DNA of 64,000 nucleotides, from positions 32,001 through 96,000 of the forward strand of contig CAWJPJ010000005.1 in NCBI GenBank assembly GCA_963844715.1. Reading direction: 5' to 3'. The DNA is from an uncultured Phycisphaerales bacterium. Its GTDB lineage: Bacteria; Planctomycetota; Phycisphaerae; Tepidisphaerales; Tepidisphaeraceae. The notes under the pieces were generated by a model, which was not told the origin of the DNA, ran no database searches, and was given only the letters and a program-made list of their open reading frames with translations. Below, piece after piece: positions 1 through 64,000 of the stretch; the stretch's first letter is position 1, and every line of letters starts with the position of its first letter. The translations under genes and the position numbers were made by a program.

Positions 1-720
1 CGCGGATCATCGGCGGCTCTGGCGACCCCGGTCCTCTTTTGGATCGTCCTCGGCGCGGGCGTCGGGCAAAGCTTCCATTCCGGCGTCCCCGGCGGCGATA
101 ACTTCCTGCAATATTTCTTCGTCGGAACGCTCATCATGATTCTCCTCTTCACGGCCATCTTCTCGACGATCTCCGTCATCGAGGACCGCCGCGAAGGATT
201 TCTGCAATCCGTCCTGGTCGCCCCTGTGTCCCCCATGGCCATCGTTTTGGGCAAAGTGCTGGGCGGCACGCTGTTGGCAACCGGGCAGGGAGTGATCTTT
301 CTGCTGCTGGCGCCGCTGATCGGTGTTCACCTGAGCGTCGGGTCGTTCCTGGCGGCTGTCGCGGTCATGCTCCTGGTCGGGTTCGCGCTGAGCGCGCTCT
401 CCTTCTGCATCGCCTGGCGAATGAGTTCGACGCAGGGCTTTCACGTCATCATGAATCTGTTCTTGCTCCCCATGTGGTTTTTGTCCGGCGCGATGTTCCC
501 GGCCCAGGGGGCCAAAAGCGTCATGCGCTGGATCATGAGCGTTAATCCGCTGACCTACGGCGTCTCGGCGCTGCGCCGGGCTATTTATTGGTCCGACGGC
601 TCGGCCCTCACTCTGCCAGGCTGGACGCTGTCCCTGGGCGTCACGCTTTTGTTCGCGGCGGTGATGTTCTGGATGGCCGCCACGATCGCGCGCGGCCGCG
701 TGGCCGCCGATTGGCAATAG
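1..720 (+). CDS. ABC-2 type transporter permease (5' truncated by window edge)
   Basis: Frame open from base 1; hydrophobic helices; EDRREGFLQSVLVAP and LSGAMFP/NPLTY motifs. Confidence 0.85.
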   Translation, partial: RGSSAALATPVLFWIVLGAGVGQSFHSGVPGGDNFLQYFFVGTLIMILLFTAIFSTISVIEDRREGFLQSVLVAPVSPMAIVLGKVLGGTLLATGQGVIFLLLAPLIGVHLSVGSFLAAVAVMLLVGFALSALSFCIAWRMSSTQGFHVIMNLFLLPMWFLSGAMFPAQGAKSVMRWIMSVNPLTYGVSALRRAIYWSDGSALTLPGWTLSLGVTLLFAAVMFWMAATIARGRVAADWQ

Positions 721-726
721 GAGATT

Positions 727-1377
727 ATGAGCAGGCCGCAAAAAACCGTGGTGATCACGATGTGGATCCTGGCGGTCGGCGCCATGATGGGGTTCCTGGC
801 CCTTCGGACTCTTCCCGCCGAGCAGTCGTCCACCGCGGCCGCGGTGGCCCCCGTGGCCCAGGTTGCCGAGCCTCCCGTCCTTTACGACGCCCCCAAATTC
901 ACCCTGACCAGCCAGGACAATGTTCCCTTCACGAGCGACCAGCTTCGCGGGCATCCGTGGGTCGCTGATTTTATCTTCACGACGTGCACAAGCCTCTGTC
1001 CGGTGATGTCCACGCATATGTCGGCTCTGCAAAGCGAGTTGCCGTCGGATATCAAGCTGGTTTCATTCTCCGTCGATCCGCAGCACGACACGCCCGCCCT
1101 GTTGCGCCAGTACGCCTCGCATTACGACGCCCAGCCCGGCCGATGGATTTTCCTCACCGGGGATTTGAAGACGCAGACCGCCGTCGTCTCCGGAATGAAG
1201 CTCTATTTCAAACCCGCCGACGGCGCGAGCCCTATTCAGCACGATCAGCATTTCATCCTTGTGGACAGCCAGGGTCGCGTCCGCAACTACTATGACTCCT
1301 ATTCCCAGGACGACATGGATCATCTCATCCGCGACGCAAAAACCCTCGACCAATCCGCCAGCGGGGGAACGCAGTGA
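727..1377 (+). CDS. SCO1/SenC family copper chaperone
   Basis: N-terminal TM, FIFTTCTSLCP (CxxxC), SVDPQHD, conserved His in IQHDQHFILVD. Confidence 0.9.
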   Translation: MSRPQKTVVITMWILAVGAMMGFLALRTLPAEQSSTAAAVAPVAQVAEPPVLYDAPKFTLTSQDNVPFTSDQLRGHPWVADFIFTTCTSLCPVMSTHMSALQSELPSDIKLVSFSVDPQHDTPALLRQYASHYDAQPGRWIFLTGDLKTQTAVVSGMKLYFKPADGASPIQHDQHFILVDSQGRVRNYYDSYSQDDMDHLIRDAKTLDQSASGGTQ

Positions 1378-1811
1378 ATTCCGGCTTCGGCTTCCCCGAA
1401 CTCAACGCCACGCTTAACGCCGTCAGTGCCATCCTGCTTGTGATCGGATTCTGCTTCATCAAATCCGGCCGCTGGTATGCCCACGCCTGCATGATGATCA
1501 GCGCCACGTGCGTCTCCGCCGTCTTCCTCGCCTGCTATCTCACCTACCACATCCTCCACGGCGAGCGCAGCACGCGCCTGAGCCATGCGCCGCATTCGCT
1601 TCGCATGTTTTATTTTGCCGTGCTGTTTCCGCACCTGATTTTGGCGGTCGCGATGCTGCCGATGATCTACCTGACGCTCTACCGCGCGTATCGAAGGGAT
1701 TGGGTCCGGCACCGCAAGATCGCGCCGCCGACGTTCTGGATTTGGCTGTACGTCTCGGTCAGCGGCGTGGCCGTATATTTTCTGCTGTATCACACGGCGT
1801 TGAATTCGTGA
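1374..1811 (+). CDS. DUF420 family membrane protein
   Basis: PELNATLN, FLACYLTYH, HRKIA..TFWIWLYVSVSG motifs; overlaps SCO stop (GTGA). Confidence 0.9.
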   Translation: MNSGFGFPELNATLNAVSAILLVIGFCFIKSGRWYAHACMMISATCVSAVFLACYLTYHILHGERSTRLSHAPHSLRMFYFAVLFPHLILAVAMLPMIYLTLYRAYRRDWVRHRKIAPPTFWIWLYVSVSGVAVYFLLYHTALNS

Positions 1812-1812
1812 G

Positions 1813-1941
1813 GCGGAAACCCGAAACCAGAAATCCGAATGACGAACCAAATCCGAATGCCTGAATGAACGAAATCGCTGTTCGCCCATTCGGTCATTCG
1901 GGCTTGATTCGTCATTCTGGTTTCAGGTTTCGGATTTCCGC
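1813..1941. repeat. Palindromic element, family F (CCGAAA/CCGAAT units)
   Basis: gcggaaacccgaaaccagaaatccgaatgacgaa ... ttcgtcattctggtttcaggtttcggatttccgc; near-identical copy at 62375-62511. Confidence 0.9.
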
Positions 1942-2559
1942 TAATCAATCGCCGCAAAATTTGCCAAAACCTTAAGCCCAACCTTCTGGCTCTTCTCCGG
2001 GTGAAACTGCGTGGCAAAGATATTGTCCTTGCGGATGCTGCTCACGAACGGCCTGCCATAGTCCGTCTCGGTGGCGATCACGCTCGGGTCGTTCGGCACC
2101 ACGTGATACCCATGCACAAAATAGACGCTGCACCCAGCCGGCAAATCGCGCAGCACGGGTGACGGGTTTCTCGTGATGAGCTGGTTCCACCCCATGTGCG
2201 GCACCTTCAGCCCCATTTTTTGATCCACGTCGAAGCGAACGCACTTGCCGGGGATAATCCCCATGCCGCGGTGCTCGCCGTCCTCGTAGCCCACATCGAC
2301 AAGGAGTTGCAGGCCGAGGCAGATTCCCAAAAACGGCCGGCCGCGCTCGATGTGCCGTTTGATCGGCTCGACGAGATTCTTCGCCTTCAGCGTCGCGATC
2401 GCATCCTGGAACGCTCCGACGCCCGGCAGGATGATCCGTTCCGATTTCTCGATCTCCTCCGGCGTCGAAATAATCCGCGCATCGGCTTGCACCTCGGCCA
2501 GCGCTTTCAGCACCGAGGCGCAGATTTCCCATTCCGTAATCGACGATTCCGATGGCCAT
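1941..2559 (-). CDS. hisH: Imidazole glycerol phosphate synthase glutaminase subunit (one frameshift ~2520)
   Basis: IVDYGMGNL N-terminus in one frame; LPGVGAF, LGICLG, PHMGWN, QFHPEKS in the next. Confidence 0.95.
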
Positions 2560-2586
2560 AGATTTGAGTATACGCAGACCGCGGAC

Positions 2587-2955
2587 TTACGACGAGGCGG
2601 GGGGATGTTCCGGTTCCTGCGGGGCGGCAACCGGCTTGGTTTGCAGCATGTCAGCCTTGGCTTTCAAATCCGCCAGGTCCTTCTGGGCCTGGACCGTCGC
2701 GGTATTCGATCGAAGTTGACGGATCTGTTTCACGGTGCGGAAAGCCATTCGCACCATCAGCGTTCCCACCACGCCGGCCAGCAGCAGCGATGGAATCATT
2801 TGCAGCAGCGAAGTCCTCAGTATGTGCCCGAACCACACCCACACATCCAGCGGCTGGCCGGAATTTTGAAGGATGAACATCAGCAGATAGACCAGGGCCA
2901 GGACAAAGACGCCGATCTTGGTCCAGACTTTGATCTTGAGCCACAGGTCGTTCAT
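2587..2955 (-). CDS. Small membrane protein, LapA/DUF1049-like
   Basis: Two TM segments with FILQN motif followed by coiled-coil tail. Confidence 0.6.
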
Positions 2956-2966
2956 CGCGGGAAATC

Positions 2967-4225
2967 CTAACCGCCAAACGCCTGACGGAGAAGTGTAAAC
3001 ATCGCGAACATGCCGGGCGCATGGCGTCCGCGATCGGGCAATAAAAGAGCATCACCAGCCCCGTCGCCAGCGCCAGGTACGGCCCATACTGCAATTGCCG
3101 GCGCCGGCGCGTGATCAGCATATAAATCGCCACCAGGATTCCGAAGAAAGGCGCGATGAAAAATGCGACGGTCGCGCCGCCGCCCCCGATGACCGCGCCG
3201 ACTCCGAACATCAGATGCACGTCGCCCAGTCCCATCGCCTCGCGTCCGAAGGCGTACGAGCCGAAGATTCGCATGAGCCACACCACCACGCCCCCGACCA
3301 TCGCGCCCAGCAGCGACCCGAGCAAGCTGTTGAACCACGTATAGCCGGCCACGTGCGTCCACCAATGAGTCACCCCCGGCCAGTGTGCGAACAGCACGCC
3401 CGAAGCAATCGCCAAAACCAGCGGCGGCAGAAGAAAGACCATCTCCTTGCGCATCTCCGCCCGAACCTGCGCCGCGGAAAACTCCGGCGGTATCTCCGGC
3501 GGTTTTTCGCCCGCCTTTTCCGCCGCGGCGGCTCGCTCCTCCAATTCGGCCCGCTCGACTTCCAGCAGATCCAATTCCTCGAAGCTCAAAGGAATGACCT
3601 TCAGTTCCAAGAGCACGATGCTGATCACCAATCCCACGAACGCCCCGGCCGCCAGCGCCATACTGAATGGAAAAATGATCTGCGCTCCCGGCATCCCCGG
3701 CTTATCGAAGATCGCGTGCGCGACGATCGCGATGCCGCCGATCCACCAGGGAATGCTCGCCGGGATGATGAACAGCTCCGCGTCGATCACACTTGCCGCG
3801 AGCAATCCCGCCAGCAGAATCATGTCCAGGATATAAATCGGCCAGAGATTCGGCGCCGGCTGGGGAATTCCAAAAAGCACATCCATCGCCGGGCGTAGAA
3901 AATCCGGACGCGAGCACGGACCAACCCCGTAAACAAAGAACATGATGTAGTAAAAAGCGAAGATCACCCCAGTCGCCAATTCGATGATCGGATATTGCGG
4001 GGAAATCTTCTGCCCGCAGTAGCGGCATTTGCCGCGCAAGAGGATCCAACCCAAGACAGGAACGTTGTCATACCACGCCAGCCGATGCTCGCAGTTGGGG
4101 CACCTGCTAGGCGGCCACCAGAGGGACTCGGCGCACGGCAGCCGATAGATCACCACGTTCAAAAAACTACCCACGCACGACCCAAGCACGAAGAGATAGA
4201 CTATGAAGAGCAGATGATTGGCCAT
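2967..4225 (-). CDS. Prepilin peptidase, A24 family (frameshift near 3' end ~3020)
   Basis: [20 protein letters not shown] Zn motif, AMGLGD, YGPYLA. Confidence 0.9.
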
Positions 4226-4229
4226 GCGT

Positions 4230-4760
4230 TCAGCCCGGCGGCGACTGGAGCATCTCGACGATTCTTTCGACCGCTTCCGGCGGCGTCAGATCGGTCACGT
4301 CCAGCTCGGCGGTCATGACGAGTCTATAGATCGGCTCGCGCTGCGGAAGAAGTCTTTCGATTTCTTCCCTCGTGCTAGCCGAGACCCCCAGATTCGGCCG
4401 ATTATCGGCCGTCGCCGGATCCCCCTCGATCCGCTTCAGCAGTTCGCCCGCCTCGCAGTGCAGATAAATCACCCCATGCCCCGACGACTGAATCGCCCGG
4501 CGATTGTCCTCCAGCCCCAGCGCTCCGCCCCCCAGGGCGATCACCTGATCCTCCAGCTTCAACGCTTCGTTGATCGCGGCCGATTCGAGTTCGCGAAACC
4601 CCGCTTCTTTGCGCTGCTCAAAAATCTCGCGAATGGTTTTGCCGGTCTGCTGGATGATCCGCTGATCGACATCCACGAATTTCATCCCCAACCGCGCAGC
4701 CACGGCTTGCCCGAGGGTCGTCTTCCCGCTCCCGCGATAACCAATAAGAATCAAACTCAT
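4230..4760 (-). CDS. aroK: Shikimate kinase
   Basis: [10 protein letters not shown]-loop, FRELE, ALGGG, RP and REPIY motifs. Confidence 0.92.
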
Positions 4761-4903
4761 CGCAAATCAGAATATAGACCCGCGCACTGCTCGCGCCGAA
4801 TTTCGGCGCCGACTTCTTTCCGCGACCCAGGTCCTGCGCGACGCATTTCGCCTTCGCTGTAACGCAGTTTCACATCGGACCTTAAACCGGCTCATTCTTA
4901 AAA

Positions 4904-4989
4904 GCACTGGCACAGAGGCCACAGAGGACACGGAGGGCACAGAAAAAAACAAAAGTTTGAATCGGTCTCTCCTCCTCTGTGCCAATGCT
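4904..4989. repeat. Palindromic element, family A (CACAGAG units)
   Basis: ggcacagaggccacagaggacacggagggcacaga ... cctctgtgcc; related copy at 43888-43982. Confidence 0.8.
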
Positions 4990-5113
4990 GTTTATCATTT
5001 GGATTCAAGCGGGGGGTCCATCCACCCGCCAAGTACCTCCCGGCGGCGATGAGGTTTCTTTCAGCGTTTTCCCAACCATGCGATCCCGCCGCCAATCGCT
5101 ATAATCTTCGCCC

Positions 5114-5863
5114 ATGCAACCAAGCAAACCGCGCAAGCCAGCTCCGGGAACCGCCTATTCGCGAATCCTCCTCAAAATCAGCGGCGAAGGTTTCTGCCAC
5201 GAAGGCTCCTTCGGCATCGAAGCCCCCGAACTCGACGCCATCGCTAAACAATGCGTTGAGGTCGCCCAGATGGGCGTCCAGCTCGCCATCGTCGTAGGCG
5301 GCGGCAATTTCATTCGCGGGGCGACGTTCGCCGAGGATGGCAACATCCCCCGCGCCACGGCCGATTACATGGGCATGCTGGCGACGATTCTCAACGCCGT
5401 CGCGCTTCAGGAGACGATGGAAAAACTCGGGCAGCCCACGCGCGTTCAATCGGCGATCAGCGTGTACAGCGTCTGCGAGCCCTTCATCCGCCGCCGCGCC
5501 GTGCGGCATTTGGAAAAAGGCCGCGTTCTGATTCTCGCCGCCGGCACCGGAAACCCGTTCTTCACGACCGACACCTCTGCCGCGCTCAGAGCCACCGAAA
5601 TCGGCGCGGACGTTTTATTGAAGGCCACCAAAGTCGACGGCATTTACACCGCCGATCCCAAGAAAGATCCCAACGCGAAGATGCTCAAAAGTCTAAGCTA
5701 CGAAAAAGTCCTCGAAGGCAAACTGGGCGTCATGGATCTGACCGCCATCACGCTCTGCATGGAACGGAAAATTCCCCTGGTGGTGTTCAATTTGAAAAAG
5801 CAGGGGAATATCGCACGGGTCGTGCGCGGCGAGGATGTCGGGACGAAGATTACGCCGAAATGA
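5114..5863 (+). CDS. pyrH: Uridylate kinase
   Basis: LLKISGE, VVGGGNFIRG, GTGNPFFTTD, KATKVDG. Confidence 0.97.
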   Translation: MQPSKPRKPAPGTAYSRILLKISGEGFCHEGSFGIEAPELDAIAKQCVEVAQMGVQLAIVVGGGNFIRGATFAEDGNIPRATADYMGMLATILNAVALQETMEKLGQPTRVQSAISVYSVCEPFIRRRAVRHLEKGRVLILAAGTGNPFFTTDTSAALRATEIGADVLLKATKVDGIYTADPKKDPNAKMLKSLSYEKVLEGKLGVMDLTAITLCMERKIPLVVFNLKKQGNIARVVRGEDVGTKITPK

Positions 5864-5901
5864 GCAAATTGCACTGCGGGAGCCGGCGGCGTTAACGCGT
5901 T

Positions 5902-6047
5902 CCCTCTTTCCCCTCTCCCTGTACTAAGGGGGAGGACTCGCTGTCCCCTTCCGGTAGTTTCGGCACGATGGGAGGGGTTTCTTTCGGCACCGCGCGGTCG
6001 GCCCCTCACCCATCCTGCGGAAACCAGCGGAGGAAAGGGACCGGGAA
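5902..6047. repeat. Degenerate palindromic element, family G (CCCTCTCCC/GGGAGAGG, CCCCTCACCC)
   Basis: cccctctccctgtactaagggggagg and cccctcaccc motifs; relatives at 19127, 36884, 40839. Confidence 0.6.
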
Positions 6048-6146
6048 TGAATGCGTAGCGCCCCGATATGGCGTGGCCCTTGCATTTGCCCGATTCTGAT
6101 TTCGATTTTCTGGTTTCGGATTTCCGTTTCCGTTAGGATAAGGTCC

Positions 6147-6707
6147 ATGCCCATCGACGACATTCTCATGGATGCCGAAATCCACATGGAGAAGGCGGTC
6201 GAGCATGTGCAGCATGAACTCCGCGGCATTCGGACCGGCCGCGCCACGCCGGCGCTCGTCGAGCATTTGAAAGTCGAATATTACGGCTCGATGACCGATC
6301 TGCGTTCGATCGCCTCCATCAGCGTGCCCGAAGCGACGCAGCTTCTCATCAAGCCGTTCAGCCCCGGCGACATGCACGCCATCGAGAAGGCGATCAACGA
6401 CAGCAAGATCGGCCTCACGCCGCACAGCGACGGGAAGCAAATCCGCCTCGTCCTGCCGCCTCTGTCGCAGGAGCGGCGGATGCAGCTCGCCGGGCAGTGC
6501 AAGCAATTCGCCGAGACGGCGAAGATCGCCATCCGCAACGCCCGCCGCGAAGCCAACAAAATCTTGGAAACCGAACTGAAAAGCGGCGACGTCACAGAAG
6601 ACGAAGCGGAAAAGGGGAAAGATCAGATCAACGAACTGACCAAGAGCTACGAAACGAAGGCTGACGAACTCGTCGACAAAAAACGCGCGGAAGTCATGCA
6701 GGTTTGA
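6147..6707 (+). CDS. frr: Ribosome recycling factor
   Basis: IRTGRA, PPLSQERR, IRNARR; follows pyrH; ATG at 6147. Confidence 0.97.
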   Translation: MPIDDILMDAEIHMEKAVEHVQHELRGIRTGRATPALVEHLKVEYYGSMTDLRSIASISVPEATQLLIKPFSPGDMHAIEKAINDSKIGLTPHSDGKQIRLVLPPLSQERRMQLAGQCKQFAETAKIAIRNARREANKILETELKSGDVTEDEAEKGKDQINELTKSYETKADELVDKKRAEVMQV

Positions 6708-6789
6708 TCCCAAATGGGGTTGGGGAAAAACTTTTCTTAATTTTTGCTTTGGCTGGTTGCGTCGAATCGAAATTCCAGTAGCATCCGCC

Positions 6790-6860
6790 CTCCAACACGG
6801 ATGTTCAGACTGTGGCTCAAGGACGGCCCGGAGGGGTGTCTTTGGGCCCGGTCTTTTTTA
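6790..6860 (+). ncRNA. Candidate CsrA/RsmA-binding small RNA
   Basis: TTGCGT-N16-TAGCAT promoter (6757-6784); hairpins AACA-CGGA-TGTT and GGCT-CAAGGAC-GGCC; GC stem plus T-run terminator ending ~6860. Confidence 0.45.
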
Positions 6861-6921
6861 CCCCTCCATTTCTCATCGAGAACCGCCAAACCTCCCGACA
6901 TTGGCGACTCACTCACGGCCC

Positions 6922-7013
6922 CTCTTAATCATAATCTTAATCGCAATCTTAATCAGGTCTTTCGGATTGACACAAGTCTTTCACTCGCAACTCGCAACTG
7001 GCAACTCGCAACT
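6922..7013. repeat. Hexamer array (TAATCT/TAATCA, 6922-6954) and heptamer array (GCAACTC/G x4, 6983-7013)
   Basis: ctcttaatcataatcttaatcgcaatcttaatc; actcgcaactcgcaactggcaactcgcaact. Confidence 0.85.
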
Positions 7014-7117
7014 ATTCCCCCCTTTTTATCAGCCCACTCAAGTTTAAATCCCAATCGGCCCGAATGAGACAGAGTCGGAACGAACTTTCATCCCCGACAG
7101 CGGAATCACACCACACG

Positions 7118-7151
7118 AGGCGGCGCTTCAAAGCGCCGCCTGTTTTATTTT
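7118..7151 (+). terminator. Intrinsic terminator
   Basis: aggcggcgct-tcaa-agcgccgcct perfect 10-bp stem followed by gttttatttt. Confidence 0.75.
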
Positions 7152-7174
7152 GGGATTAAAGAAAGGGAACCGTT

Positions 7175-7399
7175 CTAGTCCATCCCGCACGGGCCGGGGC
7201 CGCCGCAGCGGCCGCACATACCTGGAGCGGGGGCGCTGGATTTGCCGCTTTCGGTACCGACGGCAAAGACGCTGAACGATCGCGACGTTTTTCCTGATCC
7301 ACATTTCGGGCAGGCGGCCTTATCCGCGGCGGCGGCGGATTTCACCAGCTTCTCAAATCGATGATCGCATTCCTTGCAGGCGTATTCATAAATCGGCAT
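7175..7399 (-). CDS. FmdB family zinc-ribbon protein
   Basis: MPIYEYACKECDHRFE ... CPKCGS signature. Confidence 0.9.
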   Translation of the reverse strand: MPIYEYACKECDHRFEKLVKSAAAADKAACPKCGSGKTSRSFSVFAVGTESGKSSAPAPGMCGRCGGPGPCGMD

Positions 7400-7417
7400 C
7401 GGCAAACTCCAGGAAGA

Positions 7418-8743
7418 TTATAGGCGATTGGCGGCCGTCTGCAGGGAATCATCGGTCCAGCGGACGGTCAGGCTGGCCTCGCCGCGCAAGAGGGCCAGGA
7501 GATGCTCGCCGATCGCTTGCCGCCGCCAGCCCCGGCAAATCCGCAGCGTCGCCGGGTCTTCGCCGCTGCGCCACATGCGGAGCAGGTCGGCAATTTCCTG
7601 GCGGCTGGTGACCAGCGCGGGATCGATCTGTCGGCCGGCGCAGAAACATTGCACCGCGAAGAAGAGGGATTCGCCGCGGAATTTCTCGGGGGGCGTGGGT
7701 TCATGATTCGCCGACTCCGGCATCTCGCTGGCGGGCAACGCCATCGCGCGCCGCGTGGCGGCGACAAGTTCCTCGCCGCGCGCCGTCTCCACCGGCCGCG
7801 GCAAGCCGCGCACGTGGGACAAGTCCTTCACCGAATCCACCGGCGTCCGCGCCAAATCCAAAAGAATCTCATCGCGCAACATCGTGCGCGGCGGCACATC
7901 CTCCGCCCGCGCGGCGGCGTCACGCCAGATCGTCAATTCGCGGAGCACCGCCTGATTCTTGGGCGGCAATCCCGCCGCGCCGCGGATTTTCAAATATTGC
8001 GTTTCCGGATCGAACGAATAGACGCCTGGATCGGCCAGCGTCCCCGATTCCTCGAGCGCCCAGGCAATCTTCCCGCCCGCTTCCAATCGCTTTCCGATCT
8101 CATGCCGAAGGGCGGGCAGATACCGCACATCGTCCGCCGCGTAGCGGAGCTGCTGGTCCGAAAGCGGCCGCCGCTCCCAATTCGTAAAGGTCAGCGATTT
8201 GCGCAACCGCGTCCCGAGCATGGTGCCGGTCAATCGCGACAGCGAGAGCGGATAGGTCAGCCCGATGAACCCCGCCCCAATCTGCGTATCAAAAAGATTG
8301 GAAGGCGATTTCTGTATAAACCGGAAAACCGGCTCGACATCCTGTTGCCCGGCGTGCACGATCTTCTGGATCGAAGGATCGGCCACCAGTTCCCAAAACG
8401 GGCGCAGGTCCACGCTCGCCAGCGGGTCGATCAAGGCGACTTGCGCCGTCGACGCCGCCTGGATGAGGCACAACTTGGGGACGTAAGTCAGTTCCCCGAT
8501 GAATTCACTGTCGAAAGCGAACGACCCGGCGACGCGCAAGTGATCGAGCAATTCAGATAGCTGTTCCTGTCGGGTAATGAGCTTTGGAGGCTCATTGGTC
8601 GCCATCGGATGGTCGCAGGTGGGCTGCTCGATTGGATCGGCCTCGGCGTGGGCGGTGGCGTGATGCGAAGCTCGATGATGCGATCGCGGCTGGAACGACC
8701 GCCGCGCTCCCCGCCCTGAGGACGAATTGGCACTGAATGCCAT
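7418..8743 (-). CDS. rnd: Ribonuclease D
   Basis: FDSEF, LCLIQ, HAGQQD, FDTQ, WERRPL, YAADDV; HRDC domain. Confidence 0.92.
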   Translation of the reverse strand: MAFSANSSSGRGARRSFQPRSHHRASHHATAHAEADPIEQPTCDHPMATNEPPKLITRQEQLSELLDHLRVAGSFAFDSEFIGELTYVPKLCLIQAASTAQVALIDPLASVDLRPFWELVADPSIQKIVHAGQQDVEPVFRFIQKSPSNLFDTQIGAGFIGLTYPLSLSRLTGTMLGTRLRKSLTFTNWERRPLSDQQLRYAADDVRYLPALRHEIGKRLEAGGKIAWALEESGTLADPGVYSFDPETQYLKIRGAAGLPPKNQAVLRELTIWRDAAARAEDVPPRTMLRDEILLDLARTPVDSVKDLSHVRGLPRPVETARGEELVAATRRAMALPASEMPESANHEPTPPEKFRGESLFFAVQCFCAGRQIDPALVTSRQEIADLLRMWRSGEDPATLRICRGWRRQAIGEHLLALLRGEASLTVRWTDDSLQTAANRL

Positions 8744-8830
8744 TTCCGAAGCCTATACGATCCCCGTTCTTTGACAAGATGCGGTTAAGAGCGGCACAAA
8801 AATTCATCGCCGGCCATAACCCGCCGTTCC

Positions 8831-8858
8831 TAAAGAAAACCGCCTTTTTGGCCGATAT
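8831..8858 (+). promoter_or_regulatory. Sigma28 (FliA/SigD)-type promoter
   Basis: TAAA-N16-GCCGATAT, upstream of the 9004 ORF. Confidence 0.55.
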
Positions 8859-9003
8859 TTGCCCCACCACGGGTGTTTTCAGGCCCGAGAATGTTAAATA
8901 AGGCGGTTTTTGGTGGAAACTGACGCCGGCGCGAGGGTATAGTTCTAGCCCAAATATAAGAGTGCGGGCAAATCGGCTGGCAGGATGGGGATTGGAGTCA
9001 CAA

Positions 9004-9339
9004 ATGAATTTGGAATTCGCCGTGGAACGTCTGGCGGAGGCGGGTTGGAGTCCCTCTGAGGAATTGGAACTCGAGAGGCTTCCTGACGGTAGGGGGTACC
9101 CGTCGGTTCTGACCGTGCAAAAGCGCTTTGCCGAAGCCGGACTGGAACTATCGATCAAGCATAATTTGATGTTTAACTGTTACCGCGCTACGTGGGCGCC
9201 GGCGGGCGAGCCGCTTGATCCCGGCCACTCTGCTGATGAAAAGCATGGGACCGTGGTAGGTTCCTGCGAGCGCGAAGCGGCGGTCTTCGCGCTGGCGCAA
9301 CTTCGCACCGCGCAATCGATGCTCCAGCTCTCAGCCTGA
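9004..9339 (+). CDS. Hypothetical protein
   Basis: GGAG RBS before ATG 9004; globular-looking 111-aa ORF. Confidence 0.7.
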   Translation: MNLEFAVERLAEAGWSPSEELELERLPDGRGYPSVLTVQKRFAEAGLELSIKHNLMFNCYRATWAPAGEPLDPGHSADEKHGTVVGSCEREAAVFALAQLRTAQSMLQLSA

Positions 9340-9446
9340 TAGTCGAAAATCTGTCTTATTTTTATTTGGCGGGCGTGCGCGGCACGCCGGGATGGAGTCC
9401 GCTTACGTTCGCACGGCGTGCTGCGCACGCCCGCTAAATAAGTTGC

Positions 9447-10502
9447 TTATACTGGCGCTGCTTCCAGCAACTGATTCCACTTGCGGAATGAGCGCGCCTT
9501 CCAGCCCTCTTTGTGCCAGGCGTATCCCACGATCAGCGGTACGGCCACCGTTGCTTCGCTGAAGACCATTTGTTCGTAGACCGTATCCACCTTGCCCCAA
9601 CTGCTGGCTTCCTTCAGGGTGCTGCCTGAGAGGGCGCCGTCGCGGACGTCGGCGACGGTGATTTGAATGGCGTACTTGTGCATGGGCGCTTCGTTGCCCA
9701 GGATTTCCGCGGCGACGACGATGTCCTGGGCGAAATTCTTCGGCACGCCGCCGCCGATCATGAACAATCCCGTTTGGGGATTTTTGATCTTCAGCAGAGT
9801 GAGTTCGTAAAAGTCTTTGCCGCTGTCGATGCTGACGGTTGGTTGGCCGGATGCCGCCCGGGCGTGAATGTGAGCGACGAACCCGAACCCGGCCGAGCAG
9901 TCGCTGAACGCCGGACAGAAGATCGGGACGTCCTGCTTATATGCCTCGGCCACGATGCTCTCGGCGGTCTTGCCGTTCTTCTGGAGATAGGCTCCCATCT
10001 CGCGGATGATTTCGCGGGAGCTGTAGGGGCCCGGCTCCATGCCGTCGATGACCTTCTGCATCGTCTCATCGCACACGCGAAGCTCTTCCTCGTCGATGAG
10101 CGTGTCGTAAATGCGGTCGATCATGAGATCACGGAGCATGCCGTCGTTCTGGCCGCTCTTGAGATATTCCGGCGCGACGTAATGGCGGAAGCCGAGGGCT
10201 TCGAAGAAATCCTGATCGACGATATTCGCCCCGGTGGAGACGATTGCATCCACCATTTTGCTGCGAATCATCTCGACGAAGATCTTCTTCAGACCCGCGC
10301 TGATGAGCGACCCGGCCAGGCAGAGGATGACCCCGCACTCCTTGTCGCGGAGCATTCGGTCGTAAATTTCCGCCGCCCGGTTCAGGTCGCGGGCGCTGTA
10401 GGCCATGCCTTTCATCGCGTCCACAACGGAGATGACGTTATGCCGGGTAATGTCGATGTGTTCGATGGTTTTGCTGAGCAGTTCCTGTTTCGTTTCGGCC
10501 AT
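9447..10502 (-). CDS. Deoxyhypusine synthase-like (homospermidine synthase-type) protein
   Basis: IVSTGAN, IDRIYD, GGGVPKNF, GALSGSTLKEASSWGK; GAGGAG RBS before ATG 10502. Confidence 0.92.
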   Translation of the reverse strand: MAETKQELLSKTIEHIDITRHNVISVVDAMKGMAYSARDLNRAAEIYDRMLRDKECGVILCLAGSLISAGLKKIFVEMIRSKMVDAIVSTGANIVDQDFFEALGFRHYVAPEYLKSGQNDGMLRDLMIDRIYDTLIDEEELRVCDETMQKVIDGMEPGPYSSREIIREMGAYLQKNGKTAESIVAEAYKQDVPIFCPAFSDCSAGFGFVAHIHARAASGQPTVSIDSGKDFYELTLLKIKNPQTGLFMIGGGVPKNFAQDIVVAAEILGNEAPMHKYAIQITVADVRDGALSGSTLKEASSWGKVDTVYEQMVFSEATVAVPLIVGYAWHKEGWKARSFRKWNQLLEAAPV

Positions 10503-10534
10503 GATCGGCCTCCTCGCAAAAAGTGGGGCGAAAT

Positions 10535-10605
10535 AAAAAAGCCACCTCGGCCAGCTACGGTGTGCTCCCAGTGGAACAACCGCCATTGCGGGCCGGGGTG
10601 GCTTT
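10535..10605 (-). promoter_or_regulatory. Structured 5' leader / attenuator candidate of the DHS-like gene
   Basis: 15-bp outer stem (1 mismatch) enclosing an inner hairpin, ending in a U-run about 15 nt before the RBS. Confidence 0.55.
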
Positions 10606-10688
10606 GACTGTTCCTATCATGCGTCATTGGGGGTCGGAAAGTCAAGTCAAACTTTCTTCGGTTAGCGAAATTTAATACGATCGCTTAG

Positions 10689-11447
10689 ATGGCGGAGAAT
10701 GCAAATTCCTTTCGGCGCGATCTTTGGCTTCGCAGCGAGCGGGCGTTCGGTCTCGACTCTGTGGCGGTCCCTTCTGAAGCCTCGGAAGCCCCTACGCCGC
10801 CCGCCGCGCCGGCCGAAGCCGTCGAACTGTTTGGCGCGATCTCGTCGGACGTCCTGCCGCGCGAGCAGAAAAATTCCCTTCTGTCGGGCATGGATGAAAA
10901 GGAAGTGAAGGTATGCACACGCTGCCGGTTGTGTGAGTCGAGGAAGCACACCGTATTTGGAGAGGGTGACGCCGACGCCAAAATCTTTTTTATCGGCGAA
11001 GGCCCGGGCGAAAACGAGGATTTGCAGGGGCGTCCGTTTGTTGGGCGGGCCGGGCAGCTACTGGACAAGATGATCGCGGCGATGGGATTGCAGCGCGGGC
11101 AGGTGTATATCGCCAACATCGTCAAGTGCCGTCCGCCGCAGAATCGCACGCCGGCGCCGGACGAAGTCGAGACTTGCACGCCCTATCTGGTCCGCCAGCT
11201 CGAGATCATCCGGCCAAAAGTGATCGTCACGCTTGGACTTCCAGCATCGAAATACATGTTGGACAGCAAACTTTCCATGGGAAAGCTTCGCGGGCAATGG
11301 CACGCGTGGCGCGGAATCAAGCTCATGGCGACGTTTCACCCCGCATTTTTGCTGCGATCCTACACCGAGGAAAATCGCGCCGCCGTCTGGAGCGACCTGC
11401 AAAAAGTGATGGCGGAAGTGGGATTGCCCGCGCCGCGGCGCGGATAA
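10689..11447 (+). CDS. Uracil-DNA glycosylase, family 4 (Fe-S)
   Basis: CTRCRL, GEGPG, PFVGRAG, NIVKCRPP.NR, TFHPAFLLR. Confidence 0.95.
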   Translation: MAENANSFRRDLWLRSERAFGLDSVAVPSEASEAPTPPAAPAEAVELFGAISSDVLPREQKNSLLSGMDEKEVKVCTRCRLCESRKHTVFGEGDADAKIFFIGEGPGENEDLQGRPFVGRAGQLLDKMIAAMGLQRGQVYIANIVKCRPPQNRTPAPDEVETCTPYLVRQLEIIRPKVIVTLGLPASKYMLDSKLSMGKLRGQWHAWRGIKLMATFHPAFLLRSYTEENRAAVWSDLQKVMAEVGLPAPRRG

Positions 11448-11781
11448 AATCAATGTTGAAAACGCGCAAAAAAAATTCCGCGAGATTTTTTTCGCCCGAC
11501 TCATGCGCAACGCATTGTGAAATAACGTCTGAGATGAAGCGCACATTTTTCACGGCGCGAAATGCAAAGATTTCGCTCTTGCATTATGAGCGCGGGGTAA
11601 TAATCTGTTCGACCAATGGGAACGAATGCAGTGGTCGCGCGTTGTCCGTATTGTTTCCCGACGGTCGGCACTGCAATCCGTTTCGTTTTTCAGGACTAAT
11701 GGACCGGGTCGCCGTTGGCTGAGCGGGCGAACCGGAGATGTAACGATCATTTAAGACAAGAGCTCCGCCGAAGATATCGCC

Positions 11782-13137
11782 ATGTCCATTACTTACTCGC
11801 CTTCGCCGCGCGAGCCGATGCCTCGTCGTGCGCCGGAAGCCATATTCGATCCGTCCCTCTGGCATCAGATTCTCCAGCGGGTTCGGGCCGGCCATCCGAG
11901 CCTCAACCGCGTCTGGTTCGACCAGCTTACGCCCCGGCAGCTGACCAACGGCGTGATCCAGGTCATCGTCGCCAACGCCGCCCAGCTCAATTTCTGCCAG
12001 AGCCAGTGCCAGAAACCCTTTACCAACGCCGCTCAGGAAATCACCGGGCGGCTGGTCTCGGTCATGTTCCACTGCGAGAACCTCGGCGGCGGGGGGGTCT
12101 TCGGCGAGATCGAGCAGCCGCTGCCGCTTAATCCCGATTACACGTTCGATCAGTTCGTGACCGGGCCTTGCAATCGTCTGCCGCACGCGGCGTCGATTGC
12201 CGTCTCTGAACAACTCGGGCGAACCTACAACCCGCTCTTCATCCACGGCGGCGTTGGCCTGGGCAAGACGCATCTGCTCCAGGCAATCTGCCAGCAAGTT
12301 CTGGAGCGACAGCCCGAGGCGAGGATTCTTTATCTCTCCTGCGAGAGGTTCATGAATCATTTCATCGAGACCGTCGAAAAAGGCGACATGATGAAATTCC
12401 GCAATCGGTACCGGCATCTCGACATGCTGGTGATCGACGACATCCATTTCCTGGCCGGCAAGGACCGCACGCAGGAAGAGTTCTTCCACACGTTCAACAC
12501 GCTCTACCAGCAGCAAAAGCAGATCATCCTCAGCGCCGACTGCCCGCCGAGCGAAATTCGCGAGCTTGAAGAACGGCTGGTCAGCCGGTTCAACTGGGGC
12601 CTGGTCGCCCGGATCGACAAGCCGTGTTACGAGACCCGGGTTGCAATTCTGCAAAAGAAAGCCCGGGTCCGGGGACTGACGCTGCCGGACGACGTGCTTT
12701 GCTACGTGGCCGGCAAAGTGGAAAACAACACGCGCGAGCTCGAAGGTGCGATCACCAAACTCCAAGGGATGGGAAACTTGCAAAACGGAAAAATCGACCT
12801 CGACCTGGCGAAAACCGCCCTGGGCGAGAGCAGTGCGGCCGAGCAGCGCCGCGTCACGATCCAGCAGATTCTGGATACCGTCACCAAGTACTACAACGTC
12901 CGCCTCAGCGACCTGCAAAGTAAGCGACGCCACAAAAGCATCGCTTTCCCCCGGCAGGTCTGCATGTACCTCGCCCGCAGGCACACGCGGTATAGCCTCG
13001 AGGAAATCGGCGGCTACTTCGGCGGCCGGGATCACACCACGGTTCTTCACGCCGTCCGAACCGTCGAAAAAGATTGCACGGACGAGCGCGACATCGCCGA
13101 TCAGCTTAACCAGATCGAGGGGCAACTCGTCGCGTGA
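11782..13137 (+). CDS. dnaA: Chromosomal replication initiator DnaA
   Basis: NPLFIHGGVGLGKTHL, LVIDDIHF, RLVSRF, RELEG, FGGRDHTTVLHA. Confidence 0.97.
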   Translation: MSITYSPSPREPMPRRAPEAIFDPSLWHQILQRVRAGHPSLNRVWFDQLTPRQLTNGVIQVIVANAAQLNFCQSQCQKPFTNAAQEITGRLVSVMFHCENLGGGGVFGEIEQPLPLNPDYTFDQFVTGPCNRLPHAASIAVSEQLGRTYNPLFIHGGVGLGKTHLLQAICQQVLERQPEARILYLSCERFMNHFIETVEKGDMMKFRNRYRHLDMLVIDDIHFLAGKDRTQEEFFHTFNTLYQQQKQIILSADCPPSEIRELEERLVSRFNWGLVARIDKPCYETRVAILQKKARVRGLTLPDDVLCYVAGKVENNTRELEGAITKLQGMGNLQNGKIDLDLAKTALGESSAAEQRRVTIQQILDTVTKYYNVRLSDLQSKRRHKSIAFPRQVCMYLARRHTRYSLEEIGGYFGGRDHTTVLHAVRTVEKDCTDERDIADQLNQIEGQLVA

Positions 13138-13297
13138 CGAGGCGGTGTGGAGTTCTAAATCCTGGGACTCGCGCTGCGGGGGAGAGGCTCGCGGTGCTGG
13201 GCAGCGCCGCTAAATGGGGAGAGGATCGAGACTGATCCGCCAAGGGCACGGGCGTCCCCTCGCCAATTCGATCTGGCCTCTCTAGAATCCCCGCCAC

Positions 13298-15077
13298 ATG
13301 GCGCTGGTCCTCTTTCACACAAGCAAAGTTCGCGAAGCCTTGAAATCGCAGGCGAGCCTGGGCGTGGATTTAATTTTGATCGTCGCCATCGCCGGACTCG
13401 TCGCCGCGGTGGCGATGTGCTTCGGACAAGCCTCCAGTCCGATGCGGCAGACGGTGCACATCGACCTGTCCCTGTGGGCGCTGCCCAAGTACACCATGTT
13501 CAGCCTGGCGCGGCTTCGCGGCGTACATCATCTCACTGGTCTTCACGCTCATTTACGGCACCATCGCCGCCCACAATCACCGGGCGGAAAAAGTCATGAT
13601 CCCGGCGCTGGATATTCTTCAGTCGATTCCCGTTCTGGGGTTCCTGCCGGGTCTGGTCCTGGCGATGATCAGCCTCTTCCCCAATCGCGAAATTGGACTT
13701 GAGCTGGCGTGCGTCATCATGATCTTCACCGCCCAGGTGTGGAACATGACCTTCAGTTTCCACGGCAGCCTGCGATCCATCCCCACCGCCCTGCGCGAAG
13801 CCGCCGCCATGCAGGGGCTCAGCGGGTGGCAGATTTTCCGGCTCCTGGAAGTCCCCGCCGCCATGATCGGACTGGTCTGGAACTCCATGATGTCCATGGC
13901 GGGGGGCTGGTTCTTTCTAAGCGTTAACGAGGCATTCCAATTGACGATCCACGGCGTCAATCACGATTTCCGCCTGCCCGGCATCGGGTCGTACATGAGC
14001 GAAGCCATCGAGCAGCGCGATCACCTGGCGCAGCTCGGGGCGATCATCGCGATGGTGCTCATGATCGTCCTGGTCGATCAGATTTTCTGGCGCCCGATCG
14101 TGGTCTGGAGCCAGCGTTTTAAATTGGAGGACAGCACCGACGCCGATGAGCCGCATTCCTGGGTCGTCGATCTGTTTAAACACTCGGCGATGTTGCGGCA
14201 CCTCTCGCGGGTATTTCGTCGCAAGCACCATGGAGAGCCGGTTGTCGTCGAGCGAGTTCACCGGCCTACTCCCGCCTGGATCGCGCCGGCAAGAAAATTT
14301 CTCACCTGGCTGGTCCTCACCGCCGGGTGCGTCGCCGCGATCATGGGGGCGCTGAAGCTGCTGGATCTGTTCGTCCATCTCCCACTGCGCGATCCTGACC
14401 CCTCGCACCCGTGGTATTTGCGCGAGGATTGGATCACGATTCTCCTGGCGCTCATGGCGTCGTTCGCCCGAACCACGGCCGCGGTCGTCATCGGCGGGAT
14501 CTGGACGCTTCCGGTCGGAATCATGATCGGCCTGTCCCCGCGATGGTCCCATCGCCTTCAGCCTATTAACCAGGTCCTGGCCAGTTTTCCGGCGCCGATG
14601 CTTTTCCCGCTTGTTTACGAACTGCTGGTCCTTCTGCACATTCCCTTCGGCGTGGGTTGCGTCGCTCTGATGCTCCTGGGTGCGCAGTGGTATATACTTT
14701 TCAATGTGATCGCGGGCGCCACCGCGATCCCGGCGGAACTGAAAGAGGCCGGAAGGATTTACGATCTCAGCGCCATCGAACGGTGGAAAAAATTGTATCT
14801 TCCAAGCGTCTTTCCCTATTTGGTCACCGGCCTGATCACGGCGGCGGGGGGGGCGTGGAACGCGACGATCGTCGCGGAGGCCCTCAGCCTGGGTCACGAC
14901 GTGACTATTTATACCTTTGGGCTCGGCTCGATTATTTGCCGCGCCTCCGACAGCGAGAAATACTCGTTGCTTGCGGCCGCCGTGGTCACGATGTCCGTTT
15001 TCGTGGTATTGCTGAACCGAATTGTCTGGAAACGACTGTATAGGCTTGCCGAGGGGCGCTACAGTTTGAATGTCTGA
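13298..15077 (+). CDS. ABC transporter permease, nitrate/sulfonate-type, two-domain (frameshift ~13515)
   Basis: [39 protein letters not shown]. Confidence 0.9.
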
Positions 15078-16435
15078 CGCAACGCGGAGCGATGGAAAAA
15101 TGGAAAACGGATCGACCATCTCGGAAGCCATCAACGTGACGGTCGCGTTTGGCGATGAGGCGAACGCGAATCGCCTGCTCGTGCTCGATAACGTCTCGCT
15201 CGCCGTCAAGCCGGGCGAGGTGCTCGCCATCCTCGGCCCCAGCGGATGCGGGAAAAGCACGCTCCTGCGCACCATGATCGGGCTGCTCAAACCCACCAGC
15301 GGAACCATCCTCGCGCACGGAAAACCTCTGGTCGGCATCCACCCGGGCGTCTCGCTGGTATTCCAAAACTTCGCGCTCTTCCCATGGCTCTCCGTGCGCG
15401 ACAACATCAAAGTTGCCCTGAACGGCCTGGATATTGATCCGGCGGTGGGACGGGAACGCGTCGCCCGCTGTATCGACGTCGTCGGCCTCGAGGGGTTCGA
15501 GGAAGCCTATCCCAAGGAACTCTCCGGCGGCATGAAGCAGCGCGTCGGAATCGCCCGCGCCCTGCGCGCGGGCCGGAACTGCTTTGCATGGACGAGCCTT
15601 TTAGCGCGCTGGATGTCTTCACTGCTGAAAGTCTTCGCAGCGAAGTCTATCGCCTCTGGTCCGGCGGCGGGAGCAAGCTGCCGTTCGCTCTCAAAAGCGT
15701 GGTGATGATCACCCACCTGATCGAGGAGGCGGTCTTTTTGGCCGATCGAATCGTCGTCATGGGCGCCCGACCCGGGCACATTCGCACGATCATCCAAAAC
15801 GACGTGCCGCACCCGCGCGAGTATCAATCCCCCGCGTTTATCCGGGCGGTGCAGCGCATTCACGATGTCATCACCAAGGAGCAGATGCCGGACGTGCCGC
15901 CGGCCCCCGCGCCGTGGAAGCTCCCGGCCAAATGCCGCAGCCGGCGCCGCTTCCCTCGGTCAACCTTGGCCACATCTTCGGGCTTATGGAAATCGTCCGC
16001 GATCACGACGGGCAGATGGACGTGTTCAATCTCGATCAGCTGACAGATTACGATTTCGGCCACACCATCAGCGTCGTCAAAGCCGGCGAACTCATCGGGT
16101 TCCTGGATACGCCGAAGAACCAGGTTCTATTGACCGATCTGGGCCGGAAATTCCTGGATGCCGATATCAACGCCCGCAAGGATATGTTCCGAATCCAACT
16201 GCTCACTCTGGGAACGTTCCGATTCGTCATGCATCTTCTGAACGATGCTCCTACGCACCGGTTGAGCAAGGATATCGTGGAGGAAGAATTGGCGGTCCGC
16301 CTGACGACTGAAGACGTGGAAAAAGCGTTCGCAACCATCGTCGGGTGGGGACGATTCGCCGAACTCTTCGGCTACGACGCCTCTTCGGAAGAGCTGTATT
16401 TGGACGAACCCACCGGCACGATGCCTCCCCCCTGA
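15070..16435 (+). CDS. Nitrate/sulfonate ABC ATP-binding protein with C-terminal AAA-associated domain (two frameshifts)
   Basis: [25 protein letters not shown]-terminal [11 protein letters not shown] across three frames. Confidence 0.9.
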
Positions 16436-17022
16436 GGATTCTTCGCCACGGTCGCAATCGCCTGGCTGGCGCTGGTCGCATGGGCGGGCTGGGGCTGAGG
16501 CTGCGGCATTCTCTGCGATCCATTGCCCGTGATGCTCCGGCCAGGAATCACCAATCGACCGCTTCCGCTGACTGCCCTTTGCGAAACCGATGTGGATGGC
16601 GTGGCCACTTCGCTGAACGCCGTCGGCGTTGCCGGCCGCACCGGGCCCTGGCCCGGACTTGATGAGACCGTGGTCGGCGGTGCGCCGGAGGAAATCGGGG
16701 CTCTGCTGCCCCCTGGCTTTCCGGATACCGATTGGAATGCCGATTCGATCCTCTGCTGGAGCTTCGCGTCGTCGGGGTCGGACGCCGTCAGTAACGCCGC
16801 CGTCGCCTGGGCCTGGAGGGACGATAATTGCGCTTTCATCGCCGCCAGTTCGGAAGCTTGTTTATTGAGTTGTTGCTGCTGCGTCGCGATCGTCTGTTGT
16901 AAACCGGCGATCGTCCCATCCTTGCTGGCGCATTGATGTTGCACATCGGACAAAATTGCCGATAGCTGGTCCCAATCGTCCAAAATCGCCGCAAGCTTTT
17001 CCGTCAGAGGTGACATGTGCAC
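16372..17022 (-). CDS. Hypothetical protein, N-terminal coiled coil and low-complexity tail
   Basis: Gln-rich heptads then Pro/Ser/Thr-rich region; GGAG RBS. Confidence 0.6.
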   Translation of the reverse strand: MHMSPLTEKLAAILDDWDQLSAILSDVQHQCASKDGTIAGLQQTIATQQQQLNKQASELAAMKAQLSSLQAQATAALLTASDPDDAKLQQRIESAFQSVSGKPGGSRAPISSGAPPTTVSSSPGQGPVRPATPTAFSEVATPSTSVSQRAVSGSGRLVIPGRSITGNGSQRMPQPQPQPAHATSASQAIATVAKNPQGGGIVPVGSSKYSSSEEAS

Positions 17023-17220
17023 TCCGTTGCAAGCCCCGAATTCCAGCGTTCCTTCGCCGAAATTTCCGTCAGATGGGGACTTTACCGTGACGACCCGTGG
17101 GCTTCAACAGCCTGAGGGCAAAAAAGATGGGAAAGGAGACGCACGAAGGCATTCGCCGCGGCGACTGCTTTCCTGCCCTCCTTGACCCGCTTGGGCCACC
17201 CCCATAAGGTTCCCTTACGC

Positions 17221-18510
17221 ATGACACAGACATTGAATAACGAGCAGATTAACCGCTACAAGCGGCATCTGATCCTGCCGGAAGTGGGGACCGAGGGTCA
17301 GCTTAAGCTGATGAACGCCAAGGTTCTTTGCATCGGCGCGGGGGGATTGGGGTGTCCGATCTCTCTTTATCTGGCCGCCGCGGGCGTGAGGACCATCGGT
17401 CTGGCCGACGTTGACGTCGTCAGCCCGAGCAATCTTCAGCGGCAGGTTCTGTTCGGCGTCTCGTCGATTGGCGAAGCTAAAGTCACCGCTGCCGGGAAGC
17501 GCCTGAGGGATTTGAACCCCGACGTCAAAATCATCGAGCACAAGATCGTGGTGAACAGCCAGAACGTGCTCGATCTGGTTCGTCCGTACGACATCATCAT
17601 CGACGGCACGGATAATTTTCCGACGCGGTACTGCGTCAACGACGCCTGCGTGATCCTGAAAAAGCCGAACGTCTACGGCTCGATCTTCCGCTTCGAGGGG
17701 ATGATCACCGTCTTTGCCCCGCACTTGGAAAACCCCGACCGCCCCGGCGAGCACGGCCCGTGCTATCGCTGCCTCTATCCCGAGCCCCCTGATCCAGGCT
17801 CCGTCCCGAGCTGCGCTGAAGGCGGCGTGATCGGCGTTCTCCCCGGAATCATCGGCACCCTTCAGGCTAACGAAGTCATCAAGCTCATCCTCGGCGTCGG
17901 GCGACCCGCCACCGGGCGGCTTACCACGTTCAGCGCCATGGACCTGGAATTCCGAGCCTTCAAAATCCGCCGCGATCCGAATTGCCCGGTCTGCGGGGAG
18001 CATCCGACGATTACCAAACCAATCGACTATGAAGAATTCTGCGGCGTGCCGATTCTCGATCCTGCCAGTGCTGCTGAGACCGCCGCGGAAGTGAAAAAAG
18101 CAAAGGAGGGACCCGCGATGTCCCAAGCAAAATCCGATCCATCGCTCGATTCGCGCGGATTGCCGCCGCATTATCCATTTAAACCGGATTGGGAGATCAC
18201 GCCGCGCGAGGTGAAAAAACTTTTGGACGAGAAAGCCAATTTTGTTTTCATCGATGCGCGATTGCCGAACGAAGCGGCGATCACCAAAATCGACGGGGCC
18301 ACGCTCATTCCCGTCCAGCAACTTGCCCAGCGCATCGGCGAACTCAAAGGCCACGAAAATGACAAAATCATCGTCCACTGCAAGTCCGGCGGGCGATCGA
18401 TGCAGTTCGCTCAAATCCTCAAGCAGCAGGGGTTCAAGGATGTGAAAAGCATGGCGGGGGGGATATTGCTGTGGAATAAGGACATCAATCCGGGGGGACC
18501 GCAGTATTAG
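17221..18510 (+). CDS. moeB: Molybdopterin-synthase adenylyltransferase with rhodanese domain (MoeB/MoeZ)
   Basis: RYKRHL, GAGGLG, SNLQRQ, DGTDNF, CYRC, CPVC; C-terminal CKSGGRS. Confidence 0.93.
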   Translation: MTQTLNNEQINRYKRHLILPEVGTEGQLKLMNAKVLCIGAGGLGCPISLYLAAAGVRTIGLADVDVVSPSNLQRQVLFGVSSIGEAKVTAAGKRLRDLNPDVKIIEHKIVVNSQNVLDLVRPYDIIIDGTDNFPTRYCVNDACVILKKPNVYGSIFRFEGMITVFAPHLENPDRPGEHGPCYRCLYPEPPDPGSVPSCAEGGVIGVLPGIIGTLQANEVIKLILGVGRPATGRLTTFSAMDLEFRAFKIRRDPNCPVCGEHPTITKPIDYEEFCGVPILDPASAAETAAEVKKAKEGPAMSQAKSDPSLDSRGLPPHYPFKPDWEITPREVKKLLDEKANFVFIDARLPNEAAITKIDGATLIPVQQLAQRIGELKGHENDKIIVHCKSGGRSMQFAQILKQQGFKDVKSMAGGILLWNKDINPGGPQY

Positions 18511-18536
18511 CGCGGGCTTTTTCGTGATGGGGTAAA

Positions 18537-19223
18537 ATGAGCGGCATGGGAAAGCCGCTTACGGCCCGGTCACAGCGGCGCATCATCACGACTCTCATAG
18601 TGGTGGGCGTGCTGGCAGCTTTATACGGATTGGGAATTTGGGCGGTATATGCATCAGAACGAACCAGATGCGCTTGGAATTTGCGCGCCATCGGCCAAGT
18701 GCTTATCCCGTACGCCAATGATAATCGCGGACAGTTGCCGCCTGATCTGGGGACGCTTGCGATTACCGAGGACGTAACCGCGCCGGTATTCACCTGCCGT
18801 GCAACCAATACTTCGGCTCCGGCGAATTTACCTGCCGATCAATTGAAGTCGTGGGTCAATGCCAATGCCGATTATATCTACATTGGAGGTTCGGAGAAGC
18901 TGTTTACGAATAGTCAGACGGTTCCGACCCAATCGAATATCGTCGCGCAAACGGTTTTGGCATACGAGAAAGACGAAAACCACCAGGGCAAAGGGATGAA
19001 TGTCTTATTTGCGGACGGGCACGTCGAGTGGATCACAATCGACGCGGCTCACCAGGCGGTCGCGGCAACGTTGGCGGGACGGGTTCGCAAACCCAGCCGA
19101 TCAGCACGAAATGAAGATTCGTCATCGCCCCCCCAACCTCGCGGTGGAGCACCGGGGCGAGGGGATGAGGACGGTTATCTCACTACTGAATCTTGGTCCC
19201 GAGCACGGCCAAAAACATGCTGA
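18537..19223 (+). CDS. DUF1559 / H-X9-DG domain protein
   Basis: TM then [12 protein letters not shown]...[17 protein letters not shown]. Confidence 0.8.
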
Positions 19224-19760
19224 TCCACTCCGGATGCGCCGGCCAGGCGGGGGCGGTTACCAGTTTCCCATCGACGATGGCCTTATCCACGGGGATGGCT
19301 TCGAACTTTCCGCCGCTGGCGGTGACTTCCGGGGCGACGGCGGGGTAGGCGGTGCAGGTTCTTCCTTTGAGGACGTTGGCCGCGGCGAGGATTTGCATGG
19401 CGTGGCAGATGGCGGCGACGGGTTTGACCGTTTCGAAGAAATGGCGGACGGTTTGAAGGACCGCCGGGTTAAGGCGCAGATATTCGGGCATCGGCCGCCG
19501 GGGAGGACGAGGGTGTCGTAGGTCTCCGGGCGGATTTCCGCGAAGGTTGCGTTGAGCGCGAAAGCGTGGCCGGGTTTTTCGGTGTAGGTTTGGTCTCCCT
19601 CAAAATCGTGCACGGCCGTCTTGATCTTCTCGCCCGACTTCTTGTTCGGGCAGACGGCGTGAACCGTGTGACCCACGGCCTGTAGGGCCTGGAACGGCAC
19701 CATCACTTCGTAATCTTCTGAGAAATCTCCGACGATCATGAGAATTTTCTTGGCGGCCAT
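19183..19760 (-). CDS. DJ-1/PfpI family protein (frameshift ~19492)
   Basis: [34 protein letters not shown]. Confidence 0.92.
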
Positions 19761-19785
19761 GGATCACTCCTGTTTGGAAAAAGCG

Positions 19786-19916
19786 ATTGAACCGCCAAGG
19801 CGCCAAGGACGCCAAGGACGCCAAGATAAAACCGCCAGAAAATGCCTTTTATTTCCGTTCAGTGTTTTCTTGGCGTTTCTTAGCTTGGCGTTCTTGGCGG
19901 CTTTTGGCGGTTCAAT
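19786..19916. repeat. Palindromic element, family C (CGCCAAG units)
   Basis: attgaaccgccaaggcgccaaggacgccaaggacgccaag ... cttggcgttcttggcggcttttggcggttcaat. Confidence 0.9.
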
Positions 19917-19923
19917 ACTCTTC

Positions 19924-20415
19924 TTATACCGGCATCTGATGCGCGACTTTGTACAGATTCCAGGTCAAATGAATCTGCCCATGATGATGCGCCTCGTGCC
20001 AGGCCATGAGGACTAAGGTATCCTCGACGGATCGTTTGCGGCCGCCGAAATCGAGTTCGCGATTCATCGCTTCGGGGTGCGTTTCGATCCAGCTTTTGAT
20101 GGCCGCGTATTTGGTGTCTAGCAACTCTCGAATCTGTTTCATGGACGGCACGTTTGCATCCGTCGGGGTCGAACCACCGGCAAAGGCATCGACCAGCTCT
20201 TTATCCGGCTGCTCGTTGGCAAATCGCATCTTGAGGAATCGCTCATGGGAGGCGGCGCAGTGGGCGAATTGCCACCCCAAATGGGCTCGCCCGGGGGCCG
20301 GGCGCCAGGCCAGGACCTGTCTCATATCTTGCCCGCTTTTTTCGATCGCGTTCAGTTCATCCAGCAAGCGCTGATGAGACATGTCCAGCGCTGCAATCAA
20401 AGTCTTCTGGTCCAC
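19924..20415 (-). CDS. DinB family protein
   Basis: GWQFAH ... HEAHHHGQI metal-binding motif. Confidence 0.85.
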   Translation of the reverse strand: MDQKTLIAALDMSHQRLLDELNAIEKSGQDMRQVLAWRPAPGRAHLGWQFAHCAASHERFLKMRFANEQPDKELVDAFAGGSTPTDANVPSMKQIRELLDTKYAAIKSWIETHPEAMNRELDFGGRKRSVEDTLVLMAWHEAHHHGQIHLTWNLYKVAHQMPV

Positions 20416-20576
20416 GGCGGAATCTCCTTTGTTAAAACGGCAATGCCTTATGGGTTGATCTTATCCCGCAATTCACATCTCGGGTAGGATTCAAAAAGGC
20501 GAGTGCCCGCCGCGATGGCGGGCACCGTAATCAATGTAATAACCTTGCGGGTTCGCGTCGGCGCGTTCCGGCTGAC

Positions 20577-22392
20577 TTATTGCGCCACGCCGCCGGGGAG
20601 AAAGCCTTCCAGCTTTCGGGCCCGGACGGGATGCTGGAGCTTGCGGATCGCCTTGGCTTCGACTTGCGCGCACCCTTTCGCGCGTCACTTTGAAGATGCG
20701 CCCGACTTCTTCGAGCGTGTAGGTGTAGCCGTCGCCGATGCCGTAGCGGAGCTTGATGATCTCGCGCTCGCGATACGTCAGGGTTTTCAGCACCTGCTCG
20801 ATTTTGTCCTTGAGCATTTCCTGAGTGGCGGACTCGACAGGATTGTCGGCTTTTTCGTCCTCGATGAAATCGCCGAAATAGCTGTCTTCGCTCTCGCCGA
20901 CCGGGCGATCGAGCGAGATCGGATGCCGGCTGATCTTGAGGACGCGCCGGGTTTCCGTGACCGTCATCTTCGCGCGGCGGGCGATCTCCTCGATGGTCGG
21001 TTCGCGGCCAAGCTCCTGCATCAGCGCTTTGCTGATGTTCCGCAGCTTGCTCATGGTTTCGATCATGTGCACGGGGATGCGGATCGTCCGGGCGTGGTCG
21101 GCGATGGCTCGCGTGATCGCCTGGCGAATCCACCAGGTCGCGTACGTGCTGAATTTGAAGCCGCGTCGGTATTCGTACTTGTCGACCGCGCGCATCAGGC
21201 CGGTATTCCCTTCCTGGATGATGTCCAGGAAAGAGAGCCCGCGATTGCGATATTTCTTGGCGATGGAGACCACCAGCCGCAGGTTTCCGCCCGACAGTTT
21301 TCGCTTTGCGTCCTCGTATTTGAAATAAATCTTGCGGATCGCGACCACCCGGCGGTGGAGATTCTGCGCATCTTCCAGCACCAGGTCTTCGAGTCCGCTC
21401 AGTTCCTGCTGGCAAACTTCGAGGTCTTCGCCGGGGTCCTTCAGTTTCTTGAGTTCCTCGATTTTCAGTTCGAGTTCCACCATCTTGGCGGAGATCGACG
21501 CCAGCTTTTTCATCAGCGGCGTTACCTTGCTGGTGCGCAGGGCCAGTTCTTCGAGCAGCTTGACGCTGCGGCGGCGGCGGCGGCGGATCGCCAGGCGAAC
21601 TTCGTCCTGGTCCTTCCGGGTCTTGGCGGTCCGCAGTTGTTCCCATTCGTCGCGATTGCGCCCAGCATTTGGCGGACCGACGCCAGGTTCAGCGGAATGC
21701 GCTGCCCGATGGTTCCCTTATCGGCCATGCCTTCATCGGTGCTGATTTTCATGGTGCGGTCGAACGGCAGATCGCCGTCGTCGACCTGCTGGAGAATCTC
21801 CGCCGCCGACTGGAGGCAGTAATCGCTCTCCAGAACTTTGGAGCGGAAAATTTTGCGGGTGATTTCGATCTTCTTCGCCAGCCCGATTTCCTGCTCGCGC
21901 GTGAGCAGGGGGATTTCCCCCATCTGGGTGAGATACATCCTGACCGGGTCGTCGATGCGCTTGGTGGAGGCCTCGGCCAGCTCGGCTTCCAGGTTCAGAT
22001 CCAGCGACTCATCGTCGTCATCCTCGTCGACGACGATCTCCTCTTCCTTCGGACGCGAGGGGCGCGCCCTTCAGGGACTTGACCGCCTTGGCGGCGGTGG
22101 GGGCCCGCTCTCCGGGCTCGGGGGAGGTCTTTTCCGGCTTGGTCGCGGCGCGGCCGGGTTTGGTGAACTCCGCGACGTCGGTGTCATCGATGAGACGGAT
22201 TCCCATCTCGTCGATCATCATCAGCAGCGAATCGAGCTTGTCCGGAGAAACCACTTCGTCCGGAAGGCGCTCGTTCAACTCGTCGTAAGTGAGGTATCCG
22301 CGCGAGGTCCCAAGATCCAAAAGGGCCTGCACGCGCAGGTCTACTTCTTCCTGAGAACCTGATCCAATCAGGGGCGTTTCAATCGTTGCCAT
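20577..22392 (-). CDS. rpoD: RNA polymerase primary sigma factor (three frameshifts)
   Basis: Region 1.1 [47 protein letters not shown]; downstream of dnaG. Confidence 0.95.
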
Positions 22393-22539
22393 TGTCTACA
22401 ATCCACTTTCCTGGCAGGAATCCGGACCAACGGCTGGCGGCCGCGATCCTCGCCGACGCGGTACCGGGCCAAAGAGTTCGGGAAAATTCCCGATCCTTGC
22501 AACGCGGTCACCGCCACCGGCGGAACACTCTTTAGTTTT

Positions 22540-24400
22540 TCAAACAATCGGCACACCTGTTCTGGCCCGCGCTCTTTCCTGCAACTCCCGCAGGGCCGCC
22601 AAGTCTGCCGACAAATCCACCGACTCCCCGGACGATTCTATGCCCGCTTTTCGCAATTGGGCGATGAGTTGTCGTCCCTCTTCTCGTTGATCCTCTTCGG
22701 TCAGGCGCTTTAAGCAGCCTTCCAATAGTTCCGGCCCATCCGGCATGTTGGTCGCTTCGTTGGCCCATCTGAGGGCCAGGGCTTTTTGCTCCTCATCCTC
22801 GAGCAGAGCGAGGAACTCGGCCAAAATAACAACCCCCTCATCTTCTTGGCGCTGCCACATCGTTTCAGCGAGCTTCTTCAGTCCGGCCTCCGTAAATTGA
22901 GCCGGGACAAGACGTTGCTGCACGGAAGGCCAGTATTCCGGCTCGAGCAAAAGCAGGCCGATAATGAATCCCTCAGCAGTCTGCCGGGCCGTCGGTACGG
23001 GGGGCGGAGCATTGATATTCGGCTCGCTTCCCGCCGCAACTTGAACCGCCGGCCTGCCATATCGAGGTTGCGGGGCCGTTTTAAACCGCCGACTAAGCTG
23101 CTCGACGGGGATATCCGTCAAGCGGCTGACTCGCGCCAAAGCCGAGCCCCAGCGAAGCGAATCGACCGGCCCGGACCCGCGCATCCGCAAGGGTCTGCAA
23201 ATATTGTTCGACGGCCTGCTGCCGATTCGTCACCGAATCGCTCGCCTTCACCTGCCGCTCAAGCTGCTTCCATTTGTACGCCAGGGCGTCTGCGGCCGAG
23301 GCGAGCAGTTGGTTGAACGCATCCGGGCCATGCTTGATCAGATATTCATCCGGATCGAGCCCATCGGGCAGCGAGGCGATCGCGATTTCCACCGGCTGAG
23401 TCAAAAACAATTCGACCGCCCGATTGACCGCCGCTTCTCCGGCCGCATCGGCGTCGAAGATCAGGACGATTCGTCCGGCGTGCCGGCGCAGGAGGTTCAC
23501 GTGCTGTTCCGTCAGCGACGTGCCCAAGACCGAGACCACATTGCTGGCGCCGAACTGATGCGCCATGATCACATCGGTATATCCTTCCACGACCGCGACG
23601 GTTTGCGTCTCGACGATTCTCGGCCGGGCCAGATCCAATCCATAGACGCAGCGGCTCTTCGAAAACAGCGGTGTTTCCGGGCTATTCAGGTACTTCGCCG
23701 GGTCTTCCGATCCCGGCATGACGCGGCCGCCGAACGCGATGATGCGTCCGTTTTCGTCGCGGATCGGAAACATCAGGCGATTCCGAAACGTGTCGTAATA
23801 TCCGTCGCCGCGCTCGCGCGGCTTGGCCAGGCCCGCCAGCGCCAGATGCCGCGGCGAGAACTGCTTCATCGCAGGACTCGTCAGCAGAGCATCCCACTGG
23901 TCAACAGCCAGCCCGATGCGAAAGCGTTTGATCGACGCCTCGTCGAACCCGCGGCCTTCCAGATACTGCCGGGCGGCGAGCCCATGCTGCGGATGAGAGA
24001 GCAACTTTTCAAAGAACAAACAGGCGGCGGAATTCGCTTCCAATAGCGTTTGCCGCTCGCCCGAATTCTGCTGACCGGAATAGGCGGGCAACTCGATTCC
24101 CGCCGCCTCGGCTAAGATCCGCAGCGCTTCCTTGAAGTCGACGCGGTCGCGCTGCATCACAAAGTCGAAAGCCGAACCGCCTTTCTTACAGCCATAGCAA
24201 TAAAAGAATTGCTTGGATGGACTTACGTGGAAGGACGGTGATTTCTCCTGGTGGAAAGGGCAGAGGCCGACAAAATCCTTGCCTCGCCGCTTAAGGGCGA
24301 CGGTTCTACCGATCAACTCGACGATGTCGGTTGCCTGAAGAACGCTGGTCTTGCTATCGCCGGCGAAACTTTGCCCGTTTGGTCGCTTCTCCATTGCCAA
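22540..24400 (-). CDS. dnaG: DNA primase (frameshift ~23180)
   Basis: CPFH..CYGC Zn domain, FRNRLMFPI, KYLNSPET, VEGYTD, DPDE. Confidence 0.96.
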
Positions 24401-24654
24401 CGACCGGGTCTTCCCCTAAATCCTTCAGGGATAAAGCTTAATACGCGTCCCCAATGGACGCACAGTGCCAAATATATCACCCGATGGTTAAGGGGTCAAA
24501 TATTCAATCCGCAATCAACACAAAAGTCCCGTAACCTCCACAAGTTATAAAAATCTTCATTCTCCCGATCATTGCTTCGGATATTATCGGACGGCACACA
24601 ACGTAACAAAGGTCACAATCCCCACGCTAAGTTGGGGTAGTTTGGGAACTAACT

Positions 24655-25065
24655 ATGACCCGTTTTACCTTGGACGCAAACACAGACGGCAGCGATCACA
24701 TTGTCAACCTGAGTCCGCTGCTTAAGCCGAAGGTCAGCCAGCTTAAAGGGGAGGGGGTTCTCCACCTTTTCCTGGTTGGAAGTACCGCCGCCCTGACGAC
24801 GTTGGAGTACGAGGCCGGGCTGGTGAAGCATGACATGGCCGAGGTGCTTCAGCGCCTTATTCCTGACGACGTCCAGTATCAGCATGAAGCCACCTGGAAC
24901 GACGACAACGGGCATAGCCACGTGCGCGCCGCCCTCATCGGCCCGAGCCTGACCATTCCATTTGGACAGGGGCGGCTCCTCACCGGCGAGTATCAGCAGG
25001 TTGTTTTGATGGAGTTCGACACGCGTCCGCGCAAACGCGCGATTATTTGCACCGTGCTTCCGTGA
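24655..25065 (+). CDS. YjbQ (UPF0047) family protein
   Basis: GSTAALTTLE, YQHE...NGHSHVRA, GEYQQV, EFD. Confidence 0.9.
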   Translation: MTRFTLDANTDGSDHIVNLSPLLKPKVSQLKGEGVLHLFLVGSTAALTTLEYEAGLVKHDMAEVLQRLIPDDVQYQHEATWNDDNGHSHVRAALIGPSLTIPFGQGRLLTGEYQQVVLMEFDTRPRKRAIICTVLP

Positions 25066-26560
25066 GCGATCGCAAATCCGCTGCTGCGCGCTCGATCGGG
25101 CTGGTCCAATCGTCCCACGCGGTCTGGCGATAGAGCTTCAGGGTCGGATACCAGGGAGAACTTTCTCGATCCAGCAGCCAGCGCCAATCGGGGATTCGTT
25201 TCAGGAGCACCCAGGCGGGTTTCCCCATGGCTCCGGCCAATTGCGCTGCGGCTGTATCGATGGTGATGAGCAGGTCCAAATGGTGGATTACCGCGGCCGT
25301 ATCGGCGAAATCTGAGATTTGAGATTTGAGATTGATTACATTTGGATCCGCAAGGCCGTCCTGCAATCCGAAAAACTGGACGTTTGGATTCGACAGGGGT
25401 TTGAGCGACTCGGGCGGGATCGATCGACCGTAGGGCAGCGGGCGGCCCGACCAGGCTAATCCCACTTTCAACCTTTTGCCTGCGCCGGCCATCGCCGGCT
25501 TCCATTTCTCGACGATTTCCGGATCCGCTTTTAGGTAGGGAACGTCTGCCGGAATCGAGTCTAATCTTGTGGCAAACGCGAAGGGTAAGCTGAAGAGCGA
25601 GGATTGATAGTCATACTCCGGTATGTCCTCTTCGGGTCGGAGTAATCGAATCGGGCAGGGGAGGCTTCTCAAAAGCCGATGCAAAACCACCGGGCACGCC
25701 AGGATCAGATTTGCCCCGCGCTGGGCCAGCAAGGGCAAATAGCGGGCAAACCAGATCGTGTCGCCAAACCCCTCCTCGGCGTACAAAAAGATTGTCTTGC
25801 CTTGCAATTCCTGTCCCGCCCATTTCGGCACTTCAATTCGGGCCGCTGCGGCGCACCTTTTAATCGCACGCGCCATTCATACTCCGGCAAGCCGTTCTCA
25901 TAATCCCCGCGGGTCAGAAGCACCTGGGCCAGATTCCAATGGCCGTCGGGATAATTGGGATCGAGCTTAATCGCCTTACGGCAAGCCTCTTCGGCCTGCT
26001 CAAGTTCCCCGACGCACAACAGGGCAAATCCCAACCCCGCCCACGCCTGCACGGAGTTCGGATTCATTTCGATCGGCCGGCGATATGCGGCGATCGCTCC
26101 CGCCAAGTCATTCATACCCGCCAGCACCGCGCCTAGATTTCCATACGCCTCGGCAAAATCGGGGCGGATTTCGACGGCCTTGCGATAGCTTGCCGCTGCC
26201 GATGCAAATTCCCGCTTGTCGGCGAGGGCCTTGCCGAGATTGAAATGTCCGCGCACCAGTTTTGGATCGAGTTCAACGGCTTTGCGGTACGCGGCGATCG
26301 CGTCGTCCAGTCGGCCCGCGCTCTTCGAGCGCGTTGCCGAGATTGGAATGCGCCGGGGCGAACTCAGGCTTGATTTGAATCGCCTGCTTGATCAGTTCCA
26401 CCGCCGACTCGGGCTGGCCGGTTTCCTGCATTATGACCCCGAGAAGATGCAGGGCATCGAAATCCTGGGGATTCTCGGTGAGAATCTGCCGATAGACCGA
26501 CTCCGCCGCCAGGAGTCGCCCGGCCTGATGGTGCTCGACGCCAGTCCGAATCGATGTCAT
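25043..26560 (-). CDS. TPR-repeat glycosyltransferase (GT9-like), copy 3 (frameshifted)
   Basis: TPRs, YEWR, EEGFGD, VGLAWSG, DTAA...LAGAMGKP, DWRW...SPWYP. Confidence 0.85.
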
Positions 26561-28102
26561 TTTTCCGCCACCCGCTGGTGCAGCGCCGCGGCCACTTCGC
26601 GAACCACGGGCTCCCAATCGCCAAATTCTTTCTGCCGGAATAATCGCATCGTGGGATACCACGGCGTTTGCTGGCCCGTCATCTGCCAGCGCCAATCCGG
26701 CACGCGCTTCAGCATCGTCCACACGGGTTTTCCCAGGGCTCCCGCCAATTGCACGACGGCCGTGTCGATTCCGATCACCAGGTCCAGTTGATCGATCAGC
26801 GCGGCCGTGTCCGCGAAATCCCTGATTCGATCGGTTGCATTGATTAGATCCATCCGCGCCGCCGGCGTTTCCTCTGAGCCTTCGCCAATCTGCAAACTAT
26901 AAAACCGCACATCGGGATGACCCAGTGGTTCGAGCATCCGAAGCGGGATCGATCGACCGGCTGGCTGCGCCGCCCGACCACACCAACCCAACCTTGAGCT
27001 TTCCCTCGTCTCGCGCAATCTCGTCAGCAAATCGCTCCCGATCCGCGGCCTCAGTCTTGAAATACGGTCCCGCCCATTGGTAATCTTCCGGCCCGGGCAA
27101 TCCGAACACGAGAGGTAAACTCGGCAGCGCACAATGCAGATCAAAGCCCGGCAATTGATCCGCCGAGGAGAAAAAGTTATCAACGCCCGGCAGACTTCGC
27201 ATCAATCGCAAAACCTTCGGCTGGCATGCCATCATGGCTTTCCCGCCGCGCTGCGCCACCAGCGGCGCATACCCGCGCAAAATGGATCGTGTCCCCGAAA
27301 CCCTGCTCCCCGTACAGTAAAACCGTGCGCCGCGCAAATCTCCGCCGTCCCACATGGGCTGGGAGAATTCGGCCGTGAAGGGTTCGAATTCCGGCACGCG
27401 CCGCCGCCAGTCATATTCCGGCCAGCCTTCTTTATATTTGCCCTGAAGCAGCAAGACCTGGGAGAGATTCCAATGAACCATCGCCGCCGCGGGATTTCGC
27501 CCCAGCGCTCGCTGATAAACGTCCGTCGATTCCTCCAGCTCCCCTCGGCTCAAATGCAATGCACCAAGATTCGTGTACGCCTCGATCAGATTCGGATCCA
27601 ATTCGATAGCTCGTCGGAATGAATCGCGCGCATCCGCGATTTTCCCCGCCAGCTGAAGGGCGATGCCCAGATTGTATAGATAATCGCCATTGTCCGGACG
27701 AAGCTCGGCGGCACGCCGCAACTCATCCATCGAAGCGTCGTATCTTCCGAGCTTGCAGTACGTATTTCCAAGATTATTCCGCGCGACGTCGTTGCCTGGC
27801 TGAATTTTGATCGCCTCTTCGTACGCTGCGATCGATTCTTCGAGCCGGGCCGCGCCTGCAAGGGCAATCCCGAGGTTATACCAAGCCTCGAAAAATTTTG
27901 GCCGCAGGGAAAGCGCCTTCTTCAGCGCCTCGATCGCCTCATTGGTTTTCCCCAGGCGTGTGAGAATCATCCCGCAGTTGCAATAGTCTTCGGCCCCCTT
28001 GTCGTCATCGTGGGTGGCCTGCCTGAAATATTGCACCGCCTCCGCCAACTTGCCGGAGCGGTATTCCTTTGCCGCCAATTGCCGCAATGCTTCACGGTCC
28101 AT
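26557..28102 (-). CDS. TPR-repeat glycosyltransferase (GT9-like), copy 2 (frameshifted)
   Basis: TPRs, YDWR, VGLVWSG, DFADTAA, DWRW...TPWYPTMRLFRQ. Confidence 0.85.
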
Positions 28103-29542
28103 CTACGACTCTCGTAGCGCCGCGACCGCCTCTTCGACGGCCGCGGTCCAGTCTCCACGATGCTTCTGCCTGAAAATCCGCATCGTGGGATACCACGGAG
28201 AGTCGTTTCGATCCAGCATCCATCGCCAATCCAACACCGGCGGCAGCAGGAGCCAGACCGGTTTCCCCAGCGCTCCCGCCAAATGCGCCACGGCCGTATC
28301 GACGCTGATCACCAGATCCAGTTCGCTGACCAGCGCCGCCGTGTCGCTCCAGTCGTTCAGTTCCGCGGTCCAATCGGTCGCGTTGAGATTCTCCGGCAGC
28401 GCCTCGGGCGCGATCCTTCTGCAAGCTGAAGAACCGCACATTGGCGGCTTCGGAGAGCACCCCCAGCTTTTCCGGTGGAATCGAGCGCATCGCGTCCGTC
28501 GGTTTCGACGCCTCCCCGGCCCAAACCAAACCGACTTTCTTCCTCCGTCCGCCTGGGGCGAGCCGATCTCTCCACGTCCGGCATTTGCCGGAGTCCGCCC
28601 AGAGATAAGGCACCTTCGCCGGCACATTCTCCGGCGTCGTTCCCATGACCCCGGGCAGGCTCAGCATCGGGCAGTGATAGTCATACGGCCCAACCTCCTC
28701 CGGCCGATCCGTCGCGACGACCTTTTCCACCCCGCGCAAACTTTTCAGCAATTCGACCAGCGGCGGCTGAGCCGCGACGATGACCTTCGCCCCCAATTCC
28801 GCCAGCAGCGGCGCAGTACCGCGCAAATTGAATGACATCGCCAAATCCTCCTTCCGGGTGAAGCAGGATTCGCTTTCCGGCGAGATTCTCGCCGTGCCAT
28901 GTCGGGCCTGGAATATTGTGCGTCCGCAAACTCGCATCGCGATAGAGCCAGCGATATTCCAATTGTGCCCACCCGGTGGCCCAGTTTCCCTCGGCGAGAT
29001 ATGCGTGCGCCAGCGCCCAGCGCATGGGGGCATCCTCCGGCCACTTTTCCAATCCGTCCCAGAGCACGTGTCGCGATTCGCAAAGTCTGCCCGTCCAATA
29101 GACGCCCTGACCCAGAATTAAATGCGCCGGCCGCAGTTCCGGGCGCACTTCGATGACCTCCCGATAAATCTTGATCGCGGCTTCCATCTCGTTTTCCGCC
29201 ATGAGCGCCGCGGCCAGGTTGTACTGCGCTTCGAACAGCTCTGGGGCGATCTCCAGCGCCCGGCGATAGCAGGCGATCGCCTCGCGTGATTTGCTCAGCC
29301 GCGCTGCGCCAGACCCTGGTTGCACCAATAATCCGCCCGCGCGGCTCGACTTTCGAGGCGCGGGCAAAGAGCGCCGCCGCCTCTTCCATGCGGTTGGATT
29401 CGAACGCCAGAATGGCCAGTTGATGCAAAGCTTCGGCGTGATTCGGGTCATCCGCCAGAACCTGGCGGAAGCGTTCCTCGGCCTCCGCCGGCCGCCCCGA
29501 ACGCGAAAACTCCACCGCTTCTTGCAGTGCCCGCCCCATCAT
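28103..29542 (-). CDS. TPR-repeat glycosyltransferase (GT9-like), copy 1 (frameshifted)
   Basis: TPRs, EGGFGD, VGLVWAG, SVDTAVAHLAGALGKP, SPWYPTMRIFRQ. Confidence 0.85.
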
Positions 29543-29601
29543 ATTCCGCTATTTTATTACATCAGTGATATCCTGTATGCTTTATTTTTGGAGAGATTTA
29601 A

Positions 29602-30429
29602 ATGCGTTTTTTCGCTGCATTCGCGGGTTTACCGATGATTTTTCTTATTTCCCGCCCCGTGGCGGCGGCCGAACGCTATGTCCTCCACGAAAAGCTGCAT
29701 GTCGGACAGGTGGTTTGCATCCAGTCGGATTACCGTCGCAGCGTTCACAGCATCTCCACGACGGGCGACGTCCAAACCCCCTCCAACATCGATTATCACC
29801 AGATTCTAAAGTCCACCATTAGCGTCCTGGCCGAAAAAGATGGCTCAGCCACCGAGGTCCGCGTTCAAGTCGACGCCAGCAGCCGAGACATCGAGAATCA
29901 TTCGGGCAACTTGAAATGGGTCGACAATAACTTCGCCGGGAAGACCATCACGTTGCGGCGGCTTGCCGATGACTCCATCGCCAACGATTTCACGGGGCAG
30001 GCCGACCCCACCGATCTCGACAATCTCAACGCCTATCTCAACCCCGACGCCGATTGCTATCCCGATCATCCGGTGGCGGTGGGGGACGTCTGGGATGCAA
30101 CCGCGAAGATGCAGCCCCATTCGGGCCTCGGGCCTAATGATCACATGCTTGCCGAATGCCGGCTTGACAGCGTCAAGAACGAGAATGGGCGGCAGATGGC
30201 GCAGATCACCTGCTCCTGCGGCGAGATTTTCCAGGAGGACGGCAACGTCGAGGAAGACGTCCAGTGGACTGCCGTCATGCTCACCGACATCGGCACGGGC
30301 CAGATCATTTCTTCCGATCTCAAAGGCTCCAGCACCTATTCGACGCCGGCAACCGAATCCACGCGCCTTTCCGGCGGTACAACCTTCCACGACATCGATC
30401 TGGTCATCCCCCCGACAACCCGCCCGTGA
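29602..30429 (+). CDS. Secreted hypothetical beta-rich protein (paralog 1)
   Basis: Signal peptide; PDHPVAVGDVW; similar to the next ORF. Confidence 0.75.
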   Translation: MRFFAAFAGLPMIFLISRPVAAAERYVLHEKLHVGQVVCIQSDYRRSVHSISTTGDVQTPSNIDYHQILKSTISVLAEKDGSATEVRVQVDASSRDIENHSGNLKWVDNNFAGKTITLRRLADDSIANDFTGQADPTDLDNLNAYLNPDADCYPDHPVAVGDVWDATAKMQPHSGLGPNDHMLAECRLDSVKNENGRQMAQITCSCGEIFQEDGNVEEDVQWTAVMLTDIGTGQIISSDLKGSSTYSTPATESTRLSGGTTFHDIDLVIPPTTRP

Positions 30430-30432
30430 ACC

Positions 30433-31341
30433 GTGGCCGGTATTATCGCGCCTGCGGATGTGATCCAACTCATCCACGGGGCGTTAGCGGCCGAAAATCA
30501 TCATATCTTGACGCGGATTTGCGCAATTTCATCCCTTCTGTTGCTCCTTTCCGCGACCCGCGTATCGGCCGACGCCCCGCAGCAGTACACCCTGCGCGAG
30601 AACTTCGCTGCCGGACAAACCTTCCACACCCGCATCGACGTCAGCGGCGACGAAAATGACGCCCTCACAAAGAGCGGCTCAACCTGGCACAGGGCTTTTC
30701 ATTATCGCCAGTACACGATCGTCGATGTCAAAGTCCTCTCCGTGCAGGATGGGATGCCGATCGACCTTCGCCTCGATGTAGACCCCGACAGCCACGATAC
30801 GCAAACCGACGCCTCGGGGATGAAAATTATCGACAACTGCTATGCCGGCGATTCCCTCACCCTCCATCGCAATCCCGATGGGAAGTTCAAGCAGAATTTC
30901 CGCGGAAAAACGAACGTTAGCGATGAATCCCAGGTCTTTAAACTTATGCACGTCGAGGACGTGATTCTTCCCGATCATCCGGTCGCCGTCGGGGATATGT
31001 GGGAGCCTAAATTTGTGGAATTTTTCAAGCTGCCCCCGCATGTGCAGATGATGGCGCAATGCCAGCTCGGTTCCGTATCCCAGGATGACGGCAAGCCTGT
31101 GGCCACGATCGATCTCTCGCTGGCGGGCCTCCGTGAGGGGCGAGCGGAACTGGAACAGGACATCGAAGTCTCCGGCGTATTCCGCGTGGACATCAATTCC
31201 GGCCGAGTCATCTCGTGGAGCGAAACCACCACCGGAACCAATTCGAATCCGCCGGGAATGCCGGTTGAAATCTCCGGCGGCTGGACCGCCAGGGATTCCA
31301 TGGTTTCCATTCCCGCGGCCCCTCCCGCCACGCAACCTTAA
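30433..31341 (+). CDS. Secreted hypothetical beta-rich protein (paralog 2; true start probably ~30500)
   Basis: Signal-like segment; PDHPVAVGDMW; PATQP tail. Confidence 0.75.
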   Translation: MAGIIAPADVIQLIHGALAAENHHILTRICAISSLLLLLSATRVSADAPQQYTLRENFAAGQTFHTRIDVSGDENDALTKSGSTWHRAFHYRQYTIVDVKVLSVQDGMPIDLRLDVDPDSHDTQTDASGMKIIDNCYAGDSLTLHRNPDGKFKQNFRGKTNVSDESQVFKLMHVEDVILPDHPVAVGDMWEPKFVEFFKLPPHVQMMAQCQLGSVSQDDGKPVATIDLSLAGLREGRAELEQDIEVSGVFRVDINSGRVISWSETTTGTNSNPPGMPVEISGGWTARDSMVSIPAAPPATQP

Positions 31342-31411
31342 CAAGATCATTGTGGACAATCCGGGCAAAAGTCGCCACAATGCTCCGCCTTAAAACTTAC
31401 AAGGAGAATTC

Positions 31412-31738
31412 ATGGCCGAGGACACCACCGACAGCAATCAGCCCGCCGCCAATGTGCAGGTTCTTTTGGATGAGCGCGAGCTGCGGCAGATTTACAGCAA
31501 CGCCTATCGCATCCACGCCACCGCCGGCGAAGTGGTGGTCGATCTGGGCTTCAATATGCCCAATCCCAACCCGCAGGCCGGGCAGCAACAGCAGTTGCTC
31601 CTCAAGATCACCGATCGGGTAATCATGTCCTACGTCAACGCCAAGCGCCTGGCGCTCTCGCTCGGGCAATTGGTCAAGCGATATGAACAGCAGTTCGGCG
31701 AATTGACGCCGCCGGGCTCGCAGCGCCCTGGTCAGTAA
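31412..31738 (+). CDS. DUF3467 family protein
   Basis: YSNAYR...EVVVDLG...RVIMS...AKRL...YEQQFG; AAGGAG RBS. Confidence 0.88.
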   Translation: MAEDTTDSNQPAANVQVLLDERELRQIYSNAYRIHATAGEVVVDLGFNMPNPNPQAGQQQQLLLKITDRVIMSYVNAKRLALSLGQLVKRYEQQFGELTPPGSQRPGQ

Positions 31739-31750
31739 AAGGCGAGGTCA

Positions 31751-31840
31751 GCCACAGATGGGGACAGATGAGCACAGATGGAAATGCAGAAATTGAATCT
31801 ATTTTTTTATCTGTTTGAATCTGGTTTTTGATCTGGGGCG
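31751..31840. repeat. Palindromic element, family D (CACAGATG units)
   Basis: gccacagatggggacagatgagcacagatg ... atctgtttgaatctgg...atctggggc; related copy at 56598. Confidence 0.8.
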
Positions 31841-31846
31841 AGTGTC

Positions 31847-33403
31847 TTAAGCCGCTTCTTCAGTGACCTGGTCTCGGCCGTGAATCCCTGCCGCTAATTT
31901 CTGTGCGCTAACTGGTTGGTTTCCGAGTTCGCGGATTTCGACGGCTGCCGCGAGGGCGCCCAGATACGCCGCCGCTTGGAGCGATCCTCCCGCCGCCAGC
32001 GCCAGGCTGGCCGTCGCGAGCAGGGCGTCGCCGCATCCCAGGGGATCGACCACATATCTTGAAAAGGCGGGCAGATATTCGCTGGCCAATCTTCCGGGCT
32101 GGGCGCTGGGGTCTTGATGCTGTTTCCAGAACGTGACCAGGCCTTGCTTGCCTAGCGTGATGATCGCCTGCCTTGCCTCCGTGGCTTCGAGGAGGTTCCA
32201 GACCACCGCGCCGAGGCCGCCGGAAAAATCGTGCAGGGTCTCGCGCACTTCGCGTTCAGTGGGGCAAAGGAGATCGACGGATTTGAATCTCAGGAGGCTT
32301 GCCTGTCTTCCGCTCACGTCGGCGGTGAGGATCGGCACGTTCTTGCGCAGCTCGGGCATGATTCGGTCGAGCAGCGATTCGGTGATCAGTCCATATCCAA
32401 AATCCGCGAAGATCACCGCCGCCGCGCCGCTTGCCGCGGACAGGATGGTGTCGGCCAGTTTGCTTTCCGTTTGCGAATCGATCGGGCTGATCGATCCGTC
32501 GTCCACCTTGAAGAGTTTCGTTTGATCGACCAGGTACCGGTTCTTGCAGATCGTCTGCTTGCGATGGGTGGAACTCTGCACGGAGATGCCTGCCGATTTC
32601 AGGCGCATAAAGGCCGCGTTCGAGGCGGCGTCTTCCGTCAAGGACGTAATGAGCGACGCTTGCGCTCCAAGAGCCGCGACGTGTGACGCGATCACGGCGG
32701 CTCCTCCGTCGAAATCCTCCTGGCGAAGATGCCGCAGGGCCATCATCGGGCCTTCGCCGGCGACTCCTGTCGCATCGCAAAAATGATAGCGGTCCAGGAT
32801 GTAATCGCCGACGACCACTACTTTCATTTGCGAAAATTTCGCAAGTGTGCGCTGGAGCGCCGCGCCGGTCAGGCCGAAGCGGTCGCGGAACCGCGCGACT
32901 TTCTCGTCCATCAAGGCATCGCGATCGCCGAGGGTATTGATGAGGGCCGTCGACGAATAGACGACATCTCCGCTGGAGAAAACGACTTTTCCGCCGGCCT
33001 GCGTGACGGCGTCGCGCTCCGCCAAAAATCGCGGATCAAAATTTCGCTCGTATTCCTTCCCCTTGACGTATATGTCCGGCTGAAGCTGCGTAAGCAGCTC
33101 GACCGCCGTTGGTTCGGCGTTCACATGCACCCAATCCACGCACTCCAGGGCAGCCAGGCTGCCCGCCCGCAGATCATCCGGAATGAGCGGGCGATCCATC
33201 CCCTTGTTCACCTGCGAATCGGCGCTCACGGTGACGATCAGTTCGTCCCCGAGCGATCGGGCGTATTGCAGGTGTAAAATGTGCCCCGGATGCACGATAT
33301 CGAAGCACCCGTGGCAATGGACGACGATTCGCCCGGCCTTGCGCGCCGACTCCCGCACGCTCAGCAGACGCTCCAGATTGCAGACCTTCTTCCCGGGATT
33401 CAT
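31847..33403 (-). CDS. Bifunctional cytidylyl/adenylyltransferase + PfkB kinase (HldE-like, transferase N-terminal)
   Basis: GCFDIVHPGH, PDIYVKG, YSST; GDYILD, DFGYG, DPLGCGD. Confidence 0.88.
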   Translation of the reverse strand: MNPGKKVCNLERLLSVRESARKAGRIVVHCHGCFDIVHPGHILHLQYARSLGDELIVTVSADSQVNKGMDRPLIPDDLRAGSLAALECVDWVHVNAEPTAVELLTQLQPDIYVKGKEYERNFDPRFLAERDAVTQAGGKVVFSSGDVVYSSTALINTLGDRDALMDEKVARFRDRFGLTGAALQRTLAKFSQMKVVVVGDYILDRYHFCDATGVAGEGPMMALRHLRQEDFDGGAAVIASHVAALGAQASLITSLTEDAASNAAFMRLKSAGISVQSSTHRKQTICKNRYLVDQTKLFKVDDGSISPIDSQTESKLADTILSAASGAAAVIFADFGYGLITESLLDRIMPELRKNVPILTADVSGRQASLLRFKSVDLLCPTEREVRETLHDFSGGLGAVVWNLLEATEARQAIITLGKQGLVTFWKQHQDPSAQPGRLASEYLPAFSRYVVDPLGCGDALLATASLALAAGGSLQAAAYLGALAAAVEIRELGNQPVSAQKLAAGIHGRDQVTEEAA

Positions 33404-33415
33404 GGATACGCATCT

Positions 33416-33470
33416 CTATCGGCCGAAATGGGCCGGATGGTTGAAGAATTATCGGACGGGCCGCCGATAA
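33416..33470. promoter_or_regulatory. Divergent sigma28-like promoters
   Basis: GCCGATAA (+, 33463-33470) and GCCGATAG (-, 33416-33423), each 16 nt after a TGAAG/TCAAC element. Confidence 0.45.
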
Positions 33471-33486
33471 CGAGAGCAGCGCCGAC

Positions 33487-35660
33487 ATGCACCAAACCCT
33501 GGAATCCTTCTCCCCAGCCGCCAGGCAGATCGCGGAGCATTTGCGCCGCCGACCGCTGGCGCGAGGCGGCGGACCACCTCTCCAACCTGCCGCGGCGAAC
33601 TTCGCAGGCGCAATTCCGTCTCCATTTCGCCCGGAACATGGCCGCGACGGCCGAACATCGGCCGGAAATCCATCGCCTGCTGATCGATTCCCTTTCCAGC
33701 GCGGGGAACGAATTTCCGATCGTGCGCGGAAAATACGGGCGGTGGACCCTTGCCAATCAGCCCGACGATCCGACGTCGTCCACGATGCAGACGTTGGCCG
33801 AACTGAAGCCCGCCTGGAAATCCGGCAAGGCGCTGGCGGTCTGCGGACTCGGCGACGGGAATGTGCTTTCCGCACTGGCGAACTTTTCCCCCAAGCTGCT
33901 CCTCGGCCGCGAGCACCCCGTCTTTCTCATCGAGCCGCGCACCGACCTCGTTCTCTCCCTGCTGGCTCTGCACGATTTCGCCAACCCCGACGGCCCGATC
34001 CGACAAAAAAGATTCTTCTGGTCCATCGGGCCCGATTGGCAAAGGCAGTTCCGGCAATGTTTCCTCGACAATCCGCTAGTGATCTTCCCGGAATCCCAGA
34101 TCGGGCAAGGCCCGGACATCGCCGCCATCGATTCGCAACTGCGCAAGACGTTGGTTGAACTTGTTGAGCTTGATCGAGAGCTGGCCAAAAAAATCGACGC
34201 GATTTACGCAGACGTTACGCCCTCGAAATTAGCCGACCTTTTCGGTGCCAATCCCCCTCGCCCGCCGCGAATCCTGCTGGTCACCAGCCGGTTTACCACC
34301 GTTCTTCAATATTCCACGGCAGACGCGGCGGACGCCTTCGCGAAACTCGGCTGGGAAACCCGGACCCTCGTCGAGCCGGAGGCGTATCATTCCCTGCGTA
34401 AAAGCGCCATGCGCCACGCCATCGCGGATTTCCGGCCCGATCTCGTCCTCGTCATCGATCATCTCCGCCACGAATACGACGACGTTTTTCCGGCGAATCT
34501 GCCCTTTGCCTGCTGGATTCAGGATCACCTCCCCAATCTCTGCAACGCAAAAGCCGGCGAGTCGATCGGCACGCGCGATTTTGTTCTGACCGCCATTGGA
34601 ACCCATTTCGTGCAAAAACATCGCTACCCGGCGGGCCAGATCGTCGATCTCCCGAACCTGGCAAAAATTCCCAAGCGCCCGGCGGCGTGGAAAAGCGACG
34701 GTCTGGATCTGGTCTACATTTCCAACTGGACGCAAAGCACGGATGAGGTGATCGAAAAAATTCTACCCGCGCGGCAAATCAGCCCAACGTCCGCGCCGTT
34801 GCCGAGACGTCCATCGCGCGGATTCTGGCGGTTTACGATCGGGGAGATTGCCTGGCCACGCAGCGCGAGGTGCGATGGGTTGTCGAGGCCGCGCAAAAGA
34901 GCGCGGCCGCGCCATCGCCGACCCGGCCGTCGCTGACGACCTCGTCAATCTCTTGTGGGATCGGCTCAACAACCATCTCTATCGGCATCAGGCGTTGCAG
35001 TGGGTCGCCGACCTGGCAAAACGAAAAGACCTCTCGTTCGGTCTTTACGGCCGCGGCTGGGAAACCCATGCGCAGCTTCACGCCTTCGCCCGCGGCGTGG
35101 TCAAACCGGGTGAAGACCTCGAAAACCTGGTGCGAAAAAGCCGCATCAATCTCCAGCTTGAGCCATTCGCGTGTTTCACTCATCCGCGCTTGCTCAACGG
35201 CCTCTTCGCCGGCGGGTTCTTTCTCATCCGCGATCATCCGTTTAATCGTCTGCCGCAGCGGCTGCTGGAGTTTCTGGCCGCGAATGTTTCGGACGATGTC
35301 GAAACCGTCGCGCAAGTGCGGGACGCGATCGCGCCGGAAAATCTCGAACAATTCGAATCTCTTTTGCGCGAGTGCGCGGCGATGTCCGAACAGGCCGACC
35401 CCGTGCAGATGACGCGCAATTGGCAGCGGGCCGGGCTCATTGCAGCGCAAAATCCGCCGGGCCAATATTTGGACCCGATATTTTTTTCAAATCCCGCCGG
35501 TTTGGAGCGAAACGTTCTGCATTTTGCCGCCGATGAAGATTTGCGCCTTCGCGTCGCGGCTGATCTGCGCCGTGAGCTGGAAGGGCGTCTTAGTTACGAG
35601 TCCGGCTTTGGCCGCGCTGTGCGGCGAATCGAAGAACTCTTGCGGGCATTACGAACGTGA
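33487..35660 (+). CDS. Large glycosyltransferase-like protein (Maf-like N-part, CgeB/GT-B-like C-part; two frameshifts)
   Basis: AVCGLGDG segment, WIQDH, LYGRGW, SRINL, RLLNG...GGFFL. Confidence 0.6.
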
Positions 35661-36872
35661 AACTCAGCTACGTCATCATCTCGTACAACCGCCGCGATAC
35701 GCTTCTGCAAACGCTGGCGCGGCTGAAGAAGGTGACCCCCATCTCGCGCAACCAGTGGGAAGCGTGGGTCGTCGACAATGCCTCGACCGACGGCTCCGCC
35801 GAGGCCGTCCAGCAGCAATTCCCGCAGGTGCATCTCATCCGCAACAAAAAAAATCAGGGGATGTTCGCCCGCAATCATGCCTTTGCGCCTGCGCCGGGAA
35901 ATATATCGTGAGCCTCGATGACGACAGCTACCCCGCCGACGCCCGCGCCGTCGGTCAGATCCTGTCTCACATGGAGGCCAATTCCACGACCGGCGCGCTG
36001 GTCGGCAAGGTCGTCCTCCCCGACGGCTCGCTCGAAGGCCCGGCTCTTCCCGGCATTCTCATGGGCGGGGCAAGCTGCCTCCGGAAATCGGTGATCGACG
36101 CCACCGGCGGATTCCGGCCCGAGTTTTTCCGACAGGCCGAGGAATACGATCTCAGCTTCCGAATCTGCGCGCCGGCTGGCGCGTCGAACGCTCCGAGCAG
36201 ATCGTTTTCCGCCACGACAAAGTCCCGGGCGACGGGCGGCCCTCTGCGCTGGTTCCCAAGTTGGACCTCCGCAACAATCTCATCATCGCCCAGCGATTTC
36301 TGCCCGAAAAAATCCGCCAGACTTATTGGGACGATTGGAAAAATCGATATGCCGCGCTGGCCCGCGGGAAAACCAGCGAATTGGAAATCCAAAAAGCGAT
36401 CTGGAGCGCCCGCCTGTGGCGGCTGCGCGACTCTTTCTTCGGCCGCCAGTGCCTTGACGAATCGGCGCTGGAAACCATTTTCCAGTTCCGCCACCAATCC
36501 ACGCTTATCGGGCAGTGGGCGAGGAGAAACAGCGTGTGGCGAGTCGTCCTGGCTGACTTCAGCAAGAACATTTATTCGGCGTACAACGCCGCGAACAGTT
36601 GCGGGCTTCAGCTCCGCTGCATCGCCGATGACAACAACGCATTTAATAACTGGGAATATCGCGGCTTGCCGGTTGTTCCCACACACCAAGCCTTCGAAGG
36701 CGGCGGCATCGACGGCGTCATCCTCACCAACATCAACCCCGCGCAAATCGACGCCAGACATCAACATCTCACCAGAGTGTTCCATGGCCCCGTGCTGAAA
36801 CTCTGGCAACCGCCACGGGAAGCGACGCAATCGGAAATCCAACCCGAAGAACGCCGCGCGGATGCGGCGTGA
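35657..36872 (+). CDS. Glycosyltransferase family 2 (frameshifted)
   Basis: VIISYNR, VVDNASTDGS, ARN, SLDDDS, GGFRPEFFRQAEEYDL. Confidence 0.85.
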
Positions 36873-36945
36873 TTCAATCTGACGCCTCGCCCCATGTATT
36901 CGTGGGGAGAGGATGGGTGAGGGGCGTCTTTCGTGGTTCGACCGA

Positions 36946-37032
36946 GGGGTGGATTACAAAAAAGAGGTACGTCCCCTTAATTCGAATCGGGGGGGTGGAT
37001 TAGAGAAAAAGAGGTACGTCCCCTTAATTCGA
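36946..37032 (+). repeat. Two-copy direct repeat (period ~46 bp)
   Basis: ggggtggatta..aaaaagaggtacgtccccttaattcga twice. Confidence 0.9.
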
Positions 37033-37080
37033 TTCGAATTCAATTCAATTTGCGGCAAGCTAAAATATCAAGGTCCGCCT

Positions 37081-37428
37081 TTGGAGCAGGTAATTTATAA
37101 TTGGCGACGCATATTCGGAAGGTTCATCGTCGGAGTCGTGATTGGCGGCTTCGGTGGGACGATACTGTTGGGTACGCTTGGCCTCCTTACCATAAATTTC
37201 ATTCCAACGATCTATTACTCCTATTCGCGCCTTCCGGCGCTTTGGGTACTTTCGCCAATTTACATCATCGCCCTTGCAAACGGATTGTATAGCGGGATCG
37301 AGCAGCGCCGCGATCAGCGACGGCGATATTGGATGCGAACCGGGTGTTGTAAGTATTGCGGTTATGATCTCCGCGGCACACCTGATCTTCGCTGTCCGGA
37401 ATGCGGACACGAATTGAAGAACCACTGA
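37081..37428 (+). CDS. Membrane protein with C-terminal CxxCGYDL..CPECG zinc ribbon
   Basis: Two TMs then [20 protein letters not shown]; start uncertain. Confidence 0.65.
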
Positions 37429-37508
37429 TGCGAGGCCGATATTTAGCCGCCCATTACGCCGCTCTGAGATCAGCTCTGCATCGTTAAGTCGTCTCCAAGG
37501 CGCAACAG

Positions 37509-37718
37509 TCATCCGGCGATCGTCTCGCCGCGCCCCGTCCCCTCGGGAAGGTCGACGACCTTGATATGCAACCTCTCGCGCAACTTCTCCGTGGCGCGCT
37601 CAGCCTGTTCCGCCAGCTTGGCGATGTCTCCGCCGGCCTCTTGCGTCAGCCGTTCGCGAACACGCCGAACGTCATCAACAGGCGTCGGCTCGTGCGGGAT
37701 CGATGGAGCTTTATTCAT
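37509..37718 (-). CDS. Small putative antitoxin partner of the PIN protein
   Basis: PVDDVRRVRERL..EAGGDI pattern; overlaps the PIN stop. Confidence 0.65.
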   Translation of the reverse strand: MNKAPSIPHEPTPVDDVRRVRERLTQEAGGDIAKLAEQAERATEKLRERLHIKVVDLPEGTGRGETIAG

Positions 37719-38191
37719 TGTCCGTCTCCTGAAGAAGGTCGGGCGTGACAAACATAGGGGCCGCCAAGCCTAGTCTCATGCAGATCACGCCCAAATGCGT
37801 TCGTTTGTTCGGATTGGCCATGTGCTGCACATTCCAGGTCAGCACGTAATCCATCCGATGCAGCGTCGCCGTCGGCCACGTGTAGCGCATCACCGCCGTC
37901 CGCCGGTCCCGGCATGATTCGCTCCTTCACGAACAGCGCGGCAAGGGCCACCACTTCGGGCGGCTGGCTCAGCGAGGGTAGGCCATCGAGCATCGCCAGT
38001 GCCTCTTTACTTCCAGGGAAATCGGGTGAACCCAACTCGTTTACCACCGTCGGTGATACGAATAACTCAAATCGCCGCGATTGCATCTGCCACCATTCTA
38101 GGCTCGACGCCCGCCACCCAACGCTTTCATCGCTCGTTCGCGTGCTCACGCAAGCGCTGAAATAACTCGTTTCGAGTTACACTTTTTGCAC
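37711..38191 (-). pseudogene. PIN-domain (VapC-like) toxin with in-frame TAA at codon 5 and a frameshift ~37875
   Basis: KV*LETS (expected VYLETS), LFVSPTVVNE, DALHVA, DYVLTWNVQHMANP. Confidence 0.7.
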
Positions 38192-38308
38192 CGGCGGATT
38201 CTATTCCGAAAACGGCCTCGAAGCGAGTTGCTGCGAGGGCCCCGCCGCCTTCTGCCGACCGGTTCAAACCAGGCCGCTAAACCAGATTTCGACTCGTCCA
38301 CTTCCCCC

Positions 38309-38338
38309 TTGACACCGATACTATGTATAACATAGTAT
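38309..38338 (+). promoter_or_regulatory. Sigma70 promoter overlapped by palindromic operator
   Basis: TTGACA at 38309; ATACTATGT-ata-ACATAGTAT perfect 9-bp inverted repeat at 38318-38338. Confidence 0.75.
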
Positions 38339-38350
38339 TGAAAGTAAGGC

Positions 38351-38692
38351 ATGGAGAACAAATCCCAATTTCTCAAAGGGTGCACGCGCACGCTGGTTTT
38401 GCAACTTCTGGCGCAGCGGCCCATGTATGGGTATGAACTGGCCGCGGAACTGGATCGGCGGACCAGCGGGATTTTCGCGCTTGGGCAGGGCACTTTGTAT
38501 CCATTGCTTTATTCGCTGGAAGCCAAGGGGCAGATTCGGGTCAGCCGGGAGGAAAATTCGCCTCAGCAGGGGCGCAAGCGGCGGTACTACGCGATCACCG
38601 CCAAGGGGCGCACCGAGCTCGAGGCCAATGTCGTCACATGGCGTGAAATCGCCCGCGGCATGCGCCTGGTCCTGGAGGCTCCCCATGCGTGA
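38351..38692 (+). CDS. PadR family transcriptional regulator
   Basis: MYGYEL, GTLYPLL..LE, RRYYAIT.KG. Confidence 0.95.
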   Translation: MENKSQFLKGCTRTLVLQLLAQRPMYGYELAAELDRRTSGIFALGQGTLYPLLYSLEAKGQIRVSREENSPQQGRKRRYYAITAKGRTELEANVVTWREIARGMRLVLEAPHA

Positions 38693-39257
38693 CTCGTTGG
38701 ATAAATATCTCGAAAACGTCCTCTGCCACGCCGACCTCGCTCGCGGAGACGAGCGTCAGGTCCGCGCGGAATTGGCGGAGCATTTGCAATCGCTGGTTGA
38801 AAAATCGGGTCAAACCAATCCCAAGGAGATTTACACCATGCTGAGCGAACAATTCGGCTCTCCCAGGCGCATCGGCCGAGCCATCGCGGCCGCGAAGGGG
38901 CGCGTCCGGACCTATTTCAAGAAGCAGCTGAGGAAGCTTCCGCTGCGCGTCGCGATCCTGACGCTGCTGGTATTGGGGGTTCGCCACTCGATCGCCCAGG
39001 TCTTTTACGTCCCCGGCCGCGGCGTCGAGCCGGAGATTCCGCGCGGCGCCCACGTCGTCGTCTATAAACTCGCCCATGAATTCCAGCCGGGCGACATCGT
39101 CGTCTACCGAAGCGCCATCGGCGACTTTTTCATCGGAACCATCGACCACCCAACTCCCACGGGCTGGCTCGTCGCCAAATACTCCGGCGCCTGCCGCCAG
39201 GTCCATGACGTCCGCCCCGACCAAATCATCGGCCGAGTTATCCTCACCACCCGATGA
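38685..39257 (+). CDS. Permease-prefix-domain protein fused to an S26 signal-peptidase-like domain
   Basis: VRAELAEHL...FGSP motif; TM; FYVPGRGVEPEI, GDIVVY, IIGRV. Confidence 0.65.
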   Translation: MRDSLDKYLENVLCHADLARGDERQVRAELAEHLQSLVEKSGQTNPKEIYTMLSEQFGSPRRIGRAIAAAKGRVRTYFKKQLRKLPLRVAILTLLVLGVRHSIAQVFYVPGRGVEPEIPRGAHVVVYKLAHEFQPGDIVVYRSAIGDFFIGTIDHPTPTGWLVAKYSGACRQVHDVRPDQIIGRVILTTR

Positions 39258-39283
39258 GGCGACCAAACCACTGACTTTTTTCT

Positions 39284-39358
39284 TTATCCGCGCCCATCCG
39301 CGAAATCCGTGATCAAAATTCTTTTTTAACCGCGGATTTCGCGGATGAGCGCGGATAA
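39284..39358. repeat. Palindromic element, family E (ATCCGCG units)
   Basis: ttatccgcgcccatccgcgaaatccgtg ... cgcggatttcgcggatgagcgcggataa. Confidence 0.88.
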
Positions 39359-39457
39359 GTTCAATACAAGAATTCTTTTCGGTTTGTCCTCTGGTTCTTC
39401 CCAGCCGTCCGCGGTGATGCTTTTGTCTTTGTCGAAAGTGCCTACACTCACGGGTCA

Positions 39458-40879
39458 TGACCGCGTCTGACCGCCTGCGGCGGCCTATTGTTGAGCTTCT
39501 CTTTCTGGCGGCGCCGACCGTGCGCGCAGATGGCGTCGTACACGGTGATGCAATTCATCGATACGTGGATTCTATCTCGCCTTAGCGGGGACGCCGCTAC
39601 GGCCGCGGCTAACAGCGGAATCCTCACTTTCTCCGGCATCAGCTTTGGCATGGGGGTTCTGGCCCTGGTCAATACCATGGTCAGCCAATCCTTTGGGCGG
39701 AAGGAATTCCTGGACTGCGGCAAATACCTTTGGCAAGGGATCTGGCTTGGGCTGTTTCTCGGGCTCGCACTCGCCTCATTCATCCCATTGGGAAATCGCG
39801 TGTTCCTAGCCTTCGGGCACGCACCGAATTTCGCCGCCGTGGAAGCCGTTTACTGGCGCATTGTGCTGCTGGCGGCGACCGTCAAACTCCTCTCCATGTC
39901 GATGGGACAGTTCCATCTCGGGATCGACCGGCCGTTCTCGCCGTTCATTGCCGCCATCATCGGCGTCACGATCAACGCCGTCGCCGCCTGGTGCATCGTG
40001 CTTGGCCGCTGCGGGTTTCATTCTTACGGCGTCGCCGGGGCGGCGTCGGCGCAGAACATCGGCGTCACCGTCGAAATGCTCGTGCTTCTCGTGTTCTGCC
40101 TGCGGCCCGATGTCAGGAAAATTTACGGCACACTCCAAATCCGCCCACGCCTCGACTATCTGCTGGCCCTCGTCCGCGTGGGCTTCCCTTCCGGATTGAA
40201 TTGGTTCAGCGATGTCCTTGCGTGGGGTTTCTTTTGCAACGGCGTTTTGGCGGTCGTCGGCATTGCTGCCATGCAGGCCAATGTCTTTATGCTCCGGTAC
40301 ATGATCGTGAGCTTCATGCCCGCCGTCGGCATCGGGGCCGCCGTCACAGCGCTGGTCGGGCGGTACATCGGCCGGGGGGAGCCGGATATCGCCTACCGCC
40401 GGGCGCATCTGGGTTTCTTCGTCTCTCTCGCCTACGTCTGCGCCTGCGGCGTCGTCTTCATTGTCTTTAGAAAACAGCTCATGAGCCTCTTCACCACCGA
40501 CCCCGAGGTCCTTCGCATCGGCGGGATGTATCTCATCTTCGCTGCCGTCTACGAAATCTTTGACGCGATGTATATCAACTACATCGCCGCCCTGCGCGGC
40601 GCGGGGGATACGTTGGTGCCGGCTGTCGTCATGGCGATCCTTTGCTGGACTATCTCGGTCTTAGGCGGCTGGGTCGTGGCCAAATATGTCCCCGGCTGGA
40701 ATCCGGCGGGGCCGTGGGTCATGGGCTGCATTTACGGCGCGGTCATCGGGATATTCATGTTCGTCCGCTTCCAAACCGGCCAGTGGCGCCGGATCAGACT
40801 CGGACCCGGAAGACGTTTACCATCTGGCGCGGAATCCTTTCCCCTCTCCCCCTCCTTCAGTTCCGGCACGGCGGGATAG
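39458..40879 (+). CDS. MATE family efflux transporter (probable frameshift near 5' end)
   Basis: Multi-TM; VSQSFG, GVAGAA, VGRYIG, ALRGAGDT. Confidence 0.9.
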
Positions 40880-40950
40880 GGTGAGGGGCGAATCTCGACG
40901 GTCGAGCGCCGCCCCTCACCCTAACCTCTCCCCGGAGTACCGGGGAGAGG
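40839..40950. repeat. Palindromic element, family G
   Basis: tagggtgaggggcg...cgcccctcacccta then cctctccccgg-agta-ccggggagagg. Confidence 0.85.
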
Positions 40951-41004
40951 CGTTAAATGGCCGGCCTCGAATGTCGCCACTACCTCGGCTAAACTTCAAT
41001 ATAT

Positions 41005-43888
41005 ATGACCGCCCAGGCCCCGCAAAAAAACAGTTACAAGGGGACCCTCAACCTCCCGCAGACTTCGTTCCCGATGGAGGCGAAGCTCACCACCAACGAG
41101 CCTCTGCGCCTGGCCGCCTGGACCGAAGGGCGGCTATACGAAAAACTCCTCATCCACCGTGCAAAATCCCCCAAATGGATCCTTCACGACGGCCCGCCGT
41201 TCGCCAACGGCGATATCCATATCGGGCATCTCATCAATAAAACGCTGAAGGACGTGATTCTGCGGTTCCGGACGATGCAGGGTTTTCAGACGCCTTACGT
41301 TCCGGGCTGGGACTGCCATGGATTGCCGATCGAGCACAAAATCCAGCAGGAATTGGGGCCGAAACTGCGGCAGATGGACGTCGTCGAAGTCCGCAAACTG
41401 TGCTATGCCTACGCGGAAAAATACGTGGGCATCCAGCGCGAGCAATTCCAACGCCTGGGCATCCTTGGCGAATGGAACAATCCTTACCTCACGATGAGCC
41501 CGGAATACGAGGCTCAAACGCTCGAAGTCTTCGCGCGCTTCGTCGAGGAGGGGCTGGTTTACAAGCAGCTCAAGCCGGTCCCCTGGTCGATCGAAAACCA
41601 GACGGCTTTGGCGGATGCGGAACTGGAATACGCCGATGTGAAGGACAAGAGCGTTTATGTCCTTTTCGAAATCGAAGACCCATCCATCCTTGGCTCATTG
41701 GTTCAGCTTGAGGAAGATGTGCCGCTCTGTTTGATGGTGTGGACGACGACGCCGTGGACGCTGCCGGCCAATTTGGCGGTGGCCGTAAATCCTGAATCGG
41801 ATTACGGGCTGTACACCATGACAGTGGGGGGAGAACGGGCGCGAGGTGACGGCGATCATCGCCCGCCAGCGGCCGCGGATGTTCTGGCTCTTGAATTGGG
41901 AAATCCGCCGAAGGTCCAGGCTTCCAGCATCTACTTCAAGGGGAGCGACCTTGCCGGCGTCACGTATCGGCATCCGTTTGTCGATCGGATCGGAAAAGTC
42001 GTGACGGCCGATTACGTCACCCTCGAAGACGGCACCGGTCTCGTCCATACCGCGCCCGGCCACGGCGAAGACGACTATGACACCGGCATCCGCGAAAAAC
42101 TCGAGGTCTATAGCCCCGTGCTCGCCAATGGGCGCTTCGACGACACCGTGCCAGAGTGGCTGCGCGGAAAATCCGTCTGGGAAGCCAATCCGCTCATCAC
42201 TGAGCATCTTCGCAAAGCCAAACTTCTTTATCACGAGCAGGAAATCACCCACAGCTATCCCCACGATTGGCGCAGCAAAAAGCCGATCATCTTCCGCGCG
42301 ACCGAGCAGTGGTTCATCGCGATCGAAAAGCCGTTCACGCCGGCCGGGGAAAACGACGCCCCCAGATCGCTGCGCCAGCGCTCTCTCGATTGTGCCATGA
42401 ACAAAATCGAATTCATTCCCAAGTGGGGGCAGGCGCGCCTCATCGGCATGCTCGAATCCCGCCCCGATTGGTGCGTTTCCCGCCAACGCGCTGGGGGCTG
42501 CCCATTCCCGTTTTCTATAACGAAAAGGGGGACGCGCTGCTCACGCCGGAATCTGTGCGCGCTGTCGCCAAAGTGCTCGCGGAAAAAGGCTCCAACGCGT
42601 GGTTCACCGTGCCTGCGTGGGAACTGCTCGGGAAGGATTTTAAATATCCGCCGGGGTTCTTCCCCGAGAATCTCCGCAAGGAAAAGGATATTTTCGACGT
42701 CTGGTTCGAAAGCGGCAGCAGTTGGCACGCCGTCTTGCAAAATCGGTCTTATCTGCATTTCCCCGCGGATTTGTATCTTGAAGGCTCGGATCAACATCGC
42801 GGCTGGTTCCAGCTCTCGCTGCTCCCTAGCCTCGGCGCCACCGGCAAGCCGCCATACAAGCAAGTCCTCACTCACGGGTTCGTCGTCAAGCCGGATGGCA
42901 CCAAGGTCAGCAAATCAGACAAGTCTTACGTGACGGCCACGGCCGAGGTGAACCGCCACGGGGCGGATGTCCTGCGGCTCTGGTGCTGCAGCGTCGATTA
43001 CCAGAACGACATCCCGGCCAGCCCCGATGCGATCAAGGAATTTTCCGACAAGTACCGCAAAATCCGCAACACGCTGCGGTATCTGCTGAGCAATCTTTAC
43101 GATTTCGATCCGCAGACGGACGAGCAGCCGATCCCGCAGGCGAGCCTCGACGGCTGGGCCATGCAGAACTGGATAACTTGATCGAGCAAACGACACGCGC
43201 ATACGACAAATATGAACTCCATCGCGCGTTTCGGCTGCTTCACGATTTCTGCGCCGTGCAGATCAGCGCCGTCTACGGCAACGCGATGAAGGACCGCCTT
43301 TATTGCGAATTGCCCAATTCGCCCTTGCGCCGACGCTGCCAGACCGTCATGTACAAAATGGCTTCGAGCCTGACGCGTCTGCTCGCCCCGATGCTGGTTT
43401 TCACGGCCGACGAAGTCTGGGAAAAAATCCCACACCGCTCCGGTGTCGATGCGTGCGTGCCCAGCGTCCATATGACAGATTTACCGACAAAATGCGGCCC
43501 AGAACCGAGCGATGCCGATCAAACGGCGTGGGACCTGCTCACTCGGGCCAGGGACCAGGCCACCGCGCAGCTCGACGCCCTGAAAAAATCCGTAGGCCTG
43601 AATAAGGCGCTGGATGCCGAGCTGATCTATCACGTCGACGACGCCACCCGCGCCAAACTGGAACCCTTCGGCCCCGATCTCGAAGACGTCGTCGGCGCAG
43701 GCTTCCACAGCTTTCAGGCAGAGCCCCCGAGCCAGTTCCGAGTCGAAGTGGTCGATCGCCGGCAAATGTATAAATCATGCGCGCGAAGCTGGAAGCGCCG
43801 GCCGGATGTGGGAAGCGATTCACAGTATCCCGATTTATCCGTGCGCGATGCGGCGGTTGTCAGGCGGTTAAATGAAAAAAAGAATTAG
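41005..43888 (+). CDS. ileS: Isoleucine--tRNA ligase (at least two frameshifts)
   Basis: DGPPFANG, HIGH, GWDCHGLPIE, WTTTPWT, DWCVSRQR, EGSDQHRGWF, KVSKS. Confidence 0.97.
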
Positions 43889-43982
43889 CACAGAGGACAC
43901 AGAGCACACAGAGAGCACAGAGGAAAAAATTCTTTGTACTTAACTCTGTGCCCTCTGTGTTCTCTCTGTGCTCTCTGTGTTC
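43888..43982. repeat. Palindromic element, family A
   Basis: gcacagaggacacagagcacacagagagcacagag ... ctctgtgccctctgtgttctctctgtgctctctgtg. Confidence 0.9.
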
Positions 43983-44010
43983 GCATTTAGTTTTTTGAGA
44001 GAGCCGAAAA

Positions 44011-44634
44011 TTGCCATCCGCGCCGATTCAACTTACAGTCCTCATCAGCGGCTCTGGCACGACGCTGCAAAATTTCATCGACTGCATCCATGCCGGGACT
44101 CTCAATGCCAGGATTAATCTAGTGATTGCGTCCAAACCGGGAATCGCGGGTATCGATCGCGCCAAATCGGCGGGGCTGCGCACGGAAATCGTTGAACGAA
44201 AGAAATTCGCCGGTGCGGCGGAATTCTCCGCTCGTATCTTCGAGCTTTGCGATGAATCGTGCGCCGATCTCGTGTGCTTGGCCGGTTGGCTTTGTCTCCT
44301 TCATCTCCCCGAGAAGTGGGGGGGGAAGGTGATGAACATTCACCCGGCGCTGCTCCCCTCCTTCGGCGGCCCGGGCCTTTACGGCCAGCGCGTCCATCAA
44401 GCCGTCCTTGACCATGGCGCAAAAGTCAGCGGGTGCACCGTCCATTTCGTCGACGCCACCTACGACACCGGGCCCGTCATTCTTCAGCGAACTTGCCCCG
44501 TTCTCGACAACGACACCCCAGAAACCCTCGCCCATCGCGTTTTCGAGGAGGAAAAAATCGCCTATCCGGAGGCAATTCGCCTCTATCAGACCGGCCGTCT
44601 GTCCCTCCGCGAAGGTCGAGTCTCTATCAAATAA
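44011..44634 (+). CDS. purN: Phosphoribosylglycinamide formyltransferase
   Basis: ISGSGT, NIHPALLP.FGG, SGCTVHFVD..YDTGP. Confidence 0.96.
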   Translation: MPSAPIQLTVLISGSGTTLQNFIDCIHAGTLNARINLVIASKPGIAGIDRAKSAGLRTEIVERKKFAGAAEFSARIFELCDESCADLVCLAGWLCLLHLPEKWGGKVMNIHPALLPSFGGPGLYGQRVHQAVLDHGAKVSGCTVHFVDATYDTGPVILQRTCPVLDNDTPETLAHRVFEEEKIAYPEAIRLYQTGRLSLREGRVSIK

Positions 44635-44759
44635 CTCTCTGCCAATACGTAACTTACGCTCAAATTTGAACCCATCGACCGTTTCCCCCATAATGGTCTC
44701 TCCCCGCGCCGGGTTTGGCCGGCGGGTTTTCTAACGAATATCAAATTAACGAGGCAGAA

Positions 44760-46033
44760 ATGAGCAGTTCACAACCGACCGTGTTGGGCTTAACGCCCAG
44801 CTTCGGATTTGGCGATCGTCTGGGTTTGGCAACTCCCGGACACGCCGCCGCGCTCAAGCGCACCGGGTCCGGAATCGCCCCCATCTTCGCCCAGCAATCC
44901 ATCCGCGAAATGGCTCGCACCAATCGTCAGCCCACGGAAGTGATGGCTGATGCGCTGGCCGGCGCCGCCGGGGCGGGTTTCACCGGCAAGCAAGGCGCGG
45001 ATGCCGATCATCTTAAGACCCCGAACGACGTCGATCGGACTTCCTCCGCCGGATTCGTTTTCTTCACGATCGATCCATCGGGAGAAGTTGACGCCGGCGC
45101 CGACGATTACAACTCCGATCAGCTCGCCGAGAAATTCAAAGCCGTCGCCGATCAGGTGAATTGGATTGGCACGTACGAGAACAAGAAAGTCAAACTAACC
45201 AGCGGCACGCAGATCGATTTTCCGCCGCGGTCTGCCGGCGCGCCGCCGTCAAGTACGGCAAGGCGATCAACATGGCGGTCAACCTCGGCAAGTACATCGC
45301 CCAGGTGCACCAGAAGCTCAACCGCGCTTTTGAGATCGAACTTAGCGTTGACGAAACGCCCAGGCCGACGACTCTTGCCGAGCATTACATCATCGCCGAC
45401 CAGTGCGCCCGCAACGGGCTCAAGCTCATCAGTCTCGCCCCGCGCTTCATCGGCGAATTCGAAAAAGGCGTCGATTACAAAGGCAACGTCGCCGAGCTGG
45501 AGAAATCCCTCAACGACCACGCCGCTATAGCCAAGCAACTCGGGCCGTACAAGCTGAGCCTCCACTCCGGCTCCGACAAACTCTCGATCTATCCCTCCCT
45601 GGCCCGGGCCACGAAGGGCTGTTTCCATGTAAAAACAGCCGGAACCAGCTATCTCGAAGCGCTTCGCGTTGTCGCCCAGGTTGATCCGGCTCTGTTCCGC
45701 GAGGTCGTGAATCTCTCGCGCAGCCGCTATGAAACCGACCGCGCGACCTATCACGTCTCGGCCACGCTGAATTCGGCCCCGGCCGCCGACGCCACGTCCG
45801 ACCCCATCGCCCTCGAAAAAGCCTACATCGGTCTCTGGAAAGACGTCCCCAAGGGCGCGGGCTTCACCGATCCCGGCCGGCAAATCGTTCACACGACTTT
45901 CGGCTCCGTACTCTGCGACGCCAATCTTGGCCCCAAGGTCAAGCAGTGCGTCAAGGCTCACCAGGCCCTCTACACCCAAATCCTGGAAGAGCATTTCGGC
46001 AGGCATCTCGACGCCCTCAAGGCGGGGATGTGA
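44760..46033 (+). CDS. uxaE: Tagaturonate/fructuronate epimerase (frameshift ~45225)
   Basis: GFGDRLGLATPGH, AQQSIRE, ADADHLK, ELSVDET, SLHSGSDK, HVKTAGTSYLEA. Confidence 0.9.
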
Positions 46034-46080
46034 TTTTTATTGTTCTTCAAAAAGCAATGAAGGAAATGAGGATTTAAATC

Positions 46081-47164
46081 ATGTTGAAGATTCGTGAAGC
46101 TAAAGACACCAAGTTCGATCTGGTCTCCCTCGGCGAAAGCATGGTGCGCCTCTCCCCGCCGGGGCATGGCCGCATCGAATTCTCCCCAACTCTGGAAGTT
46201 TGGGTCGGCGGCGGAGAATACAACGTCGCTTACGCGCTGGCTCGTCTGGGCCTGCGAACCGCGTTCGCCAGCCGGATCGTCGATAACCCCGTCGGCAAGA
46301 TCATTGTGAATCACGCCCGCTCCGTAGGTATGGACATCGGGCATCTCGCCATCGCCAAGTACGACGGCGTCGGCCGCGCCGACCGGATCGGGCTCAACTT
46401 CACCGAAGTCGGCACCTCCGTCCGCGCCAGCGTCACCATGTACGACCGCGGGCACTCCGCCGCCATGAACCTCAAGCCGGGCATGATCGACTTCAAGAAA
46501 CTCTTCAAGGAACAGGGCGGCCCGCTGGATGCACACCGGCGGCATCTTCACCAGCCTTTCCGACGGGACCGCCGCCGTGTGTAAAGAGGCGATTCTCGCC
46601 GCCAAGGAATCGGGAACCATCGTCAGCTACGATTTGAATTTCCGGTCCAAGCTGTGGAAAGCCGAAAAGGCCCAGCAGGTCACCAAGGAAATCGTCCCCC
46701 ATCTCGACTGCATCATCGGCAACGAGGAAGATTTCCAGAAAGTCCTCGGCTTCGAAGTCGAAGGCGTCGATGAAAATCTCTCCGCCCTCGATACCAGCGC
46801 CTATAAGAAAATGGTCGAAAAGGTCGTCAAGGCCTACCCCAACGTCAAAGTCGTAGGGACGACGCTTCGCGAGGTAAAGAGCGGCCTGATCAACAACTGG
46901 TCGGCCATCCTCTATGTCGACGGCAAGTTTTACGAAAGCCGCCGATATGACGGCCTGGAAATCGAAGACCGCGTCGGCGGGGGCGACGGTTTCTCCAGCG
47001 GTTTTGCCTACGGTTTCCTGACCGCCAAAACCCCGCAGGAATGCGTGGACCTCGGCGCCGCCCACGGCGCGCTTCTCCAGACCACTCGCGGCGACACCAG
47101 CCAGATCGACCTGGAAGAACTCAATCACGTCTTCAAAGGCGGCAGCGCTAGAATCAAACGGTAA
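46081..47164 (+). CDS. kdgK: 2-keto-3-deoxygluconate kinase (PfkB; frameshift ~46520)
   Basis: GGGEYNVA, SYDLNFR, GNEED, DRVGGGDGF. Confidence 0.85.
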
Positions 47165-47176
47165 AAACAAAATCAA

Positions 47177-47294
47177 AAATGCAACCGCGGAGACACGGAG
47201 ACGCAGAGGAAGACGCAGAGAATTAATGGATTAAAAAACAAAAACTTCTTCTCCGCGTCTGTCTCCGCGTCTCTGCGTCTCTGCGGTTGCATTT
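47177..47294. repeat. Palindromic element, family B (ACGCAGAG/ACGCGGAG units)
   Basis: aaatgcaaccgcggagacacggagacgcagag ... ctccgcgtctctgcgtctctgcggttgcattt. Confidence 0.9.
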
Positions 47295-47314
47295 AAAACT
47301 AAGCGAGAAAAAAT

Positions 47315-48286
47315 ATGCCAACGCGAATTTTGCTCACCACCACGAGTTTCCAGGACACGCCCGGCGCGCACCACGATGTGCTGAGTAAATCCGGCTTCGA
47401 AGTCGTCACCGCGCGTGGGCCGTTGAAAGAGAACGAGATGCTCGACCTCGTCAAGAAGGACGGCGGGTTCGACGGCTTCCTCAACGGCGATGATCACATC
47501 ACCGCCAAGGTCATCGACGCCTCTCTCCCGAGGCTCAAAGTCATCGCCAAGTACGGTATCGGGCTCGATTCGATTGACGTCAAATACGCGACAGCCAAGA
47601 ATCTCCCCGTACTCTTTACGCCCGGCGTCAATCACACGACCGTCGCCGAGCACACCTTCGGGCTGATGATCTGTCTGGTCAAAAACTTTTGGGTCTCCAT
47701 CAAGAGCGTCAAGGACGGCCAGTGGAAACGTCCGACCGGGCACGAACTTTTCGGGAAAACCATCGCCGTCATGGGCGTCGGTCGCATCGGCAGGGAAGTC
47801 ATCAAACGCGCCAGCGCCTTCGGCATGAAGAGCATGGGGTACGACAAGCATTGGGACGAAGGCTTCGCCCGGGAGTACGAAGTCACCCGCGCCGACACGA
47901 TGGATGACGCCTTCAGCGCCGCCGACATCATCTCCCTTCATATGGATCTCTCCCCCGAAACCCAGGGCCTGGTCAACAAGCAGCGCATCGCGCTGATGAA
48001 AAAAGGCGCGATTCTGATCAACACGGCCCGCGGGGGTCTGGTCGTTGAAAAAGACATCGCCGACGCCTGCCGGAGCGGACAACTCGGCGGCTACGGCGCT
48101 GACGTCCTCAACGTCGAGCCGATGGTAGCGCCGCATCCCTTCCAGGAGATCGACAACATCATTATCACCACGCACATCGGCAGCCGAACTTACGAAAGCG
48201 TGCAGCGGCAAGGTCTCCGCGCCGCCCACAACATCGTCAACTATCTGAATGGCGACTCCGATTTCATCCAGGCCAATAAGTTTTGA
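47315..48286 (+). CDS. D-2-hydroxyacid (phosphoglycerate-type) dehydrogenase
   Basis: GIGLDSID, VAEH, GVGRIG, INTARG, DV..EP, THIG. Confidence 0.9.
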   Translation: MPTRILLTTTSFQDTPGAHHDVLSKSGFEVVTARGPLKENEMLDLVKKDGGFDGFLNGDDHITAKVIDASLPRLKVIAKYGIGLDSIDVKYATAKNLPVLFTPGVNHTTVAEHTFGLMICLVKNFWVSIKSVKDGQWKRPTGHELFGKTIAVMGVGRIGREVIKRASAFGMKSMGYDKHWDEGFAREYEVTRADTMDDAFSAADIISLHMDLSPETQGLVNKQRIALMKKGAILINTARGGLVVEKDIADACRSGQLGGYGADVLNVEPMVAPHPFQEIDNIIITTHIGSRTYESVQRQGLRAAHNIVNYLNGDSDFIQANKF

Positions 48287-48308
48287 GCTATCATCCCGAA
48301 AGGCAACC

Positions 48309-49406
48309 ATGGCTACGCAATATGTAATGTCTCCCAAGGCCCACGACGACCTGGTTTCCGCGGCGTATCGCGCTCGCGGCTATCTCCCCGACGAAGCGGA
48401 TGCCGCCGCACGATTCAGCCGTCTGACGGCGCGGCACGGCATCAAGACTCACAACGCCATCAAGGCCCTGCATCTCGACGAGCACTTCGGCTCCAAAGCC
48501 GGCGGCTGCGTCCCGGGGGCTTCCATCGAAAAAATCCCATCCAAATACAAAGCCGTCGCCCGCTGGAACGCCAACAAGAAGCTCGGCCAGGCGGTCGCCT
48601 ATGCCGCGATGTCCGAGGCGATGAAGCTGGCCGATGAATTCGGCGTCGGCGTCGTCTCCGTTGACAACGCGTTTCACTATCTCTGGGGCGGCGGATACGT
48701 GATCGAAGCCGCTCAAAAGGGGTACATCGCCTACACCTGCTGCACCGCGGCTTTGGCGGAGGTTGTCCCCTTCGGCGGAAAATTCCCGACGCTCGGCACT
48801 AATCCCCATTCCTGGGCCTTCCCCACGACCGAAGCCATCGGCTTCCCCATCTGCATCGACTGGGCGACCAGCGTTGTCGCCATGGGCCGCGTTCAGCAAT
48901 TCATCCGCGAAGGAAAAATGCTCCCGCCGGGCTGCGGCGTCGATAAGGACGGCAACGAAACCACCGACCCGAAAAAGGTCGTCGCTCTGCTTCCCTTCGG
49001 CCAGCACAAAGGTTACGGCCTTTCGCTCATCGACGAACTCATGGGCGCATTCGTCGGCGGGTCGCTCGCCACGCTCCGCAGTCGGTGGGACACCGGGCCC
49101 AAGGACGAGAAGCACACGCCCAATTTTTTCTTCCAGTGCATCCGCGCCGACGCCATCAGCGGCGAGGACTTCGCGCAAAAGCGAACGCAAACGCAAAACG
49201 TCAAGGCGGTGATCGCCGACATCCTCGGTCACGGCAACGAAAAATGCCTCCTGCCCGGGCAGCCCGAAGCGCAGGCGGCGGCTCTCAGCGACAAAATGGG
49301 CGGACTTCTCTTCACTGCCGCGGAGATAGACGCGTTTGAGCAAATTGCCGCCGAGGCCAAAGTGAAACTCGATCGATCCGCTCTTCGACCCGTGGAAGGA
49401 GTCTGA
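48309..49406 (+). CDS. Ldh_2 family (malate/L-lactate/ureidoglycolate-type) oxidoreductase
   Basis: HGIKTH, LGTNP, DWATS, LLPFGQHKGYGL. Confidence 0.88.
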   Translation: MATQYVMSPKAHDDLVSAAYRARGYLPDEADAAARFSRLTARHGIKTHNAIKALHLDEHFGSKAGGCVPGASIEKIPSKYKAVARWNANKKLGQAVAYAAMSEAMKLADEFGVGVVSVDNAFHYLWGGGYVIEAAQKGYIAYTCCTAALAEVVPFGGKFPTLGTNPHSWAFPTTEAIGFPICIDWATSVVAMGRVQQFIREGKMLPPGCGVDKDGNETTDPKKVVALLPFGQHKGYGLSLIDELMGAFVGGSLATLRSRWDTGPKDEKHTPNFFFQCIRADAISGEDFAQKRTQTQNVKAVIADILGHGNEKCLLPGQPEAQAAALSDKMGGLLFTAAEIDAFEQIAAEAKVKLDRSALRPVEGV

Positions 49407-49411
49407 ATCTA

Positions 49412-50189
49412 ATGTCTTACAAAGGTTTTGACGTCACCGGAAAAGTCTGCATCGTCACCGGCGGCACCAGCGGCCTGGGGAAATCCATCGCTCTTGGGCT
49501 CGCCCAATCCGGCGCGAAAGTGATCGCCGGTTCCTCCAGCGCCGGCAAAGTGGACGCGGTCAAGAAAGAACTCGGCGCCGGAAACGAGGCGATTCAGATC
49601 GACGTTTCCAGCGAGGCGTCGGTCGAGGCCGCGATGAAACACGCCGTCTCCAAATTCGGACGCCTCGACGCGGTCATTAATGCCGCCGGGGTCATCGGGC
49701 GGCAGCCTTCGATCGATCTCCCGGTCGCGGAATTCGAGCGCATCGTCAAAATCAATCTGACCGGCTCGTTCATCGTCGCCAAGCATGCCGCGCATCATGC
49801 GGGACCAGGCCCCCGGCACGCGCGGAGAGCGCGGCTCGATCGTCTTCATCGCCTCTCTGAACAGCTTTATTTCTCTCAGCGAAGTGCTCGCATATGCGTG
49901 CAGCAAATCGGGCGTTCTCGGGCTTGTCCGCGGACTCTCTAACGAATCGGCGCCCCTGGGAATTCGCGTCAACGCGATCGCGCCGGGGATTTTCCCGACC
50001 GACCTCAACCGCCCATTGATCGAAAACACCCCGCGCGGCGATTGGCTCCGCAAGCATACGCCGGTCGGACGCTTTGGCGACGCCGAGGAACTTGTCGGCG
50101 CGGCCATCTATCTGGTCTCCCCCTCGGCGAGCTTCACCGCGGGTCAGACACTGATTGTGGACGGCGGATTTCTGGCCCGGGGCGTTTGA
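49412..50189 (+). CDS. SDR oxidoreductase, KduD/IdnO-like (frameshift ~49790)
   Basis: TGGTSGLG, NAAG, YACSK, VNAIAPG, VDGG. Confidence 0.88.
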
Positions 50190-51509
50190 TCGCGTCCCGC
50201 AATCGCGGCCACTGCAAACCGATCAAGAGCGCCGCCGCCGGTGTGATGTGCAGCAGCAGCCGGTCCTGCGTCACATTCATCAAGCCGCGGAAATCCCAGT
50301 TTGCCACGATCAAATAGGGCGGGAGATAAATCAGAAAGTGCGCCGTCAGCAGAATCCACACCAGCATCACGCCCCGATCCAAAAACCGCCGCCACCGCAA
50401 AATCGCGGCAATCGGCAGCAGATACCAGAACACGCTCCACAATTGCACGTCCAATGCCTTGGTCAGGAATCCCCAAAGCACGGGGCCGAGCCGCGAAAGA
50501 TTTCCCATCGCTTCCGAGAAATGCAGATGCCCCATGTAGTTCTCGTCGGTCCTGGGTATGGCTCGCGTGTATAAAAACCAGGGCAAATACGCCGCCGCGA
50601 CGACTACCCCAAACGATATCCAAGTCGCGGGCTTGCGCACCGAAAGCGCCGCGACGGCCAATACGTTCACAATCGCCAGCGGCAACCCCTCCTGTTTGCT
50701 CCACGCAAGAAGAATCGTGAACAGCGCCGTGAAAATCAGATCCGCCCGCCGGCGATCTTGCTGCCAATTCAGCAAACTCACCAGGCTGCATGCATAAAAC
50801 GCCGCCAGCGGTAAATCCGCGTCGCCCGTGCCGGCGAATTCGAGCATCTTGGGCGTGCAAAGCAGGAGCGTCGTCGCCGTGACCGCGGCGGTTCCCCCAT
50901 GCCTGCGGCGAATCGCCGCATAAACCACCGCCCCCAACCCCAGATAAAACAAAAGCTGCGGGGCCTTCTCCTTCTCATCGTCCAGGCTTCCCGCCATCGC
51001 GTGCTCGCCCGCCGAAATCATCGGCACCAAAACGGGATATTCCAGATGGCTGAAGCTCCGGCTCACGTCCGTGAAATATGCCGGCCGCGGGACCAAAGGC
51101 TCGTTTGTCAGCACCTTCGATTTCAACTGCCAGATCGCAAATGCGTCCCAATCCCCCGTCGGATACACGCACGTATCCACGGCCACGACAAATGTGCCGT
51201 ACGCCAGGGCGACAAAGCAAAAGATCAACCACCATTTCGGCGCTCGATCCTCGTCAATCGCCTTGGCCATCCGCAGTCGCCGACCCGGCGTCAGCGCCGC
51301 GACTGCCGCCACCCCGGTGATCCCAAAAATAATCGCCCGCGAAGGCTGCCACCCCATCATCGAAATCGCGATCAGCAACAGCCCCATCGCCCCCGTCCCC
51401 GCGCAAAGCGCCAGTCCAACTGCTTCGAATCGCGATCTTTCCCCCCGACTCGAACGACGATCGCCCAACCGACGACCAGCAGGCAGGCAAGATAGATCGC
51501 GCACCACAT
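50134..51509 (-). CDS. Multi-pass membrane protein, GT-C/ArnT-like (frameshift near 5' end)
   Basis: WDAFAIWQLKSK, HLEYP, ADLPLA, KQEG; many TMs. Confidence 0.65.
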
Positions 51510-51518
51510 GGATTTGTT

Positions 51519-52016
51519 CTATCGAGTTGTAGCCCGAACCGGCCGCCCCGGCTGGTAGACGAATTGCAACTGATGAAGCTCCCGATTCGGCAGGCAAAAA
51601 ATCGTCAATATGGTCGGCGTCTGATGCTCCTTCAGCCACTGGTCATCCGGGAGAAATTGGGCGTGGGAAATTTGCGGCGCGGTGTTGATCGGAGCGGACG
51701 GATCGCCCACCAGCACGCGCTGCGGATAGAGCACATAATTCGCGCGGAAATAAAAGTTCGTGGCGTAATCTCCGAACTTCTCGAATCCCACCAAATACAT
51801 AAACAGCCCGCCCCCGTTGGCGAATTTAACGAAGTAAGGATCGACGTCCTGCGTATATCGATTCAATCCGATCTGCTGCTCCCCGAGAATGAGCCGATTG
51901 TATACGTCCACCCAGACGGACCAACCGATCCCGAAAATCGCGGCGCCGATCATCAATTTCGCGATGACGCGCACTGCCGTGCTCCCGCCGTTGGAAGGTG
52001 TCGAGTCCGTCATCAT
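51519..52016 (-). CDS. Hypothetical membrane-anchored protein
   Basis: TM then RANYVLYP motif; overlaps YkgJ stop. Confidence 0.6.
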   Translation of the reverse strand: MMTDSTPSNGGSTAVRVIAKLMIGAAIFGIGWSVWVDVYNRLILGEQQIGLNRYTQDVDPYFVKFANGGGLFMYLVGFEKFGDYATNFYFRANYVLYPQRVLVGDPSAPINTAPQISHAQFLPDDQWLKEHQTPTILTIFCLPNRELHQLQFVYQPGRPVRATTR

Positions 52017-52510
52017 GAAATGGCCGAAATCTGGTCCCGCGCCGCCTCGATTTTTTCGCGCTCGTGCAAGGGTCCTCTGCCGATCCCCGGACATCTCTGT
52101 GCCGCCGCCTCCCACGCGGTGGGGCTGGAGAGAGTCGAATCCCAGAACGGCCAGGCCCGGCACTGTGCCGGCCGCGCCGAGTAAACCGAGCAGACGCGTC
52201 TTCCGTGCGCCACGCCGTCGCCCTTGGTTTCAGCCGGAATCTCCGTCAGGAAGACGCAGTCATATCCCCCATGCCGCGGATTGAAATTCTCCTTGAGGCT
52301 CCATCGCCCGCCCACCCGCCGGCAATATTTTTCGATCGTCTGATCGATCGGAAGCGTCAGCAGCTCCGCGAGCCGCCCGATCTCCTCATCGCTGATCCAG
52401 ACGAACCCCGGCCGTCCCGTGCAGCAATTTCCGCACTGCGTGCAGGAAAAGCGCAAGCCATCGGCGTACCAAGGCTCCGCCTGCCCGGTGTTCACAACCG
52501 TCAACTCCAT
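52013..52510 (-). CDS. YkgJ family cysteine-cluster protein
   Basis: FSCTQCGNCC, CVFL, CSVY.ARP.QCR.WPFW, CPG. Confidence 0.92.
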   Translation of the reverse strand: MELTVVNTGQAEPWYADGLRFSCTQCGNCCTGRPGFVWISDEEIGRLAELLTLPIDQTIEKYCRRVGGRWSLKENFNPRHGGYDCVFLTEIPAETKGDGVAHGRRVCSVYSARPAQCRAWPFWDSTLSSPTAWEAAAQRCPGIGRGPLHEREKIEAARDQISAIS

Positions 52511-52538
52511 GTAAGAAGGTGATACCGCCCCCGGCGGC

Positions 52539-52946
52539 TTAAGAAAAGAGCGTGCGCCAGGCCAGCAAGACAATCGCCCCCTGCACGATCCCAAACGTCA
52601 TCCAGCCGACGGGAATCCGCGATCGTCCGCGAACCATCGTTTTCACGTCGCCGGCGGGCGATTTATCGGACAAATGGTTCTGTACCGCCGCGATGATCAG
52701 ATTCGCTTCAAAACGCCCGATCCGGCGTCGCGCGGCTTGTCTCAATATATATAGCCTGTCGCTGAACGGCAGAGCCGGCCCGACCATTCGTGCCGCCACC
52801 AGGTCCGCCAAATCCCGCGCCGCCGCCGACCGGCACCCCAATATCGCCGATTCCGACCAATCCAACCGCTCGGGCATATCAGCGCGCGCCACATCCGAGA
52901 CCGGCTGGCGCAATCGTCGCCGAAAAACTCGAACCGTCTGCGGCAT
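52539..52946 (-). CDS. Hypothetical protein with C-terminal TM
   Basis: RFEANLIIAAVQ motif and terminal hydrophobic helix; start uncertain. Confidence 0.55.
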   Translation of the reverse strand: MPQTVRVFRRRLRQPVSDVARADMPERLDWSESAILGCRSAAARDLADLVAARMVGPALPFSDRLYILRQAARRRIGRFEANLIIAAVQNHLSDKSPAGDVKTMVRGRSRIPVGWMTFGIVQGAIVLLAWRTLFS

Positions 52947-53107
52947 AACCCCAGTCTACCCCATGCTTCCGGATCGACGCTCAACTACCTCTGTTTTCAA
53001 CACCCGCAAAACGCCAGGCACCGCGCTCTATAGCGACCATTCCATTTATCCGGGTGGAGAATCGTTTGATTAAACCGGTTAAACTTATCGCCCGCACGAC
53101 GCAACAC

Positions 53108-53986
53108 ATGAAACTTATTCTTCGCCGCATCTTACTCGTCATCGCTATTCTTCTCTGCGTCATCTTTGTAAGCGGCGTGTTCGCCTACCACCAATACCGC
53201 GCCATCCCCGATTGGTATGTCGAGCAACCCGTCAATCCTGCCGACCAAAAAATCGCCGCCAACAGCGCCGACCAGAAACTCGCCGATATGTTCAGTTGGG
53301 CCGCCGCCGTCCAGGCGTTTAACGCCCGCCAACTCCGCGGCGATCCAGGCCAATCGCCCGGCGACTCCAAAACCATCACGCTCTCCGACCAGGAACTCAA
53401 CGCGTTCCTCAACGCCTGGAACAATCCCGGCCTGAACAGCGTCGAAGACAAGCTCAGCCACTATTTCACGGAGGGTCGACTGGCGCTGGCCGGCGGGAAA
53501 CTCATCGTCGCCGGGAAATCCCGCGACCTCGGGGTCATCATCAGCGCTGCCCTCGAGCCCTCCGTCGATTCCTCCGGACAATTCCATTTGCAATGGGATG
53601 GCCTCTCCGCCGGCGAATTGAACATCCCGCGCGCCGCCTTCAGCTCGCGCCTGCGTGATGTGAACTCCCAGCTTCAGGACCAGCTGCAGCGCTACCAGGC
53701 GAGCGCCGACGTCGACAAAACCCTCATCGGCAACACAGCAGCCGTGCAGGCCGCCTTCACGCGCTGGATGCTCGACGCGATCAACGGTCAGGCCTCCGAC
53801 TCCACGGCGTTCATCCCCTTCGACGTCGGCAATTTTCAGACCGCCGAGGCCGTCAAACTCACCGCCGTCCAGGTCCAGGGCAGCTCCATCGCCCTGACTT
53901 TCCAAACCCTCTCGCCAGCTCAGCGCGAGGCGATTCTTTCCAGCCTCAGGCAGCCATATCCGGTCGCGACGGACGGTGAACGATGA
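53108..53986 (+). CDS. Hypothetical membrane-anchored protein
   Basis: N-terminal TM, PDWY, LSDQELNAFL. Confidence 0.7.
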   Translation: MKLILRRILLVIAILLCVIFVSGVFAYHQYRAIPDWYVEQPVNPADQKIAANSADQKLADMFSWAAAVQAFNARQLRGDPGQSPGDSKTITLSDQELNAFLNAWNNPGLNSVEDKLSHYFTEGRLALAGGKLIVAGKSRDLGVIISAALEPSVDSSGQFHLQWDGLSAGELNIPRAAFSSRLRDVNSQLQDQLQRYQASADVDKTLIGNTAAVQAAFTRWMLDAINGQASDSTAFIPFDVGNFQTAEAVKLTAVQVQGSSIALTFQTLSPAQREAILSSLRQPYPVATDGER

Positions 53987-54037
53987 CGACGTAACCAGTT
54001 ATGGCGAATTTGGGCGGGAGAGGTAAAATTCCGAGCC

Positions 54038-54433
54038 ATGCTTAATGCGAAGGAGCTGGCTACGATTGCGCAGGCGCGCCTCGGCGATGCAAAAGCATTG
54101 TTGCGGGGGAAGCGCTTCGACGGAGCGGCCTATTTGTGCGGATATGCAGTCGAAATTGCCGTTAAGGCCAGGATCGTGAAGACTTTGAAATGGCCGGGTT
54201 TTCCAGAAAAAGGCGGGGAGTTTGAAGGCCTGGCCAGCTTCAAAACTCATGATCTTCAAATGCTGCTGACGTTGAGCGGTTGGGAAGCTACCATTAACGG
54301 TAAATACCGAGCCGAGTGGTCGAAGGTGGTCAATTGGAAACCGGAATCGCGTTACCAGCGTCCTGGAAATGTGACGCACGTCGCGGCATCTGAAATGATC
54401 GAGAGCGCGCGAGTTCTTGTTGGAGTGTTATGA
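54038..54433 (+). CDS. HEPN-domain protein (putative toxin)
   Basis: DAKALL...AAYLCGYAVEIAVKA, THDL, W...RY pattern. Confidence 0.75.
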   Translation: MLNAKELATIAQARLGDAKALLRGKRFDGAAYLCGYAVEIAVKARIVKTLKWPGFPEKGGEFEGLASFKTHDLQMLLTLSGWEATINGKYRAEWSKVVNWKPESRYQRPGNVTHVAASEMIESARVLVGVL

Positions 54434-54822
54434 ACGCCACGATTAAAGAAAAGCTCAGCGAGTTGGCCGAGAAAATCGCCAAGGCGAAAAGGCCGCTTCA
54501 TTTTATGGCGTTGGTTCACCGCGAGAACATGGCGGACCGCTGGGACCTGCTTATCTCCTCGGATCAGTTATCCCCCTGGAGCCTGGACGCGATCAGATAC
54601 GTCGATTCGGAACTCAAGAAAACGCTAACCTCCGAGGAGGGCCTGACGATCGCCACGATTGTCCCGTTGGCCAAAGACAACGAGATTGTCGTACAGGCGC
54701 TCAAGCATGGTAACGTCCCGCCTCCGGTCTTGGTTGATGGGCTGCATCCGAGCGATTACTACAATCAGTGGGTTCTCCTTTGGCCGAAGAAGCTCGCCAC
54801 AAATGCGGCGCGAGCGGGCTAG
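54430..54822 (+). CDS. Hypothetical partner of the HEPN protein (putative antitoxin)
   Basis: ATGA overlap; RWDLLISS segment. Confidence 0.6.
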   Translation: MNATIKEKLSELAEKIAKAKRPLHFMALVHRENMADRWDLLISSDQLSPWSLDAIRYVDSELKKTLTSEEGLTIATIVPLAKDNEIVVQALKHGNVPPPVLVDGLHPSDYYNQWVLLWPKKLATNAARAG

Positions 54823-54913
54823 TCAAAGGAGACCCAGTCGCATGCTTCAGACTCCACCCTCAGAAGACAAATCTTTCGAGGCGGGCACAAGCTCGCTTTC
54901 CCGAAATATTTTC

Positions 54914-55687
54914 TTGAAGTTCGGACTATCTCTTCTTGTCCTGGCCTCTGTCGCTTCCGCGCAGACCACGGCGCCGACCACCGCGCCGACCACCGAACCC
55001 TCCCCCTACGTTCCTCCCGAGCAGTCCGCCACTCAGCCGATTATGCGCAGCCCCGGCGAACTGAAGATGCACAACCAGTTTATGCAACTCGTCGCCCAGG
55101 GGAACATCGACGTGGTTTTCCTCGGCGATTCCATCACCGATTTCTTCCGTCGCCCGGATCGCGGCAAAGCCGTCTGGGATCAATATTTTGCGCCGCTTAA
55201 AGCCGTGAATTTCGGGATCAGCGGCGACCGCATCCAAAACGTCCTCTGGCGAATCTCCCAGGGCGAACTTGACGGGTACCAGGCCAAAGTCATCGTCCTG
55301 ATGCTCGGCACCAACAATTTCTCCTCGCCGCCTAAAAGCGTCCGCAACACCAATGAAGAAACGATCGAGGGAATGAAACTCGTTGTCGCCGCGATTCGCG
55401 AGCATCAGCCGCAGGCCAAGCTCCTGCTACTGGGCATCTTCCCGCGCGGAAAAGACCCGACGAACATCTATCGTGGGGAAATCAAAGTAGTCAACGCGTT
55501 CCTCGCCACCCTCGACGACGGAAAACATATCTTCTACATGGACATCGGCGACAAATTCCTGAACCCTGACGGGTCCCTGAAAACCGAACTTTTCATCGAC
55601 AAGAATCTCCATCCGAACGCCGCGGGTTATCAGGTTTGGGCCGACGCCATCATCGGCAAGCTCAAAGACCTGCTGGCCCAGCCGTAA
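54914..55687 (+). CDS. Secreted GDSL/SGNH hydrolase
   Basis: Signal peptide; FLGDSIT, GISGD, GTNN, D.LHPN. Confidence 0.9.
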   Translation: MKFGLSLLVLASVASAQTTAPTTAPTTEPSPYVPPEQSATQPIMRSPGELKMHNQFMQLVAQGNIDVVFLGDSITDFFRRPDRGKAVWDQYFAPLKAVNFGISGDRIQNVLWRISQGELDGYQAKVIVLMLGTNNFSSPPKSVRNTNEETIEGMKLVVAAIREHQPQAKLLLLGIFPRGKDPTNIYRGEIKVVNAFLATLDDGKHIFYMDIGDKFLNPDGSLKTELFIDKNLHPNAAGYQVWADAIIGKLKDLLAQP

Positions 55688-55691
55688 CGAT

Positions 55692-56591
55692 ATGCTTACC
55701 CCCGGCATTCACCTGGTTCACAAACCCGTCGGCCCGACGAGTTTTTCGGTCGTCCAGAGTTTCCTCAAGGCGCAAACTCCCCACCCCGGCCATCGCCCGA
55801 ATCGCATCTGTCATGGCGGAACGCTCGACCCCTTCGCCCACGGGCTGCTCCTCATCCTCGTCGAACCCGCCACAAAACTCTTCGACTATCTCCACGCCAT
55901 CCCCAAAACCTACATCGCCACCGTCAAGTGGGGCACAGAAACCGACAACGGCGATCCGACAGGAAAAGTCACCTTCACCGGCGACCCAGCCCAATTAACT
56001 CCTGAGCTTTTGGAAGAATCCCTGCAAGAATTCCAAGGCTGGCAAGAACAAGTCCCCCACGCCACCAGCGCCAAGCGCATAGGCGGCGAGCGAGCCTACG
56101 AAAAATCCCATCGCGGCGAAGAAGTCATTATGTCACCATCCAAAGTCTACCTCCACCAGGCCCGCTGGCTCTCCCACAATCTCCCCCAAACCAGCCAGTT
56201 GGAAATGACCGTGAGAGGCGGATACTACGTGCGAGCCCTGGCCCGAGATCTCGGCCGTCAAGTCGGGTGCGGCGCCCATCTCAGTGAATTGCATCGCACA
56301 CAAATCGGCCCCTGGACCGACCCCGGCCCGGACAAAATCGTCTCGCTTCACGGGCGCGAAATCCTTCCCTGGGCGCCCGCTCGGATTTTGACCGATCAAG
56401 AAGTCGGCGATCTCCGAAAAGATCAGCCGATCCCAATTGGAGAGATTCTCCCGCCCGATTGGGCGATTCCAGAAAACTTCCCCGACCCGCAGGCGCCCGT
56501 TCGAGGGTTTCATCTCGACAAATTCTGCTTCCTATTGAAACGCGAGGCGGAAAGCCTGCGACTGTCCGTTCCTCTTCGCGGCGGAATTTAA
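55692..56591 (+). CDS. truB: tRNA pseudouridine(55) synthase family protein
   Basis: KPVGPTS, HGGTLDPFA.GLL, KTY, SAKRIGG.RAYE, G.YVRALARD.G, L.RT. Confidence 0.85.
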   Translation: MLTPGIHLVHKPVGPTSFSVVQSFLKAQTPHPGHRPNRICHGGTLDPFAHGLLLILVEPATKLFDYLHAIPKTYIATVKWGTETDNGDPTGKVTFTGDPAQLTPELLEESLQEFQGWQEQVPHATSAKRIGGERAYEKSHRGEEVIMSPSKVYLHQARWLSHNLPQTSQLEMTVRGGYYVRALARDLGRQVGCGAHLSELHRTQIGPWTDPGPDKIVSLHGREILPWAPARILTDQEVGDLRKDQPIPIGEILPPDWAIPENFPDPQAPVRGFHLDKFCFLLKREAESLRLSVPLRGGI

Positions 56592-56597
56592 AGCGTA

Positions 56598-56688
56598 TTT
56601 AGCCACAGATGGAATACAGATGGACACTGATGTAAATGCAATGCATTAGTTTTTTATCTGTGTGCATCTGTCCCCCATCTGTGGCAAA
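56598..56688. repeat. Palindromic element, family D
   Basis: tttagccacagatggaatacagatggacactgatg ... atctgtgtgcatctgtcccccatctgtggcaaa. Confidence 0.9.
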
Positions 56689-56695
56689 GAATTCT

Positions 56696-57394
56696 TTATT
56701 TTCTCTTCCGCATCACAAACAAATAATTAAATCCGCGCAGATAGTAATTCCCTTCTTCCGCCGCCGCCCGGTAGTTCCCCATCTTCAGCGTCTTGTTATG
56801 CCGAGTGACGGCGATTACGTCGATTGGGATCAGCCGCTTGCTCAATAGGGAGAACAATTCAAACCCAATCGGGAAAAATCCCTTCCCCTTCACGAACGAA
56901 TCGCAGACGTAAAGCCCCATATATCGCCCCGGCTTGAGCACCCGCGCGATTTCCGAAATCACCTGATCCATGGCGCTATAATACGCAGGCTCGGCCGCGT
57001 CGAGTTTCCCGATGCAGCGCGGATCATCCGAGTAATGAATATGAGTCGAGTAGGGGGGATCGATGAAAACAAAATCCGCCTTCTCGCTCTCCAGCGGCAG
57101 CTTCCGCGCATCGACGCGGTAGATGTCTTTTCGCGTCGGAGCCAGATCGTAGCCCAGCGCCCGCCGATCCAGATCGCGCGCGACATCCAACGTCGTCCCG
57201 CTCCCCGCGCAAGGATCGACGACCAGATCCTTAGGCTTGGTATACCGCTGCAAAAGATTCCAGATAATATAACTCGGCGTCGCCCCCTGATACCCCGGCA
57301 CGCCCTGCTCCCCCTCCCCGTAATCCTGCGAAGGATAATCCCACAACGTCGTCGCCTGAACCCTCAACTCCGGCTTCTTAAATTTCGCGCCCAA
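56696..57394 (-). CDS. SAM-dependent amino-methyltransferase (N6/N4 DNA MTase / TRM11-like)
   Basis: VDPCAGSGTT (motif I) and FIDPPY (motif IV). Confidence 0.8.
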   Translation of the reverse strand: MGAKFKKPELRVQATTLWDYPSQDYGEGEQGVPGYQGATPSYIIWNLLQRYTKPKDLVVDPCAGSGTTLDVARDLDRRALGYDLAPTRKDIYRVDARKLPLESEKADFVFIDPPYSTHIHYSDDPRCIGKLDAAEPAYYSAMDQVISEIARVLKPGRYMGLYVCDSFVKGKGFFPIGFELFSLLSKRLIPIDVIAVTRHNKTLKMGNYRAAAEEGNYYLRGFNYLFVMRKRK

Positions 57395-57401
57395 TTATCC
57401 G

Positions 57402-57471
57402 CTCCTAATCTTTCTCCGACTCTTACTCTTAATCCTCTTCGTAATCTTAATCATAATCTTAATCCTAATCT
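57402..57471. repeat. Hexamer array (TAATCT/TACTCT)
   Basis: cctaatctttctc..tcttactcttaatcctcttcgtaatcttaatcataatcttaatcctaatc. Confidence 0.88.
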
Positions 57472-58315
57472 CCCCCCGTCTTCCGCGCCTCCCTAGCCCG
57501 CGCCGCCGCCCGGCAATCGTCAATCCATTTCCGCAGCGCGTCCGCCTGTTCCTCCGTGCACACGATGTCGGCGTCGACGGCACAATTGCTGCCGGGAACA
57601 AAGATTCTGAGTCGATATCGTCCCGATTTCAGCGCGTCCAACTCGGCAACACCTACTCGGCTCCAGGCGGTCGCTGGATAAAACGCCTCATTTCGATCCG
57701 TGATCGCCGAATCAGAAATCAGCGCCAATCTCCTCCGAAACCGGCGCACGCGACCCAAAACCAAATCGCCACCCCCGCGAGGATTGGGCAGAAAATCCAA
57801 ACCCACGCTGCTGCAACATGACCCAGGAAGTGAGCCAAGAACAGCAATAGCGCTGCCGCCGTCGGAATGACCCAGCCGTGCGCCCGCAAAAGTTCCATTT
57901 CGAGCCCCGGCGTCGGAAGTGTGTCATATTGAACGCATGCTGCCCCGTTCATGCGGATCTGCGACCGCCCCGGAAACAAAAGTTTCTGCCGCCGTATCAA
58001 GTGGAACAACTTCGGCCCGACCAGCATCACGAGTACGAATAGCGGTCCGAGCCCCCTGACACTACCGCGCAAAATAATTGACTGCGGCAGGAACGCGAAT
58101 AGGAAAAACGCCAGGATCACCAGCAGCCACCACATTCTCGCGCCCCTGGCATTCCCCAAATGTTCCCGATACCCCCGGCCCCACCCATAAAGGACGATCT
58201 CATCCTGATCATTCTCGCGCCCGCACTCCGGACACTTTCCCCCCTCCGGCAATCCCACCAGCGAATAACCGCAGTTCGGACAAATCGTCGTCTTGAGACA
58301 GTTCGGAACCACCAT
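57465..58315 (-). CDS. Zn-ribbon membrane protein, paralog 2 (frameshift ~57790)
   Basis: CPNCGYSLVGLPEGGKCPECG; TMs; DRNEAFYPATAW. Confidence 0.75.
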
Positions 58316-58329
58316 CGTTCTCCCCCAGG

Positions 58330-58368
58330 ATCATAATCGTAATCATAATCTTAATCGTAATCGCAATC
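58330..58368. repeat. Hexamer array
   Basis: atcataatcgtaatcataatcttaatcgtaatcgcaatc. Confidence 0.9.
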
Positions 58369-58383
58369 CCCCGGATGACGGCT

Positions 58384-59217
58384 TCAACTCCGGGCCACAG
58401 CCACCCGATACGCGAGCCAATTCTTCAACTGTTCAGCCTGTTCAGCGCTGCAAAGGATTTCCGCCTCGATCAACATTTCCTCCGACTTTCCGCGTTCATT
58501 CTCGGAGATTTGTAAATGAAACCGGTGTTCCTTGACCCGGCGGAGTTCAAAAAATGCGATCTTCCTCCATGGCGTTGCCGGGAAATACGCCGCGTTCCGG
58601 TCGGCGATGGCTCCCGGCTCGAGCCGCCGGAGCTTCTTGCGGAATCGCCGGCAGTCCAAACCCTTGGCTAAACTTGCCACCAGAAGAATCGAAAAGGTTA
58701 TCCATCCCCAGGGTCGAGGGAAGCGGCCGGCCCAGCACAACACAAATATTGCGATCGCAGGTATTAGACTAAGCAGCCACCCGTGCGATTGATACAATTC
58801 CTCGTACAAAGACGGCTGAGGCAACGAATCAAATTGGACACGACTTCGCTCGTTAAGTCTGATCTGGACGCGGCCGGGAAAAGAGGTTTCGCGGCGGGCG
58901 AAAATTTCCCAAAGTTTGGGCCCCACGATCATCAAAACAAATAGAGTCGAGAGGAAGTCGGCCGGGCCTCTCATCCACCCCATTATTTTCAAGACTTGAA
59001 AAGTTATCACGGCTATCAATGGGGTAACGAACCAGATCGCTCGCGAGCCTTTGGCGGTGAGAAAAGTCTCCCGCCGTCCGCGGCCCCAGCCGTAAAGTAC
59101 GATCTCGGTTTGATCGTATGCCCGTCCGCATTCGGGGCAGGTTCCGGCTTCGGGCAAGCCCTGCAGCGAATACCCGCAGTTCGGACAAATCGTCGTCTTG
59201 AGAGAATCCGGAATCAC
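58384..59217 (-). CDS. Zn-ribbon membrane protein, paralog 1
   Basis: CPNCGYSLQGLPEAGTCPECG; TMs; DRNAAYFPATPW. Confidence 0.8.
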   Translation of the reverse strand: MIPDSLKTTICPNCGYSLQGLPEAGTCPECGRAYDQTEIVLYGWGRGRRETFLTAKGSRAIWFVTPLIAVITFQVLKIMGWMRGPADFLSTLFVLMIVGPKLWEIFARRETSFPGRVQIRLNERSRVQFDSLPQPSLYEELYQSHGWLLSLIPAIAIFVLCWAGRFPRPWGWITFSILLVASLAKGLDCRRFRKKLRRLEPGAIADRNAAYFPATPWRKIAFFELRRVKEHRFHLQISENERGKSEEMLIEAEILCSAEQAEQLKNWLAYRVAVARS

Positions 59218-59233
59218 TATCGTTCTCCGTCGG

Positions 59234-59358
59234 GTTCTTAATCATAATCGTAATCATAATCTTAATCGTAATCGCGATTTCTCCCGCGCCCTCGATTCCC
59301 GCCCCATCGGAAAGTCGCGATTAAGATTATGATTACGATTATGATTAAGATTAAGAAC
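59234..59358. repeat. Complete inverted pair of hexamer arrays ('empty' element)
   Basis: gttcttaatcataatcgtaatcataatcttaatcgtaatcgcga ... tcgcgattaagattatgattacgattatgattaagattaagaac. Confidence 0.92.
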
Positions 59359-59369
59359 AGGAGCCAGCC

Positions 59370-60578
59370 ATGAGCAAAGTCCGAGTCCTTGTCGGCACGA
59401 AGAAGGGGGCCTTTGTCATCAACTCCGACGGCAAGCGCAAAAAATGGGAAATCAACGGCCCATTCTTCGGCGGCTGGGAGCTTTATCACCTCAAAGGGTC
59501 ACCAGCCGACCCCAATCGGATCTATGCGTCCCAATCCAGCGGCTGGTTCGGACAGCAGGTTCAGCGCTCCAGCGACGGCGGGAAAACATGGGAAGCGGTC
59601 GGAAATAAATTCGCCTATGAAGGCGCGCCCGGCTCACATCTCTGGTATGACGGAAAGCCTCATCCCTGGGAATTCAAGCGAGTCTGGCATTTCGAGCCGT
59701 CCCTGAACGATCCCGACACGGTTTACGCCGGCGTGGAAGATGCCGCCTTGTTTCGCTCGACTGACGGCGGAAAGAATTGGCACGAACTCCCGGCCCTGCG
59801 CGAGCACGCCACCGGTCCCAAGTGGCAACCCGGCGCGGGTGGCATGTGTCTGCACACCATTCTTATCGATCCGAAGAATCCCGATCGAATGTATATCGCC
59901 ATTTCCGCGGCCGGCGCCTTTCGCACCGATGATGGCGCAAAATCGTGGAAGCCGATCAATCGCGGGCTCGTGTCGAACTTTATGCCCGATCCCACCGCCG
60001 AGGTCGGGCATTGCGTCCATCACGTCGCCATGCATCACTCCAAGCCCGATGTCCTCTTCATGCAAAAGCACTGGGACGTGATGCGCAGCGACAACGCCGG
60101 GGATACTTGGAAGGAAGTCAGCGGAAATTTGCCGACCGATTTCGGCTTTGCTATCGACGTCCATGCCCACGAACCCGAGACGATTTACGTCGTCCCCATC
60201 AAGAGCGACTCCGAGCATTATCCCCCCGACGGAAAGCTGCGCGTCTACCGCAGCCGCACAGGCGGAAACGAATGGCAGCCGCTGACCCGCGGACTCCCGC
60301 AAAAAGACTGCTACGTCAACGTCCTTAGAGACGCCATGTCCGTCGATTCACTGGATCAATGCGGAATCTATTTCGGCACCACCGGCGGCCAGGTTTATGC
60401 CTCCGCCGACGCGGGAGAGACATGGAACGCCATCGCCCAAAATTTGCCGGCGGTTTTGTCGGTGGAGGTCCAAACGCTGCCTTCGAACGGCGAAAATATA
60501 AGGCGGATTAAGATTAAGAGTAGGATTAAGATTAGGAAGAAGAGTAAGAGCAAGAGAAAGAATGGGAGGGTGAGATGA
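59370..60578 (+). CDS. BNR/Asp-box beta-propeller (sialidase-like) protein with repeat-derived basic tail
   Basis: Multiple S.DGG.[TN]W Asp-boxes; VGTKKG start; GGAG RBS. Confidence 0.9.
60506..60560. repeat. Hexamer array upstream of the four-helix-bundle gene
   Basis: gattaagattaagagtaggattaagattaggaagaagagtaagagcaagagaaag. Confidence 0.88.
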
Positions 60579-60973
60579 TGGCTGACTCAGAGAGCGGGTT
60601 TGACCATGAAAGGCTCGAGGTCTATCGGGAGGCGATAGCTTTCAATGCGTGGCTTTCCAGTGTTCTGGAAGAGGCGGTGCGCGTCGGAGATGTCAAAGAC
60701 CAACTCGACCGTGCCTCCACTTCAATTCCACTCAACATCGCCGAGGGAAATGGAAAATACTCCCCCAAAGATCGGTGTCGGTTTTTCGAGATCACACATG
60801 GATCCGCGCTCGAATGCGCGGCGGGTTTGGATGTACTTGTCGCCAAGGCGAAGTTGACGCCGGAACAGATTCGACCTGGGAAGGCGGCTCTTCAGAAAAT
60901 CGTGCGAATGCTGATGGGGTTGATTAAACGGAACTCGACTCGAGATTACAAGCCGGAGGCCGAAGAGGATTAG
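60575..60973 (+). CDS. Four-helix-bundle protein (23S rRNA IVP / TIGR02436 family)
   Basis: [41 protein letters not shown]. Confidence 0.93.
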
Positions 60974-61027
60974 GATTAAGAGTAAGATTAAGATTATGAA
61001 GATGATTAAGAGAAAGATTATGATTAA
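60967..61027. repeat. Hexamer array downstream of the four-helix gene (interrupted by IS)
   Basis: ggattaggattaagagtaagattaagattatgaagatgattaagagaaagattatgattaa. Confidence 0.9.
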
Positions 61028-61921
61028 GAGCCTCTAACAAAAATGCACTTCCCCATGTTTATGGTTGATCGGACAATACGGCTTGGTCTTAGCCATGGAG
61101 GGCTTTATGACCAAGCCGTTGGTGACCGACGAGCTTTGGGAGTTGATCCGACCCCTGCTTCCCAAGCACCGCAGTGGTCCAGGAAAGCGCGGCCGGCCGC
61201 CGCTGGACGATCGCGCGGCGTTGTCGGGTATTCTGTTCGTGCTCAAAACCGGCATTCCGTGGGAATACCTTCCCCAGGAGATGGGATGCGGCAGCGGCAT
61301 GAGTTGCTGGCGTCGACTGCGCGATTGGAACCATCGTGGGGTTTGGACGAAGCTGCACGGACTATTGCTGAATCGATTGCGGCGGTCGAATGCCATCGAC
61401 TGGTCGCGGGCCTTGGTGGATTCTGCTTCCGTGCGGGCCGTGCACGGGGGAAAAAAACGGGTCCGAGCCCGGTAGATCGCAGGAAAAACGGTTCCAAGCA
61501 CCATGTATTGACCGATGGCAACGGCACGCCGATGGTTGCCCTCCTGACGGCGGCCAACCGCCACGACATCACGCAACTGCTGCCGCTGATCGATGCGATT
61601 CCAAAGGTCTCGGGCAAACCGGGCCGGCCGCGCTGGCGGTTCGAGGTGGTGCAGGGAGACCGGGCGTATCACTCCGAACCGCACCGAAAGGCGTTGCGTC
61701 AGCGTGGCAGCCGCCCGTTGCTGGCCCGACGCAACCGCCCGCACGGAAGTGGTCTTGGCAAAACCCGCTGGCCGGTGGAGCGTACGCTGAGTTGGTTGCA
61801 TCAGAATCGCCGACTGCGAGTCCGTTACGAAAAACGGCCCGACATCCACGCCGCGTTCATGACCGTGGGTGAGGCAATGATCTGTTGGAACAGGCTTCAT
61901 TCGCATTTTTGTTAGAGGCTC
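61028..61921 (+). mobile_element. IS5-family insertion sequence (IS427-like two-ORF organisation), 894 bp
   Basis: Perfect 19-bp TIRs gagcctctaacaaaaatgc; TAA on both flanks (61025-27, 61922-24). Confidence 0.95.
61107..61915 (+). CDS. IS5 transposase, -1 frameshift at G5A7 (61446-61457)
   Basis: ORF1 DELW..GRPP..GIPW..LP; ORF2 GSKHH, GDRAY, RWPVERT..W..RRL..RYE. Confidence 0.92.
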
Positions 61922-61973
61922 TAAGATTCGGATGACCCGACGCGTCTAACTGGCCCGCCGCCCGCACCAGCCG

Positions 61974-62055
61974 ATCCTAATCTTTCTCTTACTCTTAATC
62001 TTACTCATCTTCATAATCTTACTCTTACTCTTACTCTTACTCTTAATCCTAATCC
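61974..62055. repeat. Hexamer array, inverted relative to 60967-61027
   Basis: Reverse complement begins ggattaggattaagagtaaga, identical to the start of the 60967 arm. Confidence 0.9.
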
Positions 62056-62074
62056 GACTTCTCCCCACATTCCG

Positions 62075-62438
62075 ATGATCCGCGTACTATTACCCCAACA
62101 TCTCCGCACCCTGGCCAACGCGGACGCCGAATTGAAACTCGAAGTCCCCACCCCAGTCACCCAGCGAAAAATCCTCAATGCGCTCGAAGCCAAATACCCC
62201 GTCCTCAAAGGCACAATCCGAGATCACGGTAAAACCGAACGCCGGCCTTTGGTCCGGTTCTTCGCCTGTGGCGAAGACCTCTCTAACGAATCGCCTGATG
62301 CGCTTTCTTCCCGAAGCTGTGGCCAACGGCAGGGAACCTTTCATCATCCTCGGCGCCATCGCTGGCGGAAACGCGCGGAAACCCGAAACCAGAAATCCGA
62401 ATGACGAATCAATTCCGAATGCCCGAATGCTCGAATGA
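62075..62438 (+). CDS. MoaD/ThiS family ubiquitin-like protein (frameshift ~62305)
   Basis: [33 protein letters not shown]. Confidence 0.85.
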
Positions 62439-62511
62439 ACGAAAAGGCATTTCGGTCATTCAGTCATTCGGGCTTGATTCGTCATTCTGGTTTCGGGTTT
62501 CGGGTTTCGGC
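62375..62511. repeat. Palindromic element, family F
   Basis: Arms near-identical to 1813-1941. Confidence 0.9.
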
Positions 62512-62967
62512 GTGCTCTCCAACCCGATAACTTCCGGCCGGTGCTCGCATCGAAATCGCGACTCGATTCCAAGCGTTAATCGCCGCCAGGAGCCAGGTCA
62601 GATCGACAATTTCCTTTTCAGAAAAGTGCGACCGCGCCAGATCGTAAATCGCATCGGGAACATGACGATTGGTGATTTCCGTCAAGGCTTCCGTCCATTC
62701 AAACGCCGCCCGTTCCCGCTCGCTGTAGTAGGGTGATTCGCGCCACGCATCCAATCCATACAACCGCTGCTCGCTCTCTCCCGCCGCCCTGGCGTCTTTC
62801 CAGTGCATGTCGATGCAATAGGCGCATCCATTCATCTGCGAGGCCCGCAGCTTCACCATATGCATCAATCCCTTTTCGAGCCCGCACCCGGCCAGATATT
62901 GCTCCAAACTCGCCATCGCTCGATACGCATCAGGCGCGATTTTGACAAAATTCAATCGAGGATTCAT
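62482..62967 (-). CDS. Carboxymuconolactone decarboxylase / AhpD-like protein
   Basis: LRASQMNGCAYCIDMH, WRES..YSERERAA, INAWNR; GGAGG RBS. Confidence 0.93.
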   Translation of the reverse strand: MNPRLNFVKIAPDAYRAMASLEQYLAGCGLEKGLMHMVKLRASQMNGCAYCIDMHWKDARAAGESEQRLYGLDAWRESPYYSERERAAFEWTEALTEITNRHVPDAIYDLARSHFSEKEIVDLTWLLAAINAWNRVAISMRAPAGSYRVGEHAETRNPKPE

Positions 62968-63030
62968 AGCAGGACCTCCAATCTGATAAACCTGCAAAGA
63001 TGGTAGGCGAATCCCGCCGCCCGCCCGGAC

Positions 63031-63917
63031 TCAATACGCAATCGAAGGCGTCCACGCCGCCCCCGACTCCGCTCCCAGCGGTTCCTCATATGTCCCATAC
63101 GCCATCAGCGACATTGGCTTCAGACACCGCATCTTCCGTTTCAAAGCTTCCCGAAAAAGTTCCCCATTGCGAATCGGCACGAACAGCCAATGCGCCGGCG
63201 GGGGAGTAGTCCTCGCGGCTTGCGTCGCGGTCGTCAGAAGATCGTCGCTCGATTCTCCCACGGAATGGCCCAAAAACCCCGGGATCACATAGCGCACAAC
63301 CTCCCCGATTTGAATCGCCCGTGCGGAACAAACCCGCTCTGATCTCCGTGTTCGATCATGAATGCCAATTCATTTTTCCGCGACACTTTCGTCACCCGAA
63401 TGCACAACTCCTCGCACGCCGGCAAATCCCCGGCGTTCAGCCGCCGCACGGTCGCATCCGATTTCTCCGCCGGGAAAATCTCCATCAAGGCCAGCGGCTC
63501 CTTTACGGTGAAACCCAAAGACGTGTACAGCGAGAGCGAAGTGAGGTTGAAACCCTCCTGGATCAGCCGGACCATCGGCCCGTGATTGGCGAGCGACCAA
63601 TCCATGATGTGCCTCATCAGTTCCCGCCCCAACCCTCGCCCCTGGTAGTTTTCATCCACCGTGATCGGCCCAACGCCCGACACCGCGTCGCTCACCAGCG
63701 TGAAATTGGACCCGACAATTTTCCCATCCATCATCGCCACCACCCCGTAACAATCCGGGCGATGGGTGAACATGCCCATAATGAGGCCGGCAATTTCAAG
63801 GTTCGGAATGTCCAGCGGAAACCGATGCCGCTCTTGAACCCCCTTGAACGCCTCAAAGACAATTCGGCTCACTTCGGGAATGTGCTCCGGCCTGGCCCGG
63901 ACGATTTGCACTGGCAT
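63031..63917 (-). CDS. GNAT family N-acetyltransferase (frameshift ~63295)
   Basis: GPITVD..YQGRGLGR, SLSLYTSLGF. Confidence 0.88.
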
Positions 63918-64000
63918 GAGCTTCTTTATGGCAAACGCCGGCGGATTTTTCAATTAAAAATATCAGACTTGCGCGAAATGCTCACGTCGTAAATCCCCCA

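Follow-up and report, generated by a model that had tools for sequence, protein, structure and literature searches.

What a gene for a small four-helix-bundle protein does between arrays of a hexanucleotide repeat, themselves placed between a BNR-repeat gene and a MoaD-like gene, is the question raised by a locus in the genome of an uncultured Phycisphaerales bacterium. Judged by its relatives, this bacterium is a planctomycete and probably belongs to the Tepidisphaeraceae. The window, the whole stretch of DNA that was analyzed, comprises 64,000 nucleotides. To our knowledge, PF05635, the family to which the protein belongs, is widespread and has solved structures, and we know of no function for it. 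The features of the locus are as follows.

57409..57470, minus strand: solo doubled hexamer arm, five units, GAAGAG and five units, just upstream of a methyltransferase ORF (56696-57394)
58330..58368, minus strand: solo hexamer arm, just upstream of ORF 57719-58315
59234..59358, no strand assigned: hexamer hairpin without a gene, opening with its T-rich arm, in the gap between divergent genes
59370..60578, plus strand: BNR-repeat host gene, lacking the stop that orthologs have after EVQTL and reading through arm A1 into the four-helix start
60506..60560, plus strand: hexamer arm A1, G-rich, five units, GAAGAA spacer and three units
60575..60973, plus strand: four-helix-bundle gene, PF05635/TIGR02436, 132 aa, of the hexamer-associated clade
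60967..61027, plus strand: hexamer arm A2, G-rich, five units, GAAGAT spacer and four units
61028..61921, plus strand: IS5-family element of 894 bp, with a TAA target duplication inside A2
61925..61973, no strand assigned: rest of A2 together with the loop of the hairpin formed by A2 and A3
61974..62055, minus strand: hexamer arm A3, an inverted array of 13 units, also inverted relative to A1
62075..62371, plus strand: MoaD/ThiS-like host gene with a frameshift near 62296 and no stop after the GG motif

All three arrays described in the first-pass annotation were recovered, at 60506-60560 and 60967-61027 on the plus strand and at 61974-62055 on the minus strand. A1 ends 14 nt before the start codon of the four-helix gene, and the stop codon of this gene falls within A2, which is interrupted by the IS. 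When the IS was removed, A2 paired with the inverted A3 and the exact match of 21 nt reported for them was confirmed; counted from their outer ends, the two arms have exactly these 21 nt in common. A GATTAT-GAAGAT block is common to A2 and A3 and absent from A1. The three arms are not separated by their alignment scores (38, 36 and 38.5), and A1 also matches A3 in inverted orientation (79% over 62 nt), with A2 competing for pairing with A3. The IS5-family element is present in 12 near-identical copies genome-wide, five of which lie in hexamer arrays, and is most likely a later passenger at this locus and the last to arrive.

Short-read contigs, from runs of which the best-matching one may be the source sample, are identical to the window at 60243-60738, 60967-61491 and 61896-62039, with zero differences. 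Because these contigs match there, an assembly artefact could be rejected for the succession of BNR gene, array and four-helix gene and for both IS junctions. The frameshift near 62296 lies outside the short-read matches and may be an assembly error. The MoaD label of this host gene is weak (Pfam ThiS E 0.05-0.07, below the cut-off); its orthologs have a C-terminal GG. Contigs of five low-depth runs, too shallow to prove absence, contained no excised circles, skipped forms or gene-less joins. Rfam gave no match near the gathering score in 57000-63000 and nothing in the arms. The cassette sits between protein genes and not inside an rRNA gene, a location that rules out its being an rRNA intervening sequence (IVS).

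The assignment of the protein to the four-helix family held, with 67.4 bits for TIGR02436, above the cut-off of 24, and 68.7 bits for PF05635, above the cut-off of 33.8. An AlphaFold model with a pLDDT of 87 was obtained, and Foldseek searches with it returned 2GSC (Xcc0516) and 2RLD as top matches (E 1e-5 to 3e-3), followed by Avd of DGRs. The PDB entries 2GSC and 2RLD contain five chains each, and the 2GSC protein is pentameric according to a paper title cited in the available part of PMC10053308. From these entries and this title, a five-subunit ring is predicted for the window protein. Avd (PDB 4DWL, 8UB7) has the same fold with a TM of about 0.7 and about 10% identity. In the accessible text of bioRxiv 10.1101/2023.10.23.563531, Avd is a pentamer that binds RNA with five equivalent crevices, and in the DGR structure described there one RNA stem-loop is touched by all five protomers, whose intervening crevices take up flipped bases. 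The locus itself is not a DGR, since no reverse transcriptase lies beside the gene and no match to PF00078 was found in its own genome, which is 85% complete.

The residues Q43, R46, S50, N54, E57, S77 and E80 are polar and conserved family-wide. In all eight of eight pairs compared, dN was 0.08-0.16 and synonymous sites were at or near saturation. Low dN together with saturated synonymous sites argues that the protein is maintained, and recent movement is not shown by them; judged from these substitution patterns, the four-helix gene is under purifying selection. Its own genome has seven PF05635 genes, each adjoining a different array family; one of them, a sister gene flanked by heptamer arms, lies within the 23S rRNA gene.

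Whether gene and repeat belong together was assessed across relatives. A genome search matched 405 relatives, of which the best 80 were kept, covering several phyla at 51-84% protein identity. A hexamer arm was present within about 330 nt of the gene in 77 of these best 80 of 405, compared to 15 of 694 control windows, and the same comparison with an earlier detector gave 78 of the best 80 of 405 and 12 of 839 controls. The array enrichment at the flanks anticipated by the first-pass annotation is thus borne out, and the control windows rule out chance microsatellites. Among 78 PF05635 loci outside the clade, from which rows placed in the hexamer clade by the tree had been excluded, no hexamer arm was found (0/78); the arrays there had mostly 7-9-nt units, with a tandem array on at least one side in 73 and on both sides in 57, compared to 37 of 264 control windows. 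The link between gene and repeat is general and well above chance. In searches of the open full-text literature, no report of a PF05635-repeat link was found.

The proposed co-variation between protein clade and repeat unit was also observed. All 36 period-6 rows, most hexamer rows having been selected by similarity to the query protein, fell inside one clade of 38 (SH-aLRT 99) and none outside it, in a tree of 109 of the 160 usable rows for which L021-L100 were thinned. The repeat period label changed 17 times on this tree, compared to 48 times when shuffled. Nine clade rows were also recovered by the family search, and eight of these had period 6. The hexamer consensus is kept across phyla while arm polarity, length and host site vary. 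The match of protein clade to repeat unit could be plain co-inheritance of the cassette.

At the level of whole genomes, the own genome carries a single clade gene and 34 hexamer arms, about 30 of which are gene-less. Among 60 relatives, including the unpublished G004, which enters only denominators, the clade gene was present in G002 and G005 and absent from the other 58, and these two were the only ones with at least 18 strict pattern matches. In 300 genomes of the phylum, it was present in three of five with at least 25 pattern matches and in one of the 295 others; the thresholds for array richness were chosen after the counts had been seen, and related genomes are not independent, so that Fisher values overstate the association. 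The clade gene was not found in the array-rich G117, only fragments of it were found in G121, and it was also not found in G007, G010 and G036, which have few arrays. G315 has the clade gene and zero matches to the array pattern. The clade gene is single in all six genomes compared, as it mostly is in array-rich genomes, and each of the six holds numerous gene-less copies of the same dialect. In five of the six, with a selection of loci per foreign genome, the arms flanking the gene resembled the gene-less arrays of their own genome best. The exception was G219, which matched G220 better than itself. The dialect may follow the GC content or kinship of the hosts.

Next to the clade gene, the arms are usually inverted. 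Plain inverted arms were present in 48 of the best 80 of 405 loci, 35 of them T-gene-G and 13 G-gene-T (G and T standing for G-rich and T-rich arms), and pure same-orientation flanking, G-gene-G, in one of the same 80. The first-pass annotation had let the gene enter one arm via the arrays, and these counts do not bear this out as it was put there. Since inverted arms are the norm of the family, the same-orientation locus in the window is taken as a rearranged copy. In the close subclade, which comprises 16 loci with identities of 70% or more, two of them from one genome, G-gene-T is favored, with nine cases. Gene-less pairs were T-loop-G in 19 of 19 foreign cases and in five of six in the own genome, the exception being 60967-62055, with the G-rich arm first; G-loop-T was also observed at the BNR junction in L006, L007, L028 and L029. 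The A2-A3 pair is G-loop-T and therefore has the polarity of the G-gene-T cassette. Most likely, the locus is a worn copy of the subclade's cassette of G arm, gene and T arm, and the extra G arm would have been gained by duplication or recombination at a junction prone to elements. The two arms of one cassette mirror each other, with a cosine of 0.57 compared to 0.21 for other loci (54 pairs).

In the first-pass annotation, the inverted pair without a gene at 59234-59358 was assigned to the same repeat family. It folds at z = -9.4, equaled by 0 of 200 shuffles. Its polarity is opposite to that of 60967-62055, and it is for this reason not the empty form of this cassette. As T-loop-G is usual in gene-less pairs, it is instead regarded as a normal member of the repeat population. 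Both of its G-rich strands stop shortly before a start codon.

The history of the junction was followed by comparison of BNR orthologs, of which 27 other than the own one were fetched and 25 parsed (the two left out being L020, a distant paralog, and L225, in which the motif failed). As stated in the first-pass annotation, the BNR protein ends at or near EVQTL in the orthologs, and its stop overlaps the MoaD-like start in eight of the 25 relatives. A short spacer with no clear array was found in another eight of 25, other genes in three and other repeat families in three (L004, L010, L229), and the junction therefore takes up several repeat families. Hexamer elements were present in three of 25: an empty hairpin in L006, two hairpins and the gene in L007, and an arm at the contig end in L008. 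Protein searches added two further gene-bearing BNR junctions, L028 and L029 (L033 repeats the junction of L007 and was not counted again). Alignment of the junction across relatives thus gave array-free junctions, and the gene was never there without arrays; as relatives have array-free junctions, the inserted state is derived. The four gene-bearing junctions have four arm orders, G-gene-G-T here and GT-GT-gene, GT-gene-T and GT-gene-G elsewhere, and entry of the gene into one arm is therefore possible as one of several routes. The BNR tree, which is mostly open, does not group the four array-bearing junctions, and placing the four-helix proteins of the four BNR-linked loci in one clade is compatible with the data but not demanded by them (p-AU 0.17); the trees thus fit one insertion as well as several. 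In L007, and only there, a 16-nt repeat of the 3' end of the BNR gene lies between the two hairpins. No clear target duplication was seen for the cassette among relatives that are too diverged to fix its ends.

The number of units per arm shows a preference for five. Of the doubled arms, 12 of 15 here and six of 11 elsewhere have five units ahead of the GAAGAN spacer, and in T-gene-G cassettes five units and GA were found in 30 of 46 upstream arms, where this is the mode, and in 23 of 46 downstream arms. Three heptamer families had 53, 13 and 31 runs at five cores, and three, zero and two longer runs; in a fourth, small heptamer family and in an octamer family, runs were too few for a judgment. 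The only count that the 6-, 7- and 8-nt families have in common is five; the arrays of the 9-nt family next to a GxxExxY gene consist of four units. The count of five depends on the register, as heptamer arms consist of four full units and 3 nt, and Rehm 2015 counts four units in them (available text of PMC4692102). The modal arm length grows with the period, with 31 nt for 7-mers and 35 nt for 8-mers; the arm lengths of 31-36 nt could instead reflect a fixed stem length.

The system is built like an rRNA IVS and distributed like REPIN-RAYT. In the accessible text on the ORF-bearing 23S rRNA IVS of Coxiella (helix-45 IVS, S23p; PMC4990558), a small ORF of the same protein family is enclosed by complementary arms; here, in contrast, the arms are tandem hexamers, there are about 30 gene-less relatives and the cassette lies between protein genes. 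The Coxiella ORF is described in that text as decaying, with S23p apparently not made in vivo, unlike the window gene with its purifying selection. Likeness to REPIN-RAYT, as given in the available part of bioRxiv 10.1101/2021.07.10.451892, lies in a single-copy gene flanked by its own repeat, in many extragenic gene-less inverted pairs, in repeats that are more numerous where the gene is present, and in the lack of finds on the phages and plasmids searched; for the cassette, IMG/VR, PLSDB and INPHARED gave no match at the thresholds used. In contrast to what that part describes, the four-helix gene occurs at many different sites among relatives. Identity with REPIN-RAYT is ruled out, as the flanked gene belongs to PF05635, the cassette has no HUH/Y1 transposase and the arms are tandem 6-nt units and not palindromic REPs.

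Similar in their repeats are the heptamers TAACTGA (PMC4679880) and GGGAATC (PMC4692102), described in the accessible text as arrays of short units between genes, favoring about four to five copies, that are often inverted pairs or placed directly before start codons, as here; they differ by the hexamer unit here and by the doubled arms of this subclade. MacGregor proposed, in the available part of PMC4679880, that the mobile element may be a protein which binds the repeat, and the four-helix family is not named in the accessible text of either paper (0 matches to 'helix bundle' or 'intervening').

TRAP, a ring-shaped RNA-binding attenuation protein, resembles the window protein in the proposed logic, by which a ring reads one short repeat per subunit in single-stranded RNA. 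This is an analogy only, as fold and ring size are unrelated and the window protein has no known ligand.

What the gene and its repeats do together is answered tentatively, and with a little less than even confidence, by the following reading of the comparative sequence data: the predicted pentamer would bind its own hexamer repeat as single-stranded RNA and thereby keep the gene-less copies under selection, and host recombination would move the pieces. Each subunit would read about one repeat unit, with five units on a single strand, and binding would compete with pairing of the arms. As a consequence, translation or RNase III cutting at gene junctions would be altered, the start of the gene itself, 14 nt behind A1, being among the controlled junctions, and repeats would be kept under selection where the gene is present. 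An RNA target is favored because of Avd, the sister gene in rRNA and the arms near start codons. Since no catalyst was found, movement of arms and gene is left to host recombination. The pentamer, its binding, RNA as the target, an effect on translation or RNase III cutting at gene junctions and the way in which the pieces move are what we infer; a system of gene and repeat that has gene-bearing and gene-less forms and no transposase of its own, as proposed in the first-pass annotation, is supported by the comparisons above, the annotation's model of this one locus being too specific.

It is somewhat unlikely that the cassette is instead passive, its arms being the stem of an IVS-like insert cut from mRNA by RNase III with the protein unrelated to this, the gene-less arrays being debris copied by the host, and the match between clade and unit reflecting shared descent. 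The same design in the 23S rRNA of the own genome, the excision of the Coxiella IVS by RNase III (accessible text of PMC4990558), the mirroring of the two arms of a cassette, the clustering of arm lengths at 31-36 nt and the genomes with arrays and without the gene all fit such an insert. However, the hexamer consensus is constant across phyla at 51-84% identity despite changing polarity, length and site, the rise of length with period fits a unit count better than a fixed length, and many arrays are solo arms that are unable to form a local stem. A catalytic role, in which the protein would copy or join repeats as a counterpart of RAYT without a transposase, the gene-less hairpins being non-autonomous, is decidedly improbable. 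A single gene with many gene-less copies of the same dialect in six of six genomes, the polar residues conserved family-wide, the own genome without a reverse transcriptase match and the 0 of 5 Y1 transposase genes there with tandem arrays within 600 nt would agree with it, but a four-helix protein has no known catalytic motif and Avd is described, in the available text of bioRxiv 10.1101/2023.10.23.563531, as not directly involved in chemistry. Moreover, no circle, skipped form or clear target duplication was seen for the cassette in low-depth contigs and diverged relatives, and with the saturated synonymous divergence recent movement is not shown. Put more broadly, it is doubtful that the pentamers are replication factors of transposase-free replicators, each clade copying or joining a five-unit array of its own 6-9-nt word.

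Movement of the arms in trans by a GxxExxY nuclease, a Y1 transposase or IS5, with the four-helix gene as passenger, has a basis in the inverted tandem arms found at all four GxxExxY genes of the own genome, and the arm design is therefore not exclusive to PF05635; the hexamer arrays also host five of the 12 IS5 copies. This is nevertheless very unlikely, as the GxxExxY arms are built of other, roughly 9-nt units, the arrays are targets for the IS, which has its own duplication and ends, and a passenger gene would not track one unit across phyla. Hardly credible is a role of the hexamer arms as portable promoters or ribosome-binding elements under host selection, in which they would be runs of TANNNT boxes when read in another register. 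About 10 of the 34 arms end at most 25 nt from a start codon on the G-rich strand (an uncontrolled count from crude ORF calls), and TAACTGA repeats lie directly before start codons in Beggiatoaceae (accessible text of PMC4679880), but a sigma-70 scan of 57300-62600 gave one site compared to 2.7 expected, with none in the arms, and such a role does not cover the 7-9-nt families and leaves the tie to one clade unexplained.

New in this analysis are the hexamer clade, the 5+1+5 arms, the dialect match and the history of the BNR-MoaD junction. As far as we know, neither a binder nor a means of spread has been described for the short intergenic repeats of 6-9 nt in bacteria. The match of clade to unit supplies a named protein, a named ligand and a predicted five-to-five stoichiometry, and naturally mismatched protein-repeat pairs in the same genome could serve as controls. 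A single binding experiment could thus bear on what PF05635 does as well as on where the short repeat families of bacteria come from. Were the pentamers replication factors, PF05635, ORF-bearing rRNA IVSs and the short tandem repeats found throughout many bacterial genomes would be one system. If binding is true, PF05635 would be a family of small ring proteins with naturally varied specificity for RNA or DNA words, and rRNA intervening sequences would become one case of a genome-wide element.

The tandem 6-nt repeat runs (hexamer arrays) that flank the four-helix gene also occur scattered without a gene, and they house 5 of the 12 copies of the IS5-family element in this genome:

window 61028-61921: IS5-family copy in a hexamer array
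contig C5, 176898: IS5-family copy in a hexamer array
contig C6, 452042: IS5-family copy in a hexamer array
contig C6, 865713: IS5-family copy in a hexamer array
contig C6, 932691: IS5-family copy in a hexamer array

Matching target sites of the element lie within hexamer arrays in 73 of 7837 cases in the genome. When the five array copies were compared with this share of target sites, a binomial P of 5e-8 was obtained, which becomes 1e-3 if only an eighth of the sites are usable. In short-read run X4, one contig carried an IS5-family copy inside the hexamer arm at 59319-59358.

Directly 3' of the MoaD-like gene, a heptamer/octamer-family hairpin is located at 62374-62512, which the MoaD-like frame enters without a stop; the BNR gene, too, lacks its stop at the array. 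Paralogous ORFs with CxxC...CxxC at the start and hydrophobic segments are arranged in tandem at 57465-59217 (minus strand) and share 75% identity across 233 nt, and the two longer ones each begin right behind a hexamer arm. At 54038-54822, a HEPN-domain ORF is followed by an overlapping 130-aa ORF, likely a toxin-antitoxin-type pair.

Elsewhere in the genome, another four-helix gene, at C8:124889-125209, has one heptamer arm and lies between diverged direct copies of some 120 bp from the 3' end of the upstream gene, a pattern that single-crossover integration would leave. Three of the seven PF05635 genes (C8:462889, C4:133092 and C4:89907) contain a frameshift or internal stop, reflecting either decay or assembly error.

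In other genomes, loci L199-L201 of genome G121 are composite repeats, amplified in tandem, with hexamer arms and decayed four-helix gene fragments. At locus L138 (genome G315), a gene of the hexamer-associated clade is preceded by a long array of 7-nt units and followed by one of 6-nt units, possibly a switch of unit length, and in a deep branch of this clade (L142, L150 and L179) period 6 is retained with different unit words.

At all four GxxExxY (PF13366) genes of the genome, the flanking arms are tandem and inverted, with units roughly 9 nt long, and the array family has a unit count of four:

contig C5, 125272: GxxExxY gene
contig C8, 285363: GxxExxY gene
contig C4, 188058: GxxExxY gene
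contig C6, 1180713: GxxExxY gene

Together with their arms, these genes appear to form a parallel system in which the protein has a nuclease fold.
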